Origin: Escherichia coli | GTDB lineage: Bacteria > Pseudomonadota > Gammaproteobacteria > Enterobacterales > Enterobacteriaceae | Reading direction: 5' to 3' (one strand) | Length of the DNA stretch: 64,000 nt | Assembly: GCF_003018235.1 (NCBI RefSeq) | Contig: NZ_CP027437.1 | In this document: one piece after another, positions 1 through 64,000 of the stretch | Layout: each line of letters begins with the position of its first letter | How positions within the stretch are numbered: the first letter of the stretch is position 1 | Made by a program: the position numbers and the translations under genes | The notes under the pieces: generated by a model | Databases searched by the model: none | What the model was told of the DNA's origin: nothing | Seen by the model: the letters and a program-made list of their open reading frames with translations, nothing else

Positions 1-872
<872 letters not shown>

Positions 873-934
873 TTACCAGATTTAGACATCTGTTTCCGAT
901 AGCCCGTTCTGATGCTACACTTTTTGCTATTTTC

Positions 935-1621
935 ATGAACCTCATAAACACATTTATGACTGTTGCTGATTTCAAACGCCCCAAATTGGAGCTCCCAAAC
1001 GGGGCAAAAAAACTATTACTGCACTCTTGCTGTGCTCCATGTTCCGGTGAAGTGATGGAGGCGCTTCAGGCCTCGGGAATCGACTACACCATCTTTTTCT
1101 ACAACCCGAACATTCATCCTCAGAAAGAGTATTTAATTCGTAAGGATGAGAATATTCGCTTTGCTAAACAACACGGCGTGCCATTTATTGATGCTGATTA
1201 CGACACAGACAACTGGTTTGAGCGAGCCAAAGGAATGGAATGGGAGCCTGAACGAGGGATCCGTTGTACCATGTGTTTTGACATGCGTTTTGAGCGGACT
1301 GCGCTGTATGCCGCTGAAAATGGTTTCAGTGTGATCAGTAGCTCACTGGGCATTTCACGCTGGAAAAATATGCAGCAGGTTAACGACTGTGGACGGCGAG
1401 CCGTCGCGTATTATCCGGGCATGGTGTACTGGGATTATAACTGGCGAAAGCAGGGCGGCTCTTCCCGCATGATTGAAATCAGCAAGCGCGAACAATTCTA
1501 TCAGCAGGAATATTGTGGCTGCGTGTATTCACTGCGCGATACCAATCTACACCGCAAATCTCAGGGACGCCCTCTAATCAAAATTGGTCAACTCCACTAC
1601 GGTAAAGAAGGGCAGGAATGA
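935..1621 (+). CDS. DUF208 / QueH-like epoxyqueuosine reductase (start uncertain; ORF is open from a GTG at 842)
   Basis: [11 protein letters not shown] and YNPNIHP motifs plus several downstream Cys, as in DUF208/QueH proteins; about 230 aa. Confidence 0.6.
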
Positions 1622-2236
1622 TTTTATATTATGCCAACAACGGAGCGTAGCAGTGTTTCTATATATAGTACGCCTACCTTAATTTTCAAATAATCATGAT
1701 TAATGAGCAGGTCATCAGTGCAAGCAATGACCTGCTCATCTTGTTGAAATTAGAGGAAATCTTGAAGCCATGATATGGCTTAAAATAACGTTTGATTATT
1801 TTACCTGCTGTTTGTCCCTGGTTTAAAGTCGGTTGTCTGATTTGATTACGCGCAACTGACGCTTACGTATTGAAGTAACGAGCACGAAGACACATATTTA
1901 TCAGTGCCTGTATACGTCAAGAGCAGGAGATTTATGTGCTGGTTCTCAAATGCACGCTGGCTATTGTGGCTGTAATGGCAATTTATTGTCTTGTTATTGT
2001 TCTTATGGATCACCTTACTGATTGATTTCATATTGGCGAGGTAACGGTAGTTAAGTAGAATGGCTGCGGGTGCTTGAGGCTATCTGCCTCGGGCATGAAC
2101 ACCAACGGCAGATAGAGAAAAGCCCCAGTTAACATTACGCGTCCTGCAAGACGCTTAACATTAATCTGAGGCCAATTTCATGCTAGACACATGTAGGTTA
2201 GCCTCTTACGTGCCGAAAGGCAAGGAGAAGCAGGCT

Positions 2237-2392
2237 ATGAAGCAGCAAAAGGCGATGTTAATCGCCCTGATCGTCATTTGTTTAACCGTCATAGTGACGG
2301 CACTGGTAACGAGGAAAGACCTCTGCGAGGTACGAATCCGAACCGGCCAGACGGAGGTCGCTGTCTTCACAGCTTACGAACCTGAGGAGTAA
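2237..2392 (+). CDS. hokD: Hok-family type I toxin HokD (RelF), 51 aa
   Basis: Translation MKQQKAMLIALIVICLTVIVTALVTRKDLCEVRIRTGQTEVAVFTAYEPEE; SD aaggag 6 nt upstream of the ATG. Confidence 0.9.
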   Translation: MKQQKAMLIALIVICLTVIVTALVTRKDLCEVRIRTGQTEVAVFTAYEPEE

Positions 2393-2462
2393 GAGACCCG
2401 GCGAGGGAGAAATCCCTCGCCACCTCTGATGTGGCAGGCATCCTCAACGCACCCGCACTTAA

Positions 2463-2490
2463 CCCGCTTCGGCGGGTTTTTGTTTTTATT
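2463..2490 (+). terminator. Rho-independent terminator after hokD
   Basis: Hairpin cccgc-ttcg-gcggg followed by tttttgttttt. Confidence 0.7.
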
Positions 2491-2608
2491 TTCAACGCGT
2501 TTGAAGTTCTGGACGGTGCCGGAATAGAATCAAAAATACTTAAGTAGCGCGCAGGGATAAGAGGGATGGTCCCTTAAAGGGGAGAGCTAATTATCCGGAA
2601 GGATTCTG

Positions 2609-2860
2609 ATGATGAACATCGAAGAACTGCGTAAAATTTTTTGTGAAGATGGCCTCTATGCTGTGTGCGTTGAAAATGGAAATCTTGTTAGTCATTACCG
2701 CATTATGTGTTTGCGAAAGAATGGGGCTGCGTTAATTAATTTTGTGGATGGTCGAGTGACAGACGGATTTATCTTGCGCGAAGGTGAGTTTGTCACTTCA
2801 TTACAGGCACTGAAAGAGATCGGAATAAAAGCAGGCTTTTCAGCTTTTGCAGAAGAATAA
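2609..2860 (+). CDS. rem: Qin prophage small protein Rem
   Basis: 83-aa ORF MMNIEELRKIF... in the conserved hokD-rem-ydfU-Q order. Confidence 0.8.
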   Translation: MMNIEELRKIFCEDGLYAVCVENGNLVSHYRIMCLRKNGAALINFVDGRVTDGFILREGEFVTSLQALKEIGIKAGFSAFAEE

Positions 2861-2926
2861 ACTCATCTACAATCTTGCGCGGGGCTGAACTCCCGCTGAG
2901 TAACACCGTGCCACCGGAGAAAACCG

Positions 2927-3205
2927 ATGGCACGCAACGTAAAATATTACAATTCTGATAATTCGCCCGTTCTTGCCTGCACGCACGAGCGGTATTCTCA
3001 CGCATTCAAGTCTGAATGGTTCCAGCACCCTCCATGCACTGAAGAGCAGGCTGAATGGATAATTCAGTGTTACCGCAGGCGCGGATACGAGGTTAAGAAA
3101 GCCCTTAGTCTCGACTACCGTCACTGGATAATCTCAGTCAGATTGCCTTACTCCGAACGCCCACCGCGTCCGTCCCGTACATTCCAGCAACGCATCTGGA
3201 GGTAA
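2927..3205 (+). CDS. Hypothetical Cys/His-rich protein (92 aa) directly upstream of ydfU
   Basis: ORF ends 1 nt before the ydfU GTG start; no recognisable family. Confidence 0.4.
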   Translation: MARNVKYYNSDNSPVLACTHERYSHAFKSEWFQHPPCTEEQAEWIIQCYRRRGYEVKKALSLDYRHWIISVRLPYSERPPRPSRTFQQRIWR

Positions 3206-3206
3206 C

Positions 3207-4256
3207 GTGCGGGTATTACTTCGACCTGTTCTGGTACCGGAACTCGGGCTGGTGGTCGTTAAGCCGGGCCGTGAATCCATGCCGGTATTCCACAATACCC
3301 GGGTACTGGTGGAGCCGGAACCGAAAAGCATGCGTAATCTGCCGTCCGGGGTCGTTCCTGCCGTTCGCCAGCCGCTGGTGGAAGACAAAACATTGCTGCC
3401 GTTTTTCAGTAACGCACGGGTAATTCGTGCTGCTGGTGGTGCTGGTGCATTGTCTGACTGGCTGTTGCGCCATATTAAATCCTGCCAGTGGCCACACGGC
3501 GATTATCATCACAGTGAAACCGTTATTCACCGTTATGGTACCGGCGCAATGGTGTTGTGCTGGCACTGCGACAACCAGCTGCGTGACCAGACATCCGAAT
3601 CACTCGAGCAACTTGCTCATCAAAACCTGTCAGCATGGATGATTGACGTCATCGGTCACGCAATAAGCGGTACGCAGGAGCGTGAATTATCTCTGGCTGA
3701 ATTATCCTGGTGGGCGGTCCGCAATCAGGTGGCGGACGCGCTACCGGAAGCGGTATTACGTCGCTCGCTGGGATTACCAGCGGAAAAAAACTGCTCGGTG
3801 TACCGCGAAAGCGACATCGTACCGGGAGAGCAGACCGCCACCAGCATATTGAAACAGCGCACAAAAAATCTTGCACCGTTGCCTCACGCCCACCAGCAAC
3901 AAAACCCATCACAGGAAAAGACGGTGGTAAGCATCACCGTTGATCCAGAGTCTCCGGAATCTTTCATGAAGCTGCCTAAACGTCACCGTTGGGTTAAGGA
4001 GAAATACACACGCTGGGTTAAGACACAGCCGTGTGCTTGCTGCGGTATGCCAGCCGACGATCCGCATCATCTGATTGGTCACGGGCAGGGCGGAATGGGA
4101 ACCAAAGCACATGATCTCTTTGTGTTGCCTTTGTGCAGAAAGCATCACGACGAGCTGCATGCGAATACCGTGGCATTTGAAGAGAAGTATGGCTCCCAGC
4201 TGGAGCTGATATTTCGTTTTATCGATCGTGCGCTGGCAATAGGCGTACTGGCGTAA
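3207..4256 (+). CDS. ydfU: DUF968 protein YdfU with C-terminal HNH-like Cys/His cluster
   Basis: 349-aa ORF with GTG start and SD ggagg; C-terminus CACCGMPADDPHHLIGHGQGG...CRKHHDELH. Confidence 0.85.
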   Translation: MRVLLRPVLVPELGLVVVKPGRESMPVFHNTRVLVEPEPKSMRNLPSGVVPAVRQPLVEDKTLLPFFSNARVIRAAGGAGALSDWLLRHIKSCQWPHGDYHHSETVIHRYGTGAMVLCWHCDNQLRDQTSESLEQLAHQNLSAWMIDVIGHAISGTQERELSLAELSWWAVRNQVADALPEAVLRRSLGLPAEKNCSVYRESDIVPGEQTATSILKQRTKNLAPLPHAHQQQNPSQEKTVVSITVDPESPESFMKLPKRHRWVKEKYTRWVKTQPCACCGMPADDPHHLIGHGQGGMGTKAHDLFVLPLCRKHHDELHANTVAFEEKYGSQLELIFRFIDRALAIGVLA

Positions 4257-4269
4257 GTGGAGAACGAGC

Positions 4270-5022
4270 ATGAACCTTGAAGCTTTACCAAAATATTACT
4301 CCCCAAAATCTCCAAAATTGAGTGATGACGCACCGGCGACAGGCTCGGGTGGTTTAACAATAACAGATGTGATGGCTGCGCAGGGGATGGTGCAGTCGAA
4401 AGCTCCGCTTGGTTTTGCCTTATTCCTGGCAAAAGTTGGTGTTGAGGATCCTCAGTTTGCGATTGAAGGTCTGCTCAATTACGCGATGGCAATGGATAAT
4501 CCGACATTGAACAAATTGAGTGAAGAAATCCGGTTACAGATCATCCCTTACCTTGTGAATTTTGCCTTTGCTGATTATTCCAGGTCTGCGGCAAGTAAGG
4601 CTCGCTGTGAGTATTGTGCTGGTACTGGATTTCATAATGTATTGCGCGAAGTGGTGAAACACTCCAGAAGTGGGGAATCTGTTATCAAGGAAGAGTGGGT
4701 GAAGGAACTATGTCAGCATTGCCATGGTAAGGGAGAAGTCAGCACAGCGTGCAGAGGGTGTAAGGGGAAAGGTATTGTCCTGGATGAAAAAAGAACCCGG
4801 CTTCATAGCACGCCTGTTTATAAGGTTTGTGGGCGTTGCAATGGAAACCGGTTTAGTCGTTTACCAACGACACTGGCGCGGTGTCATGTCCAGAAGCTGG
4901 TACCAGACCTGACGGATTATCAGTGGTACAAAGGATATGCAGATGTCATTGATAAACTGGTTACAAAGTGCTGGCAGGAAGAAGCATATGCTGAGGTGCA
5001 ATTAAGAAAAGTGACGAGATAA
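4270..5022 (+). CDS. quuQ: Late-gene antiterminator Q
   Basis: 250-aa ORF with Cys-rich zinc-finger region (CEYCAGTG...CQHCHGKGE...CRGCKGKG...CGRCNGN); sits upstream of the lysis genes. Confidence 0.85.
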   Translation: MNLEALPKYYSPKSPKLSDDAPATGSGGLTITDVMAAQGMVQSKAPLGFALFLAKVGVEDPQFAIEGLLNYAMAMDNPTLNKLSEEIRLQIIPYLVNFAFADYSRSAASKARCEYCAGTGFHNVLREVVKHSRSGESVIKEEWVKELCQHCHGKGEVSTACRGCKGKGIVLDEKRTRLHSTPVYKVCGRCNGNRFSRLPTTLARCHVQKLVPDLTDYQWYKGYADVIDKLVTKCWQEEAYAEVQLRKVTR

Positions 5023-5192
5023 ATGATTTTCACCGAACGATGGCGACATAACGATTGTATTTTCTAAGGAAACGTGCAAAGAGTTTTCCAATGATGAGCC
5101 TTATATGCATACCTGTGGAAAATATCAATAAGCCGCGCAGAGTGGTTTTTTTGTGGACATAAACTTTGTGCAGAACGGTAACCATTATGGTT

Positions 5193-5229
5193 GCCGTGAA
5201 TGCAGTTTTTTTACATTGCTGGCTTTTTT
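5193..5229 (+). terminator. tR'-like intrinsic terminator about 190 nt downstream of Q
   Basis: Imperfect hairpin gccgtgaatg...cattgctggc followed by tttttt; matches the lambda PR'/tR' layout. Confidence 0.4.
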
Positions 5230-6099
5230 AGATTTGTGTTAGTTATTGATATTAACAAGAAGGGGAAAAGACATGCTAAAACGGCAGGATATGAAGGAAA
5301 CGGTTATGCGTGAATGTTCCAGTGTGATTAACCATATCATCTGGAGAAGCCATCCTGATGCAGGGAAGAGGTAACAGTAACGCGCATCAATCAGGCTGCA
5401 AATAAATGGCTTACGCCGGAAATCTGGCTATCGATGTATTACCGGTTTGTTACCCATGAAGAAAATTAAGGTGATAACGAAACTGATTTTATAGGTGTCT
5501 TGTCAGAGTGTTGCGATGAAACTTGTGTTGGCAGTGCAGGGAAAACAGTAGGATGAAAATTATAAATTGCTTTAAATGAGCTTGATTTTCCTCATGTTAT
5601 GAGATATTTGTCTTATATTGCTGGTTAATTATGAAAATTTTTGTAAATCTACAGCAATAAAATCCATATTAATTAAAGCACTAGATGCGTTTCTGATTTG
5701 TGCATGAAACATACATATCATAATGATTAATTGCATCTATAATTACAGATACAGCATTGTGCTATTAAAAAACTGGAGTCCCCATGAATACATTATATGT
5801 AAGTGATTCAAATGAAAAATCTCATGACAGGAATAAAAACAATGAGGATAGTAAGGGTAAGGATAATAAAAAAGACAACCGGAAAGAGTAAATAATCTTT
5901 CCTGCATGAAAATACTAGGGTGGAATATGTCAGAACATCCAGATTTTGATGACCGTAAGCCTGATGATGAGCCCGTTGAGCGTCCTGATGAGGGGCAACC
6001 ATTGAACCCTTTTTCACCGGATGATAAAAGAGATCCTATTATTTAGATATAGCAGAATATAGCCGTTTAAAGTAGGTTGTGTTTTGTTGCTATCCTTAA

Positions 6100-6126
6100 A
6101 CCACCTCCACAGGAGGTGGTTTTTTA
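6100..6126 (+). terminator. Strong Rho-independent terminator
   Basis: Perfect 9-bp stem accacctcc / ggaggtggt with 3-nt loop, then ttttt. Confidence 0.8.
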
Positions 6127-6182
6127 CTAATGGAACATTAATTGGCAGATGTGATTGTGTACGACTTATGGGAGGCTTAAGA

Positions 6183-6368
6183 TTATTTTCTGCCAATAAT
6201 AAAACCAAGCGTTAACCCTATGCTTAGAGCAACCACCACGCTAGTCAGTGGATAATTTCTAAATTTATCTTTAACGTTTTCTTTGCCTCCCTGCAAAGCA
6301 TCGTCAGCACATGATGCATATTTTTTGACAGTATTAACTATTTCGTTTTCAGATTGATTTGAAGTCAT
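6183..6368 (-). CDS. Small tail-anchored membrane protein, DUF883 (YqjD/ElaB/YgaM)-like; 61 aa from the first ATG (ORF open to 6467 with a TTG)
   Basis: C-terminal NYPLTSVVVALSIGLTLGFIIGRK resembles the DUF883 membrane anchor; weak SD agga. Confidence 0.35.
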   Translation of the reverse strand: MTSNQSENEIVNTVKKYASCADDALQGGKENVKDKFRNYPLTSVVVALSIGLTLGFIIGRK

Positions 6369-6823
6369 GTTTGAAGTCCTGATGTTAAGTGGTTTTTTAA
6401 TTATAGCAGATATGCTTTCAATGATAGGGCGGAGAGTTGTTATTGAGGTGATACTATGACCACTCAATCAATATTACATAAAATGACGTTTACTCCTGTT
6501 TGGCACAGTAGCAGAATTTTGCTTCTGCTACTGAAGTCGCTTTAGCACTAGAATATGCAGATGGATAAAGCAGTTCAGCGTATGTACTGCGTCATGCATA
6601 TCGGTCTTGCAGATATGACGAGAAGGGGAGACAAGGTGTGTGTAATGTAGAAGTCTTTAAAGTGCTGTCTGGGATAACTCTATGCTGAAGTGCAATTGAT
6701 AAAAGTAACACGATAAAGGTTTTTCAATGAAGATGGTAACGTGATGCTTGCATTTTTCAAAAAATATGGATAAAATTTTTTCAAAGATGGGCTTTGTATA
6801 CCCGACGTTAAGAAAAAGTAGAA

Positions 6824-6852
6824 AACCCGCTGATGAGCGGGTTTTGTGCTTT
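6824..6852. terminator. Bidirectional intrinsic terminator (3' end of the cspF transcript on the - strand)
   Basis: Hairpin cccgct-gatg-agcggg flanked by T-rich tracts on both strands. Confidence 0.55.
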
Positions 6853-7137
6853 AAATGGGGCAATGGTAATGTTGAATCTCATCCCGGGACTCATGTCTGT
6901 TAACTTATTATTTAGCTGGTGACTTGGTTATTTGCCTGATGTTTAAAATGTTTTCTTCCAGTACAATGTCCCTAAACACAATGAGTCTGCTTATTATATT
7001 ATTAGCAGAGCTATTACGGCCAAAGTACAGCATAAGCTTTTAAAGCCAATCAACCAGTCATCAAGACAGACGGGGTTATTCATAAAAACTCTCCATGTGT
7101 GATCCGATGGGGCCTGAAATTAAAGCTTTAATATAGC

Positions 7138-7350
7138 TCATGAAAGGTAAACATTGGCAGCTGAAGGGCCACGCAGACCATTTATCCGGCAAAATTCCAC
7201 GCGTAATCCGGTGGTAATTTCTTCTGCATCGCGGAGATTGAGCGCTGAAACATGAAGCTGGACATCGATACGACCATCGGATGGGGTGATAAGACCCTTG
7301 CCGCTTTTGCCGTCAAAGGTTTTGACAATTCCTGTCATTTTACGGGACAA
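7138..7350 (-). CDS. cspF: Cold-shock-like protein CspF
   Basis: 70-aa translation [70 protein letters not shown]. Confidence 0.9.
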
Positions 7351-7650
7351 AAAAATTCCTTAATACTGATAACTTGGCGCACTATACACACGTTCCTGAA
7401 GAAAGCTATAGTTTTTTGATGGGGTTGAAGATGGCTGGATGTCTAAAATAAACATTGCTTCATATGTTCAACTATGCGTTAATGATTGCGTCGGTTTGAA
7501 GAACAGACGATATACGAAGTAGTTTACTAAAGCAGTTCTCATTTCAGGTGTTATTCACTTATTCCTTCTTTGAGTCTCTCCAATTAAGTACGAAGTCGTT
7601 TCTGTTATGCAAACCATTTATGCCGAAAGGCTCAAGTTAAGGAATGTAGA

Positions 7651-7866
7651 ATGTCAAATAAAATGACTGGTTTAGTAAAATGGTTTAACGCTGATAAAGG
7701 TTTCGGCTTTATTTCTCCTGTTGATGGTAGTAAAGATGTGTTTGTGCATTTTTCTGCGATTCAGAATGATAATTATCGAACCTTATTTGAAGGTCAAAAG
7801 GTTACCTTCTCTATAGAGAGTGGTGCTAAAGGTCCTGCAGCAGTAAATGTCATCATTACTGATTAA
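7651..7866 (+). CDS. cspB: Cold-shock-like protein CspB
   Basis: 71-aa translation [26 protein letters not shown]... with the CspA-family RNP motifs. Confidence 0.9.
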
Positions 7867-8147
7867 AATTCATCGCTCGTCTGTATACGATAACGAAGAA
7901 GGCTGATGCCTGAGTAGAGATACGGACAGAGTAGTGAATATTGGATCTCTTTAATAAAAAGTAAGGAGATCCAATACATGAAACAATGGCCAGCATATTT
8001 GGCAAAATCTTAATCAGGAAAAGTATGCTAACCATTGTGGTGAAGTGCAGGTTTGCTGCATGAATAGTTTCACAGCAGAAGCTAACTGCTGGCATCGCAA
8101 AACAAAGTGCGTAAGTGGATGACTCCCACAAAAAGCACCACAATCTC

Positions 8148-8172
8148 AAACCCGCTCAGGCGGGTTTTTTAT
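8148..8172 (+). terminator. Rho-independent terminator about 290 nt downstream of cspB
   Basis: Hairpin cccgc-tcag-gcggg followed by ttttttatt. Confidence 0.7.
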
Positions 8173-8229
8173 TATCTGCTTTAAATATATTATTAAAATA
8201 TAAAAAATACTTGTTACTAATAAAATCAA

Positions 8230-8400
8230 TCAGGCTACAGCTTTAAGATTTGTCTGGAATACTTTGTTGCAATGAGGGCAGATCAAAAGGGCACCTTTTT
8301 GTACTCTTGAAAAACTGTGTTCTGACTCTTGGGTGCAGTTTGGGCAGGAACATTTAACGAGATAATTACGGCGTGATTTTGAGTCTTTACGTTCTGACAT
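8230..8400 (-). CDS. ynfU: Small zinc-ribbon protein (56 aa), YnfU-like
   Basis: MSERKDSKSRRNYLVKCSCPNCTQ...CPHCNKVF with CxCPxC...CPxC motif; assignment to ynfU is from memory of the K-12 small-protein set. Confidence 0.5.
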   Translation of the reverse strand: MSERKDSKSRRNYLVKCSCPNCTQESEHSFSRVQKGALLICPHCNKVFQTNLKAVA

Positions 8401-8619
8401 AGGCTTTTCCTGTATAAATGGCCGTATACAGTACACTAAATATGAAAACATTTCTCGTATTATTATTTTATATATGACTTTCTTTCAAAATAATTACCCA
8501 CATTTTTAATGTGTATGTTTTTTTAGCGCCGTTGAGAACAACGTGTGCTGTCAAAACTACCCCGTAGACTCCGATCTTTTCAAACATATTGCACCATCCG
8601 TGTACATCGGGGTGAGGAT

Positions 8620-8835
8620 ATGAAATCAATGGATAAGTTAACAACAGGTGTTGCCTATGGCACATCGGCGGGTAATGCTGGTTTCTGGGCATTGCAGTTA
8701 CTCGATAAAGTAACTCCGTCACAGTGGGCTGCAATCGGTGTGCTGGGTAGCCTGGTTTTTGGCCTGCTGACGTATCTGACAAATCTTTATTTCAAGATTA
8801 AAGAAGACAGGCGTAAGGCTGCGAGAGGAGAGTAA
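8620..8835 (+). CDS. essQ: Class II holin (phage 21 S-type pinholin) with dual-start motif MKSM
   Basis: 71 aa with two transmembrane segments; Met1 and Met4 give antiholin/holin starts; followed by a SAR endolysin. Confidence 0.85.
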
Positions 8836-8839
8836 TCCA

Positions 8840-9147
8840 ATGACTCAAGACTATGAACTGGTTGTGAAAGGAGTCCGTAATTTTGAGAATAAAGTTACGG
8901 TAACTGTAGCCTTACAGGACAAAGAACGCTTTGACGGTGAAATTTTTGACCTGGATGTCGCCATGGACCGTGTTGAAGGAGCTGCGCTGGAGTTTTATGA
9001 GGCAGCAGCCAGAAGGAGCGTCCGGCAAGTCTTCCTGGAAGTAGCAGAAAAATTGTCAGAAAAAGTTGAGTCTTATCTGCAGCATCAGTACTCCTTTAAG
9101 ATTGAAAATCCTGCCAATAAGCACGAGCGTCCTCATCATAAATATCT

Positions 9148-9151
<4 letters not shown>
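8840..9151 (+). CDS. ydfR: DUF1327 protein YdfR
   Basis: 103-aa ORF between holin and endolysin, as in K-12 Qin. Confidence 0.8.
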
Positions 9152-10175
<1,024 letters not shown>

Positions 10176-10535
10176 GGTAATATTAAATCGGAACATTTAC
10201 ATCGCGGAATGTAAAATTTAAATAAAAAGGACTCTTCCATGAGCCAAAATTCCTGAAATCTTAAGGGTAAGAAAAGGTCTTAATCAGAATGACACGTTTT
10301 ATTAATAAATAAAGCTATTCTTTCATTGCTGTGTTTTTCTTTACAAAAGTAATCCTTGCTATGGGTGGTTAATCATGCGTTAATGGTGTTCTGGTTTGTT
10401 ACAAATTTATCTGAAGCAGTCATTGTTATAATTTTATTATTTGTACCTCTTGGGATTTCCTTGTTGGTTTTTCTCTCTGATATTTTTTTTCGGACCATTC
10501 TGCCCAAGGGCTAATTTCTTCAAAAGGTAATAATT

Positions 10536-10748
10536 ATGTCTAACAAAATGACTGGTTTAGTGAAATGGTTTAACCCTGAAAAAGGTTTTGGTTTCATCAC
10601 GCCGAAAGATGGCAGCAAAGATGTGTTTGTCCATTTCTCAGCAATTCAGAGCAACGATTTCAAAACATTAACTGAGAATCAGGAAGTTGAATTTGGTATT
10701 GAGAACGGACCTAAAGGTCCTGCCGCTGTTCATGTAGTGGCGCTTTGA
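10536..10748 (+). CDS. cspI: Cold-shock-like protein CspI
   Basis: 70-aa translation [26 protein letters not shown]... Confidence 0.9.
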
Positions 10749-10952
10749 GGTAGACAATATTACAAACCATATTCACTTTAGATGCCCGTGTTGTCATGGT
10801 TCCCAGTATAGAACATCATCTTTTGATGTTTCTGACATGAATCCTTTCGGGGCAAAATGTATCTTTTGTAAATCAATGATGATTACATTTGATAATATTT
10901 CACAATACTTAAATGCCAGCCGTCTGTCGTTGGATTTAAAAAAGTGAAAATG

Positions 10953-10976
10953 AAGGCTCCTTCGGGAGCTTTTTTG
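10953..10976 (+). terminator. Rho-independent terminator
   Basis: Hairpin gctcc-ttcg-ggagc followed by tttttt. Confidence 0.65.
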
Positions 10977-11019
10977 CTTGGTGTCTATTCGATGGATACT
11001 CACATACTACGGTAACATC

Positions 11020-11250
11020 ATGAAAAAAATCATAGTTTTTTTTAACTCTGAACCAGCAGTGGTAGTGCCAGCGATGACTGGAGTTAACACCATCATGCGT
11101 GAATATCCAAATGGCGAAAAAACACACCTTACTGTAATGGCCGCAGGGTTTCCATCTCTGACCGGAGATCATAAAGTCATTTATGTAGCCGCGGATCGAC
11201 ATGTTACTTCAGAAGAAATTCTGGAAGCAGCAATAAGGCTCTTGAGTTGA
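11020..11250 (+). CDS. Hypothetical protein (76 aa)
   Basis: ORF MKKIIVFFNSEPAVVV... on the late strand between cspI and gnsB; no clear SD. Confidence 0.3.
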   Translation: MKKIIVFFNSEPAVVVPAMTGVNTIMREYPNGEKTHLTVMAAGFPSLTGDHKVIYVAADRHVTSEEILEAAIRLLS

Positions 11251-11421
11251 TTTGATGCTATTGTATTGATAATTCAGGAAAATTCTCTTTGTCTGTTTGT
11301 GTAAAATTTAGACTATCGTATGTTGATTATTGCGATGTTTCATCTTATCTTTTACACGTTTGCACCATATAATCGACTTACTGTGTAACTGGAAAGTCAT
11401 AACAGGCTAAAAGAGGAAATG

Positions 11422-11595
11422 ATGAATATTGAAGACTTAAAAACAAAAACAGAAGCAGATATTTCTGAATATATAACAAAAAAAATTATTGAACTTAAGA
11501 AAAAGACCGGGAAAGAAGTTACCAGTATTCAGTTTACCGCACGGGAAAAAATGACGGGTCTTGAAAGCTATGATGTCAAGATTAATTTAATCTGA
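11422..11595 (+). CDS. gnsB: GnsA/GnsB-family small protein (57 aa)
   Basis: MNIEDLKTKTEADISEYITKKIIELKKKTGKEVTSIQFTAREKMTGLESYDVKINLI; SD aagagga; missing from the ORF track because under 60 aa. Confidence 0.8.
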   Translation: MNIEDLKTKTEADISEYITKKIIELKKKTGKEVTSIQFTAREKMTGLESYDVKINLI

Positions 11596-11623
11596 TGTAT
11601 TCAATAATAAAATTTATCCATAA

Positions 11624-11647
11624 ACCCCGTTTTTACGGGGTTTTGTT
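11624..11647 (+). terminator. Rho-independent terminator after gnsB
   Basis: Hairpin ccccgt-tttt-acgggg followed by tttt. Confidence 0.75.
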
Positions 11648-11746
11648 ATATTTGAATGGTTCCGAATATCTAAATCACAATTGTTGATGGTTTTTATTAA
11701 ACCAATGCAGTCCGGCTCAGGAGTGAGAGAAGCCGGACGTTATGGT

Positions 11747-12157
11747 TTAGCGTGGTAAGATCTGTGTAGTTTTCTGGATGCTTTCAGTAAATAGTAATGA
11801 GTTATCAAAGGCATAGTAATATCTTTGGTGTTCCTGGATATTTGTAACCCATCGGAAAACTCCTGCTTTAGCAAGATTTTCCCTGTATTGTTGAAATGTG
11901 ATTTCTTTTGATTTCAACTTATTATAGGAGGTCTCTATAAGATGTTTGTTTCTGGAGAATTTAACATTTACAACCTTTTTGAGTCCTTTTACTAACACTA
12001 TGTTGTCGTTTTCTAACACAATGTGAATATTATCTGTGGCTAAATAGTAAATATAAAGTGAGACATTGTGACGTTTTAGCTCAGAATAAAATAATTCACA
12101 GTTTAAATCTTTACGCACTTGATCGAATATTTCTTTAAAAATGGCAGCCTGAGCCAT
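11747..12157 (-). CDS. ydfO: DUF1398 protein YdfO (136 aa)
   Basis: Start taken at the second Met, which has SD gaagg; length matches K-12 YdfO. Confidence 0.75.
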
Positions 12158-12457
12158 TGGTAAACCTTCCATGTGATACGATGGCGCGTAGTTTGCATTA
12201 TCGTGTTTATTGTTTCAATCTGGTCTGACCTCTTTGTGTTTTGTTGATGATTTATGTCAAATATTAAGCCTGTTTTTAATGAATAGTGTTGATTGCGTAA
12301 CAAAGTTGAGCCTTGCTGGCATCCAGGAGGGATATGCAACCGACAGATGTATGTAAGGTCGATGTACTCAAACTTTCATACTTTTCCTCTTTTATGCAGA
12401 AAGATTTGAAGTAATATTTTAACCGCTAGATGACGAGCAAACGCATGGAGCGACAAA

Positions 12458-12664
12458 ATGAATAAAGAACAATCTGCTGATGAACTCTCGTTGGATCTGA
12501 TTCGTGTAAAAAATATGCTTAATAGCACCATTTCTATGAGTTACCCGGATGTTGTAATTGCATGTATAGAACATCAGGTGTCTCTGGAAGCATTCAGGGC
12601 AATTGAGGCAGCGTTGGTGAAGCACGATAAGAATTCGAAGGATTATTCCCTGGTGGTTGACTGA
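12458..12664 (+). CDS. Hypothetical small protein (68 aa)
   Basis: ATG with SD ggag 7 nt upstream; no recognisable family. Confidence 0.3.
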
Positions 12665-12999
12665 GCACCATAACTGCTAATCATTCAAACTATTTCACCT
12701 GTGACAGAGTCAATATCGCATTCTGTCACTGTCAGGCTAATACAGAGCTGCAATTCAACTACTGCAATGTCCTCGTAATTAGGTGAATTTACAATATCGT
12801 CCTGTTCGGATGCCGGCTGCATTGCTGAAGATGAGGCATTTATGGTTCGCATATTTTCCCCTCATGCTCGTCAGTCCTGTGCGTAGGAAGAAACAGGACA
12901 CTCACACTAATTTGTGTGGGCATGCTGTGATGTCCTTCTGAATTATTCCTATTCCATTATGTAAAGCGCTGTATCAGATGCTCGTCACGGCTGTCAGGC

Positions 13000-13100
13000 T
13001 GTCGGGTCCTCCCGGTGGGGGCCCCTGCCACGGGGCGGGAGCGTCGCGGAAAAAGGCTAGTTTTTGAAATTTTATTCGTCATCACCACTACTGTAATTGA
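13000..13100 (+). other. Putative cos site (cosN/cosB region) upstream of the terminase small subunit
   Basis: acggggcgggagcgtcgcgg...ttcgtcat resembles lambda cos acggggcggcgacctcgcgg...ttcgtcat at the equivalent position. Confidence 0.45.
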
Positions 13101-13218
13101 TTGATATTACAGTTGTTTTATTTTTATGGTGTCGATTCTGATTGTTTTTTGTTCATCACTAACACCGTTTGCCTAAAGTTGTTCGCAAGATGCATGTTTA
13201 AAACATTCTGGAGCGGGT

Positions 13219-13713
13219 ATGGATCGAGAGTTAAAAAATCTGACGCTGAATATCAGTCAACTGGCGGCATTGTCAGGTGTACATCGCCAGACTGCTGCGG
13301 CAAGGCTGCAAAATCTACCCGTTGCAGGGGGGCATGAAAGCAACCTCAAGCTTTATCGGGTGGTTGATATTGTGTCGGCATTTCTGGCATTACCACCGCC
13401 GGTTGCAGAAGGCGAAATGGACGCGCATGAGCGCAAAGCCTGGTATCAGTCTGAACGTGAGCGTCTTAAGTTCGAACAGGAAACGGCACAACTCATTCCG
13501 GCCAGTGATGTCAGACGGGAGTTTGCCATCTGGGCAAAAGCGGTCGTGCAGGTGCTGGAGACATTACCGGATATTCTTGAACGTGACTGCGGTCTGCAGC
13601 CTGCCGCTGTGAGCCGTGTTCAGTCCATTATTGATGATCTGCGCGATCAGATAGCCCTGCGGGTGACTGAAGCAGGTGCGGATGATGAGGAGGAATTACA
13701 GCAGGAGGAGTAA
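13219..13713 (+). CDS. Terminase small subunit (Nu1/Noh family)
   Basis: 164 aa with N-terminal HTH (LNISQLAALSGVHRQTAA); stop overlaps the large-subunit start. Confidence 0.8.
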   Translation: MDRELKNLTLNISQLAALSGVHRQTAAARLQNLPVAGGHESNLKLYRVVDIVSAFLALPPPVAEGEMDAHERKAWYQSERERLKFEQETAQLIPASDVRREFAIWAKAVVQVLETLPDILERDCGLQPAAVSRVQSIIDDLRDQIALRVTEAGADDEEELQQEE

Positions 13714-15815
13714 TGCTGAATCAGGAAACCGCAAAGGCAGCACGAACCGATTCAGGTTATATCCTTCGCGCACCGAGACGAATGCGGGTTGCTGATGCCG
13801 TTGCTCAGTATATGCGGGTGCCCATGGGGGCAGGGAACTCAGTCCCGTGGGATCCGCTGGTGGCACCGTATGTTATTGAGCCTATGAACTGCCTGGCCTC
13901 GCGTGAATACGACGCAGTGATATTTGTTGGCCCGGCACGAACCGGCAAGACTATCGGCCTGATTGACGGCTGGGTGATTTACAACGTGATTTGCGATCCT
14001 GCTGATATGCTGATCATTCAGATGACGGAGGAAAAAGCCCGCGAACACTCCAAAAAACGACTCGCCAGAACGTTTCGCGTCAGCCCGGAAGTGGTCAGTC
14101 GCCTGAGTCCGAACAAAAATGACAACAACGTTTATGACAGAACATTCCTTGCTGGCAACTACCTGAAAATCGGCTGGCCGTCAGTCAATATCATGTCTTC
14201 ATCAGATTATAAATGCGTGGCGCTGACGGATTATGACCGTTTTCCGGAAGATATTGATGGTGAGGGGGATGCCTTCTCTCTTGCCTCAAAACGTACCACC
14301 ACATTTATGTCCAGTGGTATGACGCTGGTGGAGAGTTCCCCCGGCAGGGATGTGAAGGATGTGAAATGGCGACGGACTTCACCGCATGAGGCTCCACCAA
14401 CCACGGGGATCCTGTCGCTCTATAACCGTGGCGATCGCCGTCGCTGGTACTGGCCCTGTCCACACTGTGGTGAGTATTTTCAGCCCTGCGGCGATGTGGT
14501 TGCTGGTTTCCGTGATATTGCCGATCCTGTGCTGGCAAGTGAGGCGGCTTATATTCAGTGTCCTTCCTGTTCAGGACGGATTTTGCCTGAACAAAAACGC
14601 GAGCTGAACGGACGTGGGGTCTGGTTACGGGATGGTGAATCCATCAATGCAGATGGCAGTCGTTATGGTGATCCCCGGCGTTCACGTATTGCGTCATTCT
14701 GGATGGAGGGGCCGGCAGCTGCTTATCAGACACTCTCGCAACTCGTTTACAAACTGCTTACTGCAGAACAGGAATACGAGACAACCGGAAGTGAAGAGAC
14801 ACTCAAGACGGTTATCAATACCGACTGGGGATTACCTTATCTTCCCCGCGCCAGCATGGAGCAACGAAAAAGTGAATTGCTTGAGCAGCGGGCAGAGCCA
14901 GTTCCTTCCCGCAGTGTGCCGGATGGCGTTAATTTCCTTGTGGCGACAGTGGATGTGCAGGCGGGACGTCATCGCCGTTTTGTGGTTCAGGTAACGGGCT
15001 ATGGCAGCCGTGGCGAACGCTGGATTATTGATCGTTACAACATCACGCAGTCATTGCGCGGTGACAGCGACGGGGAGAGCCAGCGAATTGATCCGGCCAG
15101 CTATCCGGAAGACTGGGATGTCCTGCTGACGGATGTTTTTCATAAAAGCTGGCCGCTGGCCTCCGATCCTTCTCAACAAATGCGACTGATGGCAATGGCG
15201 GTGGACTCCGGCGGTGAAGACGGGGTCACTGATAATGCCTATAAATTCTGGCGTCGTTGCCGTCGTGATGGCCTTGGTAAACGTATTTACCTGTTTAAGG
15301 GCGACAGCATCCAGCGCGCAAAACTGATCACCCGTACATTCCCTGATAACACCGGACGAACGGGCCGACGGGCGCAGGCCGCAGGTGATGTACCGCTCTG
15401 GCTTCTTCAGACGGATGCCCTGAAAGACCGGGTGAATAACGCGTTATGGCGTGACTCGCCAGGTCCCGGCTATGTGCATTTCCCTGACTGGCTGGGGAGC
15501 TGGTTTTACGACGAACTGACGTATGAAGAGCGGAGCAGTGACGGGAAATGGAGTAAGCCGGGTCGCGGTGCCAACGAAGCTTTTGACCTGATGGTGTATG
15601 CCGAGGCTCTGGTCATTCTGCATGGATACGAAAAGATCCGCTGGCCGGATGCACCGGAGTGGGCGAGCCGGGAAACCTGGCTGGAGTGTGTCCCGGACAG
15701 TACCGAACCGTCACCCACACCGGAACCGGTATCCACGCCTGTTAAAAAACAAAAACGGAAGAAAACAGTAACTGACGATGTTAACCCCTGGCTGACTTCC
15801 GGAGGATGGTTATGA
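13713..15815 (+). CDS. Terminase large subunit (lambda gpA-like)
   Basis: 700 aa with Walker A VGPARTGKT and C-terminal nuclease region. Confidence 0.92.
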   Translation: MLNQETAKAARTDSGYILRAPRRMRVADAVAQYMRVPMGAGNSVPWDPLVAPYVIEPMNCLASREYDAVIFVGPARTGKTIGLIDGWVIYNVICDPADMLIIQMTEEKAREHSKKRLARTFRVSPEVVSRLSPNKNDNNVYDRTFLAGNYLKIGWPSVNIMSSSDYKCVALTDYDRFPEDIDGEGDAFSLASKRTTTFMSSGMTLVESSPGRDVKDVKWRRTSPHEAPPTTGILSLYNRGDRRRWYWPCPHCGEYFQPCGDVVAGFRDIADPVLASEAAYIQCPSCSGRILPEQKRELNGRGVWLRDGESINADGSRYGDPRRSRIASFWMEGPAAAYQTLSQLVYKLLTAEQEYETTGSEETLKTVINTDWGLPYLPRASMEQRKSELLEQRAEPVPSRSVPDGVNFLVATVDVQAGRHRRFVVQVTGYGSRGERWIIDRYNITQSLRGDSDGESQRIDPASYPEDWDVLLTDVFHKSWPLASDPSQQMRLMAMAVDSGGEDGVTDNAYKFWRRCRRDGLGKRIYLFKGDSIQRAKLITRTFPDNTGRTGRRAQAAGDVPLWLLQTDALKDRVNNALWRDSPGPGYVHFPDWLGSWFYDELTYEERSSDGKWSKPGRGANEAFDLMVYAEALVILHGYEKIRWPDAPEWASRETWLECVPDSTEPSPTPEPVSTPVKKQKRKKTVTDDVNPWLTSGGWL

Positions 15816-16024
15816 ATCAGAATGATATTGAAGCCATGATTCAGCGTTATACGGAAGCTGAAATGGCAGTGCTGGACGGAAAATCCGTCACTTTTAATGG
15901 TCAGCAGATGACCATGGAAAACTTATCTGAGATCCGGCAGGGGCGGCAGGAGTGGGAGCGCCGCCTTGCGGCTCTGATTACACGACGACGGGGGCATCCC
16001 GGGTACCGGCTGGCGAGGTTCTGA
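15812..16024 (+). CDS. Head-tail joining protein gpW-like
   Basis: 70 aa; C-terminus ITRRRGHPGYRLARF resembles lambda W; ATGA overlap with terminase stop. Confidence 0.7.
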   Translation: MNQNDIEAMIQRYTEAEMAVLDGKSVTFNGQQMTMENLSEIRQGRQEWERRLAALITRRRGHPGYRLARF

Positions 16025-17532
16025 TGGCAATTCTTGATGATGTGATTGGCGTTTTTTCACCAGGATGGAAAGCGGCAAGGCTGCGTTCCCGAGCGGTGAT
16101 CCAAGCTTATGAGGCCGTAAAAACGACGCGGACACACAAAGCCCGACGGGAGAACCGAACTGCCGACCAGTTAAGCCAGTACGGGGCCGTGTCGTTACGT
16201 GAGCAGGCCCGTTACCTTGATAACAACCACGATCTGGTCATTGGTGTATCTGACAAGCTGGAAGAACGGGTGGTGGGGAAAAACGGGATTATTGTCGAGC
16301 CACATCCGGTATTACGCAATGGTGCCATTGCCCGTGACCTGGCAGCGGAGATACGTACCCGATGGAGTGAATGGTCTGTCAGTCCGGAAGTCACCGGGCA
16401 GTTTACCCGTCCGATGCTGGAACGTCTGATGCTGCGTACCTGGCTGCGCGATGGTGAGGTGTTTGCCCAGATGGTTTCCGGGCGCATAAACAGCCTGACG
16501 CCTTCTGCCGGTGTTCATTTCTGGCTGGAGGCGCTCGAGCCGGACTTTATTCCCATGACCAGTGATGAGAGCAACAGGCTGAATCAGGGCGTGTTTGTTG
16601 ATGACTGGGGGCGTCCCGAAAAATATCTGGTGTATAAAAGTCGTCCTGTATCCGGACGGCAGATGGAAACCAAAGAAGTGGATGCAGAGCGAATGCTGCA
16701 TCTTAAATTTGTTCGCCGTCTGCACCAGATGCGCGGGACGTCTTTATTGTCCGGTGTGCTGATCCGCCTCAGCGCCCTGAAAGAGTATGAAGATTCTGAG
16801 CTGACTGCAGCAAGGATCGCCGCTGCTCTGGGGATGTACATCCGGAAAGGCGACGGACAGAGCTATGAAACGGATGGTAATGACAGCAAGGAGAATGAAC
16901 GCGAGCTTACCATTCAGCCAGGCATTATTTACGACGATCTGAAACCCGGCGAAGAAATCGGAATGGTGAAGTCGGATCGTCCCAATCCTAACCTTGAAAC
17001 TTTTCGTAATGGTCAGTTGCGTGCCGTGGCGGCGGGCAGTCGTCTGAGTTTTTCCAGTACGGCACGCAACTATAACGGCACTTACAGCGCCCAGCGTCAG
17101 GAACTGGTTGAGTCTACTGATGGCTACCTGATCCTGCAGGACTGGTTTATTGGTGCCGTCACCCGCCCGATGTATCGTGCCTGGCTGAAACAGGCTGTGG
17201 CATCCGGTGTTATCAGGCTACCCCGCGATCTTGACCGTTCTTCACTGTATACCGCGGTGTATTCCGGACCAGTGATGCCGTGGATTGACCCTGTTAAGGA
17301 GGCTGAGGCCTGGAAAATCCAGATTCGTGGTGGAGCGGCGACAGAATCAGACTGGGTACGTGCTGGTGGTCGTAATCCGGATGATGTCAAACGTCGGCGC
17401 AAGGCCGAAATTGATGAAAACCGCAAGCTGGATCTGGTATTTGATACCGATCCGGCCAGTGATAAAGGAGGCAGCAGTGCCGCAACGAAACGACAGGAGC
17501 CGCAGCACACCGACGACCAGTCCGAAGAATAA
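16024..17532 (+). CDS. Portal protein (lambda gpB family)
   Basis: 503 aa, start overlaps gpW stop by 1 nt; position and size fit a portal. Confidence 0.88.
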   Translation: MAILDDVIGVFSPGWKAARLRSRAVIQAYEAVKTTRTHKARRENRTADQLSQYGAVSLREQARYLDNNHDLVIGVSDKLEERVVGKNGIIVEPHPVLRNGAIARDLAAEIRTRWSEWSVSPEVTGQFTRPMLERLMLRTWLRDGEVFAQMVSGRINSLTPSAGVHFWLEALEPDFIPMTSDESNRLNQGVFVDDWGRPEKYLVYKSRPVSGRQMETKEVDAERMLHLKFVRRLHQMRGTSLLSGVLIRLSALKEYEDSELTAARIAAALGMYIRKGDGQSYETDGNDSKENERELTIQPGIIYDDLKPGEEIGMVKSDRPNPNLETFRNGQLRAVAAGSRLSFSSTARNYNGTYSAQRQELVESTDGYLILQDWFIGAVTRPMYRAWLKQAVASGVIRLPRDLDRSSLYTAVYSGPVMPWIDPVKEAEAWKIQIRGGAATESDWVRAGGRNPDDVKRRRKAEIDENRKLDLVFDTDPASDKGGSSAATKRQEPQHTDDQSEE

Positions 17533-17545
17533 TTCCTGGTTCAGG

Positions 17546-19504
17546 ATGCAGGCTGGTCACCAGAGTGACGCGGATATTTATATTTATGACGAGATTGGTT
17601 TCTGGGGTGTTACAGCGAAGCAGTTTATCAGTGATCTGAATGCACTGGGCGATATCACCCACATTAATCTCCATATTAATTCACCGGGTGGCGATGTCTT
17701 TGAAGGCATCGCCATTTTTAATGCGCTGAAAACACATGGTGCGTCCATTACCGTTTATGTCGACGGTGTGGCGGCGTCAATGGCGTCGGTCATTGCGATG
17801 GTGGGAAACCCGGTCATTATGCCGGAAAACACTTTCATGATGATTCATAAACCATTTGGCTTTACGGGCGGTGATGCGGAGGACATGCGCACCTATGCCG
17901 ACCTGCTCGATAAAGTTGAGGCGGTTCTGTTACCCGCTTATGCACAGAAAACCGGGAAAACCACCGATGAAATTGCTGCCATGCTGGCGGATGAGACCTG
18001 GATGTCCGGTGCCGAATGTCTGGCACATGGATTTGCTGATCAGGTAACGCCAGCCGTTAAGGCAATGGCATGTATTCAGTCAAAACGTACAGAGGAATTT
18101 AAAAAGATGCCGGAATCCATTCGAAACATGATTACTCCGCCACGCAACAGTGCTCCACGCGTACAGGATGATGAACCTGCAGCCTCCCGGACGCCAGTGC
18201 AGGCAGCAGCACCCGTGGTGGATGAAAACAGTATCCGTGCGCAGGTACTGGCAGAGCAAAAAGCGCGTGTAAACGGTATTAATGATCTGTTTGCCATGTT
18301 TGGCGGGCGTTATCAGACTCTGCAGGCTCAGTGTCTTGCCGATCCTGAATGTTCGCTGGAGCAGGCCCGCGAAAAGCTGTTGAACGAGATGGGGCGCGAG
18401 TCCACGCCATCCAATAAAAATACCCCGGCTCATATTTATGCCGGTAACGGTAATTTTGTGGGGGACGGGATCCGCCAGGCGCTGATGGCGCGTGCCGGAT
18501 TTGAAAAAACCGAACGTGATAATGTCTACAACGGGATGACCCTGCGTGAATATGCCCGTATGTCACTGACTGAACGGGGTATTGGGGTTTCCAGTTATAA
18601 CCCGATGCAGATGGTCGGTGCGGCGTTCACACACAGTACGTCTGACTTCGGTAATATTCTGCTGGATGTTGCGAACAAAGCCATTCTGCAGGGCTGGGAA
18701 GATGCTCCTGAAACCTATGAACAGTGGACGCGGAAAGGTCAGTTGTCTGATTTTAAAATTGCCCATCGTGTGGGTATGGGGGGCTTCAGTGCTCTGCGTC
18801 AGGTGCGTGAAGGGGCGGAATATAAATACGTCACCACCGGAGATAAACAGGCCACTATTGCACTGGCGACCTATGGCGAGCTGTTCAGTATCACCCGTCA
18901 GGCCATTATCAATGATGATCTGAATATGCTGACCGATGTCCCGATGAAGCTGGGCCGTGCGGCGAAATCCACCATTGCCGATCTGGTTTATGCCATTCTG
19001 ACGTCTAACCCGAAAATCTCCACAGATAATGTAAGTCTGTTCGATAAAGCGAAACATGCAAACGTACTGGAGAGCGCTGCAATGGACGTGGCATCGCTGG
19101 ATAAAGCCCGCCAGTTGATGCGCGTTCAGAAAGAGGGGGAGCGTCATCTGAATATTCGTCCTGCGTTCGTACTGGTACCGACGGCGATGGAGTCTGTTGC
19201 TAACCAGGTCATTCGCTCCTCAAGTGTCAAGGGGGCTGACATTAACGCCGGTATTATTAACCCGGTGAAAGATTTTGCGACCGTTATTGCAGAGCCTCGT
19301 CTTGATGATAACAGCCAGACCACCTTCTACCTGGCTGCGTCCAAAGGCTCCGATACGATTGAAGTGGCTTATCTCAACGGTGTGGATACGCCATATATTG
19401 ATCAGATGGAGGGCTTCAGTGTGGATGGCGTGACAACGAAAGTGCGTATTGACGCCGGTGTCGCGCCAGTTGATCACCGCGGTCTGGTGAAATGTACGGC
19501 GTAA
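17546..19504 (+). CDS. Fused ClpP/S49-like prohead protease, scaffold region and HK97-fold major capsid protein
   Basis: N-terminal ClpP-like region, Ala/Pro-rich linker, C-terminal capsid-like domain; 652 aa from the first ATG after the portal stop. Confidence 0.8.
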   Translation: MQAGHQSDADIYIYDEIGFWGVTAKQFISDLNALGDITHINLHINSPGGDVFEGIAIFNALKTHGASITVYVDGVAASMASVIAMVGNPVIMPENTFMMIHKPFGFTGGDAEDMRTYADLLDKVEAVLLPAYAQKTGKTTDEIAAMLADETWMSGAECLAHGFADQVTPAVKAMACIQSKRTEEFKKMPESIRNMITPPRNSAPRVQDDEPAASRTPVQAAAPVVDENSIRAQVLAEQKARVNGINDLFAMFGGRYQTLQAQCLADPECSLEQAREKLLNEMGRESTPSNKNTPAHIYAGNGNFVGDGIRQALMARAGFEKTERDNVYNGMTLREYARMSLTERGIGVSSYNPMQMVGAAFTHSTSDFGNILLDVANKAILQGWEDAPETYEQWTRKGQLSDFKIAHRVGMGGFSALRQVREGAEYKYVTTGDKQATIALATYGELFSITRQAIINDDLNMLTDVPMKLGRAAKSTIADLVYAILTSNPKISTDNVSLFDKAKHANVLESAAMDVASLDKARQLMRVQKEGERHLNIRPAFVLVPTAMESVANQVIRSSSVKGADINAGIINPVKDFATVIAEPRLDDNSQTTFYLAASKGSDTIEVAYLNGVDTPYIDQMEGFSVDGVTTKVRIDAGVAPVDHRGLVKCTA

Positions 19505-19590
19505 ACGTCGCAGACAACAACTCTGATGGCCCGTAAGGGCTTTTTTTGTACCTGAAATCAGCCTCTGAACGGGGCTGTGCGGAGACAGTT

Positions 19591-19914
19591 ATGGCAAAGA
19601 ATTTTGTAGAAGAAGGAAAAACGGTGGCGATTGTTGCCAGTGCAGCCATCAGCAGCGGAGATCTGGTGCAGGTGGGTGATGTTTTTGCGGTGGCGCTGAC
19701 CGATATTCCACAGGGTGAAACAGGCGACGGCATGACCGAAGGTGTGTTTATCCTGCCTAAACTGAAAACGGATGACATGAAAACGGGTAAGAAGGTTTAT
19801 CTGAAGTCCGGAAAAGTTCAGCTGACTAACAGCGGCTCTGATCCGCTGGTCGGGGTTGTCTGGGCAGATGCCGGAACCAGTGCAGAAGAAGTGCCGGTAA
19901 AACTCAATGTCTGA
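19591..19914 (+). CDS. DUF2190-like small head protein (putative decoration/cement)
   Basis: 107 aa immediately after the capsid gene; SD ggag. Confidence 0.5.
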   Translation: MAKNFVEEGKTVAIVASAAISSGDLVQVGDVFAVALTDIPQGETGDGMTEGVFILPKLKTDDMKTGKKVYLKSGKVQLTNSGSDPLVGVVWADAGTSAEEVPVKLNV

Positions 19915-20182
19915 TCCCTTTTCCCGGCTGGCAGCGCGTATGGATGCGATCACGGTCAGAAAGATGGGAAAGACAGCCTCGATTAATGATGTCGATATGG
20001 CTGTGATCCCGGGCGAAACACTGGCAGAGCTGAATGCTCTGTCCGGACCTGCGGTCTCTCTGGTGGTGTTTTCTTCGGGATACCGCCCACGGCGCGGGGA
20101 TCGCGTTGTTTATGACGGACAACAATGGACGGTCACACGGCATGAACGTTTTAACGGTAAGCCAATGATCTTTATTGAGTAA
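19907..20182 (+). CDS. Head-tail attachment/adaptor protein
   Basis: 91-aa ORF overlapping the preceding stop, between head and tail genes. Confidence 0.5.
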   Translation: MSDPFSRLAARMDAITVRKMGKTASINDVDMAVIPGETLAELNALSGPAVSLVVFSSGYRPRRGDRVVYDGQQWTVTRHERFNGKPMIFIE

Positions 20183-20193
20183 AGAGGTGTGGG

Positions 20194-20772
20194 ATGAAGG
20201 GGCTTGAGAATGCCATCCGCAATCTGAACAGCCTTGATACCCGTATGGTGCCACAGGCCAGCGCATGGGCGATAAACCGTGTGGCACAGAAAGCGGTCTC
20301 GGTTGCCACCCGGCAGGTTGCCGGGAATACCGTTGCGGGAGATAACCAGGTGAAAGGGATCCCCCTGAAACTGGTACGTCAGCGTGTCCGGGTGTTTAAA
20401 GCCAGTCCGTCAGGAAAAATGACGGCCAGGATCCGCGTTAACCGGGGCAATCTGCCCGCCATTAAGCTGGGGACAGCCCGGGTCAGACTGGCCCGGCGTG
20501 GTGGAAAACTGCAGTACCGTGGCAGTGTGCTGAAGGTGGGTAAATATCTTTTCCGGGATGCGTTTATTCAGCAACTGGCGAATGGTCGCTGGCATGTGAT
20601 GCGGCGTATTGATGGCAAAAATCGTTACCCCATTGATGTGGTGAAAATCCCGCTGTCCGGACCGCTGACACAGGCATTTGAAGATGCCCGCGACCACATC
20701 ATTGCTGCGGAAATGCCGAAACAGCTGGGGTATGCACTGAAACAACAACTGAGGTTATGGCTGACCCGATGA
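20194..20772 (+). CDS. Minor tail protein Z-like (tail completion)
   Basis: 192 aa, same size and position as lambda gpZ. Confidence 0.7.
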   Translation: MKGLENAIRNLNSLDTRMVPQASAWAINRVAQKAVSVATRQVAGNTVAGDNQVKGIPLKLVRQRVRVFKASPSGKMTARIRVNRGNLPAIKLGTARVRLARRGGKLQYRGSVLKVGKYLFRDAFIQQLANGRWHVMRRIDGKNRYPIDVVKIPLSGPLTQAFEDARDHIIAAEMPKQLGYALKQQLRLWLTR

Positions 20773-21170
20773 ACCGGCATACACAAATCCGCCAGGCCGT
20801 ACTGGCACGCCTTCGGGAACAGTGTGGAGACAGCGCCACGTTTTTTGACGGGCTTCCGGCATTTATTGATGTGCAGGAACTGCCTGCCGTGGCGGTGTGG
20901 CTGAGTGATGCTCAGTACACCGGAAAAATGACGGATGAAGATGACTGGCAGGCTGTTCTGCATATTGCCGTCTTCATCCGGGCACAGGCACCGGATTCAG
21001 AGCTGGATATGTGGATGGAGAGCACCATTTTCCCTGCCCTGAATGATATACCGGCACTTTCCGGACTCATCGACACCCTGATCCCACTCGGTTTTAACTA
21101 TCAACGTGATAATGAGATGGCCACCTGGGCGATGGCGGAAATCACGTACCAGATCACGTACACGAATTAA
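20757..21170 (+). CDS. Tail terminator protein U-like
   Basis: 137 aa between Z and the major tail protein. Confidence 0.7.
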   Translation: MADPMNRHTQIRQAVLARLREQCGDSATFFDGLPAFIDVQELPAVAVWLSDAQYTGKMTDEDDWQAVLHIAVFIRAQAPDSELDMWMESTIFPALNDIPALSGLIDTLIPLGFNYQRDNEMATWAMAEITYQITYTN

Positions 21171-21180
21171 GGAGGTGGTA

Positions 21181-21924
21181 ATGACCACACCAAATCCACT
21201 GGCAAAGACGAAAGGTGCGGGGACGACGTTCTGGATGTATACCGGCAACGGCGATGCGTTTGCGAACCCTTTGTCGGACACTGACTGGCTGCGTCTTGCG
21301 ATGGTGAAGGATCTGCAACCTGGCGAAATGACCGCTGATGCAGAAGATGACACTTATCTCGATGATGAAGATGCAGACTGGAAAACGACAACCCAGGGGC
21401 AGAAATCCGTTGGTGATACTTCGGCGACGCTGGCCTGGCGTCCGGGTGACAGCGGGCAGAAAAAACTGGTTCAGTTGTTCGACTCCGGTGAAGTCTGCGC
21501 GTTTCGTATCAAATATCCCAACGGCACTGTTGATGTTTTCCGTGCCTGGCTGAGCTCACTGGGTAAAACCATTGCCTCAAAAGACGTGATGACCCGCACT
21601 GTGAAAATCAGCGGTGTGGGGCGTCCGTATCTGGCAGAGGAAGGCACTGAAACCGTGAGCGTTACCGGGCTGACAGTATCACCGGCGTCTGCCAGTGTAA
21701 AAGTGGGAGCAACCACCACGCTGACCTTTACAGTAAAACCTGACGGAGCCAGTGACAAAGCGATCAGTGTGCATTCGTCAGATCCACAGACTGCCACGGT
21801 TACCCTGAACGGACTTGTGGCCACGGTAAAAGGCGTGAAGCAGGGCAGTGTCAGCATTGTGGGCATGACCGCTGACGGGAATTTTGTGGCTGTGACTGCG
21901 GTGACTGTCAGCGCAGCAGGTTAA
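21181..21924 (+). CDS. Major tail protein V with C-terminal Ig-like (Big_2) domain
   Basis: 247 aa with SD aaggagg; C-terminal VTGLTVSPASASVKVGATTTLTFTVKP... is Ig-like. Confidence 0.85.
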   Translation: MTTPNPLAKTKGAGTTFWMYTGNGDAFANPLSDTDWLRLAMVKDLQPGEMTADAEDDTYLDDEDADWKTTTQGQKSVGDTSATLAWRPGDSGQKKLVQLFDSGEVCAFRIKYPNGTVDVFRAWLSSLGKTIASKDVMTRTVKISGVGRPYLAEEGTETVSVTGLTVSPASASVKVGATTTLTFTVKPDGASDKAISVHSSDPQTATVTLNGLVATVKGVKQGSVSIVGMTADGNFVAVTAVTVSAAG

Positions 21925-21944
21925 CAGGACGATACTCATCATTT

Positions 21945-21968
21945 GCCCCGGTTATGCGGGGCTTTTTT
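21945..21968 (+). terminator. Intrinsic terminator/attenuator between V and G
   Basis: Hairpin gccccg-gttat-gcgggg followed by tttttt. Confidence 0.6.
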
Positions 21969-21984
21969 GCAGGTGGAGAACATG

Positions 21985-22371
21985 ATGTTTCTGAAACAGG
22001 ACACGTTTAATTATGAAAAACAGTCCGTGGTGCTCAGTGAGCTGTCCGGGCTGCAGAGAATTGAATATCTGACGTTTGTTCAGCAGCGAACGGCAAAGTT
22101 TGATGCCGGGGAGGGAGAACTGCCGGAGGCTGAACGACAGATTGCTTTTCTGCGGATGGGGATGGATATCAATGCCTGGCTGGTTTCCCGCTCACTGTGG
22201 AATGCGGATCAGTCTAAGGATGTAGAGACGCTTTGCGCATCCGTTATTACAACATGGTCGTATGATGCCCTGGGTGCGGGGGCGGAGATGGTTCTGTCGC
22301 TGAGCGGTATGGGGGCCATTGATAATGCCGTGGATGATGAGCATGAGGCGCTGACGCCGGAAAAGTCCTGA
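21985..22371 (+). CDS. Tail assembly chaperone G
   Basis: MFLKQDTFNYEKQSVVLSELSGLQRIEYL... resembles lambda G (MFLKTESFEHNGVTVTLSELSALQRIEHL). Confidence 0.85.
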   Translation: MFLKQDTFNYEKQSVVLSELSGLQRIEYLTFVQQRTAKFDAGEGELPEAERQIAFLRMGMDINAWLVSRSLWNADQSKDVETLCASVITTWSYDALGAGAEMVLSLSGMGAIDNAVDDEHEALTPEKS

Positions 22372-22709
22372 CGCGGGAAATGCAGTTTGTCATGCGGCTT
22401 GCCCGGGAGTTCCGGCGGGCAGACTGGCGGCGGATGCTGTCGGAAATGTCGGCCACTGAGCTTGGTGAGTGGGGCGATTATTTCCGGATGCAGAGCTTCA
22501 GTGATGTGTGGATGGATGCGCAGTTTGCCTCGCTGAAGGCATTGATCGTGATAATGGTGTCCGGCAGCAGTGATGCTGCGGTGGCTGATTTCAGCCTTTT
22601 ACCGGAAGAGAACGGGATACCGGAGCGAACGGACGAAGAACTGATGCATCTTGGGGAAGGTATTTCCGGAGGTGTGCGTTATGGAGCAGATAGCCAACCT
22701 GGTCATTGA
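21985..22709 (+). CDS. Tail assembly chaperone G-T, made by a -1 programmed frameshift near the end of G
   Basis: The T frame (22347-22709) is -1 relative to G and overlaps the last 8 codons of G; candidate slip site ggaaaag at 22359-22365. Confidence 0.6.
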
Positions 22710-25700
22710 TTTGGGGATTGATGCGGCAGAGTTTAAAAATGAAATTCCCCGTATCAAAAACCTTCTGAATGGTGCAGCCAGCGATGCAGAACGGTCTTCT
22801 GCCCGTATGCAGCGTTTTATGGAGCGTCAGACTCAGGCCGCCCGGCAGACAACGCAGGCAGCTTCTTCGGCTGCAACAGCCGCATCCGTCCATGCGCAGA
22901 CGGTGGAGAAGAACGCACAGGCTCATGAACGCATGGCCCGCGAGGTGGAGAAAACCCGCCAGCGCATGGAGGCACTGAGCCAGAAAATGCGCGAGGAACA
23001 GGCGCAGGCCATGGCTCTGGCGGAGGCTCAGGATAAAGCGGCTGCTGCGTTTTATCGTCAGATTGACAGTGTGAAACAGGCCAGTGCGGGGCTGCAGGAA
23101 TTACAGCGTATTCAGCAGCAGATCCGACAGGCCAGAAACAGTGGCGGGATTGGTCAGCAGGATTATCTGGCGCTGATTTCTGAGGTTACTGCGAAAACCC
23201 GTGTTCTTACACAGGCTGAGGAAGAGGCTACCCGACAGAAAGTGGCGTTTATCCGTCAGCTTAAAGAGCAGGCAACCCGCCTGAATCTTTCATCTTCTGA
23301 GTTGCTTCGTGCTAAGGCAGCCCAGCTGGGGGTAAGCAGTGCTGCAGAAGTGTATATCCGCAAAATGGAGCATGCAGGAAAAGCCACGCATTCGCTGGGT
23401 CTGAAAAGTGCATCAGCCCGCCAGGAGATAGGCGTTCTGATAGGTGAACTGGCCCGCGGCAATTTAGGGGCGCTGAGGGGATCCGGGATAACGCTGGCTA
23501 ACCGTGCCGGATGGATAGACACACTGATGTCACCGAAAGGCATGATGCTTGGCGGGGTTATTGGCGGTATTGCCGCGGCCGTCTATGGTCTGGGTAAAGC
23601 CTGGTATGACGGTCAGAAGGAGGGGGAAGAATTTAACCGCCAGTTGTCGCTGACGGGGCATTATGCCGGAGTCACTGCCGGGCAGCTGTGGACGCTCAGT
23701 CGTGCTATTTCCGGGAATGGTATCACGCAACATGCTGCAGCCGGTGCGCTGGCTCAGGTGGTGGGGAGTGGTGCATTTCGTGGAAACGATATCGGTATGG
23801 TGGCGAGAGCTGCCGCACAGATGGAGCGATCGGTTGGCCAGTCGGTCAGCGATACCATAAATCAGTTTAAGCGGCTGAAGGATGATCCTGTAAATGCCGC
23901 GAAGGCTCTGGACAATGAGCTGCATTTTCTTACTGCCACTCAGCTTGAGCAGATACGCGTCCTTGGGGAGCAGGGGCGGTCCAGTGATGCTGCACGGATA
24001 GCCATGTCTGCACTGGCAGAGGAAACCGGTCGGCGTACTGCGGATATTGATAATAACCTCAATGCGCTTGGCAGTACGCTGAAGTATCTGTCTGATTTGT
24101 GGAGTCGTTTCTGGGATGCGGCCATGAATATTGGTCGTGAAGACTCGCTGGATGAACAGATTGCCGCTTTACAGGAGAAAGTGTCGCGGGCGAAAAGACT
24201 CCCCTGGACGGCATCATCTTCTCAGGTTGAATACGATCAGCAGCGTCTTAACGATCTTCAGGAGAAAAAACGCCAGAAGGATTTGCAGGATGCAAAAGAG
24301 CAGGCAGAGCGGAATTATCAGGAGCAACAGAAACGCCGTAATGCTGAAAATGCTGCACTGAACCGGATGAATGAAACGGAAGCAGCACGACATCAGCGTG
24401 AAATTGCGCGTATTAATGCCATGCAGTACGCCGATCAGGCTGTCAGGGATGCGGCGATACAACGTGAAAATGAACGTTACGAGAAAGCCCTGGCATCCGG
24501 TAAGAAAAAAACACGCGAAACCCGTAATGATGAGGCCACCCGGTTATTGCTGCAGTACAGTCAGCAACAGGCACAGGTGGAAGGACAGATTGCTGCTGCC
24601 AGACAGTCAGTAGGCATTGCCACGGAAAGGATGACAGAAGCGCATAAACAGCTTCTGGCTCTGCAGCAGCGCATCAGCGACCTAGACGGGAAAAAACTTA
24701 CGGCAGATGAAAAGAGTGTGCTGGCCCGTAAAGATGAACTGATTCAGGCACTGACGCTGCTGGATGTAAAACAGCAGGAGCTTCAGAAACAGACGGCACT
24801 CAACGAGCTGAAGAAAAAAACAATTCAGCTGACCAGTCAACTGGCTGAAGAAGAGCGCGCTCAGCGTCAGCAACATGACCTGGATATCGCCACGGTGGGT
24901 ATGGGTGATCAGCAGCGACAGCGATATCAGGTACAACTGAGTCTTCGCCAGAAATACCAGCAACAGCTGGAGCAGTTGAGGCGGGATAGTGAGCAGAAAG
25001 GGACATATAACACGGATGACTACAGAAAGGCCGAGCAGGCGCTGACGGAGAGCCTGAACCGACAACTGAATGAGAATCGCCGTTACTGGCAACAGCTTGA
25101 AGTTGTGCAGGGTAACTGGAAAAACGGAGTCCTGCGTGCATTTCAGGATTTTACCGTGGATGCAGATAATACGGCAGAAACAGCAGAACAGGTGTTCTCG
25201 TCAGCCTTCAGCAACATGGGAAATGGCCTGGCAACTTTTGTCACTACCGGCAAACTCAATTTCAAATCCTTCACCTCTTCTGTGCTGTCAGATATGGCGA
25301 AAATCCTGGCGCAGGCAACCATGATGAAATCGATAAAAGGGATTGGCAGTGTACTGGGATTTGATCTCAGCAGCCTTTCCCTGAATGCCAATGGGGGGAT
25401 TTATCAGTCTGCTGATTTGAGTCGTTACAGTGGCACGGTGGTTAACCGTCCGACGTTTTTTGCTTTTGCAAAAGGCGCGGGTGTGATGGGGGAAGCGGGA
25501 CCTGAAGCCATTCTGCCATTGCGTCGTGGTGCTGACGGTAAGCTGGGGGTTGTGGCGGATATTGGGGGTTCAGGTATGGCGATGTTTTCCCCGCAGTACA
25601 ACATCGAGATCAATAACGATGGCACGAACGGGCAGATAGGTCCGGCTGCCCTGAAGGCGGTTTATGACCTCGGGAAAAAAGCGGCAGCGGACTTTATGCA

Positions 25701-25746
25701 ACAGCAGGCCCGTGATGGTGGTCGGTTAAGTGGAGCATATCGGTAA
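22681..25746 (+). CDS. Tail tape measure protein (gpH-like), 1021 aa
   Basis: Long coiled-coil-rich ORF; SD ggagg 8 nt upstream; start overlaps the end of T. Confidence 0.9.
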   Translation: MEQIANLVIDLGIDAAEFKNEIPRIKNLLNGAASDAERSSARMQRFMERQTQAARQTTQAASSAATAASVHAQTVEKNAQAHERMAREVEKTRQRMEALSQKMREEQAQAMALAEAQDKAAAAFYRQIDSVKQASAGLQELQRIQQQIRQARNSGGIGQQDYLALISEVTAKTRVLTQAEEEATRQKVAFIRQLKEQATRLNLSSSELLRAKAAQLGVSSAAEVYIRKMEHAGKATHSLGLKSASARQEIGVLIGELARGNLGALRGSGITLANRAGWIDTLMSPKGMMLGGVIGGIAAAVYGLGKAWYDGQKEGEEFNRQLSLTGHYAGVTAGQLWTLSRAISGNGITQHAAAGALAQVVGSGAFRGNDIGMVARAAAQMERSVGQSVSDTINQFKRLKDDPVNAAKALDNELHFLTATQLEQIRVLGEQGRSSDAARIAMSALAEETGRRTADIDNNLNALGSTLKYLSDLWSRFWDAAMNIGREDSLDEQIAALQEKVSRAKRLPWTASSSQVEYDQQRLNDLQEKKRQKDLQDAKEQAERNYQEQQKRRNAENAALNRMNETEAARHQREIARINAMQYADQAVRDAAIQRENERYEKALASGKKKTRETRNDEATRLLLQYSQQQAQVEGQIAAARQSVGIATERMTEAHKQLLALQQRISDLDGKKLTADEKSVLARKDELIQALTLLDVKQQELQKQTALNELKKKTIQLTSQLAEEERAQRQQHDLDIATVGMGDQQRQRYQVQLSLRQKYQQQLEQLRRDSEQKGTYNTDDYRKAEQALTESLNRQLNENRRYWQQLEVVQGNWKNGVLRAFQDFTVDADNTAETAEQVFSSAFSNMGNGLATFVTTGKLNFKSFTSSVLSDMAKILAQATMMKSIKGIGSVLGFDLSSLSLNANGGIYQSADLSRYSGTVVNRPTFFAFAKGAGVMGEAGPEAILPLRRGADGKLGVVADIGGSGMAMFSPQYNIEINNDGTNGQIGPAALKAVYDLGKKAAADFMQQQARDGGRLSGAYR

Positions 25747-26075
25747 TGGAGACGTTTCACTGGAAAGTGCGCCCGGATATGAATGTGGTATCAGAGCCGA
25801 AAGTGGTGACAGTGAAGCTGGGCGATGGTTATGAACAGCGTCGTGCGGCGGGACTGAATAACCAGTTGTCGACTTACAGCGTGACGATACGTGTTCGTAA
25901 ATGTGAACACCCATCTTTAAAAGCCTTTCTGGAACGGCACGGTGGCGTCCGTGCATTTCAGTGGACGCCACCTTATGACTGGAAACCGATCAGGGTGGTT
26001 TGTCGTAAATGGTCGGCAAGCGTGGGGGCGCTGTGGGTAACCATAACGGCAGATTTTGAACAGGTCGTGGCATAG
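25746..26075 (+). CDS. Minor tail protein M
   Basis: 109 aa, size and sequence match lambda gpM. Confidence 0.9.
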   Translation: METFHWKVRPDMNVVSEPKVVTVKLGDGYEQRRAAGLNNQLSTYSVTIRVRKCEHPSLKAFLERHGGVRAFQWTPPYDWKPIRVVCRKWSASVGALWVTITADFEQVVA

Positions 26076-26084
26076 GAGGCTCTG

Positions 26085-26783
26085 ATGCAGGATATTCCAC
26101 AGGAAACACATCATGAGACGACACGCCTCACTCAGTCAGCCCAGGTGGTGCTATGGGAAATCGATCTGGCAGAGGTCGGTGGTGAACGTTATTTTTTCTG
26201 TAATGAGCAGAACGAAAAAGGTGAGCCGGTTATCTGGCAGGGGCGGCAGTATCAGGTATACCCCATTCAGGGGACGGGATTTGAACTGAACGGCAAGGGC
26301 AGTGCTGCCCGTCCGACACTGACGGTTTCTAACCTGCACGGCATGGTCACCGGGATGGCGGAAGACCTGCAGAGTCTGGTCGGAGGAACGGTGGTCCGGC
26401 GTAAGGTTTACGCCCGTTTTCTGGATGCGGTGAACTTCGTCAACGGAAACAGTGACGCCGATCCGGAGCAGGAGGTGATCAGCCGCTGGCGCATCGAGCA
26501 GTGCAGCGAACTGAGCGCGGTGAGTGCCTCTTTTGTACTGTCCACGCCGACGGAAACGGACGGTGCCGTTTTTCCGGGACGTATCATGCTGGCCAACACC
26601 TGCACCTGGACCTATCGCGGTGATGAGTGCGGTTATCACGGTCCGGCGGTCGCGGATGAATATGATCAGCCGACGTCCGATATCACGAAGGATAAATGCA
26701 GCAAATGCCTGAGCGGCTGTAAGTTTCGCAATAACGTCGGCAACTTTGGCGGCTTCCTTTCCATTAACAAACTTTCGCAGTGA
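26085..26783 (+). CDS. Minor tail protein L
   Basis: 232 aa with C-terminal Cys cluster as in lambda gpL. Confidence 0.9.
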   Translation: MQDIPQETHHETTRLTQSAQVVLWEIDLAEVGGERYFFCNEQNEKGEPVIWQGRQYQVYPIQGTGFELNGKGSAARPTLTVSNLHGMVTGMAEDLQSLVGGTVVRRKVYARFLDAVNFVNGNSDADPEQEVISRWRIEQCSELSAVSASFVLSTPTETDGAVFPGRIMLANTCTWTYRGDECGYHGPAVADEYDQPTSDITKDKCSKCLSGCKFRNNVGNFGGFLSINKLSQ

Positions 26784-27532
26784 ATCCCATGACAGAGACA
26801 GAATCAGCGATTCTGGCGCACGCCCGGCGATGTGCGCCAGCGGAGTCGTGCGGCTTCGTGGTGAGAACACCGGAGGGGGAAAAATATTTTCCCTGCGTGA
26901 ATATCTCCGGTGAGCCGGAGGAGTATTTCCGGATGTCGCCGGAGGACTGGCTGCGGGCAGAGATGCAGGGTGAGATTGTGGCGCTGGTCCACAGCCACCC
27001 CGGTGGTCTGCCCTGGCTGAGTGAGACCGACCGGCGGCTGCAGGTGCAGAGTGATTTGCCGTGGTGGCTGGTTTGCCGGGGGGCGATTCACAAGTTCCGC
27101 TGTGTGCCACATCTTTCCGGGCGGCGCTTTGAGCACGGGGTGACGGACTGTTACACGCTGTTCCGGGATGCTTACCATCTGGCGGGGATTGAGATGCCGG
27201 ATTTTCATCGCGAGGATGACTGGTGGCGTAACGGTCAGAATCTCTATCTGGATAATCTGGAGGCCACAGGGCTGTATCAGGTGCCGTTGTCAGCGGCGCA
27301 GCCGGGCGATGTGCTGCTGTGCTGTTTTGGTTCATCGGTGCCGAATCATGCCGCCATTTACTGTGGTGACAGCGAGCTGCTGCACCATATTCCTGAACAA
27401 CTGAGCAAACGAGAGAGGTACACCGACAAATGGCAGCGACGCACACACTCCCTCTGGCGTCACCGGGCATGGCACGCATCTGCCTTTACGGGGATTTACA
27501 ACGATTTGGCCGCCGCATCGACCTTCGAGTGA
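26780..27532 (+). CDS. Tail tip protein K (JAB/MPN plus NlpC/P60 domains)
   Basis: HSHPGG metalloprotease-like motif and C-terminal Cys/His hydrolase region. Confidence 0.85.
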   Translation: MNPMTETESAILAHARRCAPAESCGFVVRTPEGEKYFPCVNISGEPEEYFRMSPEDWLRAEMQGEIVALVHSHPGGLPWLSETDRRLQVQSDLPWWLVCRGAIHKFRCVPHLSGRRFEHGVTDCYTLFRDAYHLAGIEMPDFHREDDWWRNGQNLYLDNLEATGLYQVPLSAAQPGDVLLCCFGSSVPNHAAIYCGDSELLHHIPEQLSKRERYTDKWQRRTHSLWRHRAWHASAFTGIYNDLAAASTFE

Positions 27533-28077
27533 AAACGGGGTCCGAAGCCATCCGGGCGCTGGCCATGCAGATCCCGGCGTTTCGTCAGAAACTGAGCGAC
27601 GGCTGGTACCAGGTACGCATTGCCGGGCGTGATGCAGGTGAAACCGAATTGTCTGCCCGTCTTAATGAGCCGCTGGCAAATGGTGCCGTGATCCACATCG
27701 TGCCGCGTCTGGCGGGAGCTAAAAGTGGCGGTGTGTTTCAGGTGGTGCTGGGGGCGGCGCTGATTGCGGTGGCATGGTGGAACCCTGTGGGCTGGCTGGG
27801 TGCCGCGGCTGTATCGGGCATGTATGCGGCAGGGGCCAGTATGATCCTGGGCGGAGTGGCGCAGATGCTGGCACCGAAAGCCAGGACGCCCACGGCAGCA
27901 AGTACAGATAACGGCAAACAGAACACCTATTTCTCCTCACTGGATAACATGGTTGCCCAGGGCAATGTTCTGCCCGTTCTGTACGGTGAAATGCGCGTGG
28001 GGTCGCGGGTGGTCTCTCAGGAGATCAGCACGGCAGACGAAGGGGATGGTGGTCAGGTTGTGGTGATTGGTCGCTGA
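27430..28077 (+). CDS. Tail assembly protein I
   Basis: N-terminus MAATHTLPLASPGMARICLYGDLQRFGRRIDLRV matches lambda gpI; overlaps K. Confidence 0.9.
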   Translation: MAATHTLPLASPGMARICLYGDLQRFGRRIDLRVKTGSEAIRALAMQIPAFRQKLSDGWYQVRIAGRDAGETELSARLNEPLANGAVIHIVPRLAGAKSGGVFQVVLGAALIAVAWWNPVGWLGAAAVSGMYAAGASMILGGVAQMLAPKARTPTAASTDNGKQNTYFSSLDNMVAQGNVLPVLYGEMRVGSRVVSQEISTADEGDGGQVVVIGR

Positions 28078-28137
28078 TGAAAAACGTTTTATGTGAAACC
28101 GCCTCCGGGCGGTTTTGTCGTTTATGGAGCGTGAGGA

Positions 28138-31100
28138 ATGGGTAAAGGCAGCAGTAAGGGGCATACTCCGCGCGAAGCGAAGGACAACCTGAAGTCCACG
28201 CAGTTGCTGAGTGTGATCGATGCCATCAGCGAAGGGCCGGTTGAAGGTCCGGTGGACGGATTAAAAAGCGTGCTGCTGAACAGTACGCCAGTGCTGGACA
28301 CTGAGGGGAATACCAACATCTCCGGCGTCACGGTGGTGTTCCGGGCCGGTGAGCAGGAGCAGACTCCGCCGGAGGGGTTTGAATCCTCCGGTTCCGAGAC
28401 GGTGCTGGGTACGGAAGTGAAATATGACACGCCGATCACCCGCACCATCACGTCGGCAAACATCGACCGTCTGCGCTTTACCTTCGGTGTGCAGGCACTG
28501 GTGGAAACCACCTCAAAGGGGGACAGGAATCCATCGGAAGTCCGCCTGCTGGTTCAGATACAGCGTAACGGTGGCTGGGTGACGGAAAAAGACATCACCA
28601 TTAAGGGCAAAACCACCTCGCAGTATCTGGCCTCGGTGGTGGTGGATAACCTGCCGCCGCGCCCGTTTAATATCCGGATGCGCAGGATGACGCCGGACAG
28701 CACCACAGACCAGCTGCAGAACAAAACGCTCTGGTCGTCATACACCGAAATTATCGATGTGAAACAGTGCTACCCGAACACGGCACTGGTCGGCGTGCAG
28801 GTGGACTCGGAGCAGTTCGGCAGCCAGCAGGTGAGCCGTAATTATCATCTGCGCGGGCGTATTCTGCAGGTGCCGTCGAACTATAACCCGCAGACGCGGC
28901 AATACAGCGGTATCTGGGACGGAACGTTTAAACCGGCATACAGCAACAACATGGCCTGGTGTCTGTGGGATATGCTGACCCACCCGCGCTACGGCATGGG
29001 GAAACGTCTTGGTGCGGCGGATGTGGATAAATGGGCGCTGTATGTCATCGGCCAGAATTGCGACCAGTCGGTGCCGGACGGCTTTGGCGGCACGGAGCCG
29101 CGCATCACCTGTAATGCCTGGCTGACCACACAGCGCAAGGCGTGGGATGTGCTCAGTGATTTCTGCTCGGCGATGCGCTGTATGCCGGTATGGAACGGGC
29201 AGACGCTGACGTTCGTGCAGGACCGGCCATCGGATAAGGTGTGGACCTATAACCGCAGTAATGTGGTGATGCCGGATGATGGCGCGCCGTTCCGCTACAG
29301 CTTCAGCGCCCTGAAGGACCGCCATAATGCCGTTGAGGTGAACTGGATTGACCCGAACAACGGCTGGGAGACGGCGACAGAGCTTGTTGAAGATACGCAG
29401 GCCATTGCCCGTTACGGTCGTAATGTCACGAAGATGGATGCCTTTGGTTGTACCAGTCGGGGGCAGGCACACCGCGCCGGGCTGTGGCTGATTAAAACGG
29501 AGCTGCTGGAGACGCAGACCGTGGACTTCAGCGTGGGCGCAGAAGGGCTTCGCCATGTACCGGGCGATGTCATTGAAATCTGCGATGATGACTATGCGGG
29601 GATCAGCATCGGCGGGCGCGTGCTGGCGGTGAACAGCCAGACCCGGACGCTGACGCTCGACCGTGAAATCACGCTGCCATCCTCCGGTACCACGCTGATA
29701 AGCCTGGTTGACGGAAGTGGCAATCCGGTCAGCGTGGAGGTCCAGTCCGTCACCGACGGCGTGAAGGTGAAAGTGAGCCGTGTTCCTGACGGCGTTGCAG
29801 AATACAGCGTGTGGGGGCTGAAGTTGCCGACGTTGCGCCAGCGCCTGTTCCGCTGTGTGAGTATCCGTGAGAACGATGACGGCACGTATGCCATCACTGC
29901 CGTGCAGCATGTACCGGAAAAAGAGGCCATCGTGGATAACGGGGCGCACTTTGACGGCGACCAGAGCGGCACGGTGAATGGTGTCACGCCGCCAGCGGTG
30001 CAGCACCTGACCGCCGAAGTCACCGCAGACAGCGGGGAATATCAGGTGCTGGCGCGCTGGGACACGCCGAAGGTGGTGAAGGGCGTGAGCTTCCTGCTCC
30101 GTCTGACCGTAACAGCGGATGACGGCAGTGAGCGGCTGGTCAGCACGGCCCTGACGACGGAAACCACATACCGCTTCAGGCAACTGGCGCTGGGGCGTTA
30201 CACGCTGACGGTCCGGGCGGTAAATGCGTGGGGACAGCAGGGCGATCCGGCATCGGTATCGTTCCGGATTGCCGCACCGGCTGCGCCGTCGCGGATTGAG
30301 CTGACGCCGGGCTATTTTCAGATAACCGCCACGCCGCATCTTGCGGTTTATGATCCGACGGTACAGTTTGAGTTCTGGTTCTCGGAAACGCGGATTACCG
30401 ATATCAGGCAGGTTGAAACCACAGCCCGCTACCTTGGCACGGGGCTGTACTGGATAGCCGCCAGTATCAATATCAAACCGGGCCATGATTATTACTTTTA
30501 TATCCGCAGTGTGAACATCGTTGGCAAATCGGCATTCGTGGAGTCCGTCGGTCGGGCGAGCGATGATGCGGAAGGTTACCTGGATTTTTTCAAAGGCAAG
30601 ATAACCGAATCCCATCTCGGCAAGGAGCTGCTGGAAAAAGTCGATCTGACGGAGGATAACGCCAGCAGACTGGATGAGTTTTCGAAAGAGTGGAAGGATG
30701 CCAACGATAAATGGAATGCCATGTGGGCTGTCAAAATTGAGCAGACCAAAGACGGCAAACATTATGTCGCGGGTATTGGCCTCAGTATGGAGGACACGGA
30801 GGAAGGCAAACTGAGCCAGTTTCTGGTTGCCGCTAACCGTATCGCGTTTATTGACCCGGCAAACGGGAATGAAACGCCGATGTTTGTGGCGCAGGGCAAT
30901 CAGATATTCATGAACGACGTGTTCCTGAAACGCCTGACGGCCCCCACCATTACCAGTGGTGGAAATCCACCGGCATTTTCCCTGACACCGGATGGGCGGC
31001 TGACGGCGAAAAATGCCGATATCAGCGGTAACGTGAATGCGAACTCCGGGACGCTCAACAACGTCACGATTAACGAGAACTGTCGGGTTCTGGGAAAACT

Positions 31101-31533
31101 GTCCGCGAACCAGATTGAAGGCGATCTCGTTAAAACAGTGGGCAAAGCTTTCCCCCGGGACTCCCGTGCACCGGAACGGTGGCCATCAGGGACCATTACC
31201 GTCAGGGTTTATGACGATCAGCCGTTTGACCGGCAGATTGTTATTCCGGCGGTGGCATTCAGCGGCGCTAAACATGAGAGAGAGCATACTGATATTTACT
31301 CCTCATGCCGTCTGATAGTGCGGAAAAACGGTGCTGAAATTTATAACCGTACCGCGCTGGATAATACGCTGATTTACAGTGGCGTTATTGATATGCCTGC
31401 CGGTCACGGTCACATGACGCTGGAGTTTTCGGTGTCAGCATGGCTGGTAAATGACTGGTATCCCACAGCAAGTATCAGCGATTTGCTGGTTGTGGTGATG
31501 AAGAAAGCCACCGCAGGCATCAGTATCAGCTGA
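28138..31533 (+). CDS. Host specificity protein J (central tail fibre), 1131 aa
   Basis: Size and position as lambda gpJ, following M-L-K-I. Confidence 0.95.
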
Positions 31534-31599
31534 ATTTTATAACCCATATACGGGCACCAGAAATGGTGCTTTTTTTTTGCAGAAAAGCGAGAGGTAATT

Positions 31600-32199
31600 A
31601 TGCGTAAACTTTATGCCGCCATTTTGTCCGCAGCCATTTGTCTGGCCGTATCCGGTGCGCCTGCATGGGCATCTGAACATCAGTCCACGCTGAGCGCGGG
31701 GTATCTTCATGCCTCGACGAACGTTCCCGGCAGCGATGATCTTAACGGGATTAACGTGAAATACCGTTATGAGTTTACGGACACACTGGGGCTGGTGACG
31801 TCATTCAGCTATGCAGGAGACAAGAATCGCCAGCTTACCCGTTACAGCGATACCCGCTGGCATGAAGATTCCGTTCGTAACCGCTGGTTCAGCGTGATGG
31901 CGGGGCCGTCTGTGCGCGTGAATGAATGGTTCAGCGCGTATGCGATGGCGGGTGTGGCTTACAGCCGTGTGTCGACTTTCTCCGGGGATTATCTCCGCGT
32001 AACTGACAACAAGGGGAAAACGCACGACGTGCTGACCGGAAGTGATGACGGTCGCCACAGCAACACGTCTCTGGCGTGGGGAGCTGGCGTGCAGTTTAAC
32101 CCGACCGAATCCGTGGCCATTGATATTGCTTATGAAGGCTCCGGCAGTGGCGACTGGCGCACTGACGGTTTCATCGTGGGTGTCGGTTATAAATTCTGA
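31600..32199 (+). CDS. lom: Lom-like outer membrane protein (Ail/Lom family)
   Basis: Signal peptide, beta-barrel alternation and C-terminal GVGYKF. Confidence 0.9.
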
Positions 32200-32226
32200 T
32201 TAGCCAGGTAACACAGTGTTATGACA

Positions 32227-32252
32227 GCCCGCCGGTTCAGGCGGGCTTTTTT
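32227..32252 (+). terminator. Rho-independent terminator after lom
   Basis: Hairpin gcccgcc-ggttca-ggcgggc followed by tttttt. Confidence 0.75.
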
Positions 32253-32263
32253 GTGGGGTGAAT

Positions 32264-35200
32264 ATGGCAGTAAAGATTTCAGGTGTACTGAAAGACGGCA
32301 CAGGAAAACCGGTACAGAACTGCACAATCCAGCTGAAAGCAAAACGTAACAGCACCACGGTGGTGGTGAACACGCTGGCCTCAGAAAATCCGGATGAAGC
32401 CGGGCGTTACAGTATGGACGTTGAGTATGGTCAGTACAGCGTTATTCTGTTGGTGGAGGGATTCCCGCCGTCACATGCCGGGACTATCACCGTGTATGAA
32501 GATTCTCAACCCGGTACGCTGAATGATTTTCTCGGTGCCATGACGGAGGATGATGCCCGTCCGGAGGCACTGCGCCGTTTTGAAGTGATGGTGGAAGAGG
32601 TGGCGCGTAACGCGTCCGCAGTGGCACAGAACACGGCAGCCGCGAAGAAGTCAGCCGGCGATGCCAGCACATCAGCCCGTGAGGCGGCAACCCATGCGAC
32701 TGATGCTGCAGACTCAGCACGCGCAGCCAGCACGTCAGCCGGACAGGCCGTGTCGTCGGCTCAGTCAGCGTCTTCCAGCGCAGGAACTGCATCAGCAAAG
32801 GCCACTGAAGCATCAAAAAGTGCTGCCGCTGCAGAGTCCTCAAAAAGCGCGGCGGCCACCAGTGCCGGTGCGGCAAAAACGTCAGAAACGAATGCTTCAG
32901 CGTCACAACAATCAGCAGCCACTTCTGCATCCACCGCGACCACGAAAGCGTCAGAAGCTGCCACCTCAGCCCGGGATGCGGCGGCCTCAAAAGAGGCAGC
33001 GAAATCATCAGAAACGAACGCATCCTCGAGCGCCAGTAGTTCCGCTTCCTCGGCAACGGCGGCAGGAAATTCCGCGAAGGCGGCAAAAACGTCCGAGACG
33101 AACGCCAGGTCTTCTGAGACGGCAGCGGGACAGAGCGCCTCAGCTGCGGCAGGCTCAAAAACAGCGGCTGCATCATCTGCCAGTGCCGCGTCAACAAGTG
33201 CCGGGCAGGCCTCAGCCAGTGCCACTGCCGCCGGAAAATTGGCAGAAAGCGCTGCATTGTCCGCTTCAACAGCCACAACGAAGGCTGGCGAAGCCGCTGA
33301 ACAGGCCAGCGCAGCAGCGAGGTCTGCATCCGCAGCGAAGACATCCGAAACGAACGCGAAAGCGTCGGAAACCAGTGCAGAATCCTCAAAAACGGCAGCT
33401 GCATCGTCCGCCAGTTCGGCGGCGTCATCGGCATCATCTGCGTCTGCTTCAAAAGATGAGGCGACCAGACAGGCATCAGCAGCGAAAGGCAGCGCCACGA
33501 CGGCATCCACGAAGGCGACAGAGGCTGCTGGCAGTGCGACGGCGGCAGCACAGAGCAAGAATACGGCAGAATCCGCAGCAACGCGCGCCGAGACAGCAGC
33601 TAAACGGGCAGAGGATATTGCATCCGCCGTGGCGCTTGAGGATGCAAGTACGACGAAAAAGGGGATAGTACAGCTCAGCAGTGCGACCAACAGTTCGTCT
33701 GAAACGCTGGCGGCAACGCCAAAGGCAGTAAAATCAGCCTATGACAATGCAGAGAAACGTCTGCAGAAAGACCAGAACGGCGCTGATATACCCGATAAGG
33801 GACGCTTCCTGAACAACATTAACGCGGTCAGTAAAACAGACTTTGCTGATAAGCGTGGTATGCGTTATGTGCGGGTTAACGCTCCTGCAGGTGCAATATC
33901 TGGAAAATATTACCCTGTTGTTGTTATGCGTTCTGCTGGCTCAGTAAGCGAACTGGCATCAAGGGTCATTATCACCACGGCAACGCGAACCGCAGGCGAT
34001 CCGATGAATAACTGCGAGTTTAACGGATTTGTTATGCCTGGTGGCTGGACTGACAGGGGGCGTTATGCTTATGGAATGTTCTGGCAATATCAAAACAATG
34101 AACGAGCCATCCACTCAATAATGATGAGTAATAAGGGCGATGATTTGCGCTCTGTGTTCTATGTTGATGGCGCTGCTTTCCCTGTTTTTGCGTTTATCGA
34201 AGATGGCCTGTCAATATCCGCACCTGGTGCTGATCTCGTTGTTAATGATACGACCTATAAGTTTGGGGCAACAAATCCGGCGACTGAATGTATCGCGGCG
34301 GACGTTATCCTTGATTTTAAGAGTGGGCGTGGTTTTTATGAGTCTCATTCGTTAATTGTTAACGATAACTTGTCGTGCAAAAAACTTTTTGCCACAGACG
34401 AAATTGTAGCGCGTGGTGGTAATCAGATTCGAATGATAGGTGGGGAGTATGGTGCATTATGGCGTAATGATGGCGCTAAAACTTACCTGCTGCTTACCAA
34501 TCGAGGTGATGTTTATGGTGGCTGGAATACATTAAGACCGTTTGCTATTGATAACGCAACCGGCGAACTGGTTATTGGAACCAAACTGTCCGCAAGTCTG
34601 AACGGTAATGCATTAACAGCAACAAAGCTGCAAACGCCAAGACTGGTTTCTGGTGTTGAGTTTGATGGTTCCAAAGATATTACTTTAACCGCCGCGCATG
34701 TGGCTGCTTTTGCCAGAAGGGCAACGGATACATATGCCGATGCGGATGGTGGCGTTCCCTGGAATGCCGAATCAGGCGCTTACAATGTCACCCGCTCTGG
34801 CGACAGCTATATTCTGGTTAACTTCTATACCGGAGTCGGAAGTTGCCGGACCCTGCAGATGAAGGCGCATTACAGAAATGGTGGTCTGTTCTACCGTTCT
34901 TCAAGAGATGGCTATGGTTTTGAGGAAGACTGGGCAGAAGTTTATACCTCGAAAAATCTTCCACCAGAAAGCTACCCAGTCGGCGCACCAATCCCGTGGC
35001 CATCAGATACCGTTCCGTCTGGTTATGCCCTGATGCAGGGGCAGACTTTTGACAAATCTGCCTACCCGAAACTTGCAGCCGCTTATCCGTCAGGCGTGAT
35101 CCCTGATATGCGTGGCTGGACGATTAAGGGCAAGCCCGCCAGTGGTCGTGCCGTATTGTCTCAGGAACAGGATGGCATTAAATCGCATACCCACAGCGCC

Positions 35201-35677
35201 AGCGCATCCAGTACGGATTTGGGGACGAAAACCACATCGTCGTTTGATTACGGCACTAAATCCACGAATAACACCGGGGCGCATACGCACAGTCTGAGTG
35301 GCTCTACGGGGTCTGCCGGTGCTCATACTCATGGTAATGGTATTCGTTGGCCAGGAGGCGGCGGTTCTGCGTTAGCATTTTATGATGGCGGTGGGTTCAC
35401 TTATGTCCAGGATTCACAGTATCAAGTAAGCCCGGGGACTTCTTCCAGTAGATCGTATTATCAACGTATTCAGACACAGTCAGCAGGTGCTCATACCCAC
35501 TCGCTGTCTGGTACTGCAGCAAATGCTGGCGCACATGCACATACTGTAGGTATTGGTGCGCATACGCACTCGGTTGCGATTGGGTCACATGGACACACCA
35601 TCACCGTTAACGCTGCTGGTAACGCGGAAAACACCGTCAAAAACATCGCATTTAACTATATTGTGAGGCTCGCATAA
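32264..35677 (+). CDS. stf: Side tail fibre protein Stf
   Basis: N-terminus [26 protein letters not shown]; ~330-residue Ala/Ser/Thr-rich repeat region; C-terminal GAHTHS His-x-His repeats. Confidence 0.9.
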
Positions 35678-36252
35678 TGGCATTCAGAATGAGTGAACAA
35701 GCACGGACCATAAAAATTTATAACCTGCTGGCCGGAACTAATGAATTTATTGGTGAAGGTGACGCATATATTCCTCCTCATACAGGTCTGCCTGCAAACA
35801 GTACCGATATTGCACCGCCAGATATTCCGGCTGGCTTTGTGGCTGTTTTCAACAGTGATGAGGCATCGTGGCATCTCGTTGAAGACCATCGGGGAAAAAC
35901 GGTCTATGACGTGGCTTCCGGCGACGCGTTATTTATTTCTGAACTCGGCTCATTACCGGAAAATGTCACCTGGTTATCCCCGGAAGGGGAGTTTCAGAAG
36001 TGGAACGGTACAGCCTGGGTGAAGGATACGGAAGCAGAAAAACTGTTCCGGATCCGGGAGGCGGAAGAAACAAAAAACAGCCTGATGCAGGTAGCCAGTG
36101 AGCATATAGCGCCGCTTCAGGATGCTGTGGATCTGGAGATCGCAACGGAGGAAGAAACCTTGTTGCTGGAAGCCTGGAAAAAGTATCGGGTGTTGCTGAA
36201 CCGTGTTGATACATCAACTGCACCGGATATTGAATGGCCAGCCCTACCGTAG
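35677..36252 (+). CDS. tfa: Tail fibre assembly protein Tfa
   Basis: 191 aa; start overlaps stf stop (ATAATGG). Confidence 0.85.
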
Positions 36253-36349
36253 GGTAAGATATATAAATTCTATAATTAGAAGTATCTTTCCATTTAAGGC
36301 TAGGAAGGGGGGCTTGGAAAACGTAAGGAATCTCACACCGAGATTATTT

Positions 36350-36940
36350 TTATATATCAGGTGTCTGATTTTTTGCTTTAGCTCTTAAAATGGTTTGCCG
36401 CGAGGTTTTGAATTCTTGGGCAATGTCACTTATATTTATACCTGACTTAATTTGCTCTAGTACCCTCTGTATTTGTTCATCATTTAACACAGGTGGGCGA
36501 CCAAATCGCTTTCCTGCGCCCCGTGCTCTTAATATCCCTGAATGAGTACGCTCAAGTAAAAGGTCTCGCTCAAATTCAGCGACTGCTGAAATTACTTGCA
36601 TCATCATTTTTCCAGGTGGACTGGTCAGGTCAACGCCCCCCAATGCTAAGCAATGCACTTTGATACCTGCTTTGGTCAGTTGTTCCACCGTTTTACTGAT
36701 ATCCATTGGATTACAACCGAGGCGATCCAGTTTTGTGACAATCAATGCATCACCTCTTTTCAGTCGATCAAGCAACTGGTTAAAACCAGGACGCTCACTG
36801 GTTGCTGCTGAGCCGCTAATTTGTTCTTCAATTATTTGCTGAGATTTGATGTTAAAACCTGCACTTTCGATTTCCCGACGTTGATTTTTGGTTGTCTGTT
36901 CCAGAGTTGATACCCGACAGTAAGCATAAATTCGAGACAT
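36350..36940 (-). CDS. pinQ: Serine recombinase (Pin/Gin-type DNA invertase homologue), 196 aa
   Basis: N-terminal catalytic YCRVSTLEQ and C-terminal HTH; matches K-12 PinQ in size and position. Confidence 0.85.
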
Positions 36941-37258
36941 AGTGAGATCTTCTATACGAAATTGGTGTACATATCATAATGCATCTCAGAAAATAATTTT
37001 GATTATTTTTGTACATATTTGTATGTACACGTTCGAAAATAAACGAATGCGTATGCAACCCCGTAATTTTGGTGAGACCCAAAATCGATTTTGTGAAAAA
37101 TGGCCTTAACTCGGTTTGTTTTTCGAGTTCCGGGGGGACTCAAGGAAGAAGAATAGTGTTGCGTGTTATTTTAACCAGATTTCAAGTTGTTTGGTCGTGA
37201 AAAAGTGGAGCAAAATGTTGTTAAAGTGGAAAAATGATAAAAAAGTAAGTTTATTATA

Positions 37259-37492
37259 TTACATTTTACCATTTAAATTTTTGTTGTCTTTAAGAACTGA
37301 TATCGCTGTTTGTAATAATTCTTTGTTATCCAGCCATGACTTTTTCTTTATGTTTCCTTCAATGTAATCAAGCAATGTTCTGGTATTGATAGGTCTTCCC
37401 TGTTTTGCTACTTCCACTACAGCATCCCCTAGGATAATTCTTACTTCAGGAAGCTGCGCAGGGAACCACTTTAGGGTGTCTTTTGATTTCAT
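37259..37492 (-). CDS. ydfK: Small protein YdfK (YnaE family), 77 aa
   Basis: MKSKDTLKWFPAQLPEVRIILGDAVVEVAKQGRPINTRTLLDYIEGNIKKKSWLDNKELL... Confidence 0.85.
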   Translation of the reverse strand: MKSKDTLKWFPAQLPEVRIILGDAVVEVAKQGRPINTRTLLDYIEGNIKKKSWLDNKELLQTAISVLKDNKNLNGKM

Positions 37493-38277
37493 GAAGATAT
37501 TCCTTAAAATATTATTGATTTTCATTGCGATATTGTATGTCTGATTCAGGATATGTTGACTTATACATCGGTTTTGTCTGGGTTATTGGATATGCCAATC
37601 CCTAATTTTATTAGAGCATGACTAAAAATGCTGAATATGATAAGGAGCGAAGTGATTATCAGTATGCTGTTCATATAGCCTCGAATTAGTAATGTGTTAT
37701 ATATGATATAGTTGACAATTTTTATCCTGGGTGTTCTTAAAGTTCGTAGATAAACATTGTCGTTTCAGGTATACAGGAATGCTAACAGGTGGCGGCAAAA
37801 ATCAGGCGGTTTATGGCGCAAGCTGAAGTGGCAACTGCAAACTATCTTATGCAGAGACTCTACACGGATTGGGTTTAAAAGTATACATAGATAACAGTTT
37901 TTATCTGAAGAAGAAAAATATCAAGGTGATATAGCCTATATGCCTTTGATGCGGAGGAATGAATGTGATGGGAGTGATGTATCTGAATAGTTGAAAAACC
38001 GCAGACACGCCTTATGCAAGAACGTGCTGCGGTTGGCTGGTAAATTTTTCGATAGTGCGAGTATTGAATGATTTCCAGCCGTTATTGATTTTACGCGTAA
38101 ATCCATGAAAAAACTACTTATCTGTTGGGGAGTTTTTTTGGGGCATATATGGGACAGAAATAGGCCCCAGATAGACACTGAGATCGAACTTAGGATGCTT
38201 TTTAAAAAATGCAACTATCTGAAAAAACCTAGAAAACGCCAAGGAAACCACAGGATGGGAAAAAACACCTGTGAATT

Positions 38278-39561
38278 ATGGATTTCCAGTTATATTCGCT
38301 CGGCGCAGCGTTAGTGTTTCATGAAATATTTTTTCCTGAATCATCAACGGCAATGGCGTTAATTCTGGCAATGGGAACCTACAGTGCAGGTTATGTGGCG
38401 CGTATTGTCGGAGCATTTATTTTCGGCAAAATGGGCGACAGAATCGGGCGTAAAAAAGTGCTCTTTATTACCATCACTATGATGGGGATCTGTACCACCT
38501 TAATTGGTGTGCTGCCGACCTATGCACAAATTGGTGTGTTTGCGCCAATTTTGCTGGTGACGCTGCGTATTATTCAGGGGCTGGGGGCAGGCGCGGAAAT
38601 TTCCGGTGCCGGCACGATGCTGGCGGAATATGCACCAAAAGGTAAGCGCGGAATTATCTCCTCATTTGTGGCTATGGGAACTAACTGCGGAACCTTGAGC
38701 GCAACGGCAATCTGGGCCTTTATGTTCTTCATTCTCAGTAAAGAGGAACTGCTGGCGTGGGGATGGCGTATACCGTTCCTGGCGAGCGTTGTCGTGATGG
38801 TCTTTGCTATCTGGTTGCGTATGAATCTGAAAGAAAGCCCGGTCTTTGAGAAGGTTAACGACAGCAACCAACCGACAGCAAAACCTGCACCTGCTGGTAG
38901 CATGTTCCAGAGCAAATCCTTCTGGCTGGCAACAGGGCTGCGTTTTGGTCAGGCTGGTAACTCCGGTTTAATTCAGACTTTCCTTGCAGGCTATTTAGTA
39001 CAGACGTTATTGTTTAACAAAGCAATTCCAACAGATGCATTGATGATCAGTTCGATTCTCGGCTTTATGACCATTCCGTTCCTTGGTTGGTTATCCGATA
39101 AAATTGGTCGCCGGATCCCGTATATTATTATGAATACCTCCGCGATTGTGCTGGCATGGCCAATGCTTTCTATCATCGTAGATAAAAGCTATGCCCCGAG
39201 CACCATTATGGTGGCACTGATTGTGATTCATAACTGTGCGGTGCTGGGATTATTTGCTCTGGAAAACATTACCATGGCAGAAATGTTCGGCTGTAAAAAC
39301 CGCTTTACCCGGATGGCCATTTCTAAAGAAATTGGTGGTCTTATCGCTTCCGGTTTTGGTCCTATCCTGGCGGGTATTTTCTGCACCATGACGGAGTCCT
39401 GGTATCCGATCGCCATTATGATCATGGCATATTCAGTGATTGGTTTAATCTCTGCGCTGAAAATGCCAGAAGTGAAAGACCGTGATTTAAGTGCGCTGGA
39501 AGACGCTGCGGAAGATCAACCGCGTGTTGTCAGAGCTGCGCAACCTTCCAGAAGTCTTTAA
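38278..39561 (+). pseudogene. ydfJ: MFS metabolite:H+ symporter YdfJ, N-terminally truncated by the prophage insertion
   Basis: 427-aa ProP/KgtP-like transporter ORF; in-frame stop 2 codons upstream of the first Met. Confidence 0.8.
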
Positions 39562-39649
39562 ATCCTCAATCCCTTCTCTTACCGGAGAGGGGATTTTTAT
39601 TCATATAACAAAACATGTAGCTTGCCATATTTAAATTTAAGGAATTGTT

Positions 39650-41110
39650 ATGGGAAATAATTTGTTATCAGCAAAAGCGACGCTCCCTGTTTATGATCGT
39701 AATAACCTGGCCCCAAGAATTGTTCATTTAGGCTTTGGCGCATTTCACCGTGCGCATCAGGGCGTGTATGCCGATATTCTTGCTACAAAACATTTCAGTG
39801 ATTGGGGATATTATGAGGTCAACTTAATCGGCGGCGAACAGCAAATTGCCGATTTACAACAGCAAGATAATCTTTATACCGTTGCGGAAATGTCGGCCGA
39901 TGCGTGGACGGCTCGCGTCGTTGGCGTCGTTAAAAAAGCCTTGCACGTACAGATTGATGGCTTAGAAACCGTGTTGGCTGCGATGTGTGAACCGCAAATC
40001 GCGATTGTCTCTCTGACAATCACCGAAAAAGGGTATTTCCACTCTCCGGCGACCGGACAGTTAATGCTCGATCACCCGATGGTCGTTGCCGACGTACAAA
40101 ATCCCCACCAGCCGAAAACTGCAACAGGGGTGATTGTCGAGGCGCTGGCTCGCCGTAAAGCGGCAGGACTTCCCGCATTTACCGTCATGTCATGTGACAA
40201 CATGCCAGAAAACGGTCATGTTATGCGTGACGTTGTCACTTCCTACGCGCAAGCTGTTGATGTAAAACTGGCACAATGGATCGAAGAAAACGTGACTTTC
40301 CCATCAACAATGGTGGACCGTATTGTGCCCGCAGTGACAGAGGATACGCTGGCGAAAATCGAACAACTTACCGCTGTGCGCGATCCTGCTGGCGTTGCAT
40401 GTGAACCTTTCCGCCAGTGGGTAATAGAAGATAACTTTGTTGCCGGACGTCCGGAATGGGAAAAAGCGGGAGCCGAACTGGTTAGTGATGTGCTGCCTTA
40501 TGAAGAGATGAAGTTGCGCATGCTCAACGGCAGTCATTCATTCCTGGCGTATCTGGGTTATCTTGCCGGATATCAGCACATTAATGACTGCATGGAAGAT
40601 GAACATTATCGTCATGCAGCGTATGCCTTGATGTTGCAGGAACAAGCGCCGACGTTGAAAGTGCAGGGCGTTGATTTGCAAGATTACGCTAATCGATTAA
40701 TTGAACGCTATAGCAACCCGGCGCTACGTCATCGAACCTGGCAGATTGCGATGGATGGCAGCCAGAAATTGCCACAGCGGATGTTGGATTCTGTTCGCTG
40801 GCATCTGGCGCATGACAGCAAGTTCGATCTGCTGGCGCTGGGCGTCGCAGGTTGGATGCGTTATGTCGGTGGTGTTGATGAACAGGGAAATCCGATAGAA
40901 ATCAGTGACCCACTGTTACCTGTTATTCAGAAGGCTGTACAAAGTAGTGCCGAAGGGAAAGCGCGCGTCCAGTCATTGCTGGCGATTAAGGCGATCTTTG
41001 GTGATGATTTGCCAGACAATAGCTTGTTTACTGCAAAAGTGACGGAAGCGTACTTGTCTTTATTAGCGCATGGTGCGAAAGCGACCGTGGCGAAATATTC
41101 CGTGAAGTAA
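39650..41110 (+). CDS. ydfI: Mannitol/mannonate dehydrogenase-family oxidoreductase YdfI
   Basis: 486 aa with N-terminal Rossmann motif GFGAFHRAH. Confidence 0.85.
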
Positions 41111-41145
41111 AAAAAGCAATGCCGCCATCGGCGGCATTCACACGC

Positions 41146-41349
41146 TTAGTTCATGCCGAGACGAATCAGGTCCAGAGGTGCCAGTTTCTCTTCACAACCT
41201 TCAACAACTACGGTTTTTCCGCGGCGGATTTGCTCAGCGGTCAGACCTTCAGTATCAATCGACAGGATCTTGCCAGTGTGACCGGTGCCGCTAACCATAA
41301 CACGGCTGCCAGTGGTGATTGCGTTACGGTTACGATCGTAGGTCGTCAT
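41146..41349 (-). CDS. ydfZ: Small protein YdfZ (67 aa)
   Basis: [67 protein letters not shown]. Confidence 0.85.
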
Positions 41350-41525
41350 AGGTGTTTTCTCCTTTCTGATTTACAGTCGAAGCCCACGTAACGGGCGCAA
41401 TATAAATACTCCTGTCGAGTGAAATATTTTTTGTTTTTGATCAAGCTCACATCTTTTTTGATGCATGCATGAGCCATAAGGCGGGGGGAAAGACTCTCAC
41501 CCCGGATGGGATGAGAGGAAATGAA

Positions 41526-42212
41526 TTACTCTTCGCTAAACCAGTCGCTGTTTTCCTGACGGATCTGGCGCACGGATTCGCTGATTTCCTGCAAATGTTG
41601 CGTCATTGCACGTTCTACCGCATCGCCATCACGTTTTTGCAGGGCAGAGAAAATCTCAAGATGCTGGCGTAACAGCATTTCTGGTGGAGAAACGTGGTCG
41701 AAACTCATATAGCGCACGCGATCAACGGTCGCTTTCAGGTTCTCAATGGTATCCCACGCCAGTTGACAGTCGGCAATCTGGGTCAGGAGTTGATGGAAGT
41801 TGTCATCAAGTTCAAAAAAATCATCCAGTTGCTTGCGCTCAATGGCAATGCGTTGCTGGTGAAGATTTTGTTCCAGTTGGTAGCACTGGCTTTCGGTAAT
41901 CATGCTCGCCGCCCGACGCGCCACCGCGCACTCAATGGCCTGACGGATAAAACTGCCGTTGCGCACCTGGGCCATGGAAATTTTGTTGACGTAGCTGCCA
42001 CGCTGCGGACGAATTTGAATCAGGCCGTTTTCCGCCAGTTTAATAAAGGCTTCACGAACCGGCTGGCGTGACACATTGAAACGAACAGAAACTTCTTTTT
42101 CCGACAACGGTGTGCCTGGTGCAATCAGGCAATGGACAATGTCGCGACGAAGAATACGATAAATCTGCTGATTGACAGGCTGTGTGGGATTAAGTTGCGT
42201 TTCGACGGTCAT
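41526..42212 (-). CDS. rspR: GntR/FadR-family transcriptional regulator RspR (YdfH)
   Basis: 228 aa with N-terminal winged HTH and C-terminal FCD domain. Confidence 0.8.
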
Positions 42213-42300
42213 TCGTTCTTGCTTGTGAGTGAGTTAACTGCATGAGTCTACCACTTTTTTGTGACAAGCAATAACCCGGCAGTTACGCCGGGTATAAAAA

Positions 42301-43047
42301 TTACTGACGGTGGACATTCAGTCCGGCATAGCTTTGGGTAACCGGCATCATTTCCAGGGTATTGATATTAACGTGAGCAGGCAGCGTTGACACCCACCAG
42401 ACGGCTTCGCTGACATCTTCTGGCGTCAATGCAACGGTATTTTGATAGGTTTTTTCCGCTTTACCGTCATCGCCTTTAAAGCGGACATTGGAAAACTCGG
42501 TACCACCCACCAGACCCGGTTCGATGTCGGTGACGCGCACCGCCGTACCATGCAGGTCCGTACGCAGATTCAGGCTAAACTGACGAACAAACGCTTTCGT
42601 CGCACCGTAAACGTTACCACCGGCATACGGCCAGCTACCAGCCGTTGAGCCAATGTTAATAATATGACCATGATTACGTTCAACCATACCCGGTAAGACG
42701 GCGCGCGTCATATATACCAGGCCTTTGTTGTTGGTATCAATCATCGTTTCCCAGTCTTCAACGCTGGCTTTATGCGCAGGCTCCATGCCCAACGCCAGAC
42801 CGGCATTATTTACCAGGATATCAATATTGCACCACTCGGCAGGAAGCGATGCCAGCATCTCTTCAATAGCGGCGCGGTTGCGAACGTCCAGTTGGGCGAT
42901 ATACAGATTATCTCCCAGTTCGTCTTTTAACTCCTGCAACCGCTCCTGGCGACGGCCAGTGGCGATAACTTTATGCCCTTGTTGAATAAAACGACGAGTA
43001 ATGCATTCACCAAAACCTGCCGTTGCTCCAGTTACTAAAACGATCAT
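42301..43047 (-). CDS. ydfG: NADP-dependent 3-hydroxy acid dehydrogenase YdfG (SDR family)
   Basis: TGATAGFG cofactor motif and YxxxK active site; 248 aa from the ATG with SD gagga. Confidence 0.9.
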   Translation of the reverse strand: MIVLVTGATAGFGECITRRFIQQGHKVIATGRRQERLQELKDELGDNLYIAQLDVRNRAAIEEMLASLPAEWCNIDILVNNAGLALGMEPAHKASVEDWETMIDTNNKGLVYMTRAVLPGMVERNHGHIINIGSTAGSWPYAGGNVYGATKAFVRQFSLNLRTDLHGTAVRVTDIEPGLVGGTEFSNVRFKGDDGKAEKTYQNTVALTPEDVSEAVWWVSTLPAHVNINTLEMMPVTQSYAGLNVHRQ

Positions 43048-43183
43048 CTCACTGTTCCTCAACGCTTTTGTGTGTCAATAACATAGCACGTGATGCTTAA
43101 GAGCGGGTAATACTGGTTTGCAAGATTGCACTCCGTTATCAGTAAGCCTACGCTATGGAACACCTCGCGTTCAGGAGAAGAAA

Positions 43184-45229
43184 ATGACAACAATGAATCC
43201 TTTCCTTGTGCAAAGCACACTGCCGTATCTGGCTCCCCATTTTGATCAAATTGCCAATCATCACTATCGCCCGGCATTCGATGAGGGAATGCAGCAAAAG
43301 CGGGCAGAAATTGCTGCCATCGCGCTTAACCCGCAAGCGCCTGATTTCAACAATACTATTCTGGCACTGGAACAAAGCGGAGAATTACTTACCCGCGTTA
43401 CCAGCGTCTTTTTTGCGATGACTGCGGCGCATACCAATGATGAATTACAGCGTCTTGATGAACAGTTTTCCGCTGAACTGGCGGAACTGGCTAATGATAT
43501 CTATCTGAACGGTGAATTATTCGCGCGGGTAGATGCTGTCTGGCAGCGCCGTGAATCTCTTGGGCTTGATAGTGAATCCATCCGCCTGGTGGAGGTGATT
43601 CATCAGCGTTTTGTCCTTGCCGGAGCCAAACTTGCGCAAGCTGATAAAGCAAAATTAAAAGTACTGAATACAGAAGCTGCGACCCTAACCAGCCAGTTTA
43701 ACCAGCGGTTACTGGCAGCAAATAAATCCGGCGGTCTGGTTGTGAACGATTTCGCGCAGCTGGCAGGAATGAGTGAGCAAGAGATTGCGCTGGCGGCAGG
43801 GGCGGCTCGCGAGAAAGGTCTGGATAACAAATGGCTGATTCCGTTGCTGAATACCACCCAGCAACCAGCGCTTGCTGAACTGCGCGATCGCGCGACGCGT
43901 GAAAAACTGTTCACTGCGGGCTGGACGCGAGCGGAAAAAAATGATGCCAATGATACCCGCGCTATCATTCAACGTCTGGTGGAGATCCGCGCGCAGCAGG
44001 CGAAACTGCTTGGTTTCCCTCATTATGCCGCATGGAAAATCGCCGATCAGATGGCAAAAACGCCAGAAGCAGCACTCAACTTTATGCGGGAAATTGTTCC
44101 AGCGGCGCGTCAACGTGCGAGCGATGAATTAGCCTCCATACAGGCGGTTATCGATAAGCAGCAGGGCGGGTTTAGCGCGCAGCCGTGGGACTGGGCATTT
44201 TATGCCGAGCAGGTAAGACGTGAGAAATTCGATCTCGATGAATCGCAGCTCAAGCTATATTTTGAATTAAACACGGTGTTGAATGAAGGTGTATTCTGGA
44301 CCGCGAATCAGCTCTTCGGTATTAAGTTTGTCGAACGTTTTGATATTCCTGTCTACCATCCTGACGTTCGTGTGTGGGAAATTTTTGATCATAATGGCGT
44401 GGGGCTGGCGTTATTTTACGGTGATTTCTTCGCCCGTGATTCAAAAAGCGGCGGTGCATGGATGGGCAATTTTGTTGAGCAATCATCGCTTAATGAAACG
44501 CATCCGGTAATTTATAACGTCTGCAATTATCAGAAACCCGCTGCCGGTGAGCCTGCGTTGTTACTCTGGGATGATGTCATAACCTTATTCCATGAATTTG
44601 GTCATACGTTGCACGGCCTCTTTGCCCGCCAGCGTTATGCCACACTTTCCGGCACCAACACGCCGCGTGATTTTGTCGAATTTCCGTCGCAAATCAACGA
44701 ACACTGGGCAACGCATCCGCAGGTATTCGCTCGCTACGCCCGGCATTATCAGAGCGGGGCAGCAATGCCTGACGAACTGCAACAGAAAATGCGTAATGCC
44801 AGCTTGTTCAACAAAGGGTATGAGATGAGCGAACTGCTTAGCGCCGCACTTCTCGATATGCGCTGGCATTGCCTGGAAGAAAACGAAGCAATGCAGGATG
44901 TCGATGATTTCGAATTGCGGGCGCTGGTGGCGGAAAATATGGATCTTCCCGCTATACCGCCACGCTATCGCAGCAGTTATTTCGCCCATATTTTTGGTGG
45001 CGGATATGCCGCAGGTTATTACGCTTATCTGTGGACACAAATGTTGGCCGATGATGGTTACCAGTGGTTTGTTGAGCAGGGCAGATTAACGCGTGAAAAT
45101 GGGCTGCGTTTTCGCGAGGCGATCCTTTCCAGAGGTAACAGCGAGGATCTGGAACGCCTGTATCGACAATGGCGCGGTAAGGCACCTCAGATTATGCCGA
45201 TGCTGCAACATCGTGGCTTGAACGTATAA
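43184..45229 (+). CDS. dcp: Peptidyl-dipeptidase Dcp (M3 metallopeptidase)
   Basis: 681 aa with HEFGH zinc-binding motif; SD caggag. Confidence 0.92.
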   Translation: MTTMNPFLVQSTLPYLAPHFDQIANHHYRPAFDEGMQQKRAEIAAIALNPQAPDFNNTILALEQSGELLTRVTSVFFAMTAAHTNDELQRLDEQFSAELAELANDIYLNGELFARVDAVWQRRESLGLDSESIRLVEVIHQRFVLAGAKLAQADKAKLKVLNTEAATLTSQFNQRLLAANKSGGLVVNDFAQLAGMSEQEIALAAGAAREKGLDNKWLIPLLNTTQQPALAELRDRATREKLFTAGWTRAEKNDANDTRAIIQRLVEIRAQQAKLLGFPHYAAWKIADQMAKTPEAALNFMREIVPAARQRASDELASIQAVIDKQQGGFSAQPWDWAFYAEQVRREKFDLDESQLKLYFELNTVLNEGVFWTANQLFGIKFVERFDIPVYHPDVRVWEIFDHNGVGLALFYGDFFARDSKSGGAWMGNFVEQSSLNETHPVIYNVCNYQKPAAGEPALLLWDDVITLFHEFGHTLHGLFARQRYATLSGTNTPRDFVEFPSQINEHWATHPQVFARYARHYQSGAAMPDELQQKMRNASLFNKGYEMSELLSAALLDMRWHCLEENEAMQDVDDFELRALVAENMDLPAIPPRYRSSYFAHIFGGGYAAGYYAYLWTQMLADDGYQWFVEQGRLTRENGLRFREAILSRGNSEDLERLYRQWRGKAPQIMPMLQHRGLNV

Positions 45230-45593
45230 ACACCACCAATGGCTGGCCTGGATTTATCGCCAGACCAGCCTCGTTATAGCAGTAATTGCAGCAGCTGGGT
45301 GAGGGCAAACTTCACCGCTAATGCGAATGCCGTTTCGCAGTCGCCAGCAAAATTACTTTTTTTGTATACCCTTCCGTTATAATAATTTTCAAATTTATAA
45401 ATCTGATTGTTCTGAAATATGTTTAAGACTCTTTAATCTTCTTCTTACTTTAGTGAGTAAAATTCTCTGAATATTTGACAGCTAGTTGCCTGATTTTAAA
45501 TGCCTTATAACAATTGGCAGTATTCTTATTTGTCAATTATAAAAATAGCAACCAGACTTAATAAGTCAAACCAAACGCAATTAAGGAGTCAGT

Positions 45594-45986
45594 ATGAAAT
45601 TTCAGGCCATTGTATTAGCAAGTTTTCTTGTCATGCCTTATGCGTTGGCAGATGACCAGGGCGGATTAAAACAGGATGCAGCGCCACCGCCGCCTCATGC
45701 AATAGAAGATGGCTATCGCGGAACCGATGATGCAAAAAAAATGACCGTTGATTTCGCAAAAACCATGCACGATGGCGCTTCGGTTTCACTGCGCGGTAAT
45801 TTGATTTCTCACAAAGGAGAAGACCGTTACGTTTTTCGCGATAAGAGCGGTGAAATTAATGTTGTTATTCCTGCGGCAGTCTTTGATGGACGAGAAGTTC
45901 AGCCGGACCAGATGATCAACATTAGCGGAAGTCTGGATAAGAAAAGCGCTCCGGCCGTCGTTCGGGTCACTCATTTGCAGAAATAA
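45594..45986 (+). CDS. ydeI: Periplasmic BOF/YgiW-family OB-fold protein
   Basis: 130 aa with signal peptide [19 protein letters not shown]. Confidence 0.75.
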
Positions 45987-46240
45987 AAATAAATTAGCCT
46001 GATGGCCTGAACTACTGGGCCATTAGGGTATTGGGTTATGCTATTTGTCATCCTTTTAATTGCGATAATGCAGGCTTAATTTACAGAATTAAACACTTTT
46101 TTATCTGCTGATTTTGTTTCAAATCACAATGTTATCTCAGAGATGACTCATAACTTAGGATTTCTATGAAAATATTGACGTAATTTTGCTTTTCTCTCGT
46201 TAGAATAGCGCGCACAAGGAACTGTGAAAAAGGAGTGGCA

Positions 46241-47131
46241 ATGATCAAGAAGACAACGGAAATTGATGCCATCTTGTTAAATCTCAATAAGGCTATCGAT
46301 GCCCACTACCAGTGGCTGGTAAGTATGTTTCGCAGCGTAGTCGCGAGAGATGCCAGTAAGCCAGAAATAACGGATAACCATTCTTATGGACTGTGCCAGT
46401 TTGGTCGGTGGATTGATCATCTGGGACCACTCGATAATGATGAATTACCTTATGTTCGGCTAATGGATTCTGCCCATCAACATATGCATAACTGTGGTCG
46501 GGAATTAATGCTGGCTATTGTTGAAAATCACTGGCAGGACGCGCATTTCGACGCCTTTCAGGAGGGGTTGCTTTCTTTTACTGCGGCATTAACCGATTAC
46601 AAAATTTATTTGCTGACGATCCGTAGCAATATGGATGTTTTGACGGGATTGCCGGGTCGTCGGGTTCTTGATGAATCCTTTGATCATCAGTTACGCAACG
46701 CTGAGCCTCTGAATCTTTATTTAATGTTGTTGGATATTGACCGATTTAAATTGGTTAATGATACCTACGGGCATTTAATCGGCGATGTAGTATTACGCAC
46801 CCTGGCAACTTACTTAGCCAGTTGGACGCGCGATTACGAAACGGTTTATCGCTACGGTGGCGAAGAATTTATCATTATTGTCAAAGCGGCTAATGATGAA
46901 GAAGCATGTCGTGCAGGTATCAGAATTTGCCAGTTAGTCGATAACCATGCCATCACACATTCTGAAGGGCATATCAACATTACCGTGACAGCAGGTGTGA
47001 GTCGCGCATTTCCTGAAGAGCCTCTGGATGTGGTCATTGGAAGAGCGGACCGGGCAATGTATGAGGGTAAGCAAACCGGAAGAAATCGCTGTATGTTTAT
47101 TGACGAACAAAACGTGATTAACCGAGTTTAA
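46241..47131 (+). CDS. dgcZ: Zinc-sensing diguanylate cyclase DgcZ (YdeH)
   Basis: N-terminal zinc-binding domain then GGEEF active site (RYGGEEF); 296 aa. Confidence 0.9.
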   Translation: MIKKTTEIDAILLNLNKAIDAHYQWLVSMFRSVVARDASKPEITDNHSYGLCQFGRWIDHLGPLDNDELPYVRLMDSAHQHMHNCGRELMLAIVENHWQDAHFDAFQEGLLSFTAALTDYKIYLLTIRSNMDVLTGLPGRRVLDESFDHQLRNAEPLNLYLMLLDIDRFKLVNDTYGHLIGDVVLRTLATYLASWTRDYETVYRYGGEEFIIIVKAANDEEACRAGIRICQLVDNHAITHSEGHINITVTAGVSRAFPEEPLDVVIGRADRAMYEGKQTGRNRCMFIDEQNVINRV

Positions 47132-47142
47132 GCTCCGTTTAA
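47126..47142 (+). promoter_or_regulatory. PhoP box (direct repeat GTTTAA-N5-GTTTAA) upstream of MgrR
   Basis: Perfect hexamer direct repeat with 5-nt spacer, overlapping the dgcZ stop codon. Confidence 0.6.
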
Positions 47143-47176
47143 CATTCATTGAGAAAACTGATGCTACTGTGTCAAC

Positions 47177-47274
47177 GATCCGTTATCAGTGCAGGAAAAT
47201 GCCTGTTAGCGTAAAAGCAAAACACAAATCTATCCATGCAAGCATTCACCGCCGGTTTACTGGCGGTTTTTTTT
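47177..47274 (+). ncRNA. mgrR: Putative PhoP-activated Hfq-binding sRNA MgrR (5' end approximate)
   Basis: PhoP box upstream; intrinsic terminator accgcc-ggtttact-ggcggt followed by tttttttt at 47247-47274; between dgcZ and mgtS. Confidence 0.45.
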
Positions 47275-47349
47275 CGCCGTCATAAAAATCAGGCCCCTTG
47301 TACACAGTTGTAACAAGGGGCCGGTTAGGTGAGGGATTATCTCCGTTCA

Positions 47350-47445
47350 TTAGTCATCCCATTTGTGGCTGAAATACGCGGCCAGAAAACCAGAAAATAA
47401 AATTATTCCCAGTACGGCCATAAAAACATTCATATTACCCAGCAT
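47350..47445 (-). CDS. mgtS: Small membrane protein MgtS (YneM), 31 aa
   Basis: MLGNMNVFMAVLGIILFSGFLAAYFSHKWDD; SD ggagg 7 nt upstream; hairpin terminator at 47281-47322. Confidence 0.8.
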   Translation of the reverse strand: MLGNMNVFMAVLGIILFSGFLAAYFSHKWDD

Positions 47446-47571
47446 TATTTGCCTCCGTTTATGGTGTGGTGTGTTTCCTCGCTTACCTTAATTTTCATCT
47501 CAATGAGAAAGATATTAGCAGAGGTAACCTAAACGAAGGCTGAATTAAATTTTTATTGTGTTCGACTTAAA

Positions 47572-48759
47572 TCAACAAAGCGCGGGCTGCCCCCACGGTC
47601 TTGCACGAATTCCTTTTAACATCAGCACCCACGCAGCAACGATCACCAACGCTAAGATGATAAACAGCGAGAAAGGCGGCAGACTGGTAAGTACTATGCC
47701 ACTCACTAATGGGTTAATCGCCGCACCAAGCCAGCCTAAAGACTGGGCGGAAAAATAGCTGGCTTTCATTCCTGGCGGTGCAATATGGTCAATCAACATA
47801 TACTCGCCCGGCGCATAAATGATTTCACCGACAGTAAATACCGCAGCTGACATACCCCACAATAGCAGGCTGTTGCCGGAAAAAATAAAACCAACCAGAC
47901 CGATGACGAAACAGAGGGTGCCTGCTGTCATCAGCGCGCGGATGTTAGCCGGGTTAAGGCGGCGGCCCACGGAATATTGCAACGTAACCACCATGGCAGC
48001 ATTCACCGGAAGAACAACCGCGACCACCTTTTCGGCAAAATCCCCATCAGCAATCACCATCACATATTGTGAAATGCACGAGGCAAATGCGCCGCTAACA
48101 AAGGAAGCCAGAAAACCAGAGCAGGTAAACCACAACAGTGCTTTATCTTGTAATAAAACTTTCGGCGACCAGGCACTGCCTGTTTCCGTGGCGATGATTT
48201 TCTCGCTGCGCTTTACCCAAATTTGAATGAAAAGCATGGGAAACGCGGAACAGATAGCTGCCAGCCAGAAGGGCAGATTGATGCTCTGCATCACCAACAA
48301 CGTGCCGAGCGGCGGACCGATGGTCCAGCCAATGTTTAGCATGGTGTAGTTGATTGAGAAGATTTTCGTTTTGCTGGTGGACGAAAGATTGTCGGCAAAC
48401 CAGGCTTTCAACACGGTAGCAAAAACGGAATAGGCGCAGTTAATGAGGGCAAAAAAGAGCACCACCAGCGTCACGTTATTCACTAAAGGAATGGCAATAA
48501 AACCGCTGGCGAAGGCGGTAATTGCCAGTAACATATAGCGTTTCTTGTCGAACTTATCCGCCAGGATACCAAAACCGAGGCTAAAAACGACGCCAATAGT
48601 GAGCGCAATTGTCATCGCATAACCGATTAGATCGACACTCAGGTTGTACTGGCGACTCAAGTAAATGGTCATAAACGGCAGCGTAGCGCCGCGTCCGATG
48701 GTTAATAACAACGACGAGGCAAGAAGGGCGCTGGTAGAGCGTCGGAGGGATAAGTTCAT
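47572..48759 (-). CDS. ydeE: MFS transporter YdeE
   Basis: 395 aa, about 12 transmembrane segments. Confidence 0.85.
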   Translation of the reverse strand: MNLSLRRSTSALLASSLLLTIGRGATLPFMTIYLSRQYNLSVDLIGYAMTIALTIGVVFSLGFGILADKFDKKRYMLLAITAFASGFIAIPLVNNVTLVVLFFALINCAYSVFATVLKAWFADNLSSTSKTKIFSINYTMLNIGWTIGPPLGTLLVMQSINLPFWLAAICSAFPMLFIQIWVKRSEKIIATETGSAWSPKVLLQDKALLWFTCSGFLASFVSGAFASCISQYVMVIADGDFAEKVVAVVLPVNAAMVVTLQYSVGRRLNPANIRALMTAGTLCFVIGLVGFIFSGNSLLLWGMSAAVFTVGEIIYAPGEYMLIDHIAPPGMKASYFSAQSLGWLGAAINPLVSGIVLTSLPPFSLFIILALVIVAAWVLMLKGIRARPWGQPALC

Positions 48760-48953
48760 TTGTCTGTCCGGCAGTGCGTTTCGTTATGTTTTGTTTTAGA
48801 GATGTAAAGAAATAGCATGGCAAAAATCCGAAGTATAGCGACTTATTTGCGCATTAATGCCGTCGTAATCGGCGACTAACGAATCAACTGTTAAAGAAAA
48901 GTAAATTCAGCTAAGTTGATTGCTTACAAAAGATGAAATTCAGAGGCGGTAGA

Positions 48954-49853
48954 ATGTCGCGAAAAGATGGGGTGTTGGCGCTACTGGTAGTGGTCGTATG
49001 GGGGCTGAATTTTGTGGTCATCAAAGTGGGGCTTCATAACATGCCACCGCTGATGCTGGCCGGTTTGCGCTTTATGCTGGTCGCTTTTCCGGCCATCTTT
49101 TTTGTCGCACGACCGAAAGTACCACTGAATTTGTTGCTGGGGTATGGATTAACCATCAGTTTTGCGCAGTTTGCTTTTCTTTTTTGTGCCATTAACTTCG
49201 GTATGCCTGCTGGACTGGCTTCGCTGGTGTTACAGGCACAGGCGTTTTTTACTATCGTACTTGGCGCATTTACTTTCGGTGAGCGGCTGCATGGCAAACA
49301 ATTGGCGGGGATTGCCTTAGCGATTTTTGGCGTACTGGTGTTAATCGAAGATAGTCTGAACGGTCAGCATGTGGCGATGCTCGGCTTTATGTTGACCCTG
49401 GCGGCAGCATTTAGTTGGGCGTGTGGCAACATCTTCAATAAAAAGATCATGTCGCACTCAACGCGCCCGGCGGTGATGTCGCTGGTAATCTGGAGCGCAT
49501 TAATCCCAATCATTCCCTTCTTTGTTGCCTCGCTGATTCTCGATGGTTCCGCAACCATGATTCACAGTCTGGTCACTATCGATATGACCACCATCTTGTC
49601 TCTGATGTATCTGGCGTTTGTGGCGACAATTGTTGGTTATGGGATCTGGGGGACGTTACTGGGACGCTATGAAACCTGGCGGGTTGCACCGTTATCGTTA
49701 CTGGTGCCCGTAGTAGGACTGGCAAGTGCGGCACTATTGTTGGATGAACGCTTAACGGGTCTACAATTTTTCGGTGCGGTGCTCATTATGACCGGGCTGT
49801 ATATCAATGTATTTGGCTTGCGGTGGCGTAAAGCGGTAAAGGTTAGAGGCTAA
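48954..49853 (+). CDS. eamA: Cysteine/O-acetylserine exporter EamA (YdeD), DMT superfamily
   Basis: 299 aa, 10-TM DMT fold; SD gaggcgg. Confidence 0.9.
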   Translation: MSRKDGVLALLVVVVWGLNFVVIKVGLHNMPPLMLAGLRFMLVAFPAIFFVARPKVPLNLLLGYGLTISFAQFAFLFCAINFGMPAGLASLVLQAQAFFTIVLGAFTFGERLHGKQLAGIALAIFGVLVLIEDSLNGQHVAMLGFMLTLAAAFSWACGNIFNKKIMSHSTRPAVMSLVIWSALIPIIPFFVASLILDGSATMIHSLVTIDMTTILSLMYLAFVATIVGYGIWGTLLGRYETWRVAPLSLLVPVVGLASAALLLDERLTGLQFFGAVLIMTGLYINVFGLRWRKAVKVRG

Positions 49854-49856
49854 ACC

Positions 49857-49900
49857 ATACGCACAGAATGTGATGCCAGCACTCTGTGCGTATGCTTTTA
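49857..49900. terminator. Bidirectional hairpin terminator between eamA and the PTS-islet regulator
   Basis: 12-bp stem catacgcacaga / tctgtgcgtatg followed by cttttat. Confidence 0.55.
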
Positions 49901-50596
49901 TCGCGGGAAAAAGTACTTTACCTGGAACTCGAAAATATTGCTGTAAAGTAACGAATAATCCAGCGGAATAGAGTTACTGTCCACAGCCTGGGTCTGAATT
50001 TTAAGTATGGGATCCCGTGGGCTGATCCGTAAAATACTGGCGATTTCTGGGGTAGGAAAAGTAGGGGAGAAAGTTTCAAAGGTGCCAATGATTTTGATCC
50101 CGCATTCGTTCTCAATATACGAAAATTTGGATTTTTGCATATGTGCTACGGTTAAATCAGGAAAACGTGCCACTGACATCCACGTTTCTTCTAATTGTGC
50201 TGCATTATCCTCAATGAATCGCAGTCTCTTTATGTAATAAACCTGCTCACCAGTCACTAAATTCAGCTCAGTCGCAATAGGGGGAGAAGCATCCTGCACT
50301 TCAAATTTCATAATCTGACTTCCTGCCTCCTTGCCGCTTTTATGCGCAATTTCACTGAAGCTGTTCATGTGATCAATGTGTGCAACAAAATTCTTTTTTT
50401 GAATATATGTTCCTGAACCATGCTTTCTATGAATAATTCCTTCGCCTTCCAGCAAGGATAATGCCTTACGCAGGGTATTACGCGAAACATTATAACGAAC
50501 AGCGAGTTCAGCTTCTGACGGCAACAAATCACCAACATGCCATGAATAGCCATTGATCTCGGATTTAAGTAAGCGGGCAATCTTTTGAAAAATCAC
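49898..50596 (-). CDS. GntR/HutC-family transcriptional regulator (probable repressor of the adjacent PTS operon)
   Basis: N-terminal winged HTH, C-terminal UTRA-like domain; GTG start with SD aaggtg; divergent from the PTS operon. Confidence 0.8.
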   Translation of the reverse strand: MIFQKIARLLKSEINGYSWHVGDLLPSEAELAVRYNVSRNTLRKALSLLEGEGIIHRKHGSGTYIQKKNFVAHIDHMNSFSEIAHKSGKEAGSQIMKFEVQDASPPIATELNLVTGEQVYYIKRLRFIEDNAAQLEETWMSVARFPDLTVAHMQKSKFSYIENECGIKIIGTFETFSPTFPTPEIASILRISPRDPILKIQTQAVDSNSIPLDYSLLYSNIFEFQVKYFFPR

Positions 50597-50794
50597 TTTT
50601 GCACCTTTTAAGAGCCATTGAAAACAAGGAGTTGAGTCCTGATTGGTTTATCGTATGGCCGAGTCGTTTAATTATTACCCTGATGTTGAACAACTTTATT
50701 GCTGTATTACTGTGATCAATGTACCAGGACGTATAGCTACTGCGGGATATGATATTTACACAATGTAATCTGTTATATACCAGTAAGGGAAAAT

Positions 50795-51106
50795 ATGAAA
50801 AAGATATTGTTAGTTTGCGCTGCGGGCATGTCAACCAGTATGCTGGTTAAACGTATGATTGATCATGCTAACGCTATTTCACTTGAAGTTAATATTTCCG
50901 CATTGGCGATTGCAGAGGCTAAAGGGAAAATTAAAAATAACGAAGTTGACGTTGTTTTACTTGGCCCGCAAGTTCGCTTTCAGAAACCAGAGATTGAAGC
51001 TGTTGCACAGGGGAAAATGCCTGTAGCTGTTATCGAGATGAAAGACTATGGCACCATGAACGGACAGGCAGTTCTTGAATTTGCGATGAAACTACTGCAA
51101 GAGTAA
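50795..51106 (+). CDS. PTS lactose/cellobiose-family EIIB
   Basis: MKKILLVCAAGMSTSMLV with phospho-acceptor Cys, 103 aa. Confidence 0.85.
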   Translation: MKKILLVCAAGMSTSMLVKRMIDHANAISLEVNISALAIAEAKGKIKNNEVDVVLLGPQVRFQKPEIEAVAQGKMPVAVIEMKDYGTMNGQAVLEFAMKLLQE

Positions 51107-51220
51107 GAATCTAATATTATTAAACTATTACCTGAACTAACTTTTCACACATCATAAAATGGATATGGCATACATGCTTTATTGGGATGTATAAATATCC
51201 AGAACAACACGTATAAAAAA

Positions 51221-52543
51221 ATGAGATTAATGACCTCATTCGAACGTGGAATGGAACGTTTTCTTGTTCCAGTTGCTATCAAGTTAAACTCACAAAAACA
51301 TGTTGCAGCGGTGAGAGATGGATTCGTTTTTACGTTTCCAATTATCATGGCAAGCTCATTAATTATATTAATAAACTTTGCCATATTATCGCCAGACGGC
51401 TTTATTGCCGGACTGCTGCATCTGAACAGCGTTTTTCCCAACCTTGAAAAAGCACAAGCTATTTTTACTCCGGTAATGAATGGCTCTGTAAATATCATGT
51501 CAATTATGATTGCTTTCCTGGTCGCCAGAAATATGGCGATTAGCTATGAGCAAGATGATCTTTTATGCGGATTAACGGCAATAGGCGCATTTTTTATTGT
51601 TTATACGCCATATCAGATGATAGATGGACAAGCATTCCTGACGACCAAATATCTCGGCGCACAGGGGTTGTTTGTTGCTGTTATCGTTGCATTAATCACC
51701 AGTGAAATATTTTGTCGCTTAGCTCGAAACCCAAAAATCACCATAACGATGCCGGCATCTGTACCTCCTGCGGTAGCGCGTTCATTTAAAGTTTTATTGC
51801 CAATATTTTTTGTCATGGTGTTCTTTTCCGCACTTAATTATTGCCTGACACTGATATCCCCGGCAGGATTAAACGATCTCATTTACACATTAATCCAGAC
51901 GCCGCTCAAACATATGGGAACGAATATCTTTGCGGTAATTATCCTGGGGGCTGTGGGTAATTTCCTGTGGGTGCTGGGGATCCACGGACCTAATACCACC
52001 TCGGCAATTCGAGAAACTGTTTTTTCTGAGGCTAATCTGGAGAATCTCTCCTGGGCCGCTCAACACGGCACTACCTGGGGCGCGCCATATCCGATTACCT
52101 GGACTTCTATTAATGATGCATTCGCCAACTGCGGCGGTTCAGGCATGACGTTGGGATTATTGTTGGCTATTTTCATCGCTTCTAAGCGTGCGGAATACCG
52201 TGATCTGGCAAAAATGTCATTTATCCCCGGTATTTTCAATATCAATGAACCGATAATGTTCGGCCTTCCTATTGTACTTAACCCCATCATGATGGTGCCG
52301 TTTATTCTGGTTCCCATTGTTAACTGTGCCATTGGTTACTGCTTTGTTTCGATGGAAATTATTCCACCGGTTGCTTATGCCGTGCCCTGGACTACGCCCG
52401 GACCTTTAATTGCTTTCCTCGGAACCGGGGGAAACTGGCTGGCGTTACTGGTGGGTTTTTTATGTTTAGGTGTGGCGACAATGATCTATTTACCTTTTGT
52501 TATTGCAGCCAACAAGGTCAATAACATGACAACTAACGGATAA
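51221..52543 (+). CDS. PTS lactose/cellobiose-family EIIC permease
   Basis: About 440 aa polytopic membrane protein resembling ChbC; start approximate. Confidence 0.85.
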   Translation: MRLMTSFERGMERFLVPVAIKLNSQKHVAAVRDGFVFTFPIIMASSLIILINFAILSPDGFIAGLLHLNSVFPNLEKAQAIFTPVMNGSVNIMSIMIAFLVARNMAISYEQDDLLCGLTAIGAFFIVYTPYQMIDGQAFLTTKYLGAQGLFVAVIVALITSEIFCRLARNPKITITMPASVPPAVARSFKVLLPIFFVMVFFSALNYCLTLISPAGLNDLIYTLIQTPLKHMGTNIFAVIILGAVGNFLWVLGIHGPNTTSAIRETVFSEANLENLSWAAQHGTTWGAPYPITWTSINDAFANCGGSGMTLGLLLAIFIASKRAEYRDLAKMSFIPGIFNINEPIMFGLPIVLNPIMMVPFILVPIVNCAIGYCFVSMEIIPPVAYAVPWTTPGPLIAFLGTGGNWLALLVGFLCLGVATMIYLPFVIAANKVNNMTTNG

Positions 52544-52570
52544 TCCCATTTACACAGGAAGGAGATGTTG

Positions 52571-52882
52571 ATGTTTGCAGATGAAGAACTTGTTATGGAG
52601 TTACTGATCAACGCGGGACAGGCACGTTCTGATGCGATGGAAGCCATACGTTGTGCCGGGCAAAAAGACTGGCAGGGCGCAACTCAGCTAATGGCCAGTT
52701 CGGAATTAGCCTGTCTTCAGGCACATAAGATTCAGACCGCGTTAATTAGTCAGGATGAAGGTTGTGGCAAAATAGTAGTTAATTTAATTCTGGTTCATGC
52801 ACAGGATCATTTGATGAATGCAATATTATGCCAGGATTTAGCCAGGGAAATTATTTCATTAAGAAAAGAGCTCCATGCCTGA
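52571..52882 (+). CDS. PTS lactose/cellobiose-family EIIA
   Basis: About 103 aa helical protein with conserved His, like ChbA; start chosen by SD spacing. Confidence 0.8.
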   Translation: MFADEELVMELLINAGQARSDAMEAIRCAGQKDWQGATQLMASSELACLQAHKIQTALISQDEGCGKIVVNLILVHAQDHLMNAILCQDLAREIISLRKELHA

Positions 52883-52934
52883 TTTTTTCCTCCAGTGCGA
52901 TAGCTGGAGGAAATTATTACACTCTTAAGGATAA

Positions 52935-55985
<3,051 letters not shown>

Positions 55986-56041
55986 GACTTCAGGAAGATA
56001 TTACGGAGATATCAGGCTCTGTGATCAGAGCCTGACAATAA

Positions 56042-56260
56042 CTACATAGCGTGTTGATTATAATAGGGCACGCCGAGCGCATCCGACTTATCACTGCCAG
56101 TACCCATGTGATTTAAATCAAACGGTGGTTGTTCCTGCGATGGGGGAACAACCACGACATTGGCACAGGAAGTAACAACCTGCTGCGTGGTTTGTTCCGC
56201 AATGCCCTGCGTGGAAAAGAGAATAAACGCAGCTGCTATTGCGGATAAAAGTGGTTTCAT
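56042..56260 (-). CDS. marB: Periplasmic protein MarB
   Basis: 72-aa MKPLLSAIAAAFILFSTQGIAEQ... Confidence 0.9.
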   Translation of the reverse strand: MKPLLSAIAAAFILFSTQGIAEQTTQQVVTSCANVVVVPPSQEQPPFDLNHMGTGSDKSDALGVPYYNQHAM

Positions 56261-56291
56261 GATTGCCTCAGTGACGTTGTCACGTTATCAA

Positions 56292-56675
56292 CTAGCTGTT
56301 GTAATGATTTAATGGATGTAAAAAGCGCGATTCGCCCTGCATATTGGTCATCCGGTATTTATGTGGCGGAACATCAAAGTAATTTTTGAAGGTTCGGGTC
56401 AGAGTTTGTTGCGACTCGAAGCCATATCGTTCTGCCAGATAGAGTATCGGCTCGTTACTTTCCTTCAGCTTTTGCGCGATTTCCGTCATCTTACGGCTGC
56501 GGATGTATTGGCCTAATGAATGACCGGTTTCTTTTTTAAACATCCGTTGCAGGTGCCATTTAGAGTAACCCGAACGCTCTGACACTTTCTCCAGTGACAG
56601 TGGCGATTCCAGGTTGTCCTCGATCCAGTCCAAAATGCTATGAATGGTAATAGCGTCAGTATTGCGTCTGGACAT
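56292..56675 (-). CDS. marA: AraC-family activator MarA (127 aa)
   Basis: [71 protein letters not shown]... Confidence 0.95.
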
Positions 56676-56695
56676 CGTCATACCTCTTTTATTGT

Positions 56696-57130
56696 TTACG
56701 GCAGGACTTTCTTAAGCAAATGCTCAAGTGTTGCCACTTCGTCCGCCGTCAGGTTTTTTGTTAATTCTTGATGCAGGTCCTGGCCAACTAATTGATGGCA
56801 TTGTTCACATATTGCCGCGCCGCTGGTGGTAAGTTTTACCAGTACGCCGCGCTTGTCATTCGGGTTCGGCAACCTTTCCACCCAGCCTTTACAGACCAGG
56901 CGATCCAGCATACGGGTCAGCGCCCCCAGGTCGACCGATAACACTTTTTTCAGTTCAACCGGAGTAATACACGCCGCGCAGCGGATAGAGCAGAGCACCT
57001 TAAACTGTGCCGCGGTAATATCCAGCGGAGACAGATACTCGTTAAGCAGGCGATCTTTCTTCTGATTAACCATATGGATTAAGCGACCCAATGGAATAAT
57101 TTCATTGAACAGATCGCTGGTACTTTTCAC
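56696..57130 (-). CDS. marR: Repressor MarR (144 aa, GTG start) with G103S and Y137H relative to K-12
   Basis: [62 protein letters not shown]... Confidence 0.95.
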
Positions 57131-57341
57131 ATTAGTTGCCCTGGCAAGTAATTAGTTGCAGGGGATAATATTGCCCAGGCAAGTATAAGTCAAATGAATG
57201 AATTGACCGATGCCACGTTTTGCTAAATCGGTTCAAGTTTTGGTCAGTGCGATGCAAGGTTAGCTAAAGAGTGACACTTTATCCTTGTTTACCCCTTATA
57301 CTTTTCGCTGATAACCCAGATACACAGGATAACAACCACCA
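57131..57341 (-). promoter_or_regulatory. marO: marO: marRAB promoter (-35 TTGACT, -10 TATTAT), MarR sites I and II, marbox; divergent marC promoter
   Basis: MarR palindromes TTGCCctGGCAA (57136-57147) and TTGCCcaGGCAA (57171-57182); marbox atttagcaaaacgtggcatc (57209-57228, - strand). Confidence 0.85.
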
Positions 57342-58007
57342 ATGTTAGATTTATTTAAAGCAATTGGCCTGGGGCTGGTGGTGTTACTACCGTTAGCTAA
57401 CCCATTAACAACTGTCGCGTTATTTCTTGGCCTGGCAGGCAACATGAACAGTGCCGAACGTAATCGTCAGTCGTTGATGGCCTCGGTGTACGTCTTTGCC
57501 ATCATGATGGTGGCGTATTACGCCGGGCAATTGGTGATGGATACATTTGGCATTTCGATTCCCGGTCTGCGAATTGCAGGCGGCTTAATCGTCGCGTTTA
57601 TCGGTTTTCGGATGCTCTTTCCGCAACAGAAAGCGATTGATTCACCGGAGGCGAAAAGCAAGTCGGAAGAGCTGGAAGATGAACCCAGTGCCAATATTGC
57701 CTTTGTACCACTGGCAATGCCAAGTACCGCCGGTCCGGGAACCATTGCAATGATTATTAGCTCGGCGTCCACAGTGCGTCAGAGTTCAACCTTCGCTGAT
57801 TGGGTACTGATGGTTGCGCCGCCGCTGATCTTTTTCCTGGTGGCGGTTATTTTGTGGGGAAGTCTACGCAGCTCTGGCGCAATTATGCGGCTGGTGGGTA
57901 AGGGGGGCATTGAAGCGATCTCCCGTCTGATGGGATTCCTGCTGGTATGTATGGGTGTGCAGTTTATTATTAACGGCATCCTGGAAATCATTAAAACGTA
58001 CCATTAA
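57342..58007 (+). CDS. marC: Inner membrane protein MarC
   Basis: 221-aa [24 protein letters not shown]... Confidence 0.9.
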
Positions 58008-58008
58008 A

Positions 58009-58030
58009 AAAGGCCCGAATGGGCCTTTCA
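58009..58030. terminator. Bidirectional terminator between marC and sotB
   Basis: Hairpin aggccc-gaat-gggcct flanked by A and T runs. Confidence 0.65.
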
Positions 58031-58031
58031 A

Positions 58032-59222
58032 CTATTGCGTCTGTTCTTCGAGTGTCACTGGCCAGCGGCGAAATATAATGATTGACCATATTAACGCGGC
58101 AAAAGCAGGCACCGCGCCCACATAACCAATCATCGACATTGACCAGTGCAGACTCACCTGATTACCTACCAACGCACCCGCCCCGATTCCAATATTAAAT
58201 ATCCCGGAGAATAGCGCCATCGCGACGTCGGTGGCATCTGGTGCCAGCGCCAGCACTTTAACCTGCATACCAAGCCCGATGATCATCATCGCGATCCCCC
58301 AGAAAATACTTAGCACCCCGAGGTGTATTTCACTGTTCGCCGCAGGTAGCAGCAGTGCGAGGCACACCAGCAACAACGCAATCGCCGTACTCACCAACGC
58401 AGACGCATACTGATTACCCAGTTTACCGAAAATCACGCTGCCAATAATGCCCGCACCACCGAGTAATAATAGTAATGCCGTGGCAAAGTTGGCGCTGAAT
58501 CCCGCAATGTTTTGCACAAAAGGCTCGATATAGCTGTATGCCGTGTAATGGGCGGTGACAACCACCACAGTTAACAAATAAATGCTCATTAATGCCGGGC
58601 GGCGGAACAATAGCGGGAGGCTTTTCAATGAACCGGAATGCTCACTGGGCAGCAAGGGAAGTAACTTAATCAGGCACAAAAGGGTAATAAACGCCCCGAT
58701 ACCAATCGCGAAGAAGGTCATTCGCCAGCCAAAATACTGCCCCACAATGCGCCCGAGAGGTAAACCTAATACCATCGCCAGTGCAGTACCGGTGGCAATT
58801 AAACTCAATGCCTGTGCTCGCTTCCCGGCCGGAGCCATACGGATCGCCAGAGACGCCGTAATCGACCAGAAAATCGCATGTGCAAAAGCCACACCAATGC
58901 GACTGATCACCAGAACGGTAAAACTCCACGATAAAAACGACAGTACGTGGCTGGCAATAAACACCACAAACAGGCAGATCAGTAATTTGCGCCGTTCAAC
59001 CTGGCTGGTCATTAACATAAAAGGCAATGACATTAGCGCTACTACCCATGCGTAAATGGTCAACATAATGCCGACCTGAGCGGTTTGCATGTGAAAACTT
59101 TGCGCAATGTCAGAGAGCAGGCCAACTGGGACAAATTCGGTGGTGTTGAAGATGAAGGCGGCGACTGCCAGCGTAACGACCCGTAGCCACGCCACTTTGC
59201 GGGAAACAGTGTTTGTTGTCAT
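58032..59222 (-). CDS. sotB: MFS sugar efflux transporter SotB (YdeA)
   Basis: 396-aa [30 protein letters not shown]... Confidence 0.9.
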
Positions 59223-59371
59223 AACAGATTATCGGGTGAGTTGCGAAAAAGTGATGAAATGATCTTAAAACGGTTAATGATGTGAATACAATGCATTTGT
59301 GATCTGGATCGCGTTTTCCGTTTCTCTGACGCTGATTCTTTCACGCGTCAGAGAGTCGGTCACATCACTGT

Positions 59372-60487
59372 TTAATGACGTTCAGGGAGGTCTGGCGTTT
59401 TGGCGGTTGCGGGTATAGGTGGTCTGACAGGGGAGCGAGGCCTGTTTTTCACCAGGTCTTCATGAGTAACTTTTGGCGGCGTTTCATTTTTTATAAAAAG
59501 TTTGAGGGTCTTGCGCGCCATATGTTTGATAATTTTATCATCACTTAATGATGCTGGCATCAACACGTCAATCAAATCACTTTCATTGGGATTCATAAAT
59601 TGGTGATAGTGCAATAACATATTGGCGAAAAATAAAAACAAGTCCTGAAAATGTGGAAAATCTTGTTCTGCTAAAATGGATAAAAAGCAGATGCAGACTT
59701 CGGGTAGTACATGTTTGTTAGAACCTAGTGAATCCATCAGACTTTGCAATAAATCCTCTTTTAATTCGCTGTCCGTTATATCGAGAATAGCGGTAAGCAA
59801 GTTAGGTTCTTTATTCCCGAACCATCTGTGAACCTCAGAGTTATTCCATAATCGGGGGAGTATGACAAAATTACCGCGAGAGATAAAATTCAGGACAAGC
59901 AAATCAAACTGGCGTAAGTAATCTGCAGCGGTATGGTGATCCGGATGCAGGGGTTCAATATGTGGCGTATGCGCTCTTTTGATAGGAACGCCAGGGTTGA
60001 TTATTGGGAATTGTTCAATAAAGTCATTCAGAAACAGAAAGAGTACACGCTCGACGCCGGTCTGAAATACGCGCCCCATAGTGACAGGCTTTGGGTTGGG
60101 AGCGCAAAAAATATTAATTTCTCCATCATGGCGGAAATTATCTAAATAAATAGGGCTTAAATTTATTACTACCTGAAATTCAATATTTTCTTTGTGTCTT
60201 CCATTCTTGACGGGATAAGTGAGTTTAAACTGAACCTTTTCATTGTATAGCGTGTCGTTACCCCGAAAAGAAGTCCTCTGAATATATGATAAGTTGTCAA
60301 GGTTATTAAATATCTTTTTTGTGGCTGAGTTGATGTTTAAAGACGTGCGCCACTCTTCATCACATATTATTGTACTTAGCGCATCAATAAAATCCTTTAA
60401 AACTTCTTTTACCTGAGGTGCAATATTACGAACGGGAAAATCATAAGGAAGAGATATGTAATTGCTGATGCTTACTGGCGTAACCAT
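59372..60487 (-). CDS. yneK: Uncharacterised protein, YneK by position (371 aa)
   Basis: Length and position between sotB and yneJ match K-12 yneK. Confidence 0.65.
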   Translation of the reverse strand: MVTPVSISNYISLPYDFPVRNIAPQVKEVLKDFIDALSTIICDEEWRTSLNINSATKKIFNNLDNLSYIQRTSFRGNDTLYNEKVQFKLTYPVKNGRHKENIEFQVVINLSPIYLDNFRHDGEINIFCAPNPKPVTMGRVFQTGVERVLFLFLNDFIEQFPIINPGVPIKRAHTPHIEPLHPDHHTAADYLRQFDLLVLNFISRGNFVILPRLWNNSEVHRWFGNKEPNLLTAILDITDSELKEDLLQSLMDSLGSNKHVLPEVCICFLSILAEQDFPHFQDLFLFFANMLLHYHQFMNPNESDLIDVLMPASLSDDKIIKHMARKTLKLFIKNETPPKVTHEDLVKNRPRSPVRPPIPATAKTPDLPERH

Positions 60488-60570
60488 ATTTGCCCCATAT
60501 AGTCATAAGTCATCGGAGCATCACTATATAGAGCATATTAGCCGCAAGAACTATCAAAAATAGCTCATTG

Positions 60571-61446
60571 CTAACTCTGTTTTGCCGAGTCAGACACATC
60601 CAGTAGTTGAATAAATGCCTCAAGCGGACGCGTTTTCGCACCGCGACGCCAGACCAGCCAGGTTGTTAACCAACGCCATTGCTCAGCTAACGGCCACGCT
60701 TCAACCTGGTGATGCCCCGGCATACTTTCCAGCATAGAGCGTGGAATAAGCGCAATGCCTGCTCCTGCGACCACACAGGCCAACATCCCGTGATACGACT
60801 CCATCTCGTGAATAGTTCCCGGAGCGGCACCGTCAGCATGAAACCAGCTCTCGAAGTGGCGACGATACGAACAATTGGCGCGGAAGGCATAAATGTTACT
60901 GCCATTAACCTGACTGGCACGGGTTACTGGCGCATGTCCTTGTGGCGTGACAATCATCAGCTCCTCGCGGTACACCGGTATCCCGTCAATGGCAGTATGG
61001 TTAATGGGCCCATCAATAAACGCCGCATTCAGTTTTCCCTCCAGCACCCCTTCCAGCATAGTGCCGGAAGGGCCGGTGGAAAGTGAAAACTGAATTTTGG
61101 GATAACGACGGTTAAATTCCGCCAGCGTGGCCGGAATGCGCACTGCTGCGGTGCTTTCCAGCGAACCAAGAGAAAATAAACCTTGCGGCTCATCGCCAGC
61201 GACAATGCTCCGCGCTTCATCCACTAATGCGAGAATTTGTTGGCTATAGCGTAAAAAGTTATGCCCGGCAGGCGAGAGACGTAAACGCTGATTCTCGCGA
61301 ATAAACAGATCAACCCCCAGTTCTGTTTCCAGCTGGCGTAGACGGGTAGTGAGATTCGACGGCACGCGATGCACTTTTGCTGCAGCCTGGGTTATGCTGC
61401 CAGCTTCGGCAACCGCGTTGAACATCTCCAGTTGGGTCAGATCCAT
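60571..61446 (-). CDS. yneJ: LysR-family transcriptional regulator YneJ
   Basis: N-terminal HTH and C-terminal LysR substrate-binding domain; divergent from sad. Confidence 0.75.
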
Positions 61447-61546
61447 AATATTCTCGATTCGTGAATAAGTGGCTTAATATTATTCATTTTAAAGCAAGAG
61501 TAAATCTGCGTATCTTCATACAATGACTCATAAAGGAGATACCCCG

Positions 61547-62935
61547 ATGACCATTACTCCGGAAACTCATGCAATTTCGATAAATCCTGCCACCGGTGAA
61601 CAACTTTCTGTGCTGCCGTGGGCTGGCGCTGACGATATCGAAAACGCACTACAGCTGGCGGCAGCTGGCTTTCGCGACTGGCGCGAGACAAATATAGATT
61701 ATCGTGCTGAAAAACTGCGTGATATCGGTAAGGCTCTGCGTGTCCGTAGCGAAGAAATGGCGCAAATGATCACCCGTGAAATGGGCAAACCAATCAACCA
61801 GGCGCGCGCTGAAGTGGCGAAATCGGCGAATTTGTGTGACTGGTATGCAGAACATGGTCCGGCAATGCTGAAGGCGGAACCTACGCTGGTGGAAAATCAG
61901 CAGGCAGTTATTGAGTATCGACCGTTGGGGACAATTCTGGCGATTATGCCGTGGAATTTTCCGTTATGGCAGGTGATGCGTGGCGCGGTTCCCATCATTC
62001 TTGCAGGTAACGGCTACTTACTTAAACATGCGCCGAATGTGATGGGCTGTGCACAGCTCATTGCCCAGGTGTTTAAAGATGCGGGTATCCCACAAGGCGT
62101 ATATGGCTGGCTGAATGCCGACAACGACGGCGTCAGTCAGATGATTAAAGACTCGCGCATTGCTGCTGTCACGGTGACCGGAAGTGTTCGTGCGGGAGCG
62201 GCTATTGGCGCACAGGCTGGAGCGGCACTGAAAAAATGCGTACTGGAACTGGGCGGTTCGGATCCATTTATTGTGCTTAACGATGCCGATCTGGAACTGG
62301 CGGTTAAAGCGGCGGTAGCCGGACGTTATCAGAATACCGGACAGGTTTGTGCAGCGGCAAAACGCTTTATCATCGAAGAGGGAATTGCTTCGGCATTTAC
62401 CGAACGTTTTGTGGCAGCTGCGGCAGCCTTGAAAATGGGCGATCCCCGTGACGAAGAGAACACTCTCGGACCAATGGCTCGTTTTGATTTACGTGATGAG
62501 CTGCATCATCAGGTGGAGAAAACCCTGGCGCAGGGTGCACGTTTGTTACTGGGCGGGGAAAAGATGGCTGGGGCAGGTAACTACTATCCGCCAACGGTTC
62601 TGGCGAATGTTACCCCAGAAATGACCGCGTTTCGGGAAGAAATGTTTGGCCCCGTTGCGGCAATCACGATTGCGAAAGATGCAGAACATGCACTGGAACT
62701 GGCTAATGATAGCGAGTTCGGCCTTTCAGCGACCATTTTTACCACTGACGAAACACAGGCCGGACAGATGGCGGCACGTCTGGAATGCGGTGGGGTGTTT
62801 ATCAATGGTTATTGTGCCAGCGACGCGCGAGTGGCCTTTGGTGGCGTGAAAAAGAGTGGCTTTGGTCGTGAGCTTTCCCATTTCGGCTTACACGAATTCT
62901 GTAATATCCAGACGGTGTGGAAAGACCGGATCTGA
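61547..62935 (+). CDS. sad: NAD+-dependent succinate-semialdehyde dehydrogenase Sad (YneI)
   Basis: Aldehyde dehydrogenase motifs LELGGSDP and catalytic Cys (QVCAAAKR); 462 aa; SD aaggag. Confidence 0.9.
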
Positions 62936-62998
62936 CGCTACATATTCAGCTCTGATATACTCGCAGGTCTTTTCAGACCTGCGGTCCAGGAGTAGAAA

Positions 62999-63925
62999 GT
63001 GGCAGTCGCCATGGATAATGCAATTTTAGAAAACATCTTGCGGCAAGTGCGGCCGCTCATTGGTCAGGGTAAAGTCGCGGATTATATTCCGGCGCTGGCT
63101 ACGGTAGACGGTTCCCGATTGGGCATTGCTATCTGTACCGTTGACGGACAGCTTTTTCAGGCCGGAGACGCGCAAGAACGTTTTTCCATTCAGTCTATTT
63201 CCAAAGTGCTGAGTCTCGTTGTCGCCATGCGTCATTACTCCGAAGAGGAAATCTGGCAACGCGTCGGCAAAGATCCGTCTGGATCACCGTTCAATTCTTT
63301 AGTGCAACTGGAAATGGAGCAGGGTATTCCGCGTAATCCGTTTATTAATGCCGGTGCGCTGGTGGTCTGCGATATGTTGCAAGGGCGATTAAGCGCTCCT
63401 CGGCAACGTATGCTGGAAGTCGTGCGCGGCTTAAGCGGTGTGTCTGATATTTCCTACGATACGGTGGTAGCGCGTTCCGAATTTGAACACTCCGCGCGAA
63501 ATGCGGCTATCGCCTGGCTGATGAAGTCGTTTGGCAATTTCCATCATGACGTGACAACCGTTCTGCAAAACTACTTTCATTACTGCGCTCTGAAAATGAG
63601 CTGTGTAGAGCTGGCCCGGACGTTTGTCTTTCTGGCTAATCAGGGGAAAGCTATTCATATTGATGAACCTGTGGTGACGCCAATGCAGGCGCGGCAAATT
63701 AACGCACTGATGGCGACCAGTGGTATGTACCAGAACGCGGGGGAGTTTGCCTGGCGGGTGGGACTACCGGCGAAATCTGGCGTTGGTGGCGGTATTGTGG
63801 CGATTGTTCCGCATGAAATGGCCATCGCAGTCTGGAGCCCGGAACTGGATGATGCCGGTAACTCGCTTGCGGGCATTGCTGTCCTTGAACAATTGACGAA
63901 ACAACTAGGGCGTTCGGTTTATTAA
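62999..63925 (+). CDS. glsB: Glutaminase 2 GlsB (YneH)
   Basis: 308 aa serine-dependent glutaminase (SISKV motif). Confidence 0.9.
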
Positions 63926-64000
63926 TGCAGTCTCTCGATCCACTCTTCGCGCGTTTATCCCGTTCAAAATTTCGCTCTCGGTTTCGTTTGGGCATGAAAG

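Follow-up and report, generated by a model that had tools for sequence, protein, structure and literature searches.

The 364-bp spacer between dcp and ydeI (positions 45230-45593 of the window, the 64,000-nucleotide stretch of Escherichia coli DNA analyzed here) is, with a probability of about 0.96, the leftover of one old 475-bp deletion of ydeJ that occurred by illegitimate recombination at the level of microhomology. According to this reading, a single ancient event would have removed the 5′ part of ydeJ together with its leader and left three elements behind: a hairpin that still stands 3′ of dcp and is most likely the dcp 3′-end stem-loop, an untranslatable tail of 26 ydeJ codons on the minus strand, and about 240 bp from between ydeJ and ydeI, which presumably still serve ydeI. 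The deletion allele would then have been inherited by, or spread through recombination to, about one-third of the sequenced E. coli, and a second deletion of 504 bp then took ydeI as well in the B2 strains.

The ydeJ remnant and its surroundings

The left boundary of the spacer is formed by the stop codon of dcp, which encodes peptidyl-dipeptidase Dcp (43184-45229, plus strand; TAA at 45227-45229). The end of this ORF was read directly, and its start at 43184 was inferred from the length of the homologous dcp in strain 104 and O158:H23, which PGAP annotates as 2046 bp. On the right, the spacer is bounded by an intact ydeI (45594-45986, plus strand), a 130-aa ORF for a BOF/OB-fold periplasmic stress protein that matched the Pfam family BOF (PF04076, E = 4.9e-41) and is annotated by PGAP in the strain 104 and O158:H23 loci. 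The initial annotation had reported no ORF of at least 60 aa between these genes, had read part of the spacer as the 3′ end of a coding region on the minus strand, and had proposed that a gene was deleted here. All three statements were borne out. The longest frame in the ORF list for 45230-45593 was 47-51 aa, and positions 45274-45354 of the minus strand were translated as NFAGDCETAFALAVKFALTQLLQLLL, followed by a stop codon at 45274-45276; the C-terminal end of the intact YdeJ protein is ...HFAGDCETVLALAVRFALAQLLQLLL, likewise followed by a stop.

The 26-aa peptide of this stub matched positions 148-172 of 175 in the YdeJ equivalog model NF002972 (E = 4.5e-6), and its coding sequence agrees with the terminal 26 codons of K-12 ydeJ at 73 of 78 nucleotide positions. 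The intact protein (172 aa) consists of one CinA/PncC domain spanning residues 19-171 (Pfam PF02464, E = 1.8e-47). The stub also occupies the position of the intact gene in the same orientation, between dcp and ydeI, convergent with the former and divergent from the latter. By its sequence, the stub is a 5′-truncated ydeJ pseudogene, the remnant of a CinA/PncC-domain gene. It shares the position, orientation, stop codon, and downstream hairpin with ydeJ of K-12 (b1537) but lacks codons 1-146 with the start codon, the ribosome-binding site, and 37 bp of leader/promoter, and it carries four amino acid changes in the tail. Only 26 of the 172 codons are left; because the N-terminal codons, the start codon, and the ribosome-binding site are gone, no YdeJ protein can be made from the stub, and the stub itself is probably functionless and drifting.

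The remnant is an ordinary and already known feature: RefSeq annotates it in hundreds of genomes. The same 81 bp are labeled by PGAP as a pseudogene (“incomplete; missing N-terminus”) in strain 104 (DDV95_RS26320), O158:H23 (KQ220_RS25275), ATCC 11775 (EAS44_RS25565), and FY26. The pseudogenes of strain 104 and O158:H23 coincide with that of the window in the 81-bp interval, strand, and junction, with 99.8-100% identity between the window and strain 104 over this interval. In contrast, the pseudogenes of ATCC 11775 and other B2 strains are accompanied by the loss of 45394-45897, a segment that covers the 5′ half of ydeI and that the window retains. The value of the finding for annotation is that the stub can be labeled as a ydeJ pseudogene; the remnant had been spotted correctly by reading the raw sequence without tools.

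Endpoints, probable mechanism, and direction of the deletion

Intact ydeJ comprises 519 bp on the minus strand relative to dcp in both K-12 (retrieved locus L004, positions 3274-3792) and strain 58-3. Alignment of the spacer with the dcp-ydeI regions of other E. coli, the check proposed in the initial annotation, bore out its interpretation and showed that intact loci carry ydeJ and contain 475 extra bases exactly at window position 45353/45354. Genomes with the short spacer were equal to the window in the length of the interval, but the others held ydeJ at this place. When the window was aligned jointly with an intact locus and a B2 locus, one gap of 475 columns with collinear flanks appeared, and the alignment with K-12 placed the gap at 45352/45353-45354. 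Taking the alignments and the junction contexts together, the junction was assigned to 45351-45354, with 475 bp missing between 45353 and 45354. The deleted DNA comprised ydeJ codons 1-146 and 37 bp upstream of the start codon, including the ribosome-binding site. Depending on which intact allele was used for comparison, the two breakpoints shared AT or AAT, a microhomology of 2-3 bp, and a repeat search found no direct repeats at the deletion. Microhomology limited to AT or AAT therefore points to illegitimate recombination and not to recombination between repeats.

Since the comparison of the two sequence forms is by itself symmetrical, the short spacer might also be regarded as ancestral, with the ydeJ-intact genomes having gained the 475 bp by insertion. 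Such a gain could draw on the outgroup Escherichia sp. MOD1-EC7003 (a cryptic-clade Escherichia, approximately 94% identical, the sole non-coli Escherichia locus retrieved), in which most of ydeJ is also missing. However, this strain keeps the hairpin and the last approximately 19 codons of ydeJ; its homology with the window ends at 45317 and resumes at 47075, and its deletion also removes ydeI and dgcZ. A breakpoint (45317) that differs from that of the window (45353), together with the larger extent of the deletion, therefore indicates an independent loss. In addition, the 475 bp complete a one-domain CinA ORF in frame with the stub, which is implausible for an insertion and therefore identifies the short form as derived. 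Finally, Salmonella has ydeJ too (STM14_1830, now named rdsA; PMC7387798), and the gene has been discussed as a pncC paralogue of E. coli and Salmonella without NMN deamidase activity (PMC3855486). Because the stub is the end of a single-domain CinA protein and the gene exists in Salmonella, the event was a loss and not a gain, and the insertion of ydeJ is effectively refuted. Deletion remains our reading of the spacer, and none of the observations speaks against it. Repeated losses seem to be a tendency of the dcp-eamA segment.

Distribution and divergence of the deletion haplotype

A megablast search of 45130-45700 against 5,426 complete E. coli genomes revealed three arrangements of the locus: the window type, represented by strain 104 and others and collinear with the window; the intact type; and the B2 type. 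With a 95-bp query across the junction, 1,776 genomes matched at a coverage of at least 80%, nearly all of them at an identity of at least 95%, and the deleted 475 bp were present in 3,607-3,618 genomes. Taken as totals over the collection and not genome by genome, 3,618 genomes with the deleted 475 bp and 1,778 with the junction add up to 5,396 of 5,426, which is consistent with the two being mutually exclusive. The “lineage” in which the initial annotation placed the deletion is therefore large, 1,776 of 5,426 genomes having the identical junction. Among its carriers, the deletion haplotype is 98-100% identical, and the identical endpoints suggest a single origin. The idea that ydeJ was collapsed out of this particular assembly, as a sequencing or assembly artefact, is refuted by the same count, since 1,776 independent complete genomes have exactly this junction and PGAP annotates it.

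The B2 strains ATCC 11775, Nissle 1917, ST131, and FY26 have the same ydeJ junction. Their second deletion corresponds to window positions 45394-45897 (504 bp, with TT as microhomology) and takes the ydeI promoter and approximately the first 101 codons of the gene; it was compared in retrieved loci L003 (2501-2853) and L005 (2474-2682), and the corresponding DNA is intact in the window. As a result of this double deletion, both YdeJ and YdeI are absent. From the shortfall in coverage of the 571-bp query, approximately 1,100 genomes were estimated to be doubly deleted and approximately 700 to be of the window type; both values are estimates, as the direct megablast count was confounded by the joining of the flanks in ydeI-intact genomes as one place.

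Natural ydeJ/rdsA knockouts make up about one-third of E. coli and, as far as it was sampled, the entire B2 lineage of extraintestinal pathogens. The gene is dispensable in Escherichia and has been lost repeatedly, the locus being affected by three different deletions. The presence or absence of ydeJ, combined with the nested deletion in ydeI, provides a convenient lineage marker, and the distribution is relevant to functional studies of YdeJ/RdsA or YdeI, as B2 strains lack both. In Salmonella Typhimurium, deletion of the ydeJ orthologue rdsA led to increased negative supercoiling, which RdsA was reported to restrain (PMC7387798). In published work, YdeJ shows no NMN deamidase activity (PMC3855486) and is described, under the name RdsA, as a regulator of supercoiling (PMC7387798). 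The RefSeq/NCBIfam equivalog NF002972 names it “2-oxo-tetronate isomerase,” and its domain is CinA/PncC (PF02464, TIGR00199); no paper was found from which this product name derives.

Five of the 78 nucleotides of the stub differ from the intact alleles; four of these changes are non-synonymous (V>A, L>F, R>K, and A>T) and one is synonymous. The MOD1-EC7003 outgroup, which polarises only the first approximately 45 bp of the stub, covers two of the differing sites and agrees with the intact allele at both; therefore, those two changes arose on the deletion haplotype. Around the junction, the divergence between the window and K-12 reached 6%, 14%, and 8% in three 100-bp bins, against a background of 0-3%. 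These values fit relaxed constraint on the tail of a dead gene and on an orphaned promoter, and they also fit an old split between haplotypes that were kept distinct beside an indel. Both readings apply to the excess divergence of the right flank (45354-45499), DNA that the sole outgroup recovered lacks.

Several observations were made along the rest of the compared region. Against the same 0-3% background, the divergence from K-12 also rose to 5-11% per 100 bp at 43800-44299, inside dcp, and to 9% at 47600-47699; the spikes in dcp and near 47600 resemble short tracts introduced by recombination from a more distant lineage. In MOD1-EC7003 (locus L007, reverse complement of 2291-3524, compared with window 45317-48826), further gaps were located at 47301-48825, in the mgtS/mgtT/ydeE region, and at 49832-55953. 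Over 38000-52000, the best match to the window among the 5,426 complete E. coli genomes was 99.1% over 14 kb (O158:H23 CFIAFB20140388); therefore, the source genome either lies outside the collection or is a mosaic of lineages here.

The hairpin and the DNA upstream of ydeI

The initial annotation had placed a hairpin at the very beginning of the spacer. The hairpin is real, but it starts 11 bases into the spacer, at 45241, and not at the first base. Its arms, ggctggcctgg (45241-45251) and ccagaccagcc (45260-45270), are 11 bp long and enclose a loop of 8 nt, so that the GC-rich stem-loop covers 45241-45270 on both strands, 11 nt past the dcp stop codon and 3 nt past the ydeJ stop codon. On the plus strand, 10 of the 11 pairs are Watson-Crick pairs, and the remaining position, a C/A mismatch, pairs as G-U on the minus strand. 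The predicted folding energy was -18.2 kcal/mol (z -3.2) for the plus strand and -26.6 kcal/mol (z -4.7) for the minus strand. K-12, strain 58-3, and Escherichia sp. MOD1-EC7003 also have the hairpin, in slightly different form; it is a pre-existing stem-loop that the convergent genes dcp and ydeJ share at their 3′ ends.

This hairpin probably acts as a 3′-end or terminator-like element for the transcripts of both dcp and ydeJ. It resembles the bidirectional stem-loops located between convergent genes in its GC-rich 11-bp stem, short loop, and stability on both strands. It differs from canonical intrinsic terminators, as neither strand has a U-run: the tails directly 3′ of the stem are CTCGTTATAG (plus) and ATTGGTGGTG (minus), without a T-run in either. 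As the canonical T-run is absent, the role in termination is putative, and the promoter/terminator scan returned 0 terminator-like sites. Two assignments were rejected. A canonical Rho-independent (intrinsic) terminator would agree with the GC-rich stem-loop but not with the missing T/U-run, and a dispersed repeat of the REP/BIME type was discarded because the motif occurs just once in the 64-kb window, also when 3 mismatches are allowed (0 chance matches expected). In the megablast search of complete E. coli genomes, the 571-bp query (45130-45700) had a median of one place per genome.

On the other side of the junction, positions 45355-45593 (plus strand) are the surviving part of the divergent ydeJ-ydeI intergenic region, as recognized by alignment with K-12 and 58-3. 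This part is collinear with the K-12 ydeJ-ydeI intergenic region except for 1- and 2-bp indels and includes the Shine-Dalgarno sequence of ydeI, AAGGAG, at 45583-45588. Judging from its position, it probably represents the upstream/regulatory DNA of ydeI. On the minus strand, two promoter-like hexamers, TTGAAA (45392-45387) and TATACA (45368-45363), are separated by an 18-nt spacer. Speculatively, and as read from the letters alone, this candidate site (45363-45392) may be the leftover ydeJ promoter, which would now point into the stub; the consensus promoter scan did not report it.

If this candidate promoter fired, it could yield an RNA of approximately 90-120 nt ending at the minus-strand hairpin, that is, an sRNA derived from a gene remnant. 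The geometry is suggestive, as the hexamers lie approximately 10 nt from the junction and the minus-strand hairpin is strong (-26.6 kcal/mol, z -4.7); however, the promoter scan was silent at the hexamer site, and no T-run follows the hairpin. Similarly, a 129-nt stretch of the minus strand folded with a z-score of -3.0, but this value came mostly from the hairpin itself, which existed before the deletion. The 98-100% conservation of the deletion haplotype among its carriers might be taken in favour of such an RNA; it is, however, explained by recent common descent, and the substitutions in the stub look unconstrained. A search with the Rfam 15 covariance models gave no match at E <= 1 in 44800-46300. 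A functional RNA is unlikely because only the geometry supports it, and we consider an sRNA produced in this way highly improbable. It is likewise doubtful, if somewhat less so, that the loss of ydeJ/rdsA marks a lineage-specific shift in the supercoiling set-point, or that an orphaned supercoiling-sensitive promoter and the stub together make a small non-coding RNA; the gene loss is the one finding in favour of these two ideas. The drifting pseudogene left by the 475-bp deletion is the reading that we retain for this part of the spacer. In Shigella flexneri, the sRNA candidates Ssr13 and Ssr37 were described for the interval “ydeJ/SF1559” (PMC4782007); they were not equated with the spacer, as they lie 600-860 bp apart in an interval longer than the one considered here (PMC4782007).

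The Rfam match nearest to the spacer was a full-length match to STnc560 at 47143-47356 (plus strand, 280 bits), which overlaps the MgrR sRNA and the genes of the small proteins mgtS/mgtT as annotated in K-12 and O158:H23. Elsewhere in the window, matches at the Rfam gathering score comprised a sok antitoxin RNA of a hok/sok-type locus (2068-2242), two cspA-type 5′UTR thermoregulators located approximately 2.9 kb apart (7490-7913 and 10390-10775), and IS009 (36020-36218), all on the plus strand.

Follow-up and report, generated by a model that had tools for sequence, protein, structure and literature searches.

What is encoded between dgcZ and ydeE in Escherichia coli, and does each part of this region answer to PhoP? 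The question arose for a window of 64,000 nucleotides of E. coli DNA, the whole stretch that was analyzed and to which all positions below refer. In this window, a first-pass annotation had placed a PhoP box, the small RNA (sRNA) MgrR, and the convergent small membrane protein MgtS side by side at the end of dgcZ. We identified the region, with a probability of about 0.96, as the E. coli mgrR/mgtS-mgtT locus, consisting of two convergent transcription units that would each be activated by PhoP at low Mg2+. No evidence contradicting the identification of mgrR and mgtS was found. PhoP/PhoQ-dependent convergent transcription of the two genes has been published (PMC6239178, PMC3536696, 10.1101/2021.06.30.450655), and the locus is thus already known and well studied, ordinary rather than new; the parts that were absent from the first-pass annotation, namely, mgtT, the upstream open reading frame (ORF) CDS58, and the mgtS promoter, are all published or readily inferred. 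The regulation and functions described below are taken from the literature; the identities, the conservation of motifs, and the complementarity between the MgrR seed and eptB are our own observations.

The identity of the locus was established by comparison with annotated genomes. Over 46900-47700, the window and E. coli strain GMF054 were 100% identical, and of 5426 complete E. coli genomes, 5416 contain the locus. In K-12 MG1655, the annotated gene order is dgcZ, mgrR (b4698, 98 nt), mgtT (b4775), mgtS (b4599), and ydeE, and the order in the window matches it; according to the alignment, the whole intergenic region is 98% identical to that of K-12. The RefSeq/PGAP annotation of GMF054, for the same sequence from 46900 to 47700, omits mgrR. 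For a comparison across genera, we gathered 19 loci from species-representative genomes with the help of an 18-mer from the MgrR core. These came from 14 Citrobacter genomes, E. albertii, E. whittamii, another E. coli, Salmonella enterica subsp. arizonae, and a metagenome-assembled genome (MAG) labelled Raoultella, and the window brought the set to 20 sequences. Eight chance matches of the 18-mer in unrelated phyla were discarded; conservation, where it is mentioned below, refers to Escherichia, Citrobacter, Salmonella, and this one MAG. The features of the locus are listed in Table 1.

Table 1. Features of the mgrR/mgtS-mgtT locus, with positions in the window and the basis of each assignment
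Feature	Position	Strand	Basis or remark
dgcZ (diguanylate cyclase DgcZ/YdeH)	46241..47131	+	RefSeq annotation of GMF054; NCBIfam NF007380, 521.6 bits vs cut-off 256
mgrR PhoP box, AGTTTA-AGCTC-CGTTTA(A)	47125..47142 (-52 to -35 vs mgrR +1)	+	Unique repeat; conservation; published PhoP dependence
mgrR extended -10, TGcTACTGT	47162..47170	+	6 nt upstream of annotated +1; TGn-TAnnnT conserved in 20/20
mgrR, Hfq-dependent sRNA MgrR (= STnc560), 98 nt	47177..47274	+	K-12 b4698 coordinates transferred; RF01407
MgrR 5' stem-loop	47181-47211 (nt 5-35)	+	Predicted fold
MgrR A-rich/ARN Hfq site	47213-47227	+	Predicted fold, consistent with probing in PMC6239178
MgrR seed U55-A68	47231-47244	+	Published seed; computed eptB pairing
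MgrR terminator stem	47248-47267 (nt 72-91)	+	8 pairs, 6 of them G-C
MgrR U8 tail	47267-47274	+	T8 after terminator hairpin
mgtT, 34-aa ORF	47350..47246	-	RefSeq/K-12 annotation; ATG overlaps mgtS stop (TAATG); last 29 nt antisense to mgrR terminator/3' end
Intrinsic-terminator-like hairpin of the mgtS transcript, inside mgtT	47282..47322	-	Folding; paired in Rfam consensus structure
mgtS (yneM), 31-aa single-pass membrane protein, MLGNMNVFMAVLGIILFSGFLAAYFSHKWDD	47445..47350	-	Identity with K-12 b4599; NCBIfam NF033842
CDS58, 17-codon upstream ORF, MKIKVSEETHHTINGGK	47498..47445	-	Sequence; TAA stop overlaps mgtS ATG
mgtS promoter: predicted PhoP box AATTCA-GCCTT-CGTTTA (47546 to 47530), 12 nt, -10 TAATAT (47517 to 47512)	47512..47546	-	Sequence motif
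ydeE (MFS exporter), flanks mgtS upstream on the same strand	47572..48759	-	NCBIfam NF007472, 799 bits

PhoP-activated promoters carry the repeat (T/G)GTTTA-N5-(T/G)GTTTA in the -35 region, and upstream of mgrR two perfect GTTTA cores likewise form a direct repeat, at a period of 11 bp, although the half-sites begin with A or C here and with T or G in the consensus. The perfect repeat that had been reported at the dgcZ stop codon is indeed present at 47126-47142 on the + strand, where GTTTAAgctccGTTTAA, equal to GTTTAAGCTCCGTTTAA, is the only match in the 64-kb window; the number of matches expected from 100 dinucleotide-preserving shuffles was 0.00. Since dgcZ ends at 47131, its TAA stop (47129-47131) falls within the first, distal half-site. 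A looser consensus, KGTTTA-N5-KGTTTA with up to 2 mismatches, was not rare, with 20 matches found in the window against 16.9 expected. The distinctive signal therefore lies in the two perfect GTTTAA cores and their placement. This placement was highly regular. In 20 of 20 sequences from the Escherichia, Citrobacter, and Salmonella set, the proximal half-site (C/T)GTTTA was followed, after exactly 23 nt, by TGn-TAnnnT. In the window, TACTGT occupies positions -12 to -7 relative to the mgrR +1 (47177) and is directly preceded by TGc, which makes it an extended -10 element. A generic scan of 46900-47700 for a sigma-70 -35/-10 pair found none; in this respect, mgrR is like other PhoP-activated promoters and would rely on its extended -10. 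The missing pair would fit activator-dependent promoters without a -35 element, and it was not counted against the promoters proposed here. Another candidate -10 for mgrR, AAAACT (47154-47159), 12 nt from the box, was rejected as it is not conserved in Citrobacter, unlike TGn-TAnnnT at 23 nt. PhoP dependence of the sRNA, which the first-pass annotation had assumed, agrees with the invariant proximal half-site and spacing in the comparison set and with the PhoP/PhoQ-dependent transcription of mgrR published for K-12 (PMC6239178, PMC3536696, 10.1101/2021.06.30.450655).

Downstream of this promoter, a transcript of about 100 nt ending in a strong intrinsic terminator had been expected. The hairpin at 47248-47267, followed by T8, fits this expectation and is the sole terminator-like site on the + strand in 46900-47700. 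A search with Rfam models gave a single match here, the family STnc560 (RF01407) at 47143-47356, with 280.2 bits against a gathering score of 55, an E value of 4.6e-65, and a full-length match to model positions 1-214 of 214. None of the matches for this region was to a family named MgrR, so the covariance model that supported the proposed identity did so strongly, but under another name. STnc560 is known as an RNA of about 90 nt that was co-immunoprecipitated with Hfq in Salmonella and that is encoded between ydeI and ydeE, on the strand opposite yneM (PMC2515195); mgrR in the window is likewise convergent with mgtS (yneM) and close to ydeE. The 214-nt model exceeds the 98-nt RNA at both ends, by 34 nt on the promoter side and by 82 nt on the downstream side, where it takes in the hairpin of mgtS along with the first 7 nt of mgtS antisense. 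Therefore, the Rfam coordinates are not the ends of the RNA. The ends were instead transferred from K-12 b4698, with which the match coincides and to which the window is identical at 97 of 98 nt. The K-12 and window genes have in common the position between dgcZ and mgtT/mgtS, the promoter, the seed U55-A68, and the terminator with its U8 tail, and the one difference is at nt 4, 5' of the first stem, which is T in K-12 and C in the window (47180). With the 5' end mapping to 47177, the earlier estimate of 47165-47180 was correct.

The structure of the RNA was examined by folding. MgrR was predicted to form a 5' stem-loop, an open center, and the terminator, with a free energy of -25.9 kcal/mol and a z score of -2.9. 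In this predicted fold, AAAAGCAAAACACAA is unpaired, and U8 comes directly after a GC-rich stem of 8 bp, so that the modules for Hfq binding are present. By nuclease probing, the pairing region U55-A68 and an A-rich tract of the (ARN) type had been assigned to a single-stranded center (PMC6239178), and the modeled fold matches this probed structure. Over the two stems, standard pairs account for 94% of the alignment cells of the 20 distinct sequences, with 2 compensatory pairs; this covariation is modest, in keeping with a shallow phylogeny. The core (nt 36-71) was near invariant in the 20 sequences, a result that is partly built in because the loci were collected by an 18-mer from this core. 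Hfq dependence and low-Mg2+, PhoQ/PhoP-dependent expression would be expected in the window strain by analogy with K-12, for which they have been described (PMC6239178, PMC3536696, 10.1101/2021.06.30.450655).

Two other explanations of the + strand features were considered, both of which start from dgcZ. The perfect GTTTAA repeat might be a by-product of the C-terminal codons and stop codon of dgcZ (…CGA GTT TAA) rather than a selected PhoP site. The perfect 6-5-6 repeat, and with it the perfect distal half-site, is indeed confined to E. coli and E. whittamii, in which dgcZ borders on the box; elsewhere among the 20 sequences the distal half-site is degenerate (TAGTTG, TAGTTA, TGATTT, and similar), and one E. 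coli genome has GTTTTA at this site, which abolishes the dgcZ stop. However, neither the proximal half-site nor its spacing varies in any of the 20 sequences, which makes a by-product origin very improbable. Moreover, the pairing of a strong with a weak half-site is common in PhoP boxes, for which the consensus, the tolerance of up to 3 mismatches in functional boxes, and variable distances have been reported (PMC7667037), and the PhoP dependence of mgrR has been published (PMC6239178, PMC3536696). The other explanation takes the stretch of about 100 nt as merely the 3' untranslated region (UTR) of dgcZ with its terminator, with no independently transcribed sRNA. It draws on the terminator scan: after the dgcZ stop (47131), the first + strand terminator is the hairpin at 47248-47267. 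Lacking an earlier one, dgcZ transcripts probably also end at this MgrR terminator and carry the MgrR sequence. A 3' UTR as the sole explanation is nevertheless excluded, with hardly any likelihood left to it, because Citrobacter and Salmonella keep the promoter (half-site, 23 nt, and extended -10) and the RNA downstream of sequence that bears no relation to dgcZ; the Salmonella intergenic region is that of ydeI/ydeE (PMC2515195). Two further points speak against it: an mgrR-lacZ fusion reaching only to +10 is PhoP dependent (PMC3536696), and K-12 is annotated with a separate noncoding RNA. The stretch is thus best read as mgrR with a PhoP-activated promoter of its own.

We then compared the single-stranded core of MgrR with the eptB leader of K-12; eptB of the window strain lies outside the window. 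The best duplex joined nt 55-68 of MgrR to positions -6 to +8 of eptB, spanning the start codon, with an energy of -17.6 kcal/mol. This energy is not exceptional, as 150 of 1000 shuffles gave a duplex as good. The position of the duplex equals that of the published seed, U55-A68 (PMC6239178), and since the energy is unremarkable, the pairing serves as a consistency check rather than as proof. When the whole of MgrR was folded with the eptB leader, the result was discarded, as it consisted of meaningless long duplexes that were no better than those of shuffles.

On the opposite strand, the convergent 31-aa membrane protein that had been named MgtS was found at 47445..47350. All 31 of its residues are identical to those of K-12 MgtS (b4599), and the NCBIfam equivalog NF033842 matched it with 80.6 bits (cut-off, 35), covering residues 1-31 of 31. 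The protein has a single hydrophobic segment, VFMAVLGIILFSGFLAAYF, of 19 residues with a mean Kyte-Doolittle value of 2.34. MgtS raises the level of MgtA and, with MgrR, acts on PitA (PMC11429745, PMC6239178, 10.1101/2021.06.30.450655). Upstream of the gene, the motif xxTTCA-N5-xG(T/C)TTA-N12-TAnTAT occurred in 15 sequences, including the window, and 2 more with intact upstream sequence failed at the -10 alone. From this motif, mgtS is predicted to have its own PhoP-box promoter, conserved across four genera, and PhoP- and PhoQ-dependent transcription of yneM (mgtS) has been published (PMC11429745, PMC3536696). The two promoters differ in geometry: the distance from the end of the box to the -10 is 23 nt at mgrR versus 12 nt at mgtS, which puts the mgrR box one helical turn further upstream. 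We infer a transcription start site near 47505 for mgtS. A promoter further upstream, TTTAAT (47549 to 47544), would fit one reading of the "+91" end-point of a published fusion (PMC3536696); it was rejected as the main mgtS promoter, the region not being conserved. Between the predicted start and mgtS lies CDS58; within the comparison set, only E. coli and E. whittamii have an intact copy of it. An identical peptide was reported by PIRT-Seq, with a weak signal in a western blot (PMC12350097).

The first-pass annotation had also given MgtS a terminator of its own. This holds in part. A terminator-like hairpin does exist on this strand; however, it sits inside an annotated gene, mgtT. The hairpin has 13 pairs and one bulge and runs from 47322 to 47292, with a free energy of -21.9 kcal/mol, and AUUUUUAU follows at 47289 to 47282. 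It was missed by a simple terminator scan of 46900-47700, probably because of the bulge, and was recovered by folding. The hairpin is conserved across genera, with a variable loop. It would act as a terminator, and most mgtS mRNA probably ends at 47322-47292. Together with a start near 47505, this predicts an mgtS mRNA of about 220 nt. In Salmonella, the yneM mRNA (STnc570) is about 190 nt long (PMC2515195); in S. arizonae, termination at the equivalent hairpin would give about 210 nt, estimated by eye, which is close to that size.

The stop codon of mgtT lies 34 nt past the last U of the U tract, so full-length MgtT would need read-through of the hairpin. The ORF has the same length in K-12 (b4775) and shares the TAATG overlap, with 33 of 34 residues identical to BW25113/K-12; residue 15 is T in the window and V in BW25113/K-12, owing to two changes at 47307-47308, in the loop of the hairpin. 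RefSeq labels the MgtT variant of the window type a "hypothetical protein," and no NCBIfam model matched MgtT. Ribosome profiling and tagging detected the product (10.1101/511675), as did PIRT-Seq (PMC12350097). The mgtS-mgtT operon is PhoQP dependent, and MgtT is not membrane bound and has shown no phenotype upon deletion or overexpression (PMC11429745). In the comparison set, the ATG overlapping the mgtS stop was kept in 19 of 19 sequences. The length of the ORF behind it varied from 9 to 66 aa across genera: at nine Citrobacter-type loci, it stops in the hairpin loop after 14 aa, and in S. arizonae it extends over 60 codons, antisense across the whole of mgrR. Within codons 2-9, the variable sites numbered 3, 6, and 7 at codon positions 1, 2, and 3, respectively, a distribution without third-position bias that gives no sign of selection on the mgtT peptide. 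Judged by its length, its stops, and this codon-position pattern, MgtT is not conserved as a protein outside Escherichia.

The fact that mgtT crosses the hairpin invites another reading, in which the hairpin is not mainly a terminator; it would instead be part of an mgtS-mgtT mRNA that runs antisense into mgrR, and the convergent units would interfere with each other. Such read-through is suggested by the position of the mgtT stop codon, by the detection of MgtT with three methods (ribosome profiling, tagging, and PIRT-Seq), by the overlap of the mgtT start with the mgtS stop in every sequence compared, and by the S. arizonae ORF that spans all of mgrR. However, the hairpin with its U tract resembles a normal terminator, and the size of the Salmonella yneM mRNA is near the estimate for termination at that point. 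MgtS also outnumbers MgtT (10.1101/511675), the mgtT deletion is without phenotype, and neither the ORF length nor the codon positions point to a selected peptide. We therefore consider it unlikely that the hairpin serves mainly for read-through. The comparison did separate two aspects of mgtT: 19 of 19 sequences keep the coupled start and an ORF that reaches or enters the hairpin, whereas the length and sequence of the peptide are not conserved. It is conceivable, at long odds, that mgtT matters through its translation and not through its peptide. Re-initiating ribosomes would then enter the left arm of the hairpin, suppress termination, and allow antisense transcription over the 3' end of mgrR. 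If this were true, the levels of MgrR and of the small-protein mRNA would be tuned against each other.

With termination at the hairpin as the preferred reading, the parts of the locus can be assembled into the following model. At low Mg2+, PhoQ would phosphorylate PhoP, and both convergent promoters would be activated. On the + strand, phosphorylated PhoP would bind the repeat at 47125-47142, just upstream of the expected position of a -35 element, and recruit RNA polymerase to TGcTACTGT, so that transcription would start at G47177. The resulting MgrR would consist of the 5' stem-loop, the A-rich site for the distal face of Hfq, the seed (nt 55-68), and a Rho-independent terminator, whose U8 tail would bind the proximal face of Hfq. 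Together with Hfq, the seed would pair over the start codons of eptB and also of ygdQ and pitA and block their translation, and the repression of these targets would change the modification of lipopolysaccharide (LPS) and the balance of Mg2+ and phosphate. On the - strand, the second PhoP box, which precedes TAATAT by 12 nt, would drive a short mRNA in which the 17-codon leader ORF, mgtS, and mgtT are linked through overlapping stop and start codons. MgtS, an inner-membrane protein, stabilizes the Mg2+ importer MgtA.

The present analysis leaves the established picture of the locus unchanged. It may serve as a positive control, as a characterized sRNA had been placed within a few bases from the logic of promoter and terminator alone. 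Its added value is modest and twofold. mgrR is missing from the automatic NCBI annotation of the strain, and the comparison across genera separates the truly conserved features of the promoters and indicates that mgtT is kept as a coupled start codon and not as a protein. For E. coli, the locus is a textbook case in which PhoQ/PhoP uses an sRNA and a small protein together against Mg2+ stress and in LPS modification and sensitivity to antimicrobial peptides.

The small open reading frames next to mgtS were compared across enterobacterial genera. The stop codon of mgtS overlaps the start of mgtT, an annotated gene missing from the first-pass annotation, and this overlap was kept in 19 of 19 sequences, across genera. 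The mgtT frame reads through the putative terminator hairpin of mgtS and overlaps the 3' end of mgrR by 29 nt. Its length varied across genera from 9 to 66 aa, and no third-codon-position bias was detected in mgtT in the cross-genus comparison. At the locus of Salmonella enterica subsp. arizonae (L016, around 2923-3300), where MgtS is MLGSINLFIVVLGIILFSGFLAAWFSHKWDD, an mgtT-like frame spans 60 codons and is antisense to the entire mgrR. On the other side, the mgtS ATG is overlapped by the stop codon of a 17-codon upstream ORF, identical to CDS58 of the PIRT-Seq study (PMC12350097). Therefore, three small ORFs form a chain through TAATG overlaps. Among the sequences examined, the 17-codon ORF was intact only in E. 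coli and E. whittamii.

Features of the mgrR-mgtS region and Rfam matches elsewhere in the window
Feature	Position	Strand	Remark
17-codon upstream ORF	47445-47498	-	MKIKVSEETHHTINGGK
mgtT	47246-47350	-	annotated gene
Block CATTCATTGAG	47143-47153		directly downstream of the PhoP box, at the mgrR -35 position
sok antitoxin RNA	2068-2242		Rfam match above gathering score
cspA-type thermoregulator leaders (two)	7490-7913, 10390-10775		Rfam matches above gathering score
IS009	36020-36218		Rfam match above gathering score

The block next to the PhoP box is strongly conserved across genera as (A/G)C(A/T/C/G)T(T/C)CATTG and does not resemble a -35 hexamer. In E. coli SCPM-O-B-8794 (L012), the distal PhoP half-site is GTTTTA at the equivalent of window 47126-47131, so that the TAA stop codon of dgcZ is lost; the dgcZ frame is a few codons longer and ends at a TGA within the conserved CATTGAG block. 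From the dgcZ stop codon up to the MgrR terminator (47131-47274, plus strand), no terminator-like site belonging to dgcZ was found. The MgrR terminator is probably also the end of dgcZ mRNAs, whose 3' untranslated region would carry the MgrR sequence.

Elsewhere in the window, at 45227-45345, most of ydeJ, a gene that K-12 carries between dcp and ydeI, has been deleted, and a 3'-terminal remnant of about 115 nt is all that is left; the RefSeq annotation of E. coli strain GMF054 has a pseudogene fragment at this position. The sok match and the two cspA-type leaders were missing from the corresponding GMF054 positions; thus, the left part of the window is unlike the GMF054 genome. Our guess is that it is a Qin-type prophage segment with hok/sok and csp genes.

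The mgrR-mgtS locus had no match in 10 of 5426 E. coli genomes, and plasmid-labelled records accounted for 5 of the 5435 matches. In Citrobacter amalonaticus (L015, 642-744 and downstream), mgrR and its PhoP-box promoter are present without an adjoining mgtS, and unrelated sequence lies beyond the MgrR terminator. The sRNA is therefore separable from the small-protein gene.

Follow-up and report, generated by a model that had tools for sequence, protein, structure and literature searches.

The mar locus in the 64,000-nucleotide stretch of Escherichia coli DNA analysed here (contig NZ_CP027437.1; hereafter the window) encodes a MarR protein with serine at position 103 and histidine at position 137, where strain K-12 has glycine and tyrosine. 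The question is whether this protein is a weakened repressor of the kind listed among resistance determinants or simply an ordinary MarR. Our analysis points to the latter: the gene is very probably a normal marR of an E. coli strain other than K-12, encoding a functional wild-type repressor. Such a protein would act as a homodimer of the winged-helix type. Bound to sites I and II of marO, it would hold down marRAB and, by way of MarA, the AcrAB-TolC/Mar regulon until an inducer lifts the repression. Repression of marRAB at marO, with release by salicylate or by Cu2+ oxidation of Cys80, is the activity that we infer from the sequence. The G103S and Y137H polymorphisms are already well known; they are confirmed here, and it is K-12 that turns out to be the outlier.

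The marR gene and its differences from K-12

The gene heads the series marR-marA-marB and is divergent from marC, with a marO region that contains two TTGCC-N3-GGCAA-type sites, a marbox and a sigma-70 promoter (Table 1). The plus-strand translation of the marR interval is full of stops, and the gene can be read only as the reverse complement. Its product matches the NCBIfam equivalog NF008565.1 (MarR) over residues 1-144 of 144 with 320.1 bits against a cutoff of 240, and carries the winged-helix domain PF01047 at residues 38-96 (66.6 bits). Crystal structures of E. coli MarR match it with E-values of 1e-84 to 1e-92. No frameshift, stop codon or insertion sequence is present in the window marR.

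Table 1. Features of the mar locus and the adjoining glucosidase gene, in window coordinates.
Feature	Position	Strand	Remarks
6-phospho-beta-glucosidase (GH1), next to marB	54636-55985	+	deletion junction 55852-55864
marB	56042..56260	-	72 aa; NCBIfam NF007508, 136.6 bits (cutoff 87)
marA	56292..56675	-	127 aa as in RefSeq; ORF extends to 56681; NCBIfam NF008564, 294.3 bits (cutoff 202)
marR (repressor of marRAB)	56696..57130	-	GTG start, 144 codons + TAA; from the ORF listing
MarR codon 137	56720..56722	-	CAT (His); K-12 TAT (Tyr); Y137H = TAT>CAT at window 56722
MarR codon 103	56822..56824	-	AGC (Ser); K-12 GGC (Gly); G103S = GGC>AGC at window 56824
marO / marC-marR intergenic region	57131..57341	-	211 nt; compared to K-12
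MarR site II	57132-57150		string match, identical to K-12
MarR site I	57165-57185		contains -10 at 57165-57170; string match, identical to K-12
-35 hexamer	57188-57193		string match, identical to K-12
marbox	57210-57229		string match, identical to K-12
marC	57342..58007	+	divergent from marR; NCBIfam NF008228, 376.6 bits (cutoff 162)

A PDB sequence search aligned the protein end to end with wild-type K-12 MarR (PDB 3VOE) and left exactly two differences, S103 for G103 and H137 for Y137, which is what the preliminary description had claimed; the nucleotide comparison with MG1655 (L001 3001-3435) bears it out. K-12 MarR (P27245; PDB 3VOE, 1JGS and 5H3R) has the same length, GTG start and marO core as the window, and the 142 of 144 residues held in common include C80 and the whole PF01047 region. 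At the DNA level the two genes differ by eight nucleotides, of which two are missense and lie 102 nt apart and six are synonymous (codons 62, 63, 64, 69, 70 and 120), a proportion expected under purifying selection on marR. Chance is not an issue for the residue differences, since orthologous genes are compared directly. Five of the six synonymous differences crowd into 25 nt (window 56921-56945, codons 62-70), the stretch in which the common K62R polymorphism also falls, and this cluster may mark a short recombined patch or a hotspot of mutation.

Sequencing or assembly error in the window can be excluded as the source of the differences. The marR DNA is 100% identical over its 435 nt to that of strain 1190, an independent complete genome whose MarR (WP_000843419.1, the species-typical allele) is identical as a protein and whose marC / marO / marR-marA-marB organisation is that of the window; moreover, both alleles are found among thousands of genomes. 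Strain GMF054, the best 20-kb match to the window in the collection, has the same gene order at only 99.2% identity, and its MarR (WP_000843422.1, K62R/G103S/Y137H) shares S103 and H137 with the window protein but has in addition K62R, which the window lacks.

The two residues were placed on an AlphaFold2 model of MarR built from a 15-sequence alignment (mean pLDDT 80.6), a monomer model that bears on secondary structure only. The model has the expected MarR architecture, with a beta-hairpin wing at 84-100 after helices 57-64 and 68-80. In this monomer, residue 103 comes second in helix 102-124 (alpha5), directly after the wing strand 92-100, and residue 137 lies inside the C-terminal helix 129-142. 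Both fall outside the Pfam DNA-binding core 38-96.

The operator and the other mar genes

The preliminary description had called marO intact, and for the core of the operator this holds: positions 113-210 of the 211-nt spacer, which cover the marbox, the -35 hexamer, site I with the -10 and site II, are those of K-12. The assignment of these elements follows the anatomy of marO reportedly described by Martin & Rosner 1995. The only differences from K-12 in the marC-marR spacer are three SNPs at 57243, 57247 and 57260, 14-31 nt upstream of the marbox. This is presumably the region where an accessory Fis site was described. A 31-mer containing the SNPs at 57243 and 57247 is common to 506 of 5,426 complete E. 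coli genomes, which makes the haplotype that of a lineage and not a private mutation.

MarA and MarC are identical to their K-12 counterparts. One extra T (56691) lengthens the spacer between marR and marA by 1 nt compared with K-12. In MarB, six residues are changed from K-12 (S5L, L12F, A17T, V20I, P27Q and H44Q), and the protein also departs from the MarB of strain 1190 at L12F and P27Q despite the identical marR. The effect of marB variants such as H44Q is described as not established (PMC8597741).

Another change that would derepress the locus was also considered. Comparison of the marO core, MarA and the marR reading frame with K-12 gave no sign of a disrupted repressor or operator across the mar locus; what remains are the upstream SNPs, the longer marR-marA spacer and the MarB substitutions, changes without known effect. 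In principle, any of these may affect mar expression without involving MarR.

Regions flanking the mar locus

A block of about 6 kb (window ~49898-55985) lies between eamA and marB; neither K-12 nor strain 1190, in which eamA directly follows marB, has it. Its genes encode a GntR regulator, PTS components IIB, IIC and IIA, a carbohydrate porin and a GH1 6-phospho-beta-glucosidase. For a 20-kb query that contains the block, coverage reaches 80% or more in about 2,511 genomes. Together with the eight nucleotide differences in marR and the six substitutions in MarB, the absence of this block from K-12 agrees with the earlier view of the strain as non-K-12.

Compared with its counterpart in strain GMF054, the glucosidase gene beside marB has lost 90 bp in frame, and the deletion is flanked by 13-nt direct repeats (GGGAAATGAAAAA). 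Thirty amino acids are missing as a result, among them the segment GYTPWG, presumably a motif conserved in GH1 enzymes, and the Pfam GH1 match is broken in two. The deletion junction occurs in only 5 of the 5,426 complete genomes. Judged from its sequence, the 6-phospho-beta-glucosidase is probably inactive in this strain.

A lambdoid prophage runs from window position 1 to beyond 24000 and adjoins ydfJ/ydfI (the Qin locus in K-12). The annotated features under its matches comprise a terminase, a portal, a ClpP-like prohead protease/capsid fusion, a tape measure protein, gpJ and a tail fibre, and its best matches show 99.3-99.5% identity.

Frequency of the alleles within E. coli

Allele frequencies were determined in 5,426 complete E. 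coli genomes, a collection biased to clinical and laboratory strains, with counts pooled over phylogroups. The queries were 31 nt long and centred on the variant base, and were run with megablast using a 28-nt exact seed, so that a match requires the allele. A 71-nt query around codon 103 had given 682 exact matches; that count is confounded by nearby synonymous SNPs, and the allele-specific 31-mers replaced it.

The S103 31-mer was found in 4,173 genomes and the G103 form of K-12 in 1,189. For position 137, an exact 64-nt segment with the histidine codon gave 4,179 records, and the K-12 31-mer with tyrosine gave 1,190 genomes. S103/H137 is thus the majority state of the species in this collection, at about 77%, with G103/Y137 at about 22%, and the almost equal numbers for positions 103 and 137 agree with their being completely linked. 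The matches listed for the K-12 allele include BL21(DE3), DH1, JM109, RP437, MC4100 and other laboratory derivatives, and G103/Y137 probably occurs in nature at less than 22%. Five of the marR matches in the collection sit on records classed as plasmid and not as chromosome.

Polarity and variability across species

Searching a one-genome-per-species collection with a pattern that covers both MarR operator sites gave 25 loci, and the residues at 103 and 137 were read from them by tblastn. S103/H137 is present in E. albertii (L003), E. whittamii (L019), Escherichia sp. E1V33 (L020) and the GTDB representative of E. coli (L008). Citrobacter amalonaticus has H103/H137 and C. sedlakii H103/Y137, and the more distant genera have aspartate or glutamate at 103 and leucine or tyrosine at 137. 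Since three other Escherichia species carry S103/H137, parsimony makes this pair the ancestral state of the genus, as read from these sequences, and the G103/Y137 of K-12 the derived one (S103G, H137Y). The preliminary description had spoken of natural polymorphisms common in clinical lineages; common they are, but the wording understates the case, as most E. coli carry the pair and so do three further species of Escherichia.

One of the loci retrieved (L006 3366-3797), deposited as "MAG: Caldithrix sp. CR04bin15", combines marO with a K-12-type marR (G103/Y137), and is probably an E. coli K-12 contamination of a metagenome-assembled genome.

The 15 enterobacterial MarR sequences of the alignment have a mean column identity of 94%, and columns 102, 103 and 137 are among the few without a majority residue. 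Position 103 is occupied by S, G, H, D or E and position 137 by H, Y or L; T101, G104, E136 and L138 are invariant.

Effect of the two residues on repression

The source usually cited for the neutrality of the substitutions is reportedly Oethinger et al. 1998. The preliminary description had spoken of the substitutions as generally regarded as neutral, and most of the primary literature sides with this. In one study marR-G103S/Y137H was unassociated with any level of levofloxacin resistance, with carriers at MICs of 0.016-0.25 ug/mL (PMC4317672); another supports neutrality by citing Oethinger et al. 1998 and that study (PMC11753663), a third treats the substitutions as without effect on resistance or repression (PMC8597741), and in a fourth the susceptible control strain ATCC 25922 carries both residues (PMC10782992). 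The pair is also the commonest MarR substitution in a set of Norwegian isolates (PMC7082582). The opposite is asserted in two papers, one claiming AcrAB-TolC overexpression induced by the substitutions (PMC7546912) and the other stating that ciprofloxacin/tetracycline resistance results from them (PMC11298459). In addition, the two residues are proposed, as speculation, to explain an 8-fold up-regulation of acrA in an ST410 isolate (PMC8976530), and the pair is listed under "AcrAB-TolC with MarR mutations" for B1 and D strains (PMC13203681). The passages of these four papers that concern the substitutions contain no isogenic test. The phrase "MarR mutations conferring resistance" stands in thirteen papers of the literature searched, and several genome reports use it as though it accounted for resistance. 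A variant model of the CARD resistance database is worded in the same way.

On the reading that this label implies, G103S and/or Y137H would weaken MarR and lead to partial derepression of marRAB, more AcrAB-TolC efflux and less susceptibility to ciprofloxacin and tetracycline. What speaks for it is the repeated label and the acrA up-regulation ascribed to the residues in the single ST410 isolate. The window allele does carry both G103S and Y137H relative to K-12, but it is not derived, enriched in resistant strains and absent from susceptible ones: it is found in about 77% of the 5,426 genomes as well as in three other Escherichia species, and a derepressing defect is not expected of an ancestral majority state. 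Susceptible isolates, including those with the low levofloxacin MICs and ATCC 25922, have the same residues, and positions 103 and 137 vary freely among enterobacterial MarR orthologues. We therefore regard derepression by these residues as highly improbable. The marR mutants with a genuine Mar phenotype (frameshifts, deletions and DNA-binding-domain substitutions, among them the A70E/A70T and delta97-107 variants of resistant isolates) concern the same gene and appear in the same tables of marR mutations (PMC8597741, PMC11753663), and they arise under drug selection and disrupt the winged-helix region or truncate the protein. Unlike them, the window allele is ancestral, with an intact frame and an unchanged DNA-binding region 38-96.

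A subtler effect would be that the residues tune MarR quantitatively, through dimer stability, operator affinity or sensitivity to salicylate or copper, so that the K-12 protein differs measurably from the window protein and neither is "resistant". Their placement in the monomer model is compatible with this, H137 being in the C-terminal helix and S103 where the DNA-binding wing meets helix alpha5. Alekshun and Levy are said to have described in 1999 the C-terminal substitutions V132M and L135F as MarR super-repressors, and the C-terminal helix could on that account modulate activity. The tight linkage of the derived K-12 changes (1,189 versus 1,190 genomes) could likewise reflect co-selection or shared descent, but clonal descent over 102 nt explains it fully, and the wide variation of both columns across genera also stands against tuning. 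The literature searched yielded no published phenotype that distinguishes S103/H137 from G103/Y137 MarR, and in the set of 36 isogenic marR mutants of Praski Alzrigat et al. 2017 (PMC5890708) positions 103 and 137 go unmentioned in the main text. Tuning thus appears unlikely; if it were true, parameters of the Mar response obtained with K-12 would not transfer exactly to clinical lineages.

An ordinary, functional MarR remains the reading that we prefer, and normal repressor activity is what the sequence, the frequency and polarity of the allele, the operator core, the identity of MarA and the literature together suggest. It would be the K-12, or phylogroup-A-type, allele that gained S103G and H137Y. 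Both positions are tolerant ones, 103 where helix alpha5 begins behind the wing and 137 in the C-terminal helix, and repression and baseline drug susceptibility would be expected to be unchanged.

Implications

"G103S/Y137H" appears in a description of this gene because K-12 is used as the reference, and to call the pair mutations or resistance determinants is an artefact of reference bias. Any pipeline that scores variants with K-12 as its reference will flag about three quarters of E. coli genomes in this way, and even E. albertii. Nearly all structural and biochemical work on MarR has used the G103/Y137 protein, which is a derived minority variant. The biological weight of the finding is small, as the marR in question is a normal one, and its practical value lies in annotation: the derived status of the K-12 residues is a clear reason to ignore resistance calls based on G103S/Y137H.
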